A stretch of 63,773 bases of DNA, the filler included, from Guillardia theta CCMP2712 (Eukaryota; Protista; Cryptophyta), in NCBI RefSeq assembly GCF_000315625.1. It is 5 parts of 5 records of this genome, joined end to end, with 100 filler letters (N's around TTAATTAATTAA, not from the genome) between each part and the next. Parts side by side here need not be neighbours in the genome. Positions count along the whole stretch, not along the records: positions 58,273 to 62,117 come from NW_005434117.1; 4 more parts are not named here. One strand, given 5' to 3'. The translations under genes were made by a program, and so were the position numbers. Positions 1 through 63,773 of this stretch are shown here, in pieces. The notes under the pieces are model-generated. The model saw only the letters and a list, made by a program, of their open reading frames with translations. It did no database searches and was not told the origin of the DNA. Positions within the stretch are counted from its first letter, which is position 1; each line of letters starts with the position of its first letter.

Positions 1-18
1 TACCTTTCCGCCTCCTAG

Positions 19-1056
19 CAATACTTCGATGTGGATACCTCGGACGTACTGGACCGTCTCAAGCGCTCGGTCCCGCTCTCCGACCAGATCTTCTTCGAGA
101 ACGACATGAAGTGAGTTTGACTGACAGCTGCTTACGGCTGACGCCTCTCCCAGGCCCGACCTCTACGGCCCCTTCTGGTTGTGCACAACCCTCATATTCA
201 CCATGGCGGTGAGCTCCGTCACTGCTCGCTCAGCCTTCCCGTGATGAGCCTCAGGCTGCTGGAAACTTGGGAGCGCTGCTGTCCTTCGTGCCGACCAAGG
301 AGAATCGGGTCAAGCACCGAGTGAGGTCGTTGTGGTGGTTGACTTTCTTTGTTTCCTCCTTCAGTTCTTCACCTACAACTTCTCGAAACTCACCGTTGGA
401 ACTTCTGTGCTCTACGGATATACAGCGATTGTTCCAGTTGCAGTAAGATGCCCAGCCCACTCCTCTCCTCCTCCTACCCTCCTTCTCCTGCCTTACTCCT
501 CCTCGTCCTTGTCCTACTCTCCTCCGCGTCCTCCTCCTCCTGCCCTCCTGCTCACCTGCTCTCCTGCTCTCCTCCTCGCTCATCTGTCGTGCAGGGCTGG
601 GCGGCTTCCAAGTGGCTCATGTCTTCTCCCTTCGGACTCCTCGAGCTAGTCTGCATCTACGGATATTCTCTCACCATCTACATCCCCGCCGCGATCATCT
701 GTGTGGTGGGCGCTCCTCCTCCCCTGCCCTGCCCTGCCCTGCCCTGCCCTGCCCTGCCCTGACCTGCCCTGACCTCCACTCCCCTCCCCTCCTCTCCCTG
801 ACGCTTCTTCCTCTCTCAGGCTCCGATCGAGTTCCTGCGCTGGATCACGATCCTCGCTGCCTTTGTTATCTCCCTCAAGTTCATCACCAGAAACGTGCGG
901 GACGTCATCATCCGACAGGTACGCCTGAGCTGCCCCCCAGCAGCCGAGTGACGATGCGAGCAGGTGGACGAGAGCAAGGCCCTCATGATCCTGGTGGTTG
1001 TCGGGGCCCTGCATGCCGCGCTAGCGCTCTTCCTCAAGATCTACTTCTACAACTGA
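19..1056 (+). CDS. Yip1-domain Golgi/ER membrane protein (YIPF1/YIPF2-like), multi-exon, 5' partial
   Basis: Manual splicing across GT-AG introns gives YFDVDTSDVLDRL...PDLYGPFWLCTTLIF...YNFSKL...LLELVCIYGYSLTIYIP...LHAALALFLKIYFYN*. FDVD, PDLYGPFW and CIYGYSL are YIPF1/2 hallmarks. Confidence 0.88.
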
Positions 1057-1407
1057 TTCACAATGAAACAAGACAAACGAGATCGACTCTTTCTCCCTTC
1101 CTCTTATACACATACGGCAGTGCAAGTACGGAGACGTCGTTGCTTCACGTTTATTCGAATCGCTTTCTTCTCTCCTCCTCCTGACTTCTTCATCATCTCC
1201 ATCTCTTCCAAGCTTTACCACATTCGTGATGTCGGGCCCATGGCTCATTGATAACCATGGCCCATTGATAAGCTCAACTTTCGACTCATATCTTGACCTC
1301 CTTTCCTCCTGTCCTCTTCACATCTCCTGTCCTGTCCTCTCCTCTCCTCTCCTCTGATCTGATCTCATCACGTCTCCTCTCCTCCCCTCTCCTCTCCTGT
1401 CCTCTCC

Positions 1408-1582
1408 TCTGATCTGATCTGATCTGATCTGATCTGATCTGATCTGATCTGATCTGATCTGATCTGATCTGATCTGATCTGATCTGATCTGACCTGACCT
1501 GATCTGATCTCATCTAATCTGATCTGATCTGATCTGATCTGATCTGATCTGATCTGACCTGACCTGACCTGATCTGATCTCA
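1408..1582. repeat. (GATCT)n pentanucleotide microsatellite with GACCT variants
   Basis: Directly visible tandem array. Confidence 0.95.
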
Positions 1583-1802
1583 TCTAATCTCACCTCATCT
1601 TATCTCTCCTCCTCCTCGCTGCACCTCCTCTAAGGGCAGGTTACTATCGGAGCCCTCCGGCTGCTTTCCTTTGACCACCCCTCTCCCCCTCTCTCTTTTC
1701 TCCTTATAACTACCCCTCCTCTAGCCCACTCCGGTGGTCCCCTACGTCTCGTCCGCCCACCCTGCTGCCGCCCCCTTCCCTCCTCTCACGCCAACGCGCT
1801 CC

Positions 1803-1870
1803 TGTGCTGTGCTGTGCTGTGCTGTGCTGTGCTGTGCTGTGCTGTGCTGTGCTGTGCTGTGCTGTGCTGT
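1803..1870. repeat. (TGTGC)n microsatellite
   Basis: Directly visible. Confidence 0.95.
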
Positions 1871-2115
1871 CCTCTGTCCTGCTTCTCGTCTACCCTACTC
1901 CCTTTCTACTCATCCCTCGTTTCTCTTCCTCTCCTTCAGCTCCCTTCACATGCACTTGACTGCTCGGCTGAGCTTTCACTGTCCTGTCGTTCTTCCTTCT
2001 TGTATACTCCAACTTGGTGCACATTCCCTCGCTCTCTGCTGACTCCTGCATCTTCTCCTCAAACCCCGCGATGCTGCAGCTCTTGTTCTCTTCCCTCACT
2101 GAACTTGTTTGATCT

Positions 2116-5100
2116 TCACTCCTCCTTGTCAAAACTGCTTGTGCTCGCTCGTCTCTTCACACGCCTGTGCTTCCTCTTACTCCTGAAAGATCGACATGGT
2201 TCTCGCACGAACTCCTCGCTCCTCCCTGCCCTCTCGCCCCAAGCCTTCGGCCTCCAGCTTCTCCGAGGACGCGAGCATCTGCGTGGTAGGCCGTCCTCTC
2301 TCCTCTCGCCGCTTCTCCTCCCCTCATCAAGCGCATCCCCGCAAACCCCAGCAGCACCTCAAGCTCGTGGGCACCACCAGACTCGTCAACTTCCTCGGCG
2401 TGGACGGCCATGCGCTTTTTACTTCCTCCGCTCGACCGGCGACTGTGAGAGAGAGGACGCGGTCGGAGGGAGAGAGGACGCGGTCGGAGGGAGAGAGGAC
2501 GCGGTCGGAGGGGGAGAGGACGCGGTCGGAGGGGGAGAGGACGCGGTCGGAGGGGGAGAGGACGCGGTCGGAGGGGGAGAGGACGCGGTCGGAGGGGGAG
2601 AGGACGCGGTCGGAGCGGTCGGGCTGCCTGCTGTTTGACTTCCGCACGGTCAAGAAGAAGTCGGAGGAGGACGCGCGACCCAAGACGGCGAGAGCAGTAG
2701 TCGTGGACCAGAGCTTGTCCTTCCGACCACTCTCAGCTCGTGCAGGAGGAGGAGGAGGAGGAGGAGGAGAAGTGCGGTCGAGTTGGCATGCAGCTGGAGG
2801 AGACCAGCAGCAAGGAGCACGAGACTTGCTGTCGAAGCAGACGAGACCCGAGTGAGTGTCACGTGCTGCCTGTAAGGAGCTCACAAGCCCTCGCAGGTGG
2901 CGCAGGCAGTTCCTTGAAGCTCCTTTCCCGCAGCGAACACTGAGAAAGAGCAGGTGAAGGACGGGAGAGGCAGCGGGTGAAGGAGGGGAGAGGCAGCGGT
3001 GAAGGAGGGGAGAGGCAGCGGGTGAAGGAGGGGAGAGGCAGCGGGTGAAGGAGGGGAGAGGCAGCGGGTGAAGGAGGGGAGAGGCAGCGGGTGAAGGACG
3101 GGAGAGGCAGCGGGTGAAGGAGGGGAGAGGCAGCGGGTGAAGGAGGGGAGAGGCAGCGGGTGAAGGAGGGGAGAGGCAGCGGGTGAAGGAGGGGAGAGGC
3201 AGCGGGTGGATTGAGATAGGGTCGCAGGTTTCAGGAGGTCGACCGATCGCTTGAGAGGGAGTTTGTCCTCCATAATTGCGTGCTCGTCAGCCACGTCGAG
3301 CCTACGCCGGTAGTGTCGCTACTTGACGTGCATGCGCTGACGGCTAGTCAGAATGTGATGCAGCAGGAGCTAAAGGATCGGAGGAAGCTGAAGCAGGTGA
3401 AGGAGCAATGATGAGGTTGGAGCTGCTGACGGAGCTGCAGCGATCGCGGGGGGAGGAGGAAAGAGCAGCAGTGAGTTGCTGTGTTCTCTACCTCTTTAGT
3501 TTGTCTCCCGGTCTTGACTTGACGCAGAAAACTTCGTGCGCATCCTCGACGTCCCTCTAGAGATTCCGAGGAGAACGGAGGAGGCGGGGGAGGAGAGGGA
3601 GGAGAAGAGGAGAAGCTCGGGGGAAGCGATCGAGTCGTGGGGTGTTTCTGATAGCTTCAGCTCTGTACAGACGTAGAAAGACAATGAAGAAAAAGTGTAT
3701 CGTGCGATGATGCCAGGAAGGAAGATGCAGTGAGTGAGTGAGTGAGTGAGTGAGTGAGTGAGTGAGTGAGTGAGTGAGTGAGTGAGTGAGTGAGTGAGTG
3801 AGTGAGTGAGTGAGTGAGGGAGGGAGGGAGGGAGGGAGGGAGGGAAGGAGGGAGGGAAGGAAGAGGATTCGAGCAGCCGACAAGGAAGGAGGTGAAAGTT
3901 TCGCATCGCTGATACGACGAGATTTCAGAGGTCACAAGGTAGTCGACGAGCTCTCAAGGAGAAGCTGCTGGTTCTCTCGGTTGTCCTTGCGCGAACCATG
4001 CTTCATCTGTTGTGCGCTCAGTTGGGGGCAGGAGGAGGACGAGGGGAAAGACGGAGAGGGGGAAGGGGAGGGGGGGAGAGAGGAAAGCGATACGGGGCGG
4101 GGAAGGCGGGGCTGGGCGGGAAGGAGGTAGAGCAGGAGGCGAGGAGGAGCAGGTCTGTTGGGCTCACTTGATATCTGTCGAGGAAATCTTGAACTCGCTT
4201 CCTCGACTCACTCCAAGAGACTTCAGGCCCTGGCCGACCCGTCAGCTCTCTCACTCGTCAGAGCAGAGGAGCAGGCGAACCTGTCTTCTTCCGTGCTACC
4301 TCCACCCTCGCCGCCTCCAGGATCTTGCGTCTCAGCTCCTCGTTGGTACTCCTCCTCTCACCCTCCCCTCCCTCTGCTCCTCCTGCTCGCGATGGGACGA
4401 GCATGACCTGGTTCTTCTGCCACTGCGTCACCTTCTTCTGCCTGCATGGAGGCGTCAGGTGAGAAGGGGAGGGGAGAAGAGACCAGGAGGCGCCAGTCTT
4501 CTCCTCCTTGGAGACACCTGACCGTCTGTGTGGCAAGTCACGAGAGGAGGAGAAGGAGGAGAACAAGAGGGGGGATGGGCGGGCAGGAGGAGACAAGACG
4601 AGGAGGGAGGAGGAGGAGGAGGAAGGAGGAGGAAGGAGGAGGAATGAGGGAGGAGGAAGGAGGGAGGAGGGAGGAGAGTCATCACCGCTCGAACAAGGTC
4701 GGGAGTTCGGTCTGGACGATGTCGAGGAGGTTGAGGGCGTCTGAAATCTCCCGCACGTTCTCTTGCAGCAGCGACGTCATCGTCCGCATGCTCGCCCGCC
4801 CTCGCTCGATCTCCTTCCTCTGCGGATCGTCAGAGGTCACGTGGCTCCTCGCTCCTCCTCTACCAGGCTGTTGATCTCGAGCTGCAACCCGTTCGCCATC
4901 CCCAGCTGCACTTCCAGCTCCTCTCTCAGCTCGAGGTTGTGACCACGCAGGTGAAAGATCTCCTTCTCCGTGGCGTGACACATTCCCCGCTTCAGCTTCA
5001 CCACGAAACTCTGCCCCTCCTCTCGCTCCTCCTCCTCCTCCTCCTCCTCCTCCTCCTCCTCCTCCTGCCCCCCCTGCTGGGGGCGTCGCAGGAACTTGAG

Positions 5101-8100
5101 CTCCACCTTGGACCCTCGCTCACCCAGCACGAGCTTGCTCACCTCCTCCAGCGCCATCCTCGATGTGGGCACGTGATGGCGACCGGAGCCCGTGGGGTCG
5201 ATGGAGAGGAGGAGGTCGCCGATGTTGATCCTGCCGTCAAGGAGGGCGGGGCTGTCAGGGATGAAGCCTTCCACTCTTGGATGCGAGTCCTGCGGCTCGT
5301 ACACCATGCTCAACCCAACCCCGACAGGAGGAGGAGCAGGCAGACTGTCCTCGTCGCCTTCAGCGGTGTTGGGCTGCATGGCGGCGTCGAGGGAGAGGTA
5401 GTGCTCGGCGTCGCTGATGTGAGAGAGGGTCGAGGTCAGGACGCGCTGCGACTCCTCGAGCTTCTTGTACTTGTCTTCCAGCACTCGCGTGTACACGTCC
5501 TTGAGTTCCCGTCAGCGCCGTCAGATGGTCAGTGGACTTCACCTGCCGCTGAAGCTTCTGCTTCACCTTGAGGTACCTCTGCTTGAAGGAGAGAGCCTGT
5601 GATGATACGGCCTTGTTCGATGCTTCCACCTGAGTGCGGTGAGAAGGAAGCGAGCGGACAGGGCAGGAGTACGTATGCCCGAAGATCAGCCTCGAGCTCC
5701 GACGTGTCTGCTTGCACCTCCTCCACTCGTTTACTCCACTGACTCATAGCGGAGAACATCTCGTTCTACATCAACATCAGTCAGAGCAAAGGAGGAGGAG
5801 GAGGAGAAGGAGGAGGAGGAGGAGGAGAAGAAGGAGAAGCAGGAGAAGCAGAAGGAGGAGAAGCAGGAGAAGGAGGAGGAGGAGGAGAAGGAGGAGGAGG
5901 AGGAGGAGGAGGAGGAGGAGGAGGAGATACCTTGAAGCTGTGGAAGAGGAGGAAGAAGAGGGTCTCTAGCTCAGAGAAGCGGAGGGAAGGGAAGCAGGAG
6001 AGGAAGACCGCGTCAAACCTGAGCTCCTCTAGAGGCTCCAACAAGATTCTCTCAAGCTCGCTCCTCAGCCCCGAGAAGATGGCTGTTTCAGAACTTGCTT
6101 CGTCCCTCTCCTGCTCAGCCTCCTCCCTCCTCCTATCTGCCTCTTCTTTCACCGCCTCCAAGAGCTGGAGAGCTTTCAGAGCCTCGTCTCGTGCCTTGAA
6201 AGCTTCCTCCTTGAGCTTCTCCAACATCTCCATGCGTTCCTCTGCTACTTGTTTTGCCTGCTCTGCACGCCTCCTGCCTTCCTCCTCTTCCTCTCGTCTG
6301 TTCTCTGCTGCTTCAGCCGCCTCCTCTGCTGCTCTGATGTCACCGTCTCTTCTCTCCATCCCCTCCTGAGCCTCAATCAACTTAAGCTCGAGCTCGGCTG
6401 CCCTGCCCTCGGCCTCTGCCTTGTCTCGCTGGACAGCCTCGAGCCTCTCCTCGAGCCTCCTCCTCTCCTCCTCTCTCTCTGTCTGCGTCCTCCTCGCCGC
6501 CTCCCTCGCCGCCTCTGCCTCCCTCTCTGCCTCGTGCAGCCCGACCAGCTCCTCGTCCTGGCTTCGCTTCAGCGCTACCAGCGACGCGTACGCCTCCTCC
6601 GCCTGCCTCCTGCCTTCCTCCGCCTGCCTGCGCTGCTGCTCGAGCGTCTCGAGGGTCTGCTCGGCCTGCCGCCTGGCCTCCTCCTCCCGGTTTGCTGTCT
6701 CAATTGCCTTCAGTTTTTCGTTTTCGAGCTCGGTCATGAGCTGCTGCAGCTTTTTGATGGATTCGGCCTCTGTTTTGTGTATTTGCTGCTGCTCGTTCCA
6801 CAAGGATTGAGTCTGGTAGAGCCTTTCTTCCACCTCCTTCTTCTCCTCGTTTGCGTTGTTTGCTTTTTTTCTCTCCTCGTTGATTTCATCTCTCAGCTGT
6901 CGGACTTCTTCTTGTTTTGTCGTATGCTTTCTTGCAGCTCGTTTACTTGTCGTCTAGTCGCCATGACTTCTTCGCTGTTCTCTCTTGCTCGTTCGTTCGC
7001 TTCTTCTGCCAACTTCGCCATCCTCTCCTTCTCCTCTCTCTCCTTCTCTTGCTCGTTCTCAGCTCCCATCAGCATCTTCTGCTGCTCTTCCAGCTGTGCC
7101 TTCAGCTCGGTGTTCTGCTCCTGCAAACGCGCGACGTCGTAGAAAGTTTAGCCTCCACCTGCTTGTGCCGCTCCTGCAGCAGCCCGTACCCGCGATGCGC
7201 CTCCTCCTCGAACAGCTGGAGGCCAGCAAGACTTTCTTCGCACCGACGAGCCAGCGCGTCTCTCTCCGCTGCCAACTTCTTCCTCGCCGCCTCTGCCTCC
7301 TCAACCTGCCGCGACTGCTGCATCGACAGGGCACGACAGGCGTCACACAAACTTTCAGCCTCCGTCAGCTGAGCTTCAAGTTGAGCAGTAAGAGCCTCCA
7401 CCTCCCCCCCCATGAGCTCTGCAGCCTTGAGCCTTCCCTCCAGCATCCTCCTCTTCTTCTCCCCTTCCTGTCCGATCTTCCTGCACGTTTCTCTTGCTTC
7501 CCCCGCATCCTTCTCTGCCTCATGAATCAATCGCTCAAGGGCCTTCTTGCTGCCCTCAACAGCCTCGAGCCTCTCCTCGAGCCTCCTCCTCTCCTCCTCT
7601 CTCTCTGTCTGCGTCCTCCTCGCCGCCTCCCTCGCCGCCTCTGCCTCCCTCTCTGCCTCGTGCAGCCCGACCAGCTCCTCGTCCTGGCTTCGCTTCAGCG
7701 CTACCAGCGACGCGTACGCCTCCTCCGCCCGCCTCCTGCCTTCCTCCGCCTGCCTGCGCTGCTGCTCGAGCGTCTCGAGGGTCTGCTCGGCCTGCCGCCT
7801 GGCCTCCTCCTCCCGCGCAGCCTGGTCCTCGGCGAGCTGCCTTGCATCGAGAGCGCTGCGAGCCTGGAGCTCGAGCTCGGCTGCCCTGCCCTCGGCCTCT
7901 GCCTTGTCTCGCTGGACAGCCTCGAGCCTCTCCTCGAGCCTCTCCTCGAGCCTCCTCCTCTCCTCCTCTCTCTCTGTCTGCGTCCTCCTCGCCGCCTCCC
8001 TCGCCGCCTCTGCCTCCCTCTCTGCCTCGTGCAGCCCGACCAGCTCCTCGTCCTGGCTTCGCTTCAGCGCTACCAGCGACGCGTACGCCTCCTCCGCCCG

Positions 8101-8731
8101 CCTCCTGCCTTCCTCCGCCTGCCTGCGCTGCTGCTCGAGCGTCTCGAGGGTCTGCTCGGCCTGCCGCCTGGCCTCCTCCTCCCGCGCGGCCTGGTCCTCG
8201 GCGAGCTGCCTTGCATCGAGAGCGCTGCGAGCCTGGAGCTCGAGCTCGGCTGCCCTGCCCTCGGCCTCTGCCTTGTCTCGCTGGACAGCCTCGAGCCTCT
8301 CCTCGAGCATCGCCCTCGTTTGCTTCTTAGGGTCCATGTTAAGTTTACCTTCCTGTTCCTGTGTATTGGCCTTTTGTAGTTGCTCCTGCGTTGTGACAAA
8401 TTCATGGTAACTCGTGTCTTTCCCATCTTGTGGTGTTTGCTGTCCATTGATCGTTTCTTCCTCTTGCTCTTCTTGATCTGATGATGGTTGTCTGTTGAGT
8501 CTGTGAACCTGAACACCTTTCCATTCATGATTTGATTTTTCTTCTCGCCCTTCTTCTTCTTTTACTTGTTTTTCGACTTCATCATTGTCTTTCCCTTTCC
8601 ATTCTTGCACTTTCAGTTCTTTTTTCGCCTCTTCCGCATTCTCTCCTTCCTCCACTCGCTCCAACTCTTTCTGCACTACGAACTCCTCCTCGTCCTCCTC
8701 CTTCTCCTCCTCCTTCTCCTTGACCTCCAGT

Positions 8732-8765
<34 letters not shown>

Positions 8766-11700
8766 TTGGAGGTAAAGGAAAGCAAGGAGGCCCCATCTCT
8801 CCTTTCTGCTCGTTTGAAACATATGAAACCTCACTCAAAATTCCCGCCCCAAATTCGAAATTCCGCCGTCCATTTTCAAACATCCTCCAGCCCCCATCCT
8901 TGTTCTGCTGGATCAGAACCCTCGGCTGAGCTGAGGGTGAGCTGGGGAGCTGAGAAATCCCTTCGAACGTCACGTTGGGCACCAGCGACTCGATCGTCGC
9001 CCCCTGTCGCAGCATCAGCGAGTTTCTCAGCTGCCTCCTCTGCGCCTCCAGCACGTCAAGCTGCTCCCTTAGCCGCTCGTTGGTGCTCTGAAGCTCCTGC
9101 AGCTCCTGCCCGCGGCTCTGGAGGAGGAGGAGGAGGGAGTTGATACTCAAGTCCTTCTCCTGCAGCAGTCCCAGCAGCTGCTTCTGCCCCGAGATCAACG
9201 TTCCATTGGCCTCTTTCAGCCTTGCGTTCTCGACTTCTCTCTTCCTTCCTTCCCCCTCCTCCCCCTCCTCCTCCTCCTTCACTTCATTTCCCCCTCCTCC
9301 TTCTCGCACATACTCGTGCTTGTCCTCCTCCTCCGATTCCTTCTTGCCCTCCGCTCCTTCGCTCTCCTCCTCCTCCTCCTCCTTCGCTGCTGCCTCCGCA
9401 CTCTCGCACTCAGTCTCACCCTCCTGCCCAGGAGCAGAGACTTTAGCTCGACTGTTGCAGGCCTTGAAAACCGTTGAGTCCACGGTCTCGTCTGAGGCTG
9501 ACACGTACGTCGCGTCCTCGCTCCTCCTCCTTCCCGCCCATGGGTCGAGAACGTTTGCCCGCAAGTCTGTTCCCTCCTCTACTGCCGTCTCCCGCTCCTC
9601 CTCCTGTACTGCCGTCTCTCGCTCCTCCTCTACTGCCGTCTCTCGCTCCTCCCTCTCCTGCTCCAGCAGACTCTCTTCTGACTTGCTTCCTGACGAGAAG
9701 TCAAGGGCATCATGGAAGATTTCTAGTTCCTCCTCCTTGCTCAGCCTTCCCCTTGTCCCTCCTGTCCCCGAATTGTTCTCACCTGCTTCACCGTCCTCCT
9801 CCTCCTCCTCCTCCTCCTTCTCCTCCTCCTCCTCCTCCTCCTCCTCCTTCTCCTCCTCCTCCCGGTCCTCCCTCTTCGTCCTCCTTCTCTACAACTCCCA
9901 CCGGTAACCCCGGCAACGAAGCTGCCTCCTCAACTTGTTCCTCCTCGTTCTTGGAGACGATCTCTTGACCTGACCCCTCCCCATTGAACGCCTCCTCCTC
10001 TCTCCCAACGTCCTCCTTGTCCTGTCTGAACTTGCTCCTCCTCGCATCCTCCTGCGCTCGAGCTGCTGCAGTCTCCCTCCTCTCCCTCGTCGTCTTCAGC
10101 TCCTCTAGCAGCGTGTGCATCCTCTCAGCTGCCTCCTCGACCTCTCGAGCACTCACCAACCCCTGCTGGTGCTGCTGGGAGAGGAGGAGGAGGTCTTCCA
10201 CCATCTTCTTCTCCAGCCCCTGCGTCCTCACCATTATAGAGATCTTCCTCCGCTCGCTCTCCCTCCTCCTCGTCGCCTCTTGTGCTCTCAGCCTCCTCAG
10301 CGACTTGTTGGACTCTGACAGTTTGTCCGCCAGCTGCGCGTTGGCAGCGGCGAGTTCCTCCCTCTCCTCTTCAGCTGCACTCTTCACAAGCTTCAGCTCC
10401 TTCACAAGCTTCTCCTCCGCCCTCCGAGCTGCCCCGAGCTCATGCCGGCAAGAAGACAAGTCGGATGACAGAGTCTCGTTCATCTCCTCCATCTCCCGCA
10501 GCCTCTCCTCCAGCTCGCCCACGACCTTCTTGCGGCTCTCGAGCTCGCTCTTCTTCCACCTTCTCTCCCTCTCGCTCATCGCCTCCTTCTCCATCCTCGC
10601 GCCAGCCTCCACCAGCTCCTTGTTCTCCTCCTCCAGCTGAGAGCAGAGGCTCTGCTGGGCCTCCAGCTCGGACTTTTTCTTCTGGAGCTCGACCTGCAGC
10701 TGTCGGATAGACTGCCTCCCGCGCGCCAGCTCATCCTCGGCCCTCCTCCTCTCCTCCTCCCCCGCCTTGCTGGCCTCCAGCAGGAATCTGAGCAGCTCGT
10801 CAATGGCTCCGGTGGTCTCGTAGCAGCGGAACAGCAGGAACTGCATGTCGATCGACTTTGAGAGGAACTCCGAGCCTTCCATCCTCCTCCTGCAGACTTC
10901 CAGCTGAAGGTCCTTCAGCCACCTCTCCCTGTCCTCCGACGAGCGCTGGCTGACCTCTCGCTCCATCCGAAGTTTCGCCTCCTCCTCCTTCATCCTCTCC
11001 ACCAGCACCCGCAGGGCCTCTACCTCCTGCCTCTCCCTCTCCACCTCTCCAATCATCCTCTCCATGCTCGAGCGGTAGGACACGTTCGCTACTGCCAGGC
11101 TCTGCATCTCCTCCCTCTCCCTCCTCCTCTCCTGCTCCAGAAGCGCTATCCTCTCCCTCAGCCTCTCCTCCTCCCTCGCCCTCTCCGCTTGCTCCTTCAC
11201 CGACCGAGCAGCAGCTTCCCTATCCTCCTGCCTTCGGCTGCTCATTTCCTCCTCCTCTTCAACTTCTCTGTTCTTCATCGCCGCCATCGTCTCGTTCAAT
11301 TCCCCCACGACCTCCTTCATCGCCCTTACCAGCTCCTCCACCTCTTCCCTCACCTCCTCCACCTGTCTCCACTTCCAGCTTGACCGCAAACTCTCCAGCT
11401 CCAGAATCTCCCGCTGCCTTCCCTTCTCCTTCTCCATCCTCTCCAGCTTCCCTTGCAGCTGCTGCAACTTCATCGTCGCCTCCTCCGCACACACCTTCGC
11501 CTCCATCCTCGCAATGTCCGCCATCCTCGCCCTCCTCTCTGCCTCGAGCGCCTCCTGCCGCAGCATCGCCGCCTGCTTCAGCGCATCCCCTCCCTCCTTG
11601 TGCGCCTCCTCCGCGTCCCTCTGAGCAGCGGCAAGGAGCTCCCGCAGCTCCCTGTCCACGTTGAAGGACATCTCGTCGAAGGAGAGAGCAGCAGGAACGG

Positions 11701-14462
11701 CAGGAGGAGGAGGAAGAGAAGGAGGAGGAGGAGCATCCAGGAACTTGAGCCTCTCACGGTGTTGATTGAGTTCTCTTTGCAGTTCGATGAGGTTTCTAGA
11801 AAGCTCCTCAATGTTGTCTGTGTAGAACTTCGTCTGCACAGGAGAATTCAGCTCCTCCTCTCCTCTCCTCCTCCTCCTCTTCCCTCTCCTACCTCCTCTC
11901 GCTTCCTTCCTTCCCTCCTCCTCCCCCTCTACCTCACCTGTTCTGTACAGACTTGCTTCTCTATGGAGAGCTCACGCTGAAGGCTCTTGTTCTCCTCAGA
12001 CAGGACACGAATCGTCTCCTCCAGCTCTCGCAGCTGAACCTGGTAACTCTTCTCAAGATACCTTCTATTCTTCTTCTCCTCCTGCAGGGAGCGGCCAGTC
12101 TCACTCAACTCCTCCGCCATCCTCCCCCTTTCCTCTCTTCTTCTCTTGTTCTCTGCGAGTAGATTGTCTAGCAGGAGAGAAATTTCTTTCCCCGCTGCCT
12201 CAAGGCCTGCAGCTTGTTCTTGTGCAAGGGTCAACTGAGAGGTGAAAGCTTGCAGCTCCTCCACCTCCTTGTTGTCCTCCGACTGTGGCAGCTCCTCCTC
12301 CTCCTCCTCCTCCTCCTCCTCCTCCTCCTCCTCCTCCTCCTCCTCCTTCTCCTTCCTCTCCTGTTCTTGTCGGTCCCTTTCAAGCTCCATGCTTGTTTTC
12401 AGTTGGTTCACGTTCTGCTGTGCGATCTCAACTTCCGTTTGCATCTCCTTCAACTCACATCGTAACTTCTCCACATCGACAGCCTGCGTGCGTGTCCGAT
12501 TGTTCAACCCGCCTCTTCCTCCCCCCGTCTCTCCGCCCTCCTCCTCCCCCTCCTCCCCCTCCTCCTCCTCGTTGCTCGCTCCATTCATGATCGGTTCATC
12601 GCCACCTTCCTCCTCATCTCTCGAGCTCGTCAAGCTTGCGAACTCGTCGGCATCTGATGCCTCCTCGACATCCTTGACACGTTTCAGTTCCTCCTCCTGC
12701 TTCACCCGCAGGCCTGACATGAGGCCCATGGTTTCATCCAGAACCCCCGCGGCAGCTGACAAGACATTCTTCACCTCTATGACAACCTGCTCTTTTCGAG
12801 CATCGACCTCCCGCTGTCTTGACATGCTGTCTCCACATCCTCCCTTGCCCTCCGCCCCTCCCTCCTCCTTCCGCAAGCTCACACCCTTCCTCTCAAGTTT
12901 CACCCACGAGTGCATAACCGACACTTGCTGCGACTCGTCCGACATGGAGGTCACCTGCGGCGTTTGCGGGTCAAACAGCACGAGCTGAGAGCTATTCTCG
13001 TCCTCACCCTTGTCGCAATATCATCTCCCATACACATGACGTCCTCGACAGTCTCCCCAATCTTCGTGTTCAATCTCACCTGCATTCACTCAGTCATTGA
13101 TAGATTCAACTTTTTCTCCCTCATTCTCGCACCCACTCCTCCCTACCTCCCTCTCCCCCCTCTTCCACCCTCTCCCATCCACTGTCTTCTCTCCCTTGGT
13201 CACCCTTCCCCCTCCTCCCTTTCTCTTTCACTCTGCCTGTCAACTACCTTGAGCAGAAGCTGATTCGCCGTAATCCGCTCAATCTCTACATCTTGATCAT
13301 CATTACGATAAATTCTCTTCACTTCCTCCTGCCAGGAATTTTGCAGCTCCTCCTGCTGCTCCTTCAGTCAAGTTGATAACAGCTCAGTCCCTCTCACATC
13401 AGCTCTGCTCATTCTGACATGAACGTGCGCCGTAACAACACAGGCCTCCTTCTTCTCTCTGTTCCTCTCCCTACTCGCCGTCGGTGTCTGTCAGCCCCGT
13501 CAGTCGCTTCGCTCCATCCTCACTCTCTCTCACTCTTTGAGCGTTCCTGCTCGCCAGCAGGAGCTTGTTGAAGGTCTGCACCTTGCTCTCAACCTCATCC
13601 TGTATGTGCTGCAACCTCTGCTTCCTCTCCCTCTCCCTGCCGTTCCTGCTCAGAAACCTTCAGCCTGGTTCCAGCTGCTCCTCTGACGTGGCTGACCAGA
13701 CTTCCAGCAGCTTCTCGAGCTTGTTCGAGAGGTCGGCGATCTCCTTGAGGTAAGCGACGCGGTTGTCGCTCATGATCTGCCCGGGTGATGTTGAGCGAAA
13801 GGAAAAGGAGAGAGGAAGAAGGGAGGGGACGAGAGAAGGAGGGGAGGGGACGAGAGAAGGAGGGGAGGGGAAGAGAGAAGGAGGAGGAGCGGGTAGGGTG
13901 GGACAGGATGGCATGTGGTAGAGGAGGAGGAGGAAGAGGAAACACCTTCCTCCTCATGGTCGACAGCGTCTGGAAGCACTCGCTCATGCTGAAGTTGCCC
14001 GCCGGTGCCCTGGACGCTGTGGAGCATCGCACTCGACGCTCAGTCCCTTCAGAGCTCTCTACAGTGATGTCAACATGCCCCTGTTCCACCTGCCACTGTC
14101 GATTCGCCGCCCATTCCAAGATTTCCTTCATGGTCTTCGACTCTCCATCTATCTCCACTATCACCTCCCCTCTTCGCAGCCCCGCAACGTCCGCAGGTCC
14201 TCCAGGTCTGCCACAGGAGCGTTACAACCAGCAGCAGCGACGAGCTCTCTGCTCCCGACATGATGTGCGTGATCTTGGAGTCCTGTACGATGATCCCCAG
14301 CCCCCCGAACACCTCCTCCTCCTCCTGGCGGCACGCGTCAGCACAGGGGACGGCCTTCCTCCTCATGAGACTGGCTCCTCCTCTCACCGCGCATCCCTCG
14401 ATGCCCCTCGTGACCTCCTCCACCAGCTCCCGCAGCGCCTCCTCCAGCTCCTCTGCCGCCAT
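2116..14462 (-). CDS. Giant multi-exon coiled-coil protein with two PDZ domains (possibly more than one gene; 3' boundary uncertain)
   Basis: Consecutive minus-strand E/R/Q/L-rich ORFs (11929-12981, 9788-11839, 7102-9564, 5781-6833, 4837-5496) separated by GT-AG introns. N-terminal PDZ after splicing: GGLGIIVQDSKITHIIPGGPADVAGLRRGEVIVEIDGE (~14140-14310). Second PDZ: VGVGLSM...VEGFIPDSPALLDGRINIGDLLLSID...LVLGERGSKVELKFLR (~5085-5330). Confidence 0.65.
2450..2613. repeat. 21-bp minisatellite (GAGAGGACGCGGTCGGAGGGR), about 7-8 copies
   Basis: Directly visible. Would encode (DRVLSPS)n if exonic on the minus strand. Confidence 0.92.
2953..3209. repeat. ~23-bp minisatellite (GCAGCGGGTGAAGGAGGGGAGAG), about 11 copies
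   Basis: Directly visible. Period is not a multiple of 3, so probably intronic. Confidence 0.92.
3729..3817. repeat. (GAGT)n microsatellite followed by (GGGA)n
   Basis: Directly visible. Confidence 0.95.
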
Positions 14463-15365
14463 GGCGCCGGCGGAACCAAAAAAACAAGTCAAGTGTCATC
14501 AAAAAGAAAATCTCCCCTGCCTTTTACACTCACAGCTTTCTCACCCCTCTCCTCTCTCCCTCCTCCCTCCCTCGCTCNNNNNNNNNNNNNNNNNNNNNNN
14601 NNNNNNNNNNNNNNNNNNNNNNNNNNNNNNNNNNNNNNNNNNNNNNNNNNNNNNNNNNNNNNNNNNNNNNNNNNNNNTTCCCCGCCTTTGCCCCCCCTTC
14701 CTCCCTTCCCCGCCTTGCCCCCCTCCTCCCTTCCCCGCTTGCTCTCCCTCCTCCCTTCCCGCTTGCTCTCCCTCCCTCCCTTCCCTTGCTCCCCCTCTTC
14801 CTTGTCCTTCCCCGCCTTGTCTCTCCCCCCTCGCCTCCTCGTTCCTTCACCTCATCAACCCCCACCCCTCCTGCTTTCCTCGTCCTGTTACACAAGTCAA
14901 GGCTTCTTCTCTCCGCCGCAATCATCGAGCAGGGGCAGCAACAGCGGAGGATCACTCACATACGGAGGGGAGAGGAAGTGAAAGTTCGACATCAACATGC
15001 TATCGAATGCTCATGTTCTCTACCCGGACATTGCCAGGCAGTTCTTGCGAACTTCGAGTGTTGGCTCAGCATTGTGCAGGCCGTTCTCAACGGATATGGC
15101 GGATCAGATCATGATGACTGCATGTTGACATTCAGTCTTCCATCTGCTTCTTTTCATGAAAGCTTCAAACTTCACAATCTTACGTTTAAGAAGTTGTGGG
15201 TACGACAACATACAAATTCGAATGGATCTTGATGACATCTTCGTGAGACCCAAAAAATTATCTTCATTCAAAACTGTTGGTGTAATTAAATCAAAATGGG
15301 GAAAGAGACCAACCATTGGAGGCCTTCAAAAGGTCCAGCCAACTCAATGAGTTTGTAGCATACAA

Positions 15366-16017
15366 TCAATCGTTCAACTTCGATCTCTTGCGGATGAAGT
15401 GTACATCATCATCATCATCATCCATCGCTAAGAACCACCTTATGAAGCTCGCTGATATCGGCTCCTCCTCCTCCTCCTCCTCCCTCCCCATGAAGGCTTG
15501 TGCTCCAGCTTCTGATCTCAGCCTTCCTCCAGCAGCCCCCACATCCACATCCGCCATGATCATTTCGACATGCCAATCCTTATGCGTTGCCAGCATGGTC
15601 ACGTCTTCGGCTCTGTCCACATGCCCTTCCCCATGCCCTCCCACATGGAGCTCTTGCCTTTCTCCCCCTCCCCCCCATCTGGACTCCCCGGCTCTGACCC
15701 TTGACCCCCCCTCCCCTCCTCTCTCCTCGCTTCCTCGCATACGGCCACTTCTCCACTCCCAGCCTACGGCACGCGTTCCTCAGCGCCGTCAGAGAGATCC
15801 CCTGCAAGCACAGCCCCGTCAGCCTCCTGCCGCTCCTCCCCTCTCTCCTGCGTGCGGGAAGCAAGGCGGGGGAGAGGCTCACCAGCTGATCGGCGGCCTC
15901 CTCCTGGCGGAGGTGGAAGAGAGCTTGTACGTCATGGCGGGAGATGCTGACGGGGTTACCGCCGGAGTCTTGACGACGCTGCTTGCGGGGGTAGATCTGA
16001 ACGTAGGGCTGCTCCAT
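15366..16017 (-). CDS. RWP-RK domain transcription factor, copy 1
   Basis: VSISRHDVQALFHLRQEEAADQL|intron|GISLTALRNACRRLGVEKWPYARKR matches the RWP-RK consensus (F.LP..EAA..LG...T.LK..CRR.GI.RWP.RK). Confidence 0.85.
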
Positions 16018-17380
16018 GGATGGTGTTGGAAGGGATGGAACGACAGGGTACCGTGTGGTGACTTGTTGTAGCCAAGGGAGGGGGAGCGTTGTCTGTGCTC
16101 TGTTGTCGTACTCACAAGATCCGAAAGTGCCGAGGAAGGCAGCGTGTCGGAGGGGGCGAGCGAGGACAGGATCAAGCTAGCCCAAAGCCTGCCCTTTTCA
16201 TTTCACTCCGCACCAGGACGTGAAGACACTGGGATGGGTGGGGGGTACACTCGTACGGGTATTTCTCCCTGGGAAGGCATGGGTGATTTGTCATATTTTT
16301 GGGAATCAAGGGGTGGGTCCTATGCAGGGAGTCCTTGTCATGTTACCGTGGTAACGTGATCAGACGGAGTCGAACTCCGCTTACACCACCCTACCCTGAG
16401 AAAGTCAATGAAATTATGGAAATAGACCAGGTACTGGAAGTCCATCTGTTTGACCTCTTGGCTTCATGTCCTTCAATCACGTTACTCTTCGGAGGCAAGG
16501 GGTGGGTTAACTCGTTACCAGAAGTAGGGTACTGCGAACGAGTCCGTACGGGTACCTTTCGATTACCACCCCCTAATGAACGTAGTCACGGTTTGCCCTG
16601 AGGCTCTTTGACTTCTTAACTCCGAGTCAGGTGACCTTTTTAACTGAAGTGACGTGATTCCTTACCACCCTTCGATTGTAGCACGTTTTTGGCCCGGAGC
16701 CTCGGAGTTGTTGGCCTATGAGGCCCGTGCTAATGATCGAAAAGACTTGATTTCAGGCTCGATCATTCCTCGGAGAAGGCGCAGTGTACCAGTACATTGA
16801 GTTAAGTGATTCTTAAGATCGGGATGTGGATATCTTTCTCTGACCTTCGAGACTTTTTTCCGCCTGTAAGGTGCCCTTGCACCAAGCTGGTAGGGCATGA
16901 GAACAAGATAACGGCCCAATAACGGATCGCAGGGCAAGCCTGAAGGCTTAACTGTGTCCCATCTACGAAAGACTCAACTCGAAGTGCCTCGATCTTGCTG
17001 ACAGGTTGAACCGTGATTTGGAACGTGCTGGTGTCAGAAGACTGCGATTAGGAAAGTGTAACCAACGCACGTATACGAGTTGTGACATCATTTTCACAGG
17101 CTGTGACTGCGCAAGATTGTGTTGAAAAGATACACACAACTTCTCACATGCTCCGCTGGGCACAATCAACTTGGTCTGGGTTGAGTGCTCTCTGATACCC
17201 AGCCAACTGGTCTTGAGCTGTTTGAACAGAACCGCCACCACACCTCAAGAGTCTGAGTCTGACTTCATTTACAGGAAAGGAGTCGGACCACGGCACGGTG
17301 GAGAAGACCCAAAACTCTCAGTCTCCTTTATTTAGGATGTACTGTTTTTGCTAATAAATGTAAAACAAGACTTGCATGGT

Positions 17381-18005
17381 CTAGATATCCTCGTCATCTA
17401 CCACTGTAGCATACCACCTGATGAAGCTCGCTGATATCGGCTCCTCTTCCTCCATGGCAATTCTTGCGCCATTCTCAGTTGTCACCTCCTCTCCCTCTGC
17501 TTCCAAGAAGTTCATCTGATCTTGCCACCATACCCGCGTCTTCAGGTCAGTTCCCTCGGTCGCCTTATCCATCTCGGCCATCGCTTGTTCCTTGACTCTT
17601 GTATCCTCGTCCTCTAATAATTCCACCTCCCCCCCTGCCGCACTCTCCTTTCTCCCCTCCCCCCATCTCGGACTCCCTGGCTCTGACCCTTGCCCCCCCC
17701 CCCCTCCTCTCTCCTCGCTTCCTCGCATACGGCCACTTCTCCACCCCCAGCCTACGGCACGCGTTCCTCAGCGCCGTCAGAGAGATCCCCTGCAAGCACA
17801 GCCCCGTCAGCCTCCTGCCGCTCCTCCCCTCTCTCCTGCGTGCGGGAAGCAAGGCGGGGGAGAGGCTCACCAGCTGATCGGCGGCCTCCTCCTGGCGGAG
17901 GTGGAAGAGAGCTTGTACGTCATGGCGGGAGATGCTGACGGGGTTACCGCCGGAGTCTTGACGACGCTGCTTGCGGGGGTAGATCTGAACGTAGGGCTGC
18001 TCCAT
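17381..18005 (-). CDS. RWP-RK domain transcription factor, copy 2 (tandem paralogue)
   Basis: First ~300 nt including the intron are almost identical to copy 1. Shares the C-terminal EEEEPISASFIRW motif. Confidence 0.85.
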
Positions 18006-18325
18006 GTTGGAGGAGAGGGGGGGACAATCAAATATTGAGGAGGAAGAGGAAGAGGAAGAGGAAGAGGAAGAGGAAGAGGAAGAGGAAGGGAAGGAGGAGG
18101 ACGTCAACAAGGAAGGGAGCCACTGAGGGTACAAGGAGTAAACCTTAGGTCATGAATTGTGCACGGAATGCTGACAAAATCATTTTTAAAGAATCTCTCA
18201 GAGAGATGCAACTCGGGTCGTAACACTGACCGTGTGACGGCAGTGACCGGGCTCACCACGGCCTCACGGCAGTGTCACCGGCCGTGACCCGGCCCGGTCT
18301 CCCATGCTTCTAGTGACTCTAAAAC

Positions 18326-18711
18326 AACTGAGGGCCGTTTCCCGCCGGCTCCCAGATTCCAGAAAGTGATTTGAAATTTACCCCGAAATATTCACGGGTG
18401 CTTTCAATACATACTGACAGGGGGTGGGGTCCCCTGCCCGGCCTGTTCATATTTGATGCTCCCAGCGTACCCTCCCTACATTCTAACAATTTTTCTCGAT
18501 TGAGCTAATAGTATATTTCCATATAGTGCCTGCCCATTCGAAAAGCAAAATCTGGGAAACTCAACCGCATCGTTTCATTCTCAAATTAAAATGACTTATA
18601 GTTGAGTTCTCCAAAACATTTGGAGGAGAAAAAAAGAAATTGACTTATATTTGTATGAAAAAATCTGGAATCTGGAATCTGGGAGCCGGCGGGACGTGAC
18701 GGGCCTGAGTT
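18326..18711. mobile_element. Candidate MITE (non-autonomous DNA transposon)
   Basis: Perfect 24-bp inverted repeat 18340-18363 / 18671-18694, extending imperfectly to AACT(18326)...AGTT(18711). AAAAC is directly repeated on both flanks (18321-18325, 18712-18716). Interior is AT-rich with no ORF in the supplied track. Confidence 0.65.
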
Positions 18712-19479
18712 AAAACTCGGATCGGATCAGGCCGTACAAGGACAATCAGGAGAGTAGAGGAGGCTTGACCCTGGACCGTGCCGTACCGTACGGTCACCCG
18801 GTCCCGGCCAACTGGATCCCCCCGGGGCGGCGGCCGCAGGGCCGCGCGGGGCCCCCGGCCGGCCCTGGCGGGCCGGGACTCGGACTCTGGGGACTTGGCC
18901 CGCCCCCGGTGGCGGTGACCGGCGGTGACGGACGCTTCCGAAGTTCCGACTCCGCACAGCGGCCGCAGTGACTGCGGCAGCCTGCCCGCCGCCGCTCCGA
19001 GCGCCCCTTGGCGGCGGGGCCCGGGCCCGCCGCCGGGCCGCGGGCGGCCCGCTGCGACGTCTCACTGCTACGGTCCGAGGCGAGTCAACCTGCCGCGGCG
19101 CCGCTCAGCACCGTCACAGCTCCGGGCCGCCCGGCCGCCCGGCCCCGGCAGATGATCGGACGGTGCACGGAACCGGACTCGCCGGGAACCATGATAGCAT
19201 CCGGGCCGATGATCACCGGCCGGTCGTTGAAAGTTGCCGCGCCCCCGGCGGGCCAGTGACTCCCCCGCAGTCTTCGGGCCCCATCCGGCCGCGGCGATCG
19301 GATGATGATGCCAGGCTGAACCATCAGCGATGAGCCTGTGAATCAGTAAAATTTTGGATGATAACTTGGATGATTTACTGAACACTACTACGGCAGTCAG
19401 TCAAGGAGCGACTGAGTGAGGCAGAGACTAGAAGGAGAGAGACTAGAAGAGCTTCAGTGAGAGAGAGACTAGAAGAACT

Positions 19480-21772
19480 TCAGTGGTTGTGTGAGGCATG
19501 CGAGTCGCCCGCGGCTCCCATGAGACACTCGCAGTGCCGATGATTCAACGAGGTCAGCCCGAGCGCGATGGCCCCGACAGCAAACGACTGCGATAAGAGC
19601 GACGGTGAGCTTAACGAGATAGGAAGAGAGAGAGGAGGAAGGTCACGAGGAGAGCAAGAGGAGGCGAGAGGTCGGCAGCAGTGACAACATCATGCATCAG
19701 GAGACGTACCAGCCAGTGGACGGCTGCTCGCTGTAGATCATCGACGACCAGGATCTCGGGAACAAGTCCTACAACCATCCCTTCACACTCTGACGGAAAC
19801 CCATCCTCCTCCGCTCCTCACCCGCGGCGATGTACAGGAGCAGGCCAGCTCCGAAGGCCAGCAGGAGCCCCATGTCCTTGCTGATGTGGGAGGAGATGGA
19901 GTCGGAGGACGCGAGGATTACGATGACCTGGGAGACGCGTCATGCTCGTGCTCGACTCGGGGGCTGTGACTCACCCCAAGGATGCAAGAGAGGGAGGAGG
20001 CGAAGTTGCTGATCAGCGCCCATCGAGTCGACCTGCCCTTGCTAGGTGAGAACAGGAGAGGCGGGTGAGGGGTAAAGGGGAAGGGAGGGAGGGAGGGAGG
20101 GACTAACATTCCAGACGTCCTAAGGATGACAAAGTCGCTGAGCTCCTGGGGTAGTTCGTGCACGATGGCTGCACCCACAACAATCCAGCCGAGCTCTGTG
20201 AATCAAGGGAGTGAGTGCTGGACAAGGAGGAGGAGGAGGAGGAGGAGGAGGATGAGGGGGAGGGGGAGGGGGAGGAGGGGGAGGGGGAGGGGGAGGGGGA
20301 GGAGGAGGAGGAGGCGTCTGGACCTGGTCCGCAGTATTTGAAGGCAATGGCTGTTGTCACCCCATCGAAGAAGTTGTGGAAGAAGTCGGCAATGAGCACG
20401 TTGCCTATCCTGCCGTGCGGGCAGAGGATCGCCTCCTCTAAGCAGGCACTTTCGACGCTGCTCTCAGTGACGTAGGGCTGGGAGAAGGCAAGGGGAGTCA
20501 TCAGGTGCCCTTGAAGAGCAAACCGTGAGTTACCAGCTGTTGAGGCGCCTCCATCTTCTGTTGCAAGTCGCAGCGCACTTGAACCATCTCCGCTACGGTG
20601 CTTCCTCCTCCGCTTCCTGCTGCTGTAGACTGCGAGGACGGTGAGGTTTACGACAAGGACGGAGCAGAACTCTACCTCCTTGCTCGTGGGTTTGTAAAAA
20701 AACTTTGAGACCGTGCTCGATCAGAAGGCCTGAACCCTAATGTCAGTCTCTTTCCCCTCTCCCCCCTGACCCTCATCCCTGCTTCTCTTGCTGCTGCTGC
20801 TCCCCAGCTTCTCTCTCTTCTGTCACTCTCTTGCACCCTTCCTCCAAACTCTTCCCTTCTCCCTTCTCCCTCCTTGTCCCCTCCACGACCGTGACTCAGG
20901 TGCTCACCGGCGAAGTATCCAGCGGTCACCGTGGTGCTGACGCGCCAGTCCAGGGCCCCGAAGAGAGCGCCAGCTTCAGGGATGAGGTGGACGAGGACGA
21001 GGGAGATGAGAACACCGCACGCGAAGGAGTTGAGGAACTTGAGGATGCCCAGCTGCTTCATCTGAACGATCGGAGCGATGATGAGGGCCCCCGAGAGCGA
21101 CATCACGGCCCCCAGGAAGGCCCCGAGCATCGACAGCCCCCATACCCTGCTGCTGTCCATGGAGCTAGCGCAGGCTGCGGATCCCTCGATGGAGAGGCTT
21201 TCCCCATGGATGTCGCTGAAGAGCTTCCGGTCGCCGGCCTCCCACTCTGACGGGTTGTGGTTGGCAAAGACCACGTACTCCCCAGCAACAGTCACCGACA
21301 CCTTCATCAGCGTGCTTGCTGCCTCCTTGTCTGCCACCAGCTCGAACGCATCAACCTTGGTCCCATCCTCTAGCTTCAACGCCCCCCGACCAGCCCCTTC
21401 TCTCCTTGCTGCAGGATCGGAAGTTTTCCTTTGAGAAGCTCCTCCACCTGCTCCTCCAACTTCTCCACCGCAGAGCTGCTCTCCTCGAAAGCTTCGGGCA
21501 TGGGTACCAGCACTACCTTGAGGGAGGAGTCGACGTATTCCTGCACCAGCACAAGAGTTAGAGGAGAGGTGTCTTCAGCTTGTTCATGAGACCTCATTCT
21601 GTCGTTGAAGGCTCAGCGTGTATGTTGCTTGCTCAAGGTGATACACTCCATGCCAGAGCTCCTCGTGCGCGTGTTCCCCCTCTTCATGATCGTGATCGTC
21701 TGCACTTGCATGCCCTCCGAGGAGAATGATGCTCAACAACAACGTGCCGATGAAAAACTTGATAGCGTTCAT
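19480..21772 (-). CDS. ZIP (SLC39) zinc/metal transporter, LIV-1-like, with signal peptide, multi-exon
   Basis: Signal peptide plus DDHDHEEGEHAHEE; SFACGVLISLVLVHLIPEA; TM4 ADFFHNFFDG; TM5 HELPQELSDFVIL; C-terminus HRHCECLMGAAGDSHASHNH*. Confidence 0.92.
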
Positions 21773-22584
21773 ATGTTAATATCTGCTGTAAAGATTGTCA
21801 ACAAAGCTCAAGTTGAACATAGATGCAAGGAAAGCCAGACAACAGGAGGGGATGGGCTGATCTTTCTGAAGAATGTTCATTGTCCTGACATTCATCTCGT
21901 TTTCAATCATCTGTATGGCGTCTATCTCAGCATCTGTTTGCTAAAAACTCTCTACTGGGTTGCATGCAATTTTCATTTCCAGCTTTGTCATCTCTTCGCA
22001 TTCTCTGTTCTCGTTTCCTGCTATTTCCTCTCCCTTTCGTGCTCTTTCTTTCCATCTTCCTGTCTATCTCGTCCTGTCCTCTCCACTCCTCTCCTCTCCT
22101 CTCCTCCTTCCATCTACCTCCTTCCTCTCTCCTCGTCTCCCTCGGCGCTTGATCCATGGACGCGAGTACAGAATATCTATGTCCCCATGTACCCCACCCA
22201 ACTAACAATCTCTCCGTAACAGTACCCTACCGTTTCCCTGACCTCTCCATGTTTTATTTTGTACCCCTACTTTGACTACCCCACCCCATCAATTCCCTCA
22301 CAAGCGTTGGCTCGAGGGGGGTAACATTTTGTACACCAGTAGGAAGGCGGATCCGTATCTCCCCTGCAGTACAGTGACCACCCCACCCCCTAACTGACCC
22401 AGCCTCTGAGCCGTGACTCCCCGTGAACCACCCCTACCCCCCATTCCGAGCCTGGTGGCGCAGGACGTGACACTACCGGGTGACCGGCCCAGTGGTGTGG
22501 GTGAACTTTGAAACGTCCTCCTTTTTACTCAAAGTTAAGTTAAAATTAGTACGAGGACAATATAAGGAGAGGAGGCCCGGCGTC

Positions 22585-22684
22585 NNNNNNNNNNNNNNNN
22601 NNNNNNNNNNNNNNNNNNNNNNNNNNNNTTAATTAATTAANNNNNNNNNNNNNNNNNNNNNNNNNNNNNNNNNNNNNNNNNNNN
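22585..22684. other. Artificial contig linker (N-TTAATTAATTAA-N)
   Basis: 100-nt spacer whose core has stops in all six frames. Occurs four times in the window. Confidence 0.97.
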
Positions 22685-25551
22685 AAAAGGGGAGGAGGAA
22701 GACGTTCTGACCTGTTGGTCTCTCTCAAGACGAGAAAGACGATGCAAGGCATCGTCATGCAAGCGGCCCATCACAGCAATCTGTACGAGAGAGAGAGAGG
22801 AGGGAGGAGGAGCGTTAGGAGGACGAGGGGGAGGAAGAGGAGGAAAACAGGTGGAGGACGAGGGAGAGAAGGGAGGGGAACGTAAATGGGTCAGACTCAT
22901 TCAGCCAAGGCTGAGCAGAGGAAAAAAGCAGGGATAGAGAAGGAAGGAGAAAACAAACGAAGGCAGGGACAAAACAAGGAAGCGAGAAAAAGGAAATGGT
23001 AGGAGGAAAGGAATCGATGAATTTTTTCATGGAAGAGGAGGAAGAGGGGGAGGAGGAGGGAGGAAAGAGGGGGGGGGAGGAGGTAGAGGGGGAGGCAGGA
23101 AGGAGAGAGGGAAGAGGGACGAGAGGGACGAGAGAGGGGGAAGGAGGAGGGGGGAAGGAGGAGGAGGCAGGAAAAGGATGAAGGATGAGAGATGATCAGA
23201 CCTGCTGTTGGAGGCCGAAGATGACCTCGTTGTTGGTGAAGATCGTCTTGTCCCACTCGGTCATCAGCTCCACCTGCCGGGAGAACTCGTGCGAGTATTC
23301 TTCGAGGTCCTTGTGCCACGTCTGCAGGATCTTCTGGACCTCGTCCTCCTCTCTGATCTGTGTGGAGAATGAGGGATCGGTGAGCTAGGAGTGGAGCAGG
23401 ATAAGAGAGGAAGGTGAAGGTGAAGGTGAAACGCGACTAGGAGGAAGGAAGGAGGGTGGGAGGGAAGCGAGGCAAAGTAAGGAGGAGAGGACGGAAGGGG
23501 GCGAGCAGGGGAAGAAGGACTGAAGAGGAGGGGAGGAGGACCGAAGAGGAGGAGAGGACAGTGGAGGAGGAGGAAGGGAAAGAGGACAGAGGAGGGGGAA
23601 GGAGGACAGAGGAGGATCTGAACACCTGCACGCCATCATGCAGCGAAGACTTGGGCGAGCTCGCTAGTCCTTCAAGTCCCGTCATTCGATCCTGCGCTGG
23701 CTCAAGCACTTCACCTGTAGCAGGGGAGGAGGAGGATGCGGCTGCGGCGCTTCCTCCAAAGCCGAAGGAGGAGGCTGCAAGGACGGTGAGGAAGTGGTTG
23801 GAGGGCAGCACTGAAGACGTGCCTGCAGATGAAGCAGCGGAGGAGCTGGACCCTATCCCAAACCCTGAGAAGAACGTGAGGAACAAGAAGAAAGTGCGAG
23901 GAGATGGAGAAGATGAGGACAAGACGATGAGAAGAAAGAGGAAGAGCAGAGGAGGAGGAGAGCGAGGTGGTGGTGGAGGTGGTGGAGGAGGTGGAGACAG
24001 AGAGAGAGAGGTGGTGATGGTGCTGGTGGCTCTCTGGCAGTACCTGCAGCGGCTGTCGAGGAAGCGCTGGAACTTCCGAAACCGAAACCTGCGAGACTTG
24101 AGGAGAGAACGACCTTTGCTGGTGCACCTGAGGATGCAGCGGGTGCAGGACCTGCTGCTGCTGCTGCTCCGCTCGTCGCTGTGCAGCTTCTCAGAGGGAT
24201 GAAATGAAAGCTAGAGGAGGAGGGAGGAGATAGAGGTGAGGAGACAGGTAAGTAGCAGGGAGCGATGGATGCGATGACGGTGAGGGAGGAGGAGGTGCAA
24301 AGAACGAAGAGACCAGAGCAGATCGACGAGGAGGAAACACATAGAAAGGGAGGGATGGAAGGAAGAATTGGACGGATGAATACCAGAAGAAGAAGAGGCG
24401 CCGAAGGAAGGAGCAGCAGCCGAAGCACCAGCAGGCTTCCCGAAGCCAAACCCTCCTGATTTACCACAGGAGGGTGAGCAGAAAAATCCACGATGACCAC
24501 AAGGAGGAGAAGGGGGGGTTGGGTTCAGATAGAGGGAGGGAGAGGAAGAAGGAGGGTAAGAGTGAAGAGGAAGAGAAGAGGGAGAGCGACAGGCGGGAGC
24601 GGATAGGCTGGGCTCGACGAGAGGAGATAAGGGGAGGGAAACTATCAACCGCCAGTTGCTGCAGACGTCGATGCAGCGGAAGATACTCCAAAGGATCCAA
24701 AACCTAGTGGCAGGAGCTATGAAAAACAACCCTCCCGGCCGCCCTCTTCCTCCACCTGCTGCTGATGCCCCCGCTGTCGATGCCGAGGAGGAGCCCAAGG
24801 TTGGTGCAGAGGAGGAGGCAGAGGCTGCTAAAAGCATCAGACAAGGTCAGGCCCTCCTCCTCCTCCTCACCCCCAAAGCCAAAGGAGGAGGAGCTGCCCG
24901 CTGCTGACGACGCTTGTCCGAACGATGCAGCTCCTGTAGAACTTGTCGAGCCGAAGCCGAAGCCTCCAGAGGGTGCCGCTGCTCCTGTAGACCCTCCTCC
25001 TGCTGCTCCTGTAGACCCGAAGCCGAAGCCTCCTCCCGTCGACCCTCCTCCTCCTGCTGCTCCTGTAGACCCGAAGCCGAAGCCTCCTCCCGTCGACCCT
25101 CCTGCTGCTGCTCCTGTAGACCCGAAGCCGAAGCCTCCTCCCGTCGACCCTCCTCCTGCTGCTGCTCCTGTAGACCCGAAGCCGAAGCCTCCTCCCGTCG
25201 ACCCTCCTCCTGCTGCTGCTCCTGTAGACCCGAAGCCGAAGCCTCCTCCCGTCGACCCTCCTCCTGCTGCTGCTCCTGTAGAGCCGAAGCCGAAGCCTCC
25301 TCCCGTCGACCCTCCTGCTGCTGCTCCTGTAGACCCCGAAGCCCGAAGCCTCCTCCCGTCGACCCTCCTGCTGCTGCTCCTGTAGACCCGAAGCCGAAGC
25401 CTCCTCCCGTCGACCCTCCTCCTGCTGCTGCTCCTGTAGACCCGAAGCCGAAGCCTCCTCCCGTCGATCCCCCTCCTGCACCAAAAGAAAAGCCACCTCC
25501 TGTCCCAGGAGCAGAGGAGCCAAATGAAGAGGAAAAGGAAAATCCAGACAT
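22685..25551 (-). CDS. NUP62: FG-repeat nucleoporin Nup62/Nsp1, 3' truncated by contig end
   Basis: MSGFSFSSSFG...(STGAAAGGGSTGGGFGFG)n followed by Nsp1_C-like coil EDEVQKILQTWHKDLEEYSHEFSRQVELMTEWDKTIFTNNEVIFGLQQQ (23202-23357). Confidence 0.8.
24950..25475. repeat. 51-54 bp coding minisatellite encoding the FG repeats
   Basis: About 9 near-identical units CCTGTAGACCCGAAGCCGAAGCCTCCTCCCGTCGACCCTCCT... Confidence 0.92.
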
Positions 25552-26097
25552 GCCTGACGAGACGTGCGAAGCTCTAAAGCAGAAGTTTACCGATTACCTG
25601 CAATCAACACAAATCCTTTCAGACGTGCGCAAGCCCTCGACATAATGCTGTATTCTTCTATCTTCTCTTGCGTTCAATGCTATCCTTACATGCCCTGCTC
25701 GCAATACCTCTTTCCTCACTCGACCCCTGGTGATGGGACCGCTTCTCCCTCCCTCCCTCCCCTCCCTCCCTCCCTCTTCCGCTCTTTCCTCCTGTGCTTC
25801 CTCTGTCTCCTCCTCTCCTCCTTCACTTCGCTCTGGGATCCTCTTACCTCGAACAGCCTGCATAGCCCGTGCACAACAGCGCTAGACGGAGAATATACAG
25901 GGGTGGAAGAAGCAAAGGGTGGGGTTATGACCTGTAGGGTGGTGATGGAAAACAATAGAGTACCCATGTATTCCCAAGAAAATCCTAATCTTTTTTGAAT
26001 AACATAAAGGGGTGGTGGGTAGGGGGTATGAACAGGTAGGGTAGTGGAGATGGTATAGGTGGGACCATGTAGATGAGGCCCGCAAGATGTCGGGGGG

Positions 26098-26150
26098 ATG
26101 AGAGCGGCGGCATGTCTGGCGATGATGGTTGGATGGGCCGCCATGGCAGG

Positions 26151-26198
<48 letters not shown>

Positions 26199-26993
26199 CA
26201 GACTAGGTGTCAGGAATCTGCGGGGTGGCGGAAGTCCTTCCAGCAATCTTTCCTTGCAAGCGGGAGGATACGTGCTGGGAGGCTCGAGATCAGCAGTTAC
26301 GATACGGGAAAGCGCTTCTCGATACCGGGGCGCTCTCGATGCAGAAAGACGAGAGGAGAGATCGCAAGGTGACGGAGAGAGGATGATCAACGTCAGCGAG
26401 GCGTCGCCGTCCATGCTGGCCTTCCTTGCGATTCAGCGGCGAATCAACACGACGGCAGCTTCGTCGCCCAAGTCCGAGCGCCGAGGTGCCGCCATGCTCA
26501 ATGCATCGACAGGCTCCTTCAGGCGCAAGCGGGAGCGGGAGGTCTCCTGGGGCAATGACCTCGCTTGCTCGGTACGGGTCAAGAGGATGCGGAGGTTTGG
26601 GAGGTACGAGAACAAGGTCAGCTCAAGGCGCCCGCGCATCAACAAGGGGCTGCCGAGGCGGATCTGGTCCAAGGTTCTACATAGGACGCGATGCTCGCAC
26701 GTGGACGAGGAGAGCAAGGTGCAGTGCGACAAGGATCCTTGCTTCGGTATCGCCTCCGACGGGCAGGCCCTCTGGTGCAAGAAGCACGCAGACCCGTCGC
26801 ATGTGGACGTGAGGAACGTACGCTGCAAGTTCCTCGGGTGCGAGAAGCATCCTGTCTTCGGGGATGCCGTCAGCGGAATGGCGAAGTACTGCGCTCTACA
26901 CAAGAAGAGGTAGGGACGAGGGGAGAATAAAGGAAGCAGGAGGTTTGGCTGGGGGAGGGGGGGGGCGAGAAGAATGAGAAGGGAGGAGAAAGG

Positions 26994-27029
<36 letters not shown>

Positions 27030-28468
27030 GAGGAGCAGGAGCNNNNNNNNNNNNNNNNNNNNNNNNNNNNNNNNNNNNNNNNNNNNNNNNNNNNNNNNNN
27101 NNNNNNNNNNNNNNNNNNNNNNNNNNNNNNNNNNNNNNNNNNNNNNNNNNNNNNNNNNNNNNNNNNNNNNNNNNNNNNNNNNNNNNNNNNNNNNNNNNNN
27201 NNNNNNNNNNNNNNNNNNNNNNNNNNNNNNNNNNNNNNNNNNNNNNNNNNNNNNNNNNNNNNNNNNNNNNNNNNNNNNNNNNNNNNNNNNNNNNNNNNNN
27301 NNNNNNNNNNNNNNNNNNNNNNNNNNNNNNNNNNNNNNNNNNNNNNNNNNNNNNNNNNNNNNNNNNNNNNNNNNNNNNNNNNNNNNNNNNNNNNNNNNNN
27401 NNNNNNNNNNNNNNNNNNNNNNNNNNNNNNNNNNNNNNNNNNNNNNNNNNNNNNNNNNNNNNNNNNNNNNNNNNNNNNNNNNNNNNNNNNNNNNNNNNNN
27501 NNNNNNNNNNNNNNNNNNNNNNNNNNNNNNNNNNNNNNNNNNNNNNNNNNNNNNNNNNNNNNNNNNNNNNNNNNNNNNNNNNNNNNNNNNNNNNNNNNNN
27601 NNNNNNNNNNNNNNNNNNNNNNNNNNNNNNNNNNNNNNNNNNNNNNNNNNNNNNNNNNNNNNNNNNNNNNNNNNNNNNNNNNNNNNNNNNNNNNNNNNNN
27701 NNNNNNNNNNNNNNNNNNNNNNNNNNNNNNNNNNNNNNNNNNNNNNNNNNNNNNNNNNNNNNNNNNNNNNNNNNNNNNNNNNNNNNNNNNNNNNNNNNNN
27801 NNNNNNNNNNNNNNNNNNNNNNNNNNNNNNNNNNNNNNNNNNNNNNNNNNNNNNNNNNNNNNNNNNNNNNNNNNNNNNNNNNNNNNNNNNNNNNNNNNNN
27901 NNNNNNNNNNNNNNNNNNNNNNNNNNNNNNNNNNNNNNNNNNNNNNNNNNNNNNNNNNNNNNNNNNNNNNNNNNNNNNNNNNNNNNNNNNNNNNNNNNNN
28001 NNNNNNNNNNNNTCCTCCTCCTCCTCCTCCTCCTCCTCCTCCTCCTCCTCCTCCTCCTCCTCCTCCTCCTCCTCCTCCTCCTCCTCCTCCTCCTCCTCCT
28101 CCTCCTCCTCCTCCTCCTCCTCCTCCTGGGCCTCGGCCTGTCCCACTTCCTGAGTTCATCCATCTCCCGCCCCCAACCCCCTCTCGCGGCAAGGTGACAT
28201 AGGAGGTGTAGGTGCAGGCAGCTTGGCTGCAGCAAGTTTCCATCCTACGGCAAGTACGTGGACCGAAAGCTGTCAGTTTCTCGACCCTGCAAGGTAGAAC
28301 AGCAACGGCTGACACGGTTCCCGCAGGATATCAAGATCGTGTGCAGAGCACAAGCTGGAAGGGGAGGTTCACCTGATTGACAACAAGCCCAAGAGGCAAC
28401 CCAGAGTCGAAGTTCAAAGTGCAAACAAGACAGACATCGCTGTAAATATCCAACATAACAAGGTTTAA
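26098..28468 (+). CDS. EsV-1-7 cysteine-rich repeat protein (spans an assembly gap)
   Basis: Repeats C...C.K.P.FG.......A.[WY]C..H.....VDV: CDKDPCFG...WCKKHADPSHVDV, CKFLGCEKHPVFG...YCALHK, and after the gap CRQLGCSKFPSYG...SCAEHKLEGEVHL. Confidence 0.8.
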
Positions 28469-28747
28469 TGAAGTCAAGACGTTTTTCCTTTTGACAGGAA
28501 TGCACGTGCGGACGAGCTGGCGCCGGACGGTCCAGCAAGTCTGGCCTGCATGTCACCACCAACTTCTACTTCGCCGACAGCACAAGTGAAGCAGACAGCA
28601 ACTGCATGCGGTGCACATCGGAACATGTTTCATCCCCATTCATCTCACACATCCACTACCGCCAAGTCTCCTCCTTCAAACTTCCGGAACCGCCCGGCCC
28701 ACAACATCGCCACTTCCCACGTCCTTCACTGTCCCGTAGGAATAGGA

Positions 28748-31158
28748 CTACTTGATCTGCGCCCCGTAGAAAGGAAGGCCGTCGTCCTCGTCGTCGTCGT
28801 CGTCGTTGCTCGAGGTTTCTATGTGATTCTCAGCTATAAATCCGCAGGGCAGGGCAGGGCAACAACTCACCGTCTGAGGCATAAGTGCCGTCCTCATTCA
28901 ACCAGTCCCACTCCAGTCCAAGGTAGAAATTCTGTTCTCCTCTCACAACACACAACAAGGTTGAGCATGCGAAACCTGAGCGACAGCCTTCTCCAGCGCC
29001 TTCTCCAACGTCTTGGCTGTATGCACGTCAGCAACACTACCCGGTCAGTACACAGACAACCTCTTGTCCTCCTCTTCGGCCTCCATTCTCCACGAGGAAT
29101 CGCCGCTAGCTCATCATTCTTGGCCAGCATCCAGTTCTACACCACCACGTAACTCCAAGGCATGCACTTGGCGCTCTGCTCTGCCCACCAAGAGGTCTTC
29201 CTCCGTCTTGAAGCCGTAACGAGCCACCACGTTCGCCTGGACCATCCTCATCAGCTCCGCCTTCCGCACATGAGCAGGTCCTGCCTGGAACAGTTCGTCT
29301 CGAAGGTTGTCGATGTTCATGTGAGGCGTTCGGCATGCCGACGATGGCTGGAGTGCGAGCCCAGCAGGAGACGAGTCACGTGGGGGGAGGGAGGAGCACA
29401 GGTACCCGCACCTTGAACATGGCGCTGTACCTCTGCCTCAGTTTCTCAGAAGCCCCGTCGATGATCTTCTTCGTTTGCACTGGCACCTTGGCCTACACGA
29501 ACCCTCAGCATCCCCGCATGACGGTAAATGCCGAGGGCCTCCCAACCTGCGGCAGATCCACTAGCTTGCACGGCTCTGCCTTGTTAATCTCTGTGAAGAC
29601 CTCCGCTGCCTGTCAGGGTCCAGGGAACGAGTCAACTTGTGCTCGGGCATCAAAGATATATGACCATGTTCTCATTATCGGCAGGATACACTTCCACAAG
29701 AATCTCCGTCATCCCCTGCCCAGACCTTAGCATCCTCCACGCCCTTGCGATCGCTGTCCATCCTCGCAAATTTCGCTTACCAGGGGAAGCGGTCGGTCGG
29801 GATTTTGAGACTTCATCTGGCGGGCCAAGAGAGTGTGCGCGCCGAGCCTGAGCATGTGTAAGGATATCACAGAGCATGGTGATACGCCGGAAGAAGGAAA
29901 GGGGTGGGTAGAAAAGAACAATAGGAGAGCGTGAGAAGGAGTAATAAGGAGAGTCGATGATACCTGTGCTGTCCATCAACCAGCACTGCCTGCCCTTTGC
30001 CTGTATATTCCACGACACTGATGGTGCCTGAGATGCAGGTTTACACATTTCCCCCTTGCAGAGAAGGGTCGGAGGACACCTGGCCATCCAGTCACGCTGC
30101 TCTTGGCCTTAGCCCTTGCAATGGAGGACGCTCGCTCTGTTCGGAAGGTACGCTGGAGGACACGTCAACATGGAGCATCACAAGTCCTCGAGTCCCACCT
30201 GCTTCTTGTAGATCGGTGTCGATGTGTACAGCTTCGAAGGATCTGCAGCAAACACCTTCTTGTAGCCTGGCAGCCATGACAAGTCAGCCTCACTAGAGAG
30301 GTCTACTGCTGTATATCTGTCTGACCGAAGTCTGCAAGAAATCTGCCGAAGATGGGGTGATCGGCCTGTTCAGCTGGTGGCAAGTCTCAGGATTCGCATC
30401 ACGATGCAAGTCCTGTGTTACTATTCAACGGCTTCTCCAACGCTTGAATGTCGGCTCCGGTAACTTTTTCTGCAAGGAGAGAGTTCAACGGACAGGCAAA
30501 CACAGTGAGAAGAAGATCGCATCGAGGCCACCTTTCAAAGAAGTCACTTGCTCCTCAAGCTCTGTCACCTCAGAGGCTGCCATGATCAGCTGATACTCCA
30601 AATCACGCACTTGGTTCGAGTAGGCGTTCAGCTGCAAAAGAAGTCAGCCTCCAACAACAGAGCATCCTGGTATGGTCTCACCTCCTTCTGACGCTTGCGA
30701 GCATCCTCCAACGCCTTGCTCTCTATCTCTGATACTTCTCGCTTGTTCTTCTCGATGACTCCATTGATCGTCTTCATAACAGCAGCATACTCTTGTTCTC
30801 CCAGCATCGACTTCAACTCGTCCAAGCTGGGCCCAGCAATACCTTTACTCAGAATGTCCCCCATCGAACCCAGATTCTTCATGACTTGATCAAAGACACA
30901 GACTGTGGTCAGAGCTCCACGAGCTCTCCTCCCTGCTCGTGGTCCAAGGGGAGACGCCCCAAGCGGCAGGCCACGATTGTGTGCGGCCCCAGGGAAAGGA
31001 TTGCTGCGGTCAATCGACTTGGAAGAGGAAATGGTATGAGAAACGAACGGAACAACGAAGGAGCTTGAGGATGCGATGAAGGACAAGCACAAAATCGAGG
31101 TCATCATGCGAGCCCCGCTAGCCCTTCTCCTCCCTCTTCCTCCCTGTGCCGCCGCCAT
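28748..31158 (-). CDS. DGQHR-motif (ParB/Srx superfamily, DndB-like) protein with predicted bipartite plastid presequence, multi-exon
   Basis: Spliced: ILCLSFIASSSSF-VVPF leader; coiled coil; HPIFGRFLADF-GYKKVF...PIYKKQRTFRTERASSIARAK...WPGTISVVEY...VLVDGQHRLGAHTLL...ILVEVYP...AAEVFTEINKAEP...CRTPHMNIDNLRDELFQ...FYLGLDWDWL. Confidence 0.78.
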
Positions 31159-32244
31159 TCCTCGCCTCCTACCCCACACCTCTGACCACCCCCGTGTTTT
31201 GTTGTCTTGCACCCAAAGGACCCCTTCCTCAAAACCTCGGACCCACCCCATCTCCATATACCCCGAAGCCTGCGAACTACCCCACCGATGTCCTCATGTC
31301 GACTACCCCCGACTGCCATGATCAGAAATATTACTCAAAGTGTAAAACTTTTTAACTCTTTTTTTTTTAAAAAAGAGGTTGTCCTGTAAAACCTGAACGT
31401 GAGGCGGGCACAGTATGGGTGATCCGAGTCCGGGCCGAGCGCTCCGCCGCCGCTGATCATCGGGACATGATGATGACTCGCCAGACGGCCGCCGATGGCC
31501 CATCGGCAGAGTGGCACTACACAATGACTTTGTCGTCAGCTTCTAGTACAACTTGAAACGCCACTGAGCCGACGGTGGCATGGCATGACGGTGCCAGGCT
31601 CAGACGGCGTCGGACTTCGGGCCGGCCGCGGCGAGGCCCGGTGCCGGGACGGCAATGGCTCATCGGGAGTCCCCGGCATGTCTCGGATGCGGAGGCTCAT
31701 AACTTGAACACAGTGCACCTGGCGGGCATTTCAAATTTGGGTCAAATTTATTTGACTTCAGGGAAAGTTTGGTCCTTGTAATTAAAACTTCAAATTTTGA
31801 AACAAATATTAGAGACTCGTTATTCGGATCGGTTGCGGAAGGAGTTTTGAACTTCAGTGTGAAAAGAAAAAGAGTGGACAAGATGGACTCTGCTGAGAAG
31901 GGTCAAGGAAAAGCTTTTGATTTGCACCGGTGCTGATTCAATTTTTGAGACGGTAGTAGGGGTGGGGTACATATGATTTGAACAAAATAAGGGTAGGGTG
32001 TATTAGATAAGAAATGATTCATCGATAGAAACGATATCATATATTCTTATATTAATTAAAATGAGCTATCTCATCAGTATATCATCCAGAAGAGACTTTC
32101 ACCTGGAATTGTAGGGGTGGTACTTCATCGGATTCTTCTGGAAGCTAATGTTGTGGTGGGGTGTGCGGTGAGAGGTGGGGTACTTTGTCAATTTGTTTTT
32201 TTGTTGAGAGTGGGAAAGCCACGTGGCCGAAGCGGACTGTCGAA

Positions 32245-33242
32245 ATGGTAAGCTCATGCCGTGTAGAGGAAGGGCGGACACATTGAAAAATGAACACGAG
32301 ACAAGCTTGAGTTTTGGTAGAGGAGTTTGAGGGATGTATATGCCATGACATGGATCGAACGTGTTGTTTTCTGTTGTTGATTTTCAACTGTCACGTTGTT
32401 GTGAACGTTGGACAGTATCACATATTGCTGTGAGAGCTGATCACTTAGACCTTGAACCAAGCACTGGAATATAAAATCTCCCAATGCACATAGGAACATA
32501 ATTTGACTCTTGATAACATCAGATGCATGATTTTCTTTTGTGATATTTCGAATCACGTGGTGATTGTAAGCTCTGTACTGTTCATGTCCCTGCTGTTGAA
32601 GTTCCAACTGAAGGAACATACAATATGTGTGAAATGTGCAAACCGATTTAAGCGCGAAGTTTCTGGTTGAGATTATTGCGATTGTGCTGATGTAGGACTT
32701 CCTTGTATCACAGGCATCGGGAGTTGGTGTAGCAGATGACTGCGTCAGCGTCTTCAACGACCTGAAGCTTAAGCATAGCATGAAATACATCGTGTACAAC
32801 ATGAATGATAAGATGACGGAGATCCAAGTTATGAAGACTGGAGGCAAGGAGGCGACCTACGAGGAGTTCTTGAAGGAACTGCCCGAGAACGACTGCAGAT
32901 ATGGCGTGTTCGACGTAGAGTACACTGATCCTAAGACCAAGGCAAGCCGCAATAAGATAGCGTTTTTCATCTGGTAGGTGTTGGAGTGCTTGCAAGAGGA
33001 GCGTGTTGACAACTGTGCTCCCTTCAGGTGCCCTGACACCGCCAAGGTTCGCACGAAGATGATCTTCGCGTCATCAAAGGACGAGCTGAAGAAGCGACTT
33101 GTGGGCATTGCATGCGAGGTTCAGGGTTCGGATGCTGGTGACGTTGCTTTGGAAACTGTGAGTCATTGGAGACGTGCCCAACACGTCTCTCCCTTCATGG
33201 CTGATCATTCTACAGGTTGTTGATCGGCTACAGCAGATTTAA
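32245..33242 (+). CDS. ADF: Actin-depolymerising factor / cofilin
   Basis: ATG|GTAAG intron (32248-32713) then ASGVGVADDC...KYIVY...YEEFLKELPENDCRYGVFDVEY...RNKIAFFIW|CPDTAKVRTKMIFASSKDELKKRLVG... Confidence 0.96.
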
Positions 33243-33902
33243 GTTTGTTTCGAAGGCTTGTTTCATGTGTCGAAACCTTCTTGGGACGTTAGATGCCAGG
33301 GGAGCAGGTTATCCTCAACAGATCTTTGTTCCTTCTACAAGGATGTGCTGTATCCTGCAATGGATTGCAATGTGCTATAGCGTGCAAATTGCTGCCCTCC
33401 TACCTTGAACGGCGACGTTGAAATGAGCAGGGCGGTTGTGTCGATACTTGGATTTAGAAAATACTTGTTGGAACCTCTGAAAAATGACAATTAATTTTCA
33501 TGAAAATACACATGATCAGAGTGTCTTGATTATTCTACCTCCACTATGTGCTTGACCCCAAGAGCTCCAGGGAAAGTGCTTGCACTCCAATTGCATCAAA
33601 GCGCATGAGGCACAGATCGGATGTCTCCTCCTCCTCCTCCTCTCCTCCTCCTCCTCCTCCTCCTCCTCCTCCTCTCCTCCTCCTCTCCTCTCCCCCTTCT
33701 CCTCTCCCCCTCCTCCTCTCCTCCTCCTCCTCTTTCTTCACTCCAGGATTTTCAAAGTTGAAAAAAGTTGTCAAGCCGAATCATACCGGTGGTGGATGTG
33801 AAGTACCCCTAGTATATACTATTTATGTACCCCTGTTCACAATAAAATCACCCTACCCCGCAGATTGCCCCCCCGCCTCCTGGTCTCGCAAACATCCCAG
33901 GA

Positions 33903-36900
33903 ATGGCGAGCCATCAGAGCTTGGGGCATTGCGGAACGGCGGAGGCGGCAGAGGAGGAGGAGGAGGAGGAGGAGGAGGCGAATGAGAAGGAGGATACAAG
34001 ACTGATAATGCATTGGACCGACATGGAAGTGGAAGAGAAGAATCTATTCCCCCGCCTCCGAAGGATAAAGCATGCCTTGCAGGCCGCGATGATCGAGTCT
34101 TCCTCCTGGGAAGAAGAAGAGGAGCTTGTGGGAGTGAAGTTTCCTGGACAAGCGCAGCTGAAAGATGGGCTGGACAAGGAGGAGGTGGAGACTCTGAGAT
34201 CCATGTTAGAGGTCATGAAGGAGTTGGACAAACTGCACAGGCAGAGCATGCGGGCGAACTCGAGGAGGAGAAGCATCTGCGCGTCTTTGGATCAATGCCG
34301 CCATGAGAGCGTGGACAGCGTGAGACACTTCAGGACAGCCATGCAGGACATGATCCGCAAGCATGAGAAGTGGTGCTCCACCTGGAACTTGTGCAGGGGC
34401 GAGGTCACGAGGGCGGTGGAAGGAGAGGTCCAACAACAGGTGCGAGCATGCTTGCTTGTTGTTGGCACCTGCACTCAAGTAGCGCCATGCAGGTGACATA
34501 CCGGCTGCTCCAACAGAACGTCGTCAGCATTCCGAGCCATTACAGTAAGATCCTCCGCAAAGACGTTATGTGCCTGCTCGCCGACCTTGAAGGTGGGCGG
34601 TGACGGATTGGGTTGTCGCAGGGCAGTGACGGGGATGTCAGATGTGAGCAGGCGGAACTTGTGCAGGTGGCAGAGGACGTTCTCAGCTGTTGACGTCGAG
34701 GGCTACAGGAACTTGTGCTTGTTCTCACCCAGCGTGCATGTCGACGGGCAGCTCAGGTTGGTAGCCACGATGAGACGCCTCCACCGCATGCAAGGGACAG
34801 GCTCTTGCTACCTGACCTTCTCCTGCTGGGCTTCTCACATGTCAAGGATCAAACTTGAGAGATCGTGTCGCAATCGCTTGCAGCGAGTTGTGTCTTGCTC
34901 AAGAGCAAGGCGGTTCTTACAAACATGGAGAGCGGCTGTAGAGGACATAAGTCATGAGAGGAGGCACCTCTGCCTAAAGTTTGCAGACTGCTCTGAACAA
35001 ATCCATCAGTCTGCCCATAAAGACTCTGTGACGAAGATCTTCTTTCATGTCTGGTGCATGCAGAGAAGAAACTCCCTTGTTGCTGATCGGCTCCTGTTGC
35101 GTTTCTGTCTCTGGAGACATGTCAAGTTTCTGAGTTCCCTTTTCTGGCGATGGGCATCGTCAACCGGTGACTTGTCAATCTAGCGTAAAACTCGTTTGAC
35201 AAGCTGAGAACAGGCAAGAACCACTACCTGTACAGCACTCTGTTCTTTGCTTCCCGTGCGTTGGAGCTGAGAATGAAAATCCGCGCGACGTGTACATGGA
35301 GGCATGTGTGCGAGGGGGCGAGGAGGCAGCGGGCAGCTGCCGAGGAGGAGAATGTCTGCCCGAATGAGATCGTGAGAGGTGAAGACAAGCAGTGTGGGAG
35401 GAGCTCGTGTGAGATGGACAAACAGACGACAAGCCGCGGAGCAGGAGGCGCGATTTCTTGTCACTCCTGACCGAGCTCCAGGTGAACTGACTTCTTTCTT
35501 CACCCCCCCCCGGCCCTGGCGCGCGCAACTTTGGAAGTGATCGGGGGAACTTGTTCAGGGGATCAAAAACGAGCTTGCCGAGCAACAGAGCAGAGCTGAA
35601 CGTCTGAAGCGACGAAGGGACGGGTTAACGGCTATCACCACGATGACGGTCCATCCTTCGACCTCCCAGCCGTCCCTTTCGCCACCTCCGGCTCAACCTC
35701 TTTTCCAATCTCTCTCCTAAACCCTCCTCTTGCTTGTTCCGCCGCTTCTCCTCTCCCCCCTCAAACCAGCCTGACGGCATGACAGGGTCGCCCAGGAGTT
35801 CCAGAGGAGAAAATGGTCATGAGCAACTTTGTTGATATGGCCTGCGACGAGGCTGTCAAACTTTTCTTATGGTCTCTTCCTCCTCCCCCTTGACCTTTTC
35901 TCCCCGTTGACTTGAAGATCCAGCGGACAGGAGGGACCCTCTTCAGGCGGCGTGGACAACGGCGACGAGCTCAGGAGGGAGCTGGAGCAGTGCTGTGCCC
36001 AGCGGTCAACCCTGCAGCAGCAGAACGAGGAAGCAACTCTCTTCATCGCTGCTTGCCGTGCTGATGCCCTTCCTGTCTTGCGTGCAGGTGCTGAAGGAGG
36101 AGGTGAAATCCTTGCAGACGTCGTCGAGGCAATTTGCCGACGAGATTCAAAGGCAGAACCTGATCATCGCCGAGGTGCTTTGTGGTTTCCTGCTCCTCTT
36201 GCTCTTCCCTTTTCCTTCCTTCTCTTCATCCTGCTGCTGCTGCTACTGCATTCTCCCCTCTGCTCCTCCATTCTTCATCCTCCCCCTCTTCCACCTCTAC
36301 ATGTGTTGAAGTCATTGACGTCTTTGACATCTCCCTTGCAGACGGAAGGCGCGATGCTGCGGAGGAATGAGAAGTTCGAACAATACTGCCAACAGATCAT
36401 TGAGCAAAACAGGGCACTCAGCGATCAAGTAGCTGAAATGAAGATGGTCATAGTGCCTCCTCCCTTCCTCTCCATGTCTCCCTTGCTGGCCCCGGCTCAT
36501 CATCACAACATTTTCACAAGCCATCCCTTTCTCGTCCTCCCCTCCCCTCCCCTCCCCTCCCCCCCCTGTCTCTTCCCCTCCCTTGCCTTCCCTTCCGTCC
36601 CCTTCCCTTCCCTCCCTTCTCTTCCCCTCTCTTCCCCTCCTCTACTTTTCCCTTTTCTCCCCTTTTCGATGTGACTTGTCGGCCTGCAGGAGCTTAAAGG
36701 CAAAGAGGACGTCATCGTCCAGCTTCGCCAGGAGTCCGAGAAGATCTACGTGATCCTCCTCACCTTACCTGCTGATTTCTTTCTTCCTCCTCACCAACTC
36801 CGCGCAGTCTGATGCCGACAGCCTGCATGTAGAGTGCGTCAACCTGGCTCAGGTTCCTCTCCCTCCTCCTCCCCCTCTCCCCCTCATCTCCTCATCTCCT

Positions 36901-38318
36901 CCTCTCCTCCTTCCGTTCCCCTCCCCCCTTCGTCTCCTTCTATCCAGGCCCTCTCCTCACTTTCCCCCATTCCTCCTCTGCCTCCTGCCATCATCACGAT
37001 CTTCATGTAATGACTACTCCGATAGGAGCTCTCCAAGGCTAAACAAGAACTAGATTCCTTCAAGTCTCATTCTAAAATCTCACTTTTCCTTCTCCAACTT
37101 CAGTTTCTCATCTCCACCGCTCCTCCCCTCCCCTCCCTTACACCCTCGTCTTTCTCTCCTGTACCCTCTAAATGGCTCTTCTGTTCCTGCCCTCCTCCTC
37201 CCTCCTCCCTCCTTCCTTCCTCCTCTTCAGTGATTTCCCCTCAGGTCCTCAAGCTCTAAAGACCGTCTGGCACTTGAGATTCGCAATGAATCCCTCCAGC
37301 TTCAGGTTCTCCTCCCCTCGCAACTATCCCTCAGCTTCACGCATCCCTCCTTCCTCCTCCTCCTCTTCCTCCTCCTCCTCCCCCTTCTTCTTCCTCTTCC
37401 TCGCTCTCTGCCTCCTTCCTCTGACATGCCTCCTTCAGATTCACGATCTGGAGAGCAACCTCTCTCGCAGCCAGCAATCCTGGTCCCAGGAGCGCGGGAA
37501 GCTGCAGGAGGAGATCGAGAAGAACAGGAGCCCGTCCAAAGCCGACTATGCTGCCATGCAGACCATGTAACACTCCCTTCCTCCTCCACCCCTCGTGCAT
37601 CCTCCCTCGTGCATCCTCCCATCCACCACCACCACCACCACCACCACCACCACTTTATCTCCTCCTCTGCCTCCTTGCCGATCTTGATGCATATCAGAAT
37701 GTGAAGACCTCCCTCCTCGCTCCTCATCGATTCGTTTCCTCCCACTTCCTGTGTCTTCCTTCCCTCTGCCTCTCGCTGTCCACCCCGTGCCGTCCTCAGC
37801 GAACCGTTAGGTACTGGAAGAGCAAGAGGACAAGAGATGTCGTAAAGGAGCGGGACGATGCTCTCCTCAGGATCCAGGAGCTCACCAGCGAGCTGCAGTG
37901 AGGAGTTGTGGGAGCACGAGGAGGGTGGGGAGTGGGGAGCTGCAGCAAGACGGCGGGAGAGGAGGAGGGGCGGAAGAGGAGGAGGAGAATAGGACTGACC
38001 ATAGCAGCAGGAGCATCAAGGATCAAAGTACCTCGAAGCTCCACACTGACACTTTCTCTCAATTCCTGCAGAGACGGGAGGAGAGGTATTCCCTCAACGC
38101 AGTACCCACTCATCCACTCCTGCCCCCTCCTCTCCCTCGCTCAGCTGTCTCCCTTGACCATCCCCTTCCCATTTCTCACTCCTCTTCCCTCCCCTCCCCT
38201 GATCCCCTGAACTGCATCTCACAGCGACCTTGACGATTCTGGAACAACTTCCTCCGCAATCCTAGCGGCGCAACTGCAGGAGGACTCGTTCCTAGACGAG
38301 TCTGCAGTGATCATCTGA
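33903..38318 (+). CDS. Multi-exon hypothetical protein with Trp-spaced helical (Sfi1-like) segments and a C-terminal coiled coil
   Basis: Exons joined by GT-AG introns. Segments LTFSCW, RFLQTWR, IFFHVW, SLFWRW, IRATCTWR; later coils (EKFEQYCQQIIEQNRALSDQ, IHDLESNLSRSQQSWSQERGKLQEEIEK). Confidence 0.55.
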
Positions 38319-38779
38319 CGCGCATTAGGGTAACAAGGTTTCTCTCATCACCGCCGCAAGTCTCAGGACGCACTTCAATGCCCGTGAATGAAAATAAAGC
38401 ATGCCGATGAAAATCTCTCTTGGAGATCTCAAGGACAAGAAAGAATATGAGTTACTACTCCAAACCTCCTCTCAGAGCCTTGGGCTTGAAGCTCCGAAGC
38501 TGCGCTCCAACACTGATAACCCCCTCCTCCTCTCCAGGCAGAGTTTACAAGGTTGGAACGGCTCTCCCGGATATCTGGCACGTCAAACGTTAGAACAACT
38601 CAGCTGTCACCATGATGGGGAGGACAAGGGTGGAGGAAAGAACAAATGAGATCAAGTGAAGAGTGTCTAAGAAAGACACTCACTCGATCCCCATGCTACA
38701 AGAGAATTCCATTAGCCTATGCACGATCACCCATCCATCTTTGCACTTGGAGCAGAGATCCTCCACAAACACTTCCTCC

Positions 38780-39109
38780 TCAAACAAACTTGTTTGCCGC
38801 CTTGACTCCCCTGCAGCAGCCTGCAGCAGAGGTCACCACGCTCCTCCTCATCATACCAGCTTCCTGTAAACACACCTTCTTCTTCGACTCGCTCCTCCTG
38901 CTGTCTGACTTGCCGGCCCTGCTCGTAAAACTTTTGGCAAGCGACCCGAACTCCGCCAAAAGAGCAGCGAGGAGGGACATGGGCGACCCGTCACTGCTCT
39001 CGATGCATTTCTGCAGCGGGCTCTTGGCAGCATCTACAGCATAGGAGAATGCAGCATACGCCACACACAAGCCTGACAAGCGGACGAACACAGACAATCC
39101 GCTCGACAT
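38780..39109 (-). CDS. Small hypothetical protein with hydrophobic N-terminus
   Basis: ATG-initiated 109-aa ORF with a possible signal peptide. No recognised family. Confidence 0.35.
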   Translation of the reverse strand: MSSGLSVFVRLSGLCVAYAAFSYAVDAAKSPLQKCIESSDGSPMSLLAALLAEFGSLAKSFTSRAGKSDSRRSESKKKVCLQEAGMMRRSVVTSAAGCCRGVKAANKFV

Positions 39110-40789
39110 TATTCAAACCCACACCCGCGCCTACTCCCCACAAGTTGAAGCAAACAACAACTCAAATCTTCCAACTCGCTTGTTCGAAGAACAACAGCCA
39201 CTGCTACATCAACACCTGTGACATGATAGTTATTTTCGACCCTTGATCAGGCTTTTCAGGTTAGTCGACTACACAAAATTCACAACTAATACAAATAACA
39301 CTTCAGATATTTATCGTCTTTCCATGTCATATTCCTGATCTGAGTGTTCGAATACAGCTATGCCAAGAGGATTTAGAACAATATGATATATCGGTCATAT
39401 ATACAGTATTCAATGACTTCTACTACTTCCTCAGAAAATTTGCACCAGCTCTTTGGACGATACCACTACCTTTAAAATATGTGATTGGATCGGTCAAAAT
39501 CTACGAGATATCATTCTGGTGTGTGTGTTTTGGACACTTTATCTATCTTCTGATTCACCCATCTCCTTTCCCCTCTTCTTCTTCTCCCTTCTCCGCATCT
39601 CTGCCAGTCTCCGCTTCCATCAATCTGCTTGCCGGCATGGCATGACGGCAGCTGTCGTTATACCGACCACCCTACCCTGCATTGCCAATGCTACCCCACC
39701 TCTGATATTGGGTACCCCACCCACTGACATCCCTTTCCATTCTCAACATACCTCAGCATCCATGAAAAGGTGGTAGATTTATAATTTCTTAAGAAGGAAA
39801 ATAACCTATACCCCCAATCCTCGCGTCTTTGATTGACCCCAACACTACCCCCACCTCATTTTTCATAGCAGTTGGGTGAAAGAATCCTTGAGGACCCCGT
39901 CCATAATGGTTTAATTATAATAATAGGCACAGTGATTTTTAACTTAACTTTGAGTAAAGAAGATACCGTACCGGCGCTGCCAGGCTGTCCGATCGGATCA
40001 CACCGTCACGGTCACCGTACTGAGTGCCCGCACTGAGCCACGGAGTGGCGGCGACAGTGTCATCGGAGTCCGAGCCTCGCCGGGGCCACGGGACTGTCAG
40101 CCGGGCACCGTCCACGGTGAGTATCGCGGCGGGCCCCCGACGTTGCACTGTCAGTGACAACTACAGCCGGCCACCTGTAGTATGAGCCGGGGCCGCGGCC
40201 CGCCCGGCCCCCGGGCCCCCGGCGCCGGGGCCGGCCAGCGACGATTCCGGCCCGGTACTGGGTCATCACTGGGTCATGTCGGCCCAGTCCGAGGCTTCGC
40301 TGTTTCCGAAGTTCGCTCGGAACGGTCTGGTCGAGTCTTTTTTTTGAGCAGCAAATTAACTTTGAGTAAAGGGACTAATCATAGAGGCGGTAGCCACCCG
40401 TACCCGCTCCAGGCTGAGGCTCGGAGTCGGGTATGCCATATGATGGTAGGGGTAGTCTGTGACCCATAGAAGAAAACTCCGACCCAGTTCATTTTCTTTT
40501 AAAATCAAAAGATTTGTAAAGCCAATTCATGAGGTAACATTTCAACTTTCAAACAAGGAGTAGCGCAATAAAATTGCAGTGCAAAACGAATAAGCGGTAA
40601 TGTGGGGTGGTCCCTGCTGCTCTCCTCCCTCCTCCGCCTCCACATGAAATCTGCCATTCCGACATCACCTTAAGCACCATAGCTCTTCAAGCACCCAGGC
40701 TCTTTCAGCGCTCCCTCCCCTCCCACCTGCCTACCCGCTGACAGATCCCCAAGCTCTCACCAACCATCAACCGTGTGGCTCCCCCGGCA

Positions 40790-41215
40790 ATGTCCCAGCA
40801 ATGCGTGATGGACTGGTCGTCCGCGGGGTCTTCCTCCCCATCACAGAGCGAGGCTGAGATCTCAGCAGCGGCCGATGAAGAGGCTTGGAACTACTCCCTC
40901 TTTGACTTCATCCTCGCTCATGACGCAGCCTCTTCCTTCGACGCCAACGTTTCCTTCGCCCCGGTCAAGCGAGTGCCCAAGGTGCAACCGCACGCCTCCA
41001 AGCGCTGGTCGACCCTCGAGCATCAGCGCTTCCTTGTTGCCCTGGACATGTACCATGTCCCCGGGAGGGAGGGTCAAGCGCGAGGAGAGGAGCATGGGTC
41101 TGGTCTTGGGCGAGGAGCAGCGAAGAAGATATCTGACTTCGTGCAGACACGATCGGAGGCGCAGGTACGATCACACGCTCAGAAGTACTTTGCTCAGCGC
41201 AGGAACCGGAGCTAG
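40790..41215 (+). CDS. Single-repeat MYB (SHAQKYF class) transcription factor, copy 1
   Basis: RWSTLEHQRFLVAL...AKKISDFVQTRSEAQVRSHAQKYF; intronless. Confidence 0.93.
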   Translation: MSQQCVMDWSSAGSSSPSQSEAEISAAADEEAWNYSLFDFILAHDAASSFDANVSFAPVKRVPKVQPHASKRWSTLEHQRFLVALDMYHVPGREGQARGEEHGSGLGRGAAKKISDFVQTRSEAQVRSHAQKYFAQRRNRS

Positions 41216-42211
41216 GAGTCAGAGCCTTCAACTCTCAGTCTAGAATGCTCACTGTGTGGGGAGACTGCTGGTAAAGAATGTCACGAGTCGCGAGTGTAAT
41301 AAGGACTGCAATGAAGATGCCAGACATGAAAACACACATTAGCTTTCACTTTGCTATGGGACTCTCACACTGAGCCTAGCACAAGACATGCTTCTTGTAT
41401 GCTTTCCGCCAACAGGTCATTTGTTTTCATGATGCTTGCTGATATCGCCTCGGCTAGTGGCAAGTTAAATCCGATCGCCGCTCCATGTCTAACTTTGCAC
41501 CATAGTCCAAGCGCTGCTAGCCAGGTCATGGTTTCAAGTCCTCATGCTGTAAAGTCTTATCATCATCTCGCCTACTGCTGAGAGGCATCCTTTGCGACAG
41601 GATGGGCAACAGCAAGACCTTGGGAGAAACGTTACCCGTACCTACGTCTCTGAGCATGAGGGGAAGGCTAACCCATCGAAGGATCAAGGCATGTTGGGTA
41701 AACAGGGGGGTGCTAGAAGGATTATGTAGGGGTACGGTGACGAACCCAGAAGTTAATTCCGTGTACTACCTTCGGAACACGGCCTGAATTCGGAATACAG
41801 GTATTCACCACATCAAATGTTTCTGTAATATTTCAACTTCACAGCAGAGAATGGCAGGCTTTTCAAGCGAAAAGCAATTACGGTACAAATCGAGCCTGTG
41901 TTGTCACGTAAAGTAACATGGTGGGGTGGGGTATCCCGGGCGGCCCTCCTTGGAAGACAAAGCACATTCCCCTGTCTCCTGTCCTCCTCCCTCTCCCTCC
42001 GTTCTTCTTCGTCCTCCTTCTCCCTCCCATTCTCCTTCGTCCTCCTCCCTCTTCTAGATTTTTTGCCCTCTCTCCAACAGATCAACTCTGACCTCGAGCC
42101 CGTTGGCAGTTCGCTACATTCGATCCCAAGCACTCCCTCCCCTCCCACCTGCCTGCCCGCTGACAGATCCCCAAGCTCTCACCAACCATCAACCGTGTGG
42201 CTCCCCCGGCA

Positions 42212-42637
42212 ATGTCCCAGCAATGCGTGATGGACTGGTCGTCCGCGGGGTCTTCCTCCCCATCACAGAGCGAGGCTGAGATCTCAGCAGCGGCCGATGA
42301 AGAGGCTTGGAACTACTCCCTCTTTGACTTCATCCTCGCTCATGACGCAGCCTCTTCCTTCGACGCCAACGTTTCCTTCGCCCCGGTCAAGCGAGCGCCC
42401 AAGGTGCAACCACACGCCTCCAAGCGCTGGTCGACCCTCGAGCATCAGCGCTTCCTTGTTGCCCTGGACATGTACCATGTCCCCGGGAGGGAGGGTCAAG
42501 CGCGAGGAGAGGAGCATGGGTCCGGTCTTGGGCGAGGAGCAGCGAAGAAGATATCTGACTTCGTGCAGACACGATCGGAGGCGCAGGTACGATCACACGC
42601 TCAGAAGTACTTTGCTCAGCGCAGGAACCGGAGCTAG
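42212..42637 (+). CDS. SHAQKYF MYB transcription factor, copy 2
   Basis: Same protein except V>A in KRVPK/KRAPK. Confidence 0.93.
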   Translation: MSQQCVMDWSSAGSSSPSQSEAEISAAADEEAWNYSLFDFILAHDAASSFDANVSFAPVKRAPKVQPHASKRWSTLEHQRFLVALDMYHVPGREGQARGEEHGSGLGRGAAKKISDFVQTRSEAQVRSHAQKYFAQRRNRS

Positions 42638-43015
42638 GAGTCAGAGCCTTCAACTCTGGATTGCTCACCGTGTGGGGAGACTGCTGGTAAAGAATGTCAC
42701 GAGTCACGAGTGTAATAAGGACGGCAGTGAAGATGCCAGACATGAAAACACACATTAGCTTTCACTGTGCTATGGGACTCTCACACTGAGCCTAGCACAA
42801 GACATGCTTCTTGTATGCTTTCCGCCAACAGGTCATTTGTTTTCATGATGCTTGCTGATATCGCCTCGGCTAGTGGGGAGTTCAATCGCGGCTCCAAGGT
42901 TCAGAAACAGCCTATGTCGAGGAGGTTTTCCGATTCCCTCAAGCGAGGCTCAATGGTGTTTTTGACTCTCATATTGCATGATTAGAGAATACAAGGACAG
43001 ACAATCGATGGAGAA

Positions 43016-43129
43016 ATGATTTCCCTACCGTTATGCATTATCTGAAATGATTTCCCTATGTTATGCATTATTTGAAATGATTTCCCTATGTTATGCATTA
43101 TTTGAATTGATTTCCCTATGTTATGCATT
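43016..43129. repeat. ~30-bp AT-rich tandem repeat, about 4 copies
   Basis: ATGATTTCCCTATGTTATGCATTATTTGAA units with no spacers. Confidence 0.9.
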
Positions 43130-43331
43130 GTTTGGTTTGTCAGGAACAAACAGCATACTGAGAACAATTGCGATCTATCTTCCTTCCATCGCCACCGGAT
43201 GAATTTTCGCCAAGTCCAATTTATAGTTTGAACTATAAACCTGACAGAAAACAAACGTGTAGTACTTTGAATCCTACCTAGATCCCATAGCTCACTCTAC
43301 TTCTAGAAGTACCGAATACTCGGGACATCTC

Positions 43332-44680
43332 ATGGGCATGGATCGATTCACCAGCCTCGCCGCCATCTTCGCCGTCGCCTGCGCCGCCGCCTGCGCCGTC
43401 GCCTGCTCCCCCTGGCCAGTAGCATCAGCGAGGTCGTCTTGTATTCCACGCTCAGTCGTACTGGGATATCAAGACCAGTGACACCCTTATGCAGGTCGCG
43501 CCCCCGGAGGCTACCCTTGGTCAGGCTTCGCGGCGGGTCCGAGGCTTCCTCGCTGCCTGCCGACCTCTTGGAACGCCTGAGCTTTTACAAAGACATTGTA
43601 CAACGAGCTGATAGAGGGGAGGATGGAAAGATGATGACTGTGCTGTATGCAAGAGAACTCCAGGAGATTGCTAGGCTGACCGAAGAAAAGGAGGCTATCT
43701 ATCAAGAGAAGCGCAATGAGATTGCTAGGCTGACCGAAGAAAAGGAGGCTATCTATCAAGAGAAGCGCAATGAGATTGCTAGGCTGACCGAAGAAAAGGA
43801 GGCTATCTATCAAGAGAAGCGCAATGAGATTGCTAGGCTGACCGAAGAAAAGGAGGCTATCTATCAAGAGAAGCGCAATGAGATTGCTAGGCTGACCGAA
43901 GAAAAGGAGGCTATCTATCAAGAGAAGCGCAATGAGATTGCTAGGCTGACCGAAGAAAAGGAGGCTATCTATCAAGAGAAGCGCAATGAGATTGCTAGGC
44001 TGACCGAAGAAAAGGAGGCTATCTATCAAGAGAAGCGCAATGAGATTGCTAGGCTGACCGAAGAAAAGGAGGCTATCTATCAAGAGAAGCGCAATGAGAT
44101 TGCTAGGCTGACCGAAGAAAAGGAGGCTATCTATCAAGAGAAAGACGAGGACCAGAAATGGCGTGAGGAGGTCTACTCAACAATTTTGGCTCAATACTCT
44201 GAAAAATTAGTCTGCCTCGCTGCAGAACGCGCTGCAACTCTGAACAATAGGGCTTTGATCGAGATTGGCATGCAGAGAACTTACGGCAACATGGGCATGA
44301 GCCAAGGCATCAGCAAGACTGTAAATAATCACCTGCTGATGGGCAACGACTTGTCAAGTCTGAGCAATCATTCAAAACAAGTGTGCCAGGATCTGGCCCA
44401 GTACGACTTTGATCTAGATGAAAGATCAGTTGCAATAGAACTGTCGGCGCTGAAGCACGAGATCTCAAAATCGCTCCACAGAAAAGCCTTTCTGCCAAAC
44501 GAACCGCAAGGGTACTATGTAGGAGGGCCGCCACCTTTGGCACAGGCAGTCGCTTGCATGATCACGTATCTTCAGAAAGAAGACCTGATATCGGATGACC
44601 TGGAGGTCTATCTGATCGATGCATCAAAGAAGCCGAGATGTCAACTTCACAAAGGTAAGGTTTTACCACTCAGTGCCTGA
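43332..44680 (+). CDS. Signal-peptide protein with VRLRGG motif, 9 x 18-aa coiled-coil repeat and unknown C-terminal domain
   Basis: MGMDRFTSLAAIFAVACAAACAVAC leader; intron ~43433-43494 joins it to RSRPRRLPLVRLRGG; perfect 54-bp repeats (43664-44142) encode EIARLTEEKEAIYQEKRN. Confidence 0.75.
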
Positions 44681-44707
44681 TGGCCCCAGTGAAGACTCGC
44701 AGCCGGA

Positions 44708-44765
44708 AAAGAGTGGGACGACTCAGTGTGATCGGTAAAGAGTGGGACGACTCAGTGTGATCGGT
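44708..44765. repeat. 29-bp direct repeat, 2 copies
   Basis: AAAGAGTGGGACGACTCAGTGTGATCGGT twice in tandem. Confidence 0.9.
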
Positions 44766-45574
44766 GCATGTGTGCCCGATCCCTTTGGGTGACCGTGGCC
44801 GGCCCAAGTACTAAGATGATCCGATCCATTACTCTGGACCCCATATGTTGCAAGTCTGCATTACGTCCAAGCATTCAACAAGATGAAAGCGAACGGTCTA
44901 GTCACAAGCTCAAGCAACTTGAAGAATCCTGCGGGTATTATTCGGATCAGCAATCTAGCTGTGGTTGTCCCCGGGTGTGCCGGTTACAGCAAGGCTCCCT
45001 TCGAAGGCAAGAACCTAGCATCCAGCCAGTTCCTTTCCAAGATCAACATTGACGAAGACTTTGGGAGGGAGCTTATCATTCATGGGTTTGATAAGCATAA
45101 CTCGAACAACAACGAGTACCGCGAAGACTTCAGGCCCGACGTATGCGCTTTGGTCAGGACCGGGTGTACATTGAAGCTCATGGTTGGTGCACATACAAGA
45201 TCTCAAAGGTCAGCCTTGTCAACAACTGCCTTGCGTCTTTCATGCAATACAAAGTAACATGGTAGTGTCAGTGGTAGGGTAGGGTATCTGGGGCGGCCCT
45301 CCTTGGAAGACAAAGCACATTCCCCTGTCTCCTCCTCCTCCCTCTCCCTCCGTTCTTCTTCGTCTTTCTCCTCCCTACTCCATCCTGATTTGCCCTCTCT
45401 CAAACAGAACACCTCTGAAGGTTCTCTCCTATATTCATACTCCAGGCAGCACTTCCTCGAGCCCGTTGGCAGTTCGCTACATTCGATCCCAAGCACTCCC
45501 TCCCCTCCCACCTGCCTGCCCGCTGACAGATCCCCAAGCTCTCAACAACCATCAACCGTGTGGCTCCCCCGGCA

Positions 45575-46000
45575 ATGTCCCAGCAATGCGTGATGGACTG
45601 GTCGTCCGCGGGGTCTTCCTCCCCATCACAGAGCGAGGCTGAGATCTCAGCAGCGGCCGATGAAGAGGCTTGGAACTACTCCCTCTTTGACTTCATCCTC
45701 GCTCATGACGCAGCCTCTTCCTTCGACGCCAACGTTTCCTTCGCCCCGGTCAAGAGAGTGCCCAAGGTGCAACCGCACGCCTCCAAGCGCTGGTCGACCC
45801 TCGAGCATCAGCGCTTCCTTGTTGCCCTGGACATGTACCATGTTCCCGGGAGGGAGGGTCAAGCGCGAGGAGAGGAGCATGGGTCTGGTCTTGGGCGAGG
45901 AGCAGCGAAGAAGATATCTGACTTCGTGCAGACACGATCGGAGGCGCAGGTACGATCACACGCTCAGAAGTACTTTGCTCAGCGCAGGAACCGGAGCTAG
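45575..46000 (+). CDS. SHAQKYF MYB transcription factor, copy 3
   Basis: Protein identical to copy 1, with synonymous nucleotide differences. Confidence 0.93.
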   Translation: MSQQCVMDWSSAGSSSPSQSEAEISAAADEEAWNYSLFDFILAHDAASSFDANVSFAPVKRVPKVQPHASKRWSTLEHQRFLVALDMYHVPGREGQARGEEHGSGLGRGAAKKISDFVQTRSEAQVRSHAQKYFAQRRNRS

Positions 46001-46425
46001 GAGTCAGAGCCTTCAACTCTAGATTGCTCACCGTGTGGGGAGACTGCTGGTAAAGAAGATCCTAGCTCTGCCATGGCTACGGCCATACGTCGGCTATAGG
46101 GGGAAGTCTATCCCATCGAAGGATCATGACTGGTCAAGGTCATTTCTGAGCACGAAGATCACAAGTTTGCGGAAGTCTTCAATGCCTGGATGACCGGTAC
46201 TACGCGGCTCCAGAAAAAGTACTGATACGACCTCCTTATTATGTTAGAAGGCCTATCTAAGTATCATGGAGATGTTAGTGAATATGGAGCAGGATGATAG
46301 AATGTTGTTGTATGCTCTTGGGGGAAGCAATTAAGCTCCTCCTTATCAAATACAGTATCAGCAAGGCAGTTTTGAAAGTTTCCGGTCTAGACCATAGCGT
46401 TCAAAGGTGTCAGAACCATTTTTCT

Positions 46426-46498
46426 CCTGCCTCCTGCCTCCTGCCTCCTGCCTCCTGCCTCCTGCCTCCTGCCTCCTGCCTCCTGCCTCCTGCCTCCT
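46426..46498. repeat. (CCTGCCT)n heptanucleotide repeat
   Basis: Directly visible. Confidence 0.93.
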
Positions 46499-46763
46499 CC
46501 TACAGCACCGCTACCATGAACAATCACGTGAAGTTCTTCAGGTTCCAGATGATGTCTGAACCAGCATGTCGCCCCTTTTAAAAAGATATATTTACTTCAA
46601 AATACTACTTGTAAAACCAGGAAAGTATGTTTTTCGACCATCAACCCCCTAAAGGGCTTTTAATAACGAATTATTTTTTGTACTATGAATTCTCTCTATA
46701 TATAATAAGTGCGTTTAAAAAGTTTTTTAAAAGGTCTCAACTAGCCAGGCTAGCCCGCGCGCG

Positions 46764-47913
46764 ATGGCGGCCGCTGCGCTCCTGGCGCTCTCGACATGCG
46801 CGATGAGCGCGAGCGCGTTCGTCATCCAGAGCTCTCCTATGCACAACCTTCACCGAGTCGCTTCTCCTCCATCCCTTGTCTCTTCATCGGGCCGCCTTCA
46901 TCAGATCGCCATGGCTCCTCGCCTGCATGGCAGGACCAATGGGCACTCGCTAGGCGTAGCGATGTTGGCGGGAGCAGGAGCCTCTGTCGTCAAGCACCAG
47001 CAGTCATCACCTGCCCGCCTTGGACCTCACATCAAGATTGGTAAGAAAGGCGCGATCTTGAACCCATGGGGCCTGTGGGTGTTGACCTACTCGATGATCC
47101 TGGCATTCGCCGGGTACTTATACTTGAAGGTGCGCCAGGCTCTCTCCTTCTTGTTCTTGGGGAGGCTGAAACCGACGGCGGAGCACTGCTGCTGGATCAT
47201 GCACTCCTGGTGCAAGATCGTGCTCTCCATCGGCTTTTCAGCGCCTGAGGTAGAGGGTCTGGAGAACTTGCCGCCCAAGGATGAGACGGTCCTGGTGGCT
47301 GCGAACCACATGTCATGGTTCGACGTGCCAGTCCTCCATGGCTTCTTGGCAGGGAGATTGCTGTGGTCGTTTGCGAAGGCCGAGCTGGTGAAGGTCCCCG
47401 TGCTCGGGACGTACATGCAGACAGCGGAGCACATCCTGATCTCCAGGGAGTCGAGGAAGAGTCAGCTGGAGTCGCTGAAGAGCGCCATCAAGACGCTGTC
47501 CCTCAGCAGGAACGTGTTCATCTTTCCCGAAGGGACGAGGAGCCTGGACGGTGAGGCTGCTTGCTCCTGCTGTGGCTGCGCACGTGACGAGGTGCCTTCC
47601 AGGGAAGCTGAGGCACTTCAAGGGCGGAGCCTTCACCATCGCGCGCAAGAGCGGCGTTAAGATCGTCCCCGTGACTCTGATCGGCAACGATGTTGTCTTC
47701 CCCGCCAACGCTCTGATGCCTCTGTGCCCCGGCAGGGGGATCATGAAGATGGTGAGAGGGAGCGCGCGTTGCCTTTCCTCCCGCTCCTTACAAGGCCCGT
47801 GGCAGGTTGTACACCCGGCCATCGACCCAGAGGGGAAGACCGACGAGGAGCTCATGGAGGAGACGAGGGTCGCGATCGCCAGCGCGTTGCCGGCAGAGAA
47901 AGTCGCTTCATGA
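46764..47913 (+). CDS. plsC: 1-acyl-sn-glycerol-3-phosphate acyltransferase (LPAAT), plastid-targeted
   Basis: Signal peptide ending SASA-F; catalytic NHMSWFD (HX4D), AKAEL..VP..G, FPEGTRS|GKLRHFKGGAF, IVPVT; two short introns. Confidence 0.95.
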
Positions 47914-48099
47914 TTGTCCTATACTTGAAAAACACAACTCCACCCTCCATCTGCGGCCGACAGCAGTCAACCTGTTCAGCCGTCCTACCTCCCTTGATCC
48001 CATCACCCCCCGGCTAACTCCCCGGCCCCTACCCTGACTTGAGCACGGGGAATTCAGTATGAGGAGGATGGTTTCCGAAAGTTCAGCTGGGGAAAGCGA

Positions 48100-49538
48100 T
48101 GGCCAGTGCGGCCTCCAGCGGCTACAAGGTGAGAGTACCTCTCCTGAGGAGGCTTCTGAGGTGACTTGGGCGGGCCCTGACCCCCTCCCCTCTTGTCCGC
48201 TCTCCTTCCCATCCTGGATGCCTGCCGGCAGTATCAGCAGGGCGGCAGGAGGCTAAGAGGAACTCACATGGTATGCTCTTTCAGCTTTCTCGGTGTTCCT
48301 GCCTGTCAGTATTGCGCTCCTCCTCTGTCGCTGCAAGAAGACAGCCCGAGTGTCCAGGAGGTTGTTGAGATCGACTTGTCCTTCCACTGTACAAAGCTCA
48401 CCAGAAAGAGCAGCTCAAGAGGAAGGAGGGGGAGGGGAAGTGAGGGAGTGAGGGAGTGAGTGAGGGAGGGAGAGTTAGGAAAGGAAAGGAGAAGGGGAGG
48501 AGAGAGGAGAGAGCAGGAGAAAGGAAGACGGGGGGAGGGAAAAGGGTGGGGAAGGGAGATTTCAAGCAGGAAGGAGGCTTTCTCTCACCAGGGGCAACGT
48601 AGGTCAGAGCGTCAGGGTCCTCTGGTACCCACTCCAGGCACCAAGGGTTCATGCGCTCCATCACTTTCTTAGCGTGAGGGTCGTCTGCTCTTGGCCGTCA
48701 GCATCCTCAGCTGTAGAGGAGGAGGAAAATTCGACCGAGCGGATAAGCGCAAGCGATCGCTGAGGAGTTTGCTCGAGGAGGCATCGGGCCGTCCACGCTG
48801 ACGATGAGTAAGCGGCGCGGTGTAGGCATGCAAAGCAGATTGGCACGAGACAGAAAAAAGGGAGGAGGGGCAGGGGCAGCGAGGAGGGGCGATGAAGGCA
48901 GCTGGCGAACAACCGATCTTTTGGGCGGAGGAGGCGACAGGATTGCTTGTGCTGGCGCCAGTGGATGCTGCAAGGAGATCAGTCGAGCATGCGAGATCAA
49001 GGGATGTCATGGCTGCCTCAGACAGTCTCCATCGCAGTATGATGCCCTCCCGCACATGGCACACTCGCAGTCAGCAGGTTCGCCGCAGTACCAGCTGCAG
49101 AGCAGCGGAGCAGGAGGCTCCTGTCACTTCTCTCTCATAGTCACAGCGGCAGTGCTCACCAGATACTGTCTTCCGGCACAACCTCAGTCCATGGGTACAT
49201 GGGCCGATTCGATTGCATAGACTCCAAGTTGAACTGAGAGAGTGAGTGAGAGCAGGGCAGGGCAGGGCAGGGCAGGGCTGAACATCCTGACCTCAGGAAT
49301 GTTCCAGTTCAAACCGACGTCCTCAGTGCAGTTATCCGCAACCTCATCATATTTCCTAGTCAAGTACAGCTGCGTGAGCTTGTCATCAAATTCTTCAGTG
49401 TCCATCGTGGAATCTATCGAGCATGTCAGAGAGCAACTGCAGCAGCATGTCATGGGGTGTCTGACCAGTGGAATACAAGCTGTCGACCCCCGAGGTCAGG
49501 AGGAGGAGGAGACAGATACGCAAGCCAACTCTCGCCAT
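48100..49538 (-). CDS. MYND-type zinc-finger protein with N-terminal signal-like peptide, multi-exon (3' end uncertain)
   Basis: MARVGLRICLLLLLTSGVDS leader; spliced CSWYCGEPADCECAMCGRASYCDGDCLSIHWRQHKQSC fits the MYND Cys/His spacing. Confidence 0.72.
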
Positions 49539-50243
49539 CGCCACGGATCAGCCCAGCTCGCATAAACAAACTTCCTCTACGTCATGAGCAAGCTCCACGA
49601 TATGAAAGTGTTCAGCAGTACAATGGCGATGCTGTCTTGAAGCCTCCGCCATAAAATTTTAACATCTGCAAGGTTCTGGTCAGCATAGCCGTATCTCAAT
49701 CCAGCCGTCCTCCAGCCCTCGATCAACTTTTCACAGCTAGCCATCGCACGAAATGAGTTGATCAAATATCATCATGTTTCTTCCAGAAACAAGCGGAGGA
49801 ACGATTTCAACAATGAGGATGTGATGGAAGCGAAGCAGGGAAACGCACAAGGAGAACAGACAGGACGAAGGGGAGAGAATATGAGAGAGGAGAGGAGAAG
49901 AGAGGAGAGTGGAGAGAGGAGAGAGGAGAGAGGAGATATGGTTGGAGGGCGAGCAAGCATCTGATGCGCCCGATACATCGCCATGGCCACTAGTGGTTTC
50001 CCGGGCCGAAGTCCGCGGATGTTGGCAAACCTGAGTTTCAACGCAGGCGGGTCTGGGTGGGTCCTACGCAGGTTCCAAAGGGGGGTACTCAGATGGTTCC
50101 AGTCAGGATCCTGTTGGGTCAAACTCGGTACTCCGACGGCGTAAGCGGGATGGCGGCTCGCAGCCGCGAAGATGAGGAGTGATGAAGACAGCAAGAGACC
50201 TGACTGAGATAGGAGGACACTGACAGTGACAGCCACGAGGGAC

Positions 50244-50942
50244 ATGGCGATTGGCGATGTGATGGAGGGCTTGGACGGGAGTAAGGTTGAGATGTTCTCG
50301 TTTGAGAACCAGACACGGGAGAGAGTGCTTGTCTCGCTGTTCGAGGGAGAGAGCTGCGTCCTCAAGGAGAGTTCCTTCATCGAGAGCGGAGGGATGTCGC
50401 CCGTGATGGACAGCAGACCCGGTGATGAGATCTACGTGACAGATCCCACTGGGAAGATGCTATTCATGCATGAAGGGAAGGCGGCGACGAAGGGGCAGCA
50501 AGAGGAGCTGACGAGGACGTGCTGCAGGGTGTTGACCGCTCTGACAGAGGCAGAGACAATGCTGAGGTTGACTCCGATCCTTGTTGAGCACGCCAATCAT
50601 TGTCTGGAGGAGTGTGAGGAGATGGAAGAGCTCTTGGGAGCCATGTGCAGCAGAACCAGCTCGGGGGGCGAGTGTGGAAAAGTCGACGAGCGCGAGGAGG
50701 GTGGGTGTGGAAAAGTCGACGAGCGCGAGGAGGGAGAGGGAGGGGAGGCATGCTGCAAAGATACCGAGAGGGCGATCGAACAGGAGCTTGAGGTGATTGG
50801 AAACGATCTGGTGGAGGTGGGGAAGATTTTCTCAAGCATCGCCTACTTGTACAACGTCAACGGGGAGGAGCAGTTCTCTGTTGAGGACATCGTGAGGTAC
50901 ACCAGGGGACATAACAGTGAATTTCATTTATCAACTGATTAA
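50244..50942 (+). CDS. Hypothetical protein (5' end uncertain)
   Basis: Long ORF with coding-like composition and an internal duplication CGKVDEREEG x2. No family recognised. Confidence 0.55.
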   Translation: MAIGDVMEGLDGSKVEMFSFENQTRERVLVSLFEGESCVLKESSFIESGGMSPVMDSRPGDEIYVTDPTGKMLFMHEGKAATKGQQEELTRTCCRVLTALTEAETMLRLTPILVEHANHCLEECEEMEELLGAMCSRTSSGGECGKVDEREEGGCGKVDEREEGEGGEACCKDTERAIEQELEVIGNDLVEVGKIFSSIAYLYNVNGEEQFSVEDIVRYTRGHNSEFHLSTD

Positions 50943-51074
50943 AGCTCAACAACATACATCTCTATTAGATTACAAGACAGACCTCAATGAGATGGAATTT
51001 CTTTTCACACTATCGACATAACATACACAGAGCTTTCTTCCTGACGTTGACATGTCGAGGCAAGCTCATCTTCA

Positions 51075-53230
51075 TCATCTCTGGGCCAGTTCCTTCACAA
51101 CCTGCTCGTAGTTGCTCTCCTGCTCAGGTGTCAGCGCTAACAAGGCACGAGGGCCTCCACTGCCCGACCTGCAGCAGCCTGCGATAGTTTCCAATGCTCC
51201 ACCTTCACAGACATCGTAACTTGATAGGCACACTTGGAACAAGGACAAGTCAGAGCTCACATGTCATAGTCGCCTCCTTCGCAGACAAACTTGCGCTGTG
51301 CATGCAGCTCGACGAACGTCGGGTCATCGTCTGCAGGAGCAGGAGAGTTCAAGAAGCTGCAGGCGATCGCCGTCTTGCTCACCTTCTTGGAGCGGAACTA
51401 CACCGTGAGATTGCGAGGTGAAGCCGCAGGTGAGGTAGGCGACGAGCTTGTGCGCGAGCGGACGGAGGGGAGTGTGAGAGAGGAGGATGTAGAGGGCGAT
51501 GAGAGCAGCCAAGATGACGTGAGGGAAGGTCACTGTCCAGAGTAGCAGAGTCAGCCTGATGCAAGGAGATGCTAGACAGAGGCGCAGACGCAGGGACAAG
51601 CAAGAGAGGCGGAGGAGGACGAGGAGGAGGAGGAGGAGGAGAATGGGAGGTGGGGGAGGAGGAGGAGGAGGGGGAGAGCGGGGGAGGAGGGACTCAGGTT
51701 CAGAATGGGAGAGAGGAGGAGGAGGCACAAGTCGTGGACATATGGAGGAGGGGCGACCTGAGTTGCTGCCTCGGCTCAAGAAGCTGTAAAGTGCTTGCCT
51801 CCCTGTATCTAGACAGATCTGTGCCGACACATCCCAAGCACAGGAGGAGGAGGAGGAGCACGCGACCTTGTCGAGCTGATTGCACTGGACGCCCGAGGAG
51901 ACGATGACGTTGGGACGGGGAAAGAGAGCCGCTGAGCCTACACACCCGTTGAGGAGGAGGACGATAAACGAGGAGAGGTATGAGGAGGAGGAGGGAGGAG
52001 GAGGAGCGAAGAGGAGCGAGGCAGGAGGCAGGAGGAGGCAGGAGGGGCAGGAGGAGGAGGAGGCAAGAGAAGGGAGGAGGGAGGCAGGAGGAGGCAGGAG
52101 GCAGGAGGAGGCAGGAGGAGGCAGGAGGCAGGAGGAGGCAGGAGCAGCAGCTAGGATAGAGGAGGGCGAGCTGCAAGAAAAGCAAGAGCGCCGGGACCAG
52201 GAGGAGAAGGGATGGGACGAGGGAGCGGTGACGTCACCTGAGTCGCTGGTTGCCGAGTACGTCCAGACAGCGAAGGCGGCATGCAGGAAGACAGCATACT
52301 TCATGAGGAGGAAGAACTCCTTGAGCAGCTGAGGGAAACGAGCTCACGAGCCAGAAACCTCCTGGTCCTCTCCTGCTCACCGATGAAGAGTAGAAGGCTG
52401 GGGAGCTTGAGAATCGGAGGAGGATGACCTAGAGGAGGGTAAGGGAGATGGAGGATGAAGGGGAGGGGGAGGGGGAGGGGAGGCTGACCTTGTCGCATGC
52501 GTATGTTAGGAGGCAGAAGAGAGAAGCGACGAGAAGGAGGATCTGAGGGATGAGGCATCAACAAGAACTGATATTCCCCTGCCCCTTCCTCCTCCTCTCA
52601 GAACTCTCTCCCTTCCTCCCCCCCACCCACCGTTCCTCCCTCCCTCCCTCCCTCCCTCCTCCCTTTCTCCCTCCTCCCTTTCTCTCTCCCCCCTTTCTCT
52701 CTCCCAGTCTCTGTTCTCTACCGGCATCCCCGAAGACAGGAGCATACAAACGAACAGAACGTTCAGCAGGATGCCCAGCCTGCTGCCTAGCTCGAAGGTC
52801 TAGACCAGAAAGTGAGTTATGAGACGGGGAGGGTTGGGAAAGTGAGGATTCAAGTGAGAGAGGATATAGAAGGGGGAGGGAGAGAGAAGAGGGAGGAGAG
52901 GGAGAGGAGGACAGAGAATAAGAGGGAAGGTAGAGGAGAACGAAAGGAGGTGGAGCCGGGTGTGCTTACAGCCTCGAGGAAGTGACGGTTGAGCGATCGC
53001 TGCGTGATCTTCTGAAGCAGCAGCAGGGGGAGAAAACATCTACGCAGCAAACCTGGAGGAGGACGAGGATGAGCAGGGAGAAGGAGGAGGCGAGGAAGTT
53101 ACCGTAGAGGATAGGAAGGAGGGGAAGGATTATGTTCACTGCTACATTGAGGAGCAGAGCGACGCCGACGGCAGCATACCATGCAGGGCTGAAGTCTGGG
53201 TAGGGGCCAAAGAAGAGAGGAAAGTATTTG
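51075..53230 (-). CDS. Multi-pass membrane protein, TMC/OSCA(CSC1)-like channel C-terminal half, 5' truncated
   Basis: PDFSPAWYAAVGVALLLNVAVNIILP; RSVRLYAPVFG; LLMKYAVFLHAAFAVWTYS; final TM TFPHVILAALIALYILL. Resembles the DF...WY..VG and YAV.LH..F..W.YS segments of protist TMC/OSCA-like proteins. Confidence 0.6.
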
Positions 53231-53523
53231 AGAAAGTCAGGATGCGACTGTATCCACGCCTGCCATGATGCTATCAGGGGAGACGAGAGTGAGAGAGGGA
53301 GAGGGAGAGGGGGAGGGAGGAGGAAAGGGAGGAAGGGGGGGGAGGAGGGAGAGGGAGAGGGAGGAGGGGAGGGAGGAGGGAGGAGGGGAGGGAGGAGGGA
53401 GGAGGGGAGGGAGGAGGGAGGAGGGAGGAGGGAGGAGGGAGGAGGGAGGAGGGAGGAGGGAGGAGGGAGGAGGGAGGAGGGAGGGGTAGGGGGAGGAGGA
53501 GGAGGAGGAGGGTAGGAGGAAGG

Positions 53524-53623
53524 NNNNNNNNNNNNNNNNNNNNNNNNNNNNNNNNNNNNNNNNNNNNTTAATTAATTAANNNNNNNNNNNNNNNNNNNNN
53601 NNNNNNNNNNNNNNNNNNNNNNN
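53524..53623. other. Artificial contig linker
   Basis: N-TTAATTAATTAA-N. Confidence 0.97.
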
Positions 53624-54336
53624 AGAAGATCGACCTGATCTCATACACTGAGCTGGCGAGGAAAAACCCGGCCATCAAAGACCAACTGAACAAATACATT
53701 GGTGAAAAAAGTCAAATAAGCAAAAGATTCAAGAAAGAAATATCAGACAAGAAAAATGAGATATTGCAAGCGATGAGTGAAAATCAAACAACAAATGCGA
53801 AGGAAAANNNNNNNNNNNNNNNNNNNNNNNNNNNNNNNNNNNNNNNNNNNNNNNNNNNNNNNNNNNNNNNNNNNNNNNNNNNNNNNNNNNNNNNNNNNNN
53901 NNNNNNNTCCGATAGTCAAAGAAGAGCAACGATTGATCTTCTACCTAGTGGATTTTTAAATCACAGTCCTCTATGGGACGACAATTCAGAATTTTCAATC
54001 ATCACAGTTCTGAAGATACAACCATCTATCTTCCTTGGAAAGGTCCGCACACCCTTCGACCCCAACCAGANNNNNNNNNNNNNNNNNNNNNNNNNNNNNN
54101 NNNNNNNNNNNNNNNNNNNNNNNNNNNNNNNNNNNNNNNNNNNNNNNNNNNNNNNNNNNNNNNNNNNNNNNNNNNNNNNNNNNNNNNNNNNNNNNNNNNN
54201 NNNNNNNNNNNNNNNNNNNNNNNNNNNNNNNNNNNNNNNNNNNNNNNNNNNNNNNNNNNNNNNNNNNNNNNNNNNNNNNNNNNNNNNNNNNNNNNNNNNN
54301 NNNNNNNNNNNNNAAGAGATCAAAACATTGCTTAAA

Positions 54337-54765
54337 ATGACAGAGAAATACAACGAAATCAAGGAGCGTATGATCAAAAAAACGATTACCATGCTAGAGA
54401 ATGCATATGAAACTACTATAACCCCAACCACGAAGAAAATGATAGCTTTGATCAAAGGTCTACTTCTATTCAATAAGACCATCCGTGTCCGTGGCAATAC
54501 AAACACATCCCTTGCCAAGGCACTGAAGGCAGCCGCGAAGAACCCGACCGGGGAGAAGAAGGAGAAGAAACAAGCCAATACAGCAAACACCCCGTCGCAC
54601 AAGCTCGCCAAAGAGCGCGGTGTAATACCCCCGGGCAGTAACAAAACAAAGAAGGGGAAAGGGAAGGGGAAAGGGAAAGGGAATGGAAACGGTAAGGGAA
54701 AAGGGAAAGGGAATGGAAAGGGAAAAGGGAAAGGGAATCAGAGAGGTCAGGCAGCCAAGAAATAA
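54337..54765 (+). CDS. Highly basic protein with (GK/GN)n tail; true start probably upstream in the gap
   Basis: Intronless, K-rich, ends KKGKGKGKGKGNGNGKGKGKGNGKGKGKGNQRGQAAKK*. Confidence 0.65.
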   Translation: MTEKYNEIKERMIKKTITMLENAYETTITPTTKKMIALIKGLLLFNKTIRVRGNTNTSLAKALKAAAKNPTGEKKEKKQANTANTPSHKLAKERGVIPPGSNKTKKGKGKGKGKGNGNGKGKGKGNGKGKGKGNQRGQAAKK

Positions 54766-54847
54766 TGGGAAGAATGGCACGCCCACTCTTTTGGTCCGTA
54801 TTTAAAGCCATGGGGAGCGGTATCGGAAGAGCTGGGAGTGACAAGCC

Positions 54848-55624
54848 ATGCCCACCTACTCCAAGCAAGATGGCAAGATCTACAAAGGCAGCTGGAACAA
54901 GGAGAACATGCATTACCAGACCTTCAAGAAGGCCCTGGCGGACCACCAAATCGACCACTCCAAGATCATCTTCAAGGCAGACGGGTCGGTGATGGCCCAG
55001 GAGCTCGACGCATTGCCTATCTGGAGGAGTGACCGGGTCGATGTCCTGGCAAACATGCACGATGGTGACTACCTGTACCTCCATATGGTGAACATCAACA
55101 ACATGAACGCCGACAAGAAGTACGTCCACTTCTACATCCTGAAGAGCAACGCGGAGGTGGAGCTCGGCAAGGCCGGCATCACCGAGGAGCAGAAGGCCAT
55201 ATGGACCAAGCGTAAAGCATACGACGAGAGGATGATGAACGAGGCCAAGGCACTCGCCATGCAAGGCAAGCTTTTAAAATGGCAGACAAGATTGTACAGC
55301 AAGCCCATCGATCCCAAAGACATACAGGAAGGTGACTTTGATGAAGTTTCCATGTGGAATGCAGCCACGGTCATGCCAACGCGCTACAACCTGGATTATT
55401 GGATCATACTCTGCAACGAGAACAAAGCCAAGAAGGTGTCCACCCCCAAGTTGAAGCAGCTCAAGCAAGAGAAGAAGGCAAAAGAGGCCATGAACGCCAA
55501 CCCACAAGCCATGGTGACGGGAGCGTCGCAGTTCAACGGCGGCATGGATTCGGACTTGGAGCTTTCGGAGGACGACGACATCTCGGGCGCGCTGAACTCG
55601 GCGGCCCGCAACCTCTACATGTAG
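54848..55624 (+). CDS. Intronless hypothetical protein, virus-like
   Basis: 258-aa ORF with strong C/G third-position bias, no low-complexity sequence, preceded by GTATTTAAA. Confidence 0.75.
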   Translation: MPTYSKQDGKIYKGSWNKENMHYQTFKKALADHQIDHSKIIFKADGSVMAQELDALPIWRSDRVDVLANMHDGDYLYLHMVNINNMNADKKYVHFYILKSNAEVELGKAGITEEQKAIWTKRKAYDERMMNEAKALAMQGKLLKWQTRLYSKPIDPKDIQEGDFDEVSMWNAATVMPTRYNLDYWIILCNENKAKKVSTPKLKQLKQEKKAKEAMNANPQAMVTGASQFNGGMDSDLELSEDDDISGALNSAARNLYM

Positions 55625-55688
55625 ATTCCCATATCATATTATCATCATAAACGTTACGAATTTTACTCTCATGTTAGTTTAGAAAGAC

Positions 55689-57400
55689 TTAGAAACTCAG
55701 AACGAGTCGGCGTCCTCCACGCTGGGCGCGGCCCTCTTGCGGCAGTCTTGGCCTCCTGGGCGGCGTTCCCCATCCCGGGGACGGAGGGGCGCGGGAGAGA
55801 GAGTTGAGCTGCATGCAGAGGTAGTTGGGGACGGCCTGCATGTCGAGGTCCACGGCGTAGCCCTCCGGGTTGAGCTTGGGTCCGAGGTCGATGTGGACGC
55901 GGCAGCACTTGGGGACGGGGTAGGACGCGTGGTAGGGCTGCCAGTCCATGGACACCGATGGGTCGACCGGGAGCTCCTTGGAAGGGTCCGACAGGATGCG
56001 GAGNNNNNNNNNNNNNNNNNNNNNNNNNNNNNNNNNNNNNNNNNNNNNNNNNNNNNNNNNNNNNNNNNNNNNNNNNNNNNNNNNNNNNNNNNNNNNNNNN
56101 NNNNNNNNNNNNNNNNNNNNNNNNNNNNNNNNNNNNNNNNNNNNNNNNNNNNNNNNNNNNNNNNNNNNNNNNNNNNNNNNNNNNNNNNNNNNNNNNNNNN
56201 NNNNNNNNNNNNNNNNNNNNNNNNNNNNNNNNNNNNNNNNNNNNNNNNNNNNNNNNNNNNNNNNNNNNNNNNNNNNNNNNNNNNNNNNNNNNNNNNNNNN
56301 NNNNNNNNNNNNNNNNNNNNNNNNNNNNNNNNNNNNNNNNNNNNNNNNNNNNNNNNNNNNNNNNNNNNNNNNNNNNNNNNNNNNNNNNNNNNNNNNNNNN
56401 NNNNNNNNNNNNNNNNNNNNNNNNNNNNNNNNNNNNNNNNNNNNNNNNNNNNNNNNNNNNNNNNNNNNNNNNNNNNNNNNNNNNNNNNNNNNNNNNNNNN
56501 NNNNNNNNNNNNNNNNNNNNNNNNNNNNNNNNNNNNNNNNNNNNNNNNNNNNNNNNNNNNNNNNNNNNNNNNNNNNNNNNNNNNNNNNNNNNNNNNNNNN
56601 NNNNNNNNNNNNNNNNNNNNNNNNNNNNNNNNNNNNNNNNNNNNNNNNNNNNNNNNNNNNNNNNNNNNNNNNNNNNNNNNNNNNNNNNNNNNGGATGATC
56701 TCGATGCTCTGATCGTGACACGTCCCCCGGAGTGTCGACCTTTCGTGGCATTGTTCGGCTTCAGGAAGAGCTTGACGAGCGTGAAGGGGTGGATGGTGTC
56801 CACATCCGGGAACAGCGCCCTCTGCCCGGTCTTCTTGTTCTGCTTCTCGAACTCGAAGGTCTTTGTCGTCGTCGAGAGCCGCAGGGTGCAGCCCGCCTGG
56901 ACCAGGGTAGCGACGTCCTTCCTCACGGCGCCCTTGTACTGCTGGTTGCTCTCGTGCTTGTCGAAGGAGTAGATCATCAGGCCGCGCCTCCCGTCCGCAT
57001 CGACATGGATCTCACTCAGGAACTCGGCGTTCTTGAGCGGCTTGTCCTCCAGCGGCGCCTTGCCCCAGCCCGCGGAGAAGGGCGCCAGCACCACAAAGTG
57101 GCTCGGCAGCGACCTGGAATCGCCGCCCGACATCGTCTTCGCCTGGTTGAACACCCCCAGGCGGCAGTACACCGGGTCCACCACCATCGCGATCACCGTG
57201 GGGAGGTTCTCGTGGCGGTCCTCCGGGGAGGGGAGCGCCAGCCCCTCCAGCCACAGGTTGCTGGGGTGGAGGAGCGGCTCGGGGACCAGGAGCTCCGTGT
57301 TGACGGTGGCTTCCTGCATAGCTTCTGCGGTAGCTTCTGGAGCCTCATCGACCTCCATGGAGGCATCGGACTCGGGGCGGTTGTTCTTCTTCATAGGCAT
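55689..57400 (-). CDS. Intronless hypothetical protein, virus-like (middle lies in an N gap)
   Basis: MPMKKNNRPESDASMEVDEAP... is open to the gap at ~56693; coding-like sequence resumes at 56003-55689. Confidence 0.65.
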
Positions 57401-57550
57401 GCTACTCTCGCGTGGCGGGAATAGTCTTGGACGGGCGGCGGCGGGACGGGCTACTTGGAGGGAAAACCCCTGTTTTTTTTGGGTATTTAAAAAAAAATAA
57501 AAAAAAACAGGAAAAAAAAATCTAGGGGCGGGCTTCACTCCCCACACAGC

Positions 57551-57739
57551 ATGGTGATGGAGCAAGAGGAGAAGGAGAAGCGAATCCGCTCCCTCGCGCT
57601 CTCCATCGAGCTCATCAAGAACAACACAACCTACACACGCACCGACGGTATCCAGCAGAGCTTCAACTACCGGGTGTCTGTCAACTCCCCCTCGGGGTCT
57701 TTCTTGGGAGTCACGCAAACCAATGACCCGATATTGTAA
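57551..57739 (+). CDS. Small hypothetical protein
   Basis: 62-aa ORF with the same codon bias, downstream of an A/T-tract promoter-like region. Confidence 0.45.
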   Translation: MVMEQEEKEKRIRSLALSIELIKNNTTYTRTDGIQQSFNYRVSVNSPSGSFLGVTQTNDPIL

Positions 57740-57759
57740 TTGAAGGATCAAGCTTCGTT

Positions 57760-58137
57760 TTAGGTCTTGTCTGGTTGTTTAAGAGCGAACATCATGATGA
57801 AATGAAAATGATATCCTGAAGTATGCTGCTGTATGTTATCCAAAAAGTTGCTGTAATGAAATTTTATTCCGAATCTTTTGTTGATCTCTTTTTCCATATC
57901 TTTCATTTCACGTATTATTTTATCGAGATGAGACAATCTGTACTTCATTATCATATATGGGTCATTCAATGAATGGATATACAACAAAGCACCTATATGA
58001 TTCTCTATGCTGATTGAAGTTACGTTCAATATATCATTCTTTCGTTTCTGTACGATATCAAAAAGTTTTCCACGTTCGTTCAATTCTTCGTAATAAGCAT
58101 ACAAGGATTTAGTCAAATAACTAAGGGTTCGATTCAA
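57760..58137 (-). CDS. AT-rich hypothetical protein
   Basis: 125-aa open frame in AT-rich DNA. Non-ATG start, so may be 5' partial. Confidence 0.45.
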   Translation of the reverse strand: MNRTLSYLTKSLYAYYEELNERGKLFDIVQKRKNDILNVTSISIENHIGALLYIHSLNDPYMIMKYRLSHLDKIIREMKDMEKEINKRFGIKFHYSNFLDNIQQHTSGYHFHFIMMFALKQPDKT

Positions 58138-58172
58138 TGATTCTTAAGGGACCGCGAAACTGTGCGGCCGGT

Positions 58173-58272
58173 NNNNNNNNNNNNNNNNNNNNNNNNNNNN
58201 NNNNNNNNNNNNNNNNTTAATTAATTAANNNNNNNNNNNNNNNNNNNNNNNNNNNNNNNNNNNNNNNNNNNN
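58173..58272. other. Artificial contig linker
   Basis: N-TTAATTAATTAA-N. Confidence 0.97.
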
Positions 58273-58743
58273 TGTAGTAGTTGTCATAGCCAGACAGCGC
58301 TATATATTGACAGCTCTCTACCAGTCATAAAGATGACTGATTTAGCTATGGACAAGGCCGTTTATGGGGTTATATCAAACGTTGAAGAGGGAGATAAGAG
58401 AGTTTATAAGACCGGCAATTGGCATTATGCCTATAAGAAGCTAGATGGCAACCGGTTGATGATTAACGCAGTGGGCGAGGGTGCGATATGGGTGACGAAT
58501 TATAACAACATTCAAAAAATAGACAATGGCGATTATCTGTGCTCATCCCCTATAAGAGGGTATAGTATGGTCCAGAGCGATGACCTTCTACACAGTTACA
58601 CGGTAGCGAAGACTAGCTGCCCAGTTGATTTTATTGATGAGAATTCAGACTGGTATTATAAGAACTTTAAGCATCGATATGAGACCTATGAGGGCAATGA
58701 GTATATATGTGTGTTCATTGGTTGTACATATCACTCAGGTTAA
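58273..58743 (+). CDS. C-terminal domain of a viral fibre/structural-type protein (5' partial)
   Basis: SLPVIKMTDLAMDKAVYGVIS...INAVGEGAIWVTN...NGDYLCSSPIRGYSMVQSDDLLHSYTVAK...DF...FIGCTYHSG*. This motif string ends large structural proteins of algal dsDNA viruses. Confidence 0.72.
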   Translation, partial: CSSCHSQTALYIDSSLPVIKMTDLAMDKAVYGVISNVEEGDKRVYKTGNWHYAYKKLDGNRLMINAVGEGAIWVTNYNNIQKIDNGDYLCSSPIRGYSMVQSDDLLHSYTVAKTSCPVDFIDENSDWYYKNFKHRYETYEGNEYICVFIGCTYHSG

Positions 58744-58757
58744 AATAATAATATAGC

Positions 58758-58814
58758 TGGGGGTTGCGCCCCCCAACGGCGCTGTTTTTTGGTTAAGCTT
58801 TTTTTAAAAGCTTA
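58758..58814 (+). terminator. Two intergenic hairpins
   Basis: TGGGGG-ttgcgc-CCCCCA (58758-58775), then a T-run and TAAGCTTTT-ttt-AAAAGCTTA (58794-58814), just after the stop at 58743. Confidence 0.55.
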
Positions 58815-58827
58815 CATCTTTATAAAG

Positions 58828-58908
58828 ATGACCGTAACAGTCAAGAATAAGAGGAGCGGAGTGTCTGTGGAGGTGAAAAATGATATAAGGAAAAGAAAGA
58901 TATTATAA
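58828..58908 (+). pseudogene. Truncated remnant of the 5' end of the 59434 gene
   Basis: MTVTVKNKRSGVSVEVKNDIRKRKIL* resembles MTVKTKVKNRKADVSVSVNINNK at 59434. Confidence 0.6.
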
Positions 58909-58916
58909 GATAAAAA

Positions 58917-59462
58917 ATGCCTGATTATTCAAAAGGAGTCATCTACACTATCAGATGCCGCACAGATACATCTTTGATATATGTTGGAAGCACACTAAAC
59001 ACTCTCGCTAAGAGATGGGGAGAACATAAGCATAATTGTCTCAACCCAAATCATAAAGCTTACAATCGACAGTTGTATCAAAAAATACGAGAAACCTCTA
59101 TTGATGACTGGTACATTGAACTTTATGAAAAATACCCTTGCCAAGATAGGCAAGAGTTAAATAAGAGAGAGGGAGAGGTTATCCGTGAGATTGGAACCCT
59201 TAACAAATATGTAGCTGGAAGAACTGATAAGCAATATTATGAGGAGAACAAGGAAAGGAAAGATGAATATCATAAACAATATCGTGAGAAAAATAAAGAG
59301 AAGATAGCTGAACAACATAAAAAATGGAATGAAAAAATTCAATGTGAGTGTGGGGCAATTTGTAGTGTGATAAATATAAACAGACATCGGAAATCACAAA
59401 AACATCTTAAATTTATTTCAAACAATAATATAAATGACTGTGAAGACCAAAGTCAAAAATAG
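58917..59462 (+). CDS. GIY-YIG endonuclease with C-terminal zinc finger
   Basis: GVIYTIRC...IYVGST...LAKRWGEHK...IELYEKYPC...ELNKREGEVIREIGTLN; YYEENKE/YREKNKE helical repeats; CECG...RHRKSQKH. Confidence 0.9.
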   Translation: MPDYSKGVIYTIRCRTDTSLIYVGSTLNTLAKRWGEHKHNCLNPNHKAYNRQLYQKIRETSIDDWYIELYEKYPCQDRQELNKREGEVIREIGTLNKYVAGRTDKQYYEENKERKDEYHKQYREKNKEKIAEQHKKWNEKIQCECGAICSVININRHRKSQKHLKFISNNNINDCEDQSQK

Positions 59463-60202
59463 AAAAGCTGATGTAAGTGTGAGTGTGAATATTAACAACA
59501 AATCAGAGGCGAATAACCACTCTAAGAACAAGTATGTCCCACACATCCCATCGTGGCAGGATGAGGGCCAAGCACCACCCCCCCAGACACACATCCAGCA
59601 TGTCATCCCATATTTCAATAAGAATTTTTCATTTGAACCTCAGTATAACAGCAAGAAATACGCAGACAGCACTAACCCAATGATTCCAGATGGCAATAGC
59701 GAGATACCGCAATATATAGCAGCACCCAAACCAGCATCAGAAGAACCAGCACCACCAGCACCACCAGCATCTGGAGCAGCAGGAGCAGCAGGAGCAGCAG
59801 GAGCAGCACCACCAGAAGAACCAGCACCACCAGCACCACCAGCATCTGGAGCAGCAGGAGCAGCAGGAGCAGCAGGAGCAGCAGGAGCAGCAGGAGCAGC
59901 AGGAGCAGCACCTGAACAGGAACTTATTGAGCCGCTGGACTATTGGCCGCCGTCACTCGTCACTCGTTTTAATGAATCTTCACGACGAACGCAACAAAGG
60001 ATGATTGAGACCAGCAATGAAAGATATAGAACACTCTCTAGGTCGTTATCAACTGGCGATAATCTTCTCAGCGCCAGGGCTATCACCGATAGTGGGCTAT
60101 GGGCTATTATCCAGGAAATGCTCGACACAGAGTCTATCCCAAGCTCAGAGGCTGAACAGCATTATTCAACTCTCTTGAACAGAAGATTGAGAAGGAGGAA
60201 TG
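59434..60202 (+). CDS. Viral hypothetical protein with Pro/Ala/Gly repeats (3' end in gap)
   Basis: Overlaps the GIY-YIG stop; duplicated EEPAPPAPPASGAAGAAG block. Confidence 0.7.
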
Positions 60203-60458
60203 NNNNNNNNNNNNNNNNNNNNNNNNNNNNNNNNNNNNNNNNNNNNNNNNNNNNNNNNNNNNNNNNNNNNNNNNNNNNNNNNNNNNNNNNNNNNNNNNNN
60301 NNNNNNNNNNNNNNNNNNNNNNNNNNNNNNNNNNNNNNNNNNNNNNNNNNNNNNNNNNNNNNNNNNNNNNNNNNNNNNNNNNNNNNNNNNNNNNNNNNNN
60401 NNNNNNNNNNNNNNNNNNNNNNNNNNNNNNNNNNNNNNNNNNNNNNNNNNNNNNNNNG

Positions 60459-61713
60459 ACCGTGGATGGGGTTCTTGGCAAGACCGGGGGCTCTTACTAC
60501 AATACCCTCCGCTTTCCTAGGAATACCTTCTCGCTGATTGACAGCCTTTATGATTAAGTTCAATAATGTTGTGGTTCAAAATATTACCGATTATAATGTC
60601 GTTCAAAACATACTATTCGATATCGTCTCGAACAACCAGGACGCAGACGGTCGTATGAATTGCTCTATGTTGAACAACGACCCAAGCGTAAAAGTAGCCG
60701 GCGATTATCGATACATTGGCTGTGGGCCAATCAGCACTACCCTCGTCGATGGCACCACTGCTCTGGACGCATCGGACGATATCTGTAAGGACAGGGCCAA
60801 CTACTATATTAAGAACTGGCTGGGCATCCTCCAGCAGGGCAACGTGAATATTATCGACACAAGTCTGGTCGGGACTATCCAGATTACCATTGGATTTGCC
60901 TCAGCGGCTGTGTTGGCTAAGAGCTACCCCAACGCTACAGATGAAACCACATACCCAAGCCCTGACTACACCCTGAGCGACATCAAGTTCAATATGACTA
61001 AAATCAATATGCCGTCGTGGTGGTATGAGGGCATGAGAACTCAGCTAATGAACGGGACAACCTATTCATTGTATTTCCCGCATTACAATGTCTTCACGGG
61101 CCAGTCGAACCCGAGCAAGAGTCAGACCACTAGATTTACCATCGCTTCAGACAGTCTGGATTACGTTCTCGGAACTTTTATCCCAAGTGACTACACCGAC
61201 ACTACCAAACTCAAGACCTTCGGCGATTCGACTAATAATAAAGACAAAACCATCGATGCTGTCATATCGGGAGGCAAAGGTTCTTCTCAGAATCAGAGCC
61301 GATATTTCCGGCGAAACGGTGACAATTTGCTGAGCTCTCAATGGACGCTTGGCAGTGAGAAGTTGCCCCAGGTCCCGAATACCCTCACGGGCTGTGTCCA
61401 GTCTGTGGTGGAGGCGTTCAACCTCCACCAATCAGCAGACGGCGGATTTTATAAGGGCTGTACTGACATTGAGATGTTTTCAACATTTTTCTTTGCCGAT
61501 ATTTTGAGTCTCCAACACGTCGGAGATACGAGCGGAATTATGCTGGTTTCGGGCCTAGACACAAGGCAGCTCCCAATAATCGTCGAATGGTCCACAAGAG
61601 ATGTTGGAACAACTACTTATTCGACTTCAAGTCAATATTGGACACCATTCATCATCGCCGCAGAGACCCGCAAATGCGATATCAGTGCCGGAAACAGTGT
61701 GAGCATCAATTAA
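60459..61713 (+). CDS. Major capsid protein, PLV-type double jelly-roll (5' in gap; 1-nt frameshift at ~60548)
   Basis: FPRNTFSLIDSL/MIKFNNVVVQNITDYNVVQNILFD; YTLSDIKFNMTKI; SQTTRFTIASDSLDYVLGTF; SRYFRRNG; SGLDTRQLPIIVEW; C-terminal DISAGNSVSIN. All-beta pattern and motifs typical of PLV MCPs. Confidence 0.78.
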
Positions 61714-61742
61714 ACTAAAAATATACACTGATAGTAAAGAAC

Positions 61743-62093
61743 ATGTTTTTGCCACCGACCACAGTCAAAGCCGGCATCAATAGGCATTTGAGCTTCCAGC
61801 AAATCGACAAGGATACCGACCACCATAAATGCTACAATCCAATTAAGCCAAATGACGATACTTATAAGCTCCCATATCCAACGTCGAGCATCTACTATTT
61901 ACAACACGAGACGGCTTTCAAGCCTGATATTTACAACTCAAAGAGCTCATATGAGCCTCTTAATCATGATGACTGGTATCCAATGTATGCGGACAAGCTG
62001 CCAGATAGAAGGATGAACGTGATGTACCAGATGACGCCTATCTCTGAGCTACCAAGGATGCCCATCACCGGTACATCGGCCATAATTCAGTGA
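61743..62093 (+). CDS. Small viral hypothetical protein downstream of the MCP
   Basis: 116-aa ATG ORF starting 30 nt after the MCP stop. Confidence 0.65.
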   Translation: MFLPPTTVKAGINRHLSFQQIDKDTDHHKCYNPIKPNDDTYKLPYPTSSIYYLQHETAFKPDIYNSKSSYEPLNHDDWYPMYADKLPDRRMNVMYQMTPISELPRMPITGTSAIIQ

Positions 62094-62117
62094 TTCCATT
62101 TTCATCCCGCCTTGTAC

Positions 62118-62217
62118 NNNNNNNNNNNNNNNNNNNNNNNNNNNNNNNNNNNNNNNNNNNNTTAATTAATTAANNNNNNNNNNNNNNNNNNNNNNNNNNN
62201 NNNNNNNNNNNNNNNNN
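62118..62217. other. Artificial contig linker
   Basis: N-TTAATTAATTAA-N. Confidence 0.97.
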
Positions 62218-63452
62218 ACGCCACCTCCTCTCCCTCGCTCACTCCTTCCTCTCCTCTCCTCCTCTCTCCTCTCTCCTCTCCTCCTCTCTCCTCTCTCCTC
62301 TCTCCTCTCTCCTCTCTCCTCTCTCCTCTCTCCTCTCTCCTCTCTCCTCTCTCCTCTCTCCCCTCTCCTCTCTCCTTCACCTCTCCTCCTCTCATCTCCT
62401 CTCTTTTGCCATCACCTGCAGCTCTACTTCCACGTCGTACTTCCTCCTCCCGCTCTTCTGGCTGCCATTGAAGCGGCTCCCTGCGTAAAGTGCATGTTCC
62501 ATTGTTCTGGTCGACCACCCTCTCGTCTTGAACAAGTACCGGTAGTCATATTACCCTACCCTCAGAATTTTGGAAATTCATTGGACGACATACCCCACAG
62601 TCATGGGGTCTATTGAGGACCCTACCTGGTATTTTAGACCCCTTCACCCTTCCTTTGTGATCCACCCCAATCCCTCTTTTCTCCAAGGACCCCCTCTCAT
62701 TACCAAAAAACTACCCCACCGGGGTCATGTTCATACCCGCCATGCGCGCGGCCTCCTTGAGAGCATAATCGAAGAGGAGGGGGAGGGGAGGAGGGAGGAG
62801 GAGGAGGAGGAGGAGGATGATGATGATGATGAGGAGGTGGTGGTGGAGGAGGATACAAACAAGTATGAGGACGAAGATGATCCAACAGGGAGGTTGAAGG
62901 GAAGAGGACGGGAGGGGAAAGTTGCAAGATGACAGGCAAGAGGGATGGCGTGGGGAAGGGGAGGGGAAAGAGCGAGGCAAGAGGCAAGAGGCGAGTGAGA
63001 ATGGGAGAGTGAGCTAGAGATAGATGGATAGAGGGAGGAAGTTGAAAGTGGTAGAGGATGAAGGGAGGCAGGGAAGGTAAACGAGGAATGACCCCATGAA
63101 TTTGAATATGAGTTTGGTCGAGCAAGACGAAGTATAGAAGGAAATCCGAAGGATTTTGACATTGTGATGAAAATGATAAGGTAGAATCAGAAATGAAGAC
63201 AACAGTGATAGCATATCTGAAGATGATGAAGTAGATTGTATCGAGGGTTACATAAAAGCTAAATGGTGGCAGAATTAGTCATAGGTGAAGGCGCGGTATC
63301 AGCGTCGCAGTTTAGGGATCGATTTCAAAAGCAAAATGATGACGATAGAAATGTCAAGTACTAAGCAGGAATGAGGGAGAGGAGGACGCGGAGGAGAAGG
63401 AAGGGGGACATGGGAGGTCGAAGCGCTGGAGGAAGACAGGAGTGTGGGGACT

Positions 63453-63590
63453 GATGATGATGATGGAGATGATGATGATGATGATGATGATGGAGATGAT
63501 GATGATGATGATGATGGAGATGATGATGATGATGATGGAGATGATGATGGAGATGATGATGGAGATGATGATGATGATGATGATGATGAC
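63453..63590. repeat. (GAT)n/GGA compound microsatellite
   Basis: Directly visible. Confidence 0.92.
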
Positions 63591-63773
63591 GTATCTTATG
63601 ATCCTGTAGCAGGTCGTGATGTTGAACCGAGGAAGCGACAAGCTGCTCCGCTTGCTTCTGTCAACTTCCCTCGTCCTCTCCGTCACTGAGGTGCTTCCGG
63701 CTCGTCAGAAGCAACTTGGAAAGGCTGACGTTTTCTCCTCCTCCTCCTCCTCCTCCTCCTCCTCCTCCTCCTC

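What the first reader, a model, noticed from the sequence alone, without database searches (positions are those of the whole stretch)
58828..59505. GIY-YIG endonuclease apparently inserted into a viral gene's 5' end, supplying a replacement start
Seen: upstream of the nuclease, TATAAAG-ATG opens MTVTVKNKRSGVSVEVKN, which stops at 58908 in the nuclease's A-rich leader. Downstream, overlapping the nuclease stop, TATAA-ATG opens MTVKTKVKNRKADVSVSVNINN, which continues as the full ORF. The two starts are similar in protein but diverged in DNA. Established: free-standing homing endonucleases in phage and fungal mitochondria can invade genes while carrying a diverged duplicate of the disrupted segment, restoring the gene and removing the cut site. 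Inference: intron-less, intein-less homing by 5'-end replacement inside a Polinton-like virus, which I do not know to be described. The alignment is short, so this remains a hypothesis.
Basis: partly seen in the sequence, partly recalled or inferred. Interest (0 to 1): 0.85.

Follow-up and report, generated by a model that had tools for sequence, protein, structure and literature searches.

The report
Nuclease cassette replacing viral gene start
A gene for a likely DNA-cutting enzyme sits 16 codons inside a gene of a probable Polinton-like virus of an alga and brings a foreign copy of that gene's first 30 codons, so the reading frame stays whole while the old start ends in a stop; a near-identical copy without the insert is present in DNA of the same kind of organism, and the enzyme likely spreads by cutting such copies.

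Summary
The layout is confirmed; homing is inferred, not shown. A 648-bp cassette (58876-59523) lies after codon 16 of the gene upstream of a double jelly-roll capsid gene. It holds a 41-bp leader typical of its nuclease family, a GIY-YIG-type ORF, and a foreign leader plus 30 start codons.

A public DNA run holds the occupied path and an in-frame empty path between the same flanks (1 of 3 organism DNA runs laid). The stub matches the empty allele (45 of 47 nt). The new start matches a third, nuclease-free copy (44 of 48 nt) and has lost the E-V-N-I motif that four other versions keep at the junction.

It works like a mirror image of fungal mORF gene hybrids and yeast WHO elements, which replace 3' ends. 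My searches found no 5' version and no Polinton-like case in print. This scan has ten earlier AI notes of 5' replacement in phages and archaea, none seen in a eukaryotic virus. The layout did not recur at 29 other loci of this nuclease family. Cleavage and expression are untested. New variant of a known kind.

The parts
58333..58743 (+). 3' part of the upstream viral gene (frame open from the contig edge at 58273). Probably the C-terminal domain of a fibre protein; that label is recalled, with no Pfam or PHROG hit.
   Evidence: no hit; several diverged copies in run X1
58744..58827 (+). Native spacer of the target gene, shared by the occupied and empty paths: two predicted hairpins, then TATAAAG before the ATG.
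   Evidence: fold z = -1.4, not significant; shared contig 58641-58837 in X1
58828..58875 (+). Displaced original start (16 codons). Its frame runs on into the cassette leader and stops at 58908.
   Evidence: 45 of 47 nt identical to the empty path over 58828-58874
58876..58916 (+). Cassette leader (15% GC), beginning with the family motif at the left junction. Likely the nuclease promoter.
   Evidence: motif in 43 of 69 nuclease loci vs 0-1 per control window; in the window it starts at 58876; likeness to an environmental nuclease contig also begins at 58876 (X7 record 10)
58917..59462 (+). GIY-YIG-type endonuclease ORF, 181 aa, intact, with a C-terminal Cys/His motif. Its tail reads through captured host-gene leader.
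   Evidence: 1,972 relatives at E <= 1e-10; 6 of 34 aligned members hit PF01541, the window's own does not; Y10, G24, R33, H37, Y54, E85, N96 invariant in 34 of 34
59407..59433 (+). Captured leader of the target gene from another viral lineage (ends in TATAA before the ATG), lying inside the nuclease's 3' end.
   Evidence: a nuclease-free third copy matches from 59415 in X1 and X2 and from 59407 in X3
59434..59523 (+). Replacement start: 30 codons in place of the native 26.
   Evidence: empty path rejoins at 59524, codon 31; 59415-59462 is 44 of 48 nt identical to the third copy; 59434-59510 matches a freshwater contig with 7 differences and 2 gaps
59524..60202 (+). Body of the target gene, function unknown, with a central Pro/Ala/Gly repeat. 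Its end lies in the following N-run.
   Evidence: 40% identical over 257 columns to P0001, the only homolog found
60459..61713 (+). Major capsid protein gene (double jelly-roll). Its start lies in the N-run.
   Evidence: 11 hits including the window's own record; the other 10 at 34-71%, among them proteins of two cryptophyte algae; atlas score 0.98 to capsid clusters; Foldseek of the homolog P0123 (mean pLDDT 50) to PBCV-1, iridovirus, Sputnik and mavirus capsids

Best explanation
A cassette made of a leader, a GIY-YIG-type nuclease gene and a foreign leader plus 30 start codons sits after codon 16 of a viral gene and keeps its reading frame whole without an intron or intein, and it likely spreads by cutting nuclease-free copies of that gene near the junction while its own altered start would escape cutting. 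Shown: the two junctions, an in-frame empty allele with the same flanks, the foreign origin of the new start, and its loss of the junction motif. Inferred origin, in two steps. (1) The nuclease first sat in the usual place for this family, between two genes, here in the short spacer in front of the target gene in another virus lineage; this is why its tail now reads through that lineage's leader. (2) It cut a nuclease-free relative near codon 16. Repair copied the donor from the gene body leftwards and joined the cut end to the nuclease leader instead of reaching the upstream gene, leaving the stub. Inferred since then: stub and gene body give homology on both sides of the cut, so the cassette can home as a precise insertion, like a WHO element turned round. 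Translation from 59434 is inferred from the intact frame and the carried leader.
For: Empty path 58874 to 59524 with 31 other letters, in frame (26 codons, rejoining at codon 31), depth 67.8 beside 73.1 for the occupied path. Both junctions are bridged in independent data: one X1 contig 58808-59553, X3 58692-59078, X2 59026-59719, all with 0 differences. Polarity: the ten residues encoded by the 31 letters match P0001 residues 19-28 at 9 of 10 (read by hand), whereas the replacement matches 5 of 10 with a 2-residue insertion; the 31 letters are not in the occupied allele, so the empty allele is not a deletion product. Donor type: a third copy has only 63 letters where the window has 729, so it has no nuclease, and it shares 59415-59462. 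Target motif: E-V-N-I in 4 of 4 other versions (empty path, third copy, P0001, X7 record 16; read by hand), S-V-N-I in the replacement; the shared DNA pattern has no match with up to 1 mismatch at either start in the window. Against X7 record 16, 5 of 7 substitutions fall in the 17 nt 59464-59480 (Fisher p = 0.005) and both gaps at 59479-59484, which corresponds to the 20 nt before the junction. The left junction coincides with the family leader motif. Putative catalytic residues are invariant (their mapping to I-TevI residues is recalled).
Against: No cleavage, homing or expression data. The empty path appeared in 1 of 3 DNA runs of the organism that were laid (X1; not in X2 or X3, which are shallow and patchy). 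It is a 128-nt contig that cannot be tied to a whole second virus copy or told apart from an allele. Only one occupied allele is known, so spread into different backgrounds is not shown. The layout did not recur at 29 other nuclease loci with a same-strand downstream gene, nor in three other geometries (n = 25, 36, 8), although that test is weak. The window's protein has no Pfam hit of its own. The nuclease status of P0001's locus and of X7 record 16 is unknown. The 17-nt zone of the Fisher test was set by what the tool lists, and rests on one contig.
Confidence: 0.62

Rival explanations
1. One-off recombinant. A segment carrying an intergenic nuclease and the start of its neighbour was swapped in from a related virus by an illegitimate join on the left and a homologous crossover on the right. 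The nuclease is a passenger or cuts elsewhere, and nothing homes at this site.
For: The family normally sits between genes, and 0 of 29 comparable loci show a duplicated start. A single occupied allele is known. The empty copy persists beside the occupied one in the same DNA run. Sequences behind the upstream gene vary among relatives (loose ends), so this is a shuffling-prone spot.
Against: The break falls at a motif kept in 4 of 4 other versions and altered in the carried copy, with changes clustered beside the junction. A passenger has no reason to show that. The nuclease frame and its invariant residues are intact.
Confidence: 0.3
2. Local tandem duplication of the gene start, with the nuclease landing between the two copies, which then diverged.
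For: Stub and new start lie in the same frame, 606 nt apart.
Against: The stub is 45 of 47 nt identical to the empty allele, while the new start and its leader are closer to other lineages (44 of 48 nt to the third copy; X7 record 16) than to the stub. The two leaders differ in length and sequence.
Confidence: 0.03
3. The insert is removed from the RNA as an intron, so the stub is exon 1; or the layout is an assembly error.
For: A GT dinucleotide lies at 58873-58874, and the host is a eukaryote. Group I introns occur just upstream of the capsid gene in other cryptophyte PLVs (PMC12220804, passage). The window is a patchwork of joined contigs.
Against: No group I match in Rfam over the contig (1 chance hit, E 0.59). 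The insert is almost all leader and ORF. The empty form lies in a run recorded as probable DNA and has 31 letters that splicing could not create. The joint ends are GA..CT. Ten stops lie in the stub frame before the new ATG, so there is no intein. Contigs from two studies bridge the junctions with 0 differences.
Confidence: 0.04

Closest known systems
Mobile endonuclease ORFs (mORFs) that form gene hybrids in fungal mitochondria: Allomyces atp6; Glomus atp6, atp9, cox2, nad3 (PMC3630166, passages read; PMC4019555 and PMC6279837, passages)
   Same: A nuclease ORF without intron or intein carries a foreign copy of a gene terminus. The native terminus is displaced and stays closer to the relative's gene than the carried copy. 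One Glomus case (atp9) uses a GIY-YIG.
   Different: All cases in the passages read replace the C-terminus and need only bring a stop. Here the N-terminus is replaced, so the cassette must bring a leader and start, which lie inside the nuclease's own 3' end. The host is a small eukaryotic DNA virus, not an organelle.
WHO elements at FBA1 of Torulaspora and Lachancea (PMC7282813, passages read)
   Same: The mobile unit is a nuclease plus a resistance-conferring gene end. The displaced fragment serves as the second homology arm. No splicing. Resistance comes from allelic sequence differences.
   Different: WHO is intein-derived, replaces the 3' end, builds tandem clusters, and has shown cleavage. 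Here: GIY-YIG type, 5' end, one unit, cleavage untested.
Free-standing GIY-YIG (Seg) and HNH (Mob) endonucleases of T4-like phages, 'intronless homing' (PMC2988022, passages read)
   Same: GIY-YIG nuclease outside intron or intein; co-conversion of flanking sequence; signals for the downstream gene embedded in the nuclease ORF.
   Different: These are intergenic, with cut sites hundreds to thousands of bases away, or they split the host gene into two polypeptides (Aeh1 mobE in nrdA, T4 mobA). Here the insertion is inside the gene and the gene is rebuilt in one piece.
[quoted passage not shown]
   Same: Same kind of nuclease in the same kind of virus and host group.
   Different: Described only as standalone genes or helicase fusions, with no target, empty allele or gene-end replacement in what I read. 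Supplements were not opened.

Membership tests
GIY-YIG homing endonucleases | N-terminal GIY-YIG catalytic domain with intact conserved residues | tested here: met
   6 of 34 aligned members hit PF01541 (best E 9.3e-9), the window's protein itself does not. Y10, Y22-V-G24, R33, H37, Y54, E85, N96 are invariant; their catalytic role is recalled. No solved relative at E < 0.07.
GIY-YIG homing endonucleases | Occupied and empty alleles of the same site coexist | tested here: met
   two paths between the same flanks in run X1
GIY-YIG homing endonucleases | Site-specific cleavage of the empty allele and biased inheritance | not testable with these tools
   needs an in vitro assay or a mixed infection
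mORF / WHO-type gene-end replacement elements | Nuclease gene inside a host gene with no intron or intein | tested here: met
   no group I match; separate frame and 10 stops in the stub frame
mORF / WHO-type gene-end replacement elements | Carries a foreign copy of the gene terminus; the native terminus is displaced and closer to the empty allele | tested here: met
   stub 45 of 47 nt to the empty path; new start 44 of 48 nt to a third lineage
mORF / WHO-type gene-end replacement elements | The replaced end is the 3' (C-terminal) end | tested here: not met
   the 5' end is replaced; it works like these elements but is not filed as a member
mORF / WHO-type gene-end replacement elements | The carried end resists the nuclease | tested here: inconclusive
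   sequence only: junction motif lost and changes clustered
mORF / WHO-type gene-end replacement elements | The hybrid gene is expressed | not testable with these tools
   no RNA run that holds the stretch was available
T4-type free-standing endonucleases (intronless homing) | Intergenic position, host gene left uninterrupted | tested here: not met
   insertion after codon 16 of the host gene
Polinton-like viruses | Double jelly-roll major capsid protein | tested here: met
   (the fold is of the 71%-identical homolog P0123, low-confidence model)
Polinton-like viruses | Capsid of the PgVV-like group | tested here: inconclusive
   56% to a Guillardia theta protein, a genome with three integrated PLVs (PMC4642659); no tree built
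Polinton-like viruses | Packaging ATPase, minor capsid, terminal repeats, integration in the host genome | not testable with these tools
   the piece is a 3.8-kb contig between linkers; no genome is held for this window

The most novel reading that the evidence does not exclude
This locus catches the birth of a start-replacing homing element from an ordinary intergenic PLV nuclease. The nuclease captured its neighbour's leader and first 30 codons, hardened them at the cut site, and now drives itself between co-resident endogenous virus copies inside one algal cell line. It would be the first splicing-free homing element with an identified target in a eukaryotic DNA virus.
Probability: 0.3. Interest if true: 0.75.

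Novelty: new variant of a known kind. Interest (0 to 1): 0.55.

Why it matters
GIY-YIG genes are widespread in Polinton-like viruses and virophages, yet the papers I read give them no target and no shown mobility. Here an occupied allele, an empty allele and a donor-type allele are all visible, which names a candidate target to within about 20 bases and makes homing testable with one purified protein and two short substrates. It also shows how an intergenic nuclease can become a gene-invading element without splicing, and it extends start replacement from phages and archaea (earlier AI notes of this scan) to viruses of eukaryotes. The principle itself is known from 3'-end cases, which caps the surprise.

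Tried and rejected
No genome is held for the window, so copies could not be phased.

Relatives of the target gene: none in viral contigs or metagenome contigs; one protein among 4 candidates of near length. Capsid relatives: none in viral contigs. The single nuclease query found none; the alignment found 25 and 79 loci.

Family-wide test: 104 loci plus the window gave 92 distinct nucleases, 91 with a full start, 69 with enough flank. The blind flank test picked out only non-coding AT-rich repeats (L005, L079, L088) and missed the window, so it has little power. The anchored tests found the window alone.

Expression: no RNA holder was listed. One RNA run under the same species label gave 3 reads at 90-95% identity from about 6% of the run; strain unknown, so no evidence either way.

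Environmental runs X6 and X8 matched only the upstream gene and short nuclease-like pieces. The single-sequence fold of the capsid was useless (pLDDT 29). The target protein has no usable Pfam or PHROG hit; one low-complexity match lies in its repeat. The deep profile search and the atlas look-up of the target protein gave no answer, so its function stays open.

Literature searches for a printed 5' or PLV case found none; the library lacks most subscription papers. PMC5626475 (passages) was not relevant.

Full report
Setting. The window is a patchwork: N-flanked stop-codon linkers lie at 22585, 53524, 58173 and 62118, so the relevant piece is the contig 58273-62117 and nothing beyond it can be assumed to be a neighbour. 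The contig holds the end of one gene, the finding, and a capsid gene. The capsid search returned 11 hits, one being the window's own record and ten at 34-71% identity, including proteins of the cryptophyte algae Guillardia theta and Hanusia phi. It scores 0.98 to capsid clusters in the atlas. A low-confidence model of its 71%-identical homolog matches PBCV-1, iridovirus, Sputnik and mavirus capsids. A Polinton-like virus of an alga is the likely home; ATPase, minor capsid, termini and integration could not be checked.

Observation. The coordinates are right. The stub's first 16 codons align with the first 18 of the 59434 ORF at 10 identities with one gap. Shuffles give p = 0.009-0.017 for the whole stub, and it is the best of 1,596 other ATG peptides in the window. 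Anchored on gene starts it beats all cross-locus controls. Unanchored it does not stand out (p = 0.10). The similarity alone would be suggestive only.

Empty allele. Contigs of run X1 fork at 58808 and rejoin at 59553. One path is the window's sequence (746 nt, 0 differences, depth 73.1). The other is 128 nt (depth 67.8): it follows the window to 58874 with 2 differences, has 31 other letters, and resumes at 59524. That gives 26 codons joined in frame to codon 31 of the 59434 ORF, a net insert of 618 nt. Depth here is no copy number, but the two paths are of like depth. The occupied junctions are also bridged in the 2011 study (X3 58692-59078, X2 59026-59719, 0 differences). The empty path was seen in 1 of the 3 organism DNA runs laid; X2 and X3 are shallow and patchy.

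Direction. The 31 letters do not occur in the occupied allele. The ten residues they encode match the distant homolog P0001 at 9 of 10 positions (read by hand), whereas the replacement matches 5 of 10 with a 2-residue insertion. The empty state is therefore the older one for this background, and the cassette 58876-59523 came in.

Left boundary. A leader motif, chosen by eye, lies 20-65 nt before the ATG in 43 of 69 nuclease loci, window included, against 0 of 69, 0 of 69, 0 of 61, 1 of 69, 1 of 69 and 0 of 67 in control windows. In the window it starts at 58876. An environmental contig of a related nuclease begins to match at the same base (X7 record 10). The cassette thus starts with the nuclease's own leader, likely its promoter.

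Where the new start came from. A 10,951-nt X1 contig matches 58519-58685 and 59415-59462 with only 63 letters between, against 729 in the window. It is a third, nuclease-free copy whose upstream gene ends about 25 nt before the ATG. It shares 44 of 48 nt with the window's new leader and first ten codons, and is seen in X2 and X3 too. So the nuclease's tail reads through another lineage's intergenic spacer. In keeping with this, its tail after the last His pair is 18 residues, against a median of 10 in 113 of 120 relatives with the motif, 6 of which are as long. A freshwater contig matches 59434-59510 with 7 differences and 2 gaps (X7 record 16), so this type of start exists in nature.

Sign of immunity. 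The empty path, the third copy, P0001 and X7 record 16 all read E-V-N-I across the position of the junction; the replacement reads S-V-N-I and has also lost a shared Gly four residues earlier (read by hand). The DNA pattern shared by these versions has no match with up to one mismatch at either start of the window; its one hit in the window is elsewhere, at chance level. Against X7 record 16, 5 of 7 substitutions fall in 59464-59480 (Fisher p = 0.005; the zone was fixed by what the tool lists) and both gaps at 59479-59484. This is what a nuclease that had to protect its carried copy would leave, but it rests on one contig.

Nuclease. 1,972 relatives were found at E <= 1e-10. Six of 34 aligned members hit the Pfam GIY-YIG domain, though the window's protein does not. 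Tyr10, Gly24, Arg33, His37, Tyr54, Glu85 and Asn96 are invariant; that these are the catalytic set is recalled from I-TevI. There is no group I intron match and no continuous frame for an intein.

How it most likely works. Shown: anatomy, empty allele, foreign start, motif loss. Inferred: the nuclease sat in front of this gene in a donor lineage, cut a nuclease-free relative near codon 16, and repair copied donor sequence from the gene body back to the nuclease leader, leaving the stub. Stub and body now flank the cassette as homology arms, as the displaced FBA1 fragment does for WHO elements (PMC7282813, passages). I put active or recent homing at this site at 0.62 and a one-off recombinant with a passenger nuclease at 0.30.

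Generality. Negative so far. Among 30 loci with a same-strand downstream gene only the window shows a duplicated start; the next best scored 30 (p = 0.016, with a stop inside the alignment). Three other geometries (n = 25, 36, 8) gave best p values of 0.023, 0.038 and 0.148, as expected from 99 tests. The test is weak and most loci are short.

Comparison with what is known. Fungal mORF gene hybrids (PMC3630166, passages) and yeast WHO elements follow the same logic at the 3' end. T4-type free-standing nucleases are intergenic or split their host gene (PMC2988022, passages). PLV GIY-YIG genes are described as standalone or helicase-fused (PMC12220804, section 12; supplements not opened). Eight searches found no printed 5' case or PLV case. 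Earlier AI notes of this scan report ten start replacements in phages, an archaeal virus and an archaeon; I did not check them. Look-ups by sequence, place and eukaryotic-virus words returned nothing.

Verdict. A real, well-supported start-replacing nuclease cassette in a eukaryotic DNA virus, with empty and donor-type alleles in hand. New variant of a known kind; interest 0.55.

Noticed in passing
window 22585, 53524, 58173, 62118: N-flanked stop-codon linkers show that the window is made of joined contigs; gene order across them is not evidence.
   Followed up: partly
window 60459-60560: The capsid frame shifts by one base at a short T run just before 60550 relative to P0123. A homopolymer sequencing error is likely, since X2 also shows a one-base difference in a T run at 58792; not tested.
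   Followed up: partly
window 58273-58305: Runs X1, X2 and X6 all carry the same other sequence before 58306, so the first 33 bases of the contig may be misjoined.
   Followed up: no
window 58759-58790: The GC-rich hairpin behind the upstream gene recurs at another place in the same organism's DNA (X1, X2, X3; 2 differences), and similar pieces occur in X7. It may be a reused terminator-like signal.
   Followed up: no
window 58306-58743: The upstream gene end is present as several diverged copies in X1 and at about 97% identity in an aquatic metagenome contig whose last letters show a start-like TATAA-ATG shortly after the stop.
   Followed up: partly
window 59720-59920: The target protein has a Pro/Ala/Gly repeat hinge where P0001 has a non-repetitive stretch; both ends are conserved.
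   Followed up: no
window 59434-60202: The invaded gene lies directly upstream of the capsid gene. PMC12220804 (passage) reports group I introns in a short gene at the same position in Rhodomonas PLVs, so the capsid-adjacent gene may attract selfish elements.
   Followed up: no
L009, L056, L060, L069, L075, L098 and others: In 25 of 68 other loci (hand count) a same-strand upstream ORF ends 37-52 nt before the nuclease ATG, that is at the leader. No control was run, and AT-rich leaders are rich in stops.
   Followed up: partly
L071, L082, L084, L099: The ORF upstream of the nuclease ends like another nuclease of this family, suggesting tandem nucleases.
   Followed up: no
L005, L079, L088: Non-coding AT-rich direct repeats of about 50-100 bp lie on both sides of the nuclease.
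   Followed up: no
window 44883-45257 (+) and 56696-57400 (-): Two unannotated ORFs are paralogs, 48% identical over 77 residues, E 2e-23.
   Followed up: no
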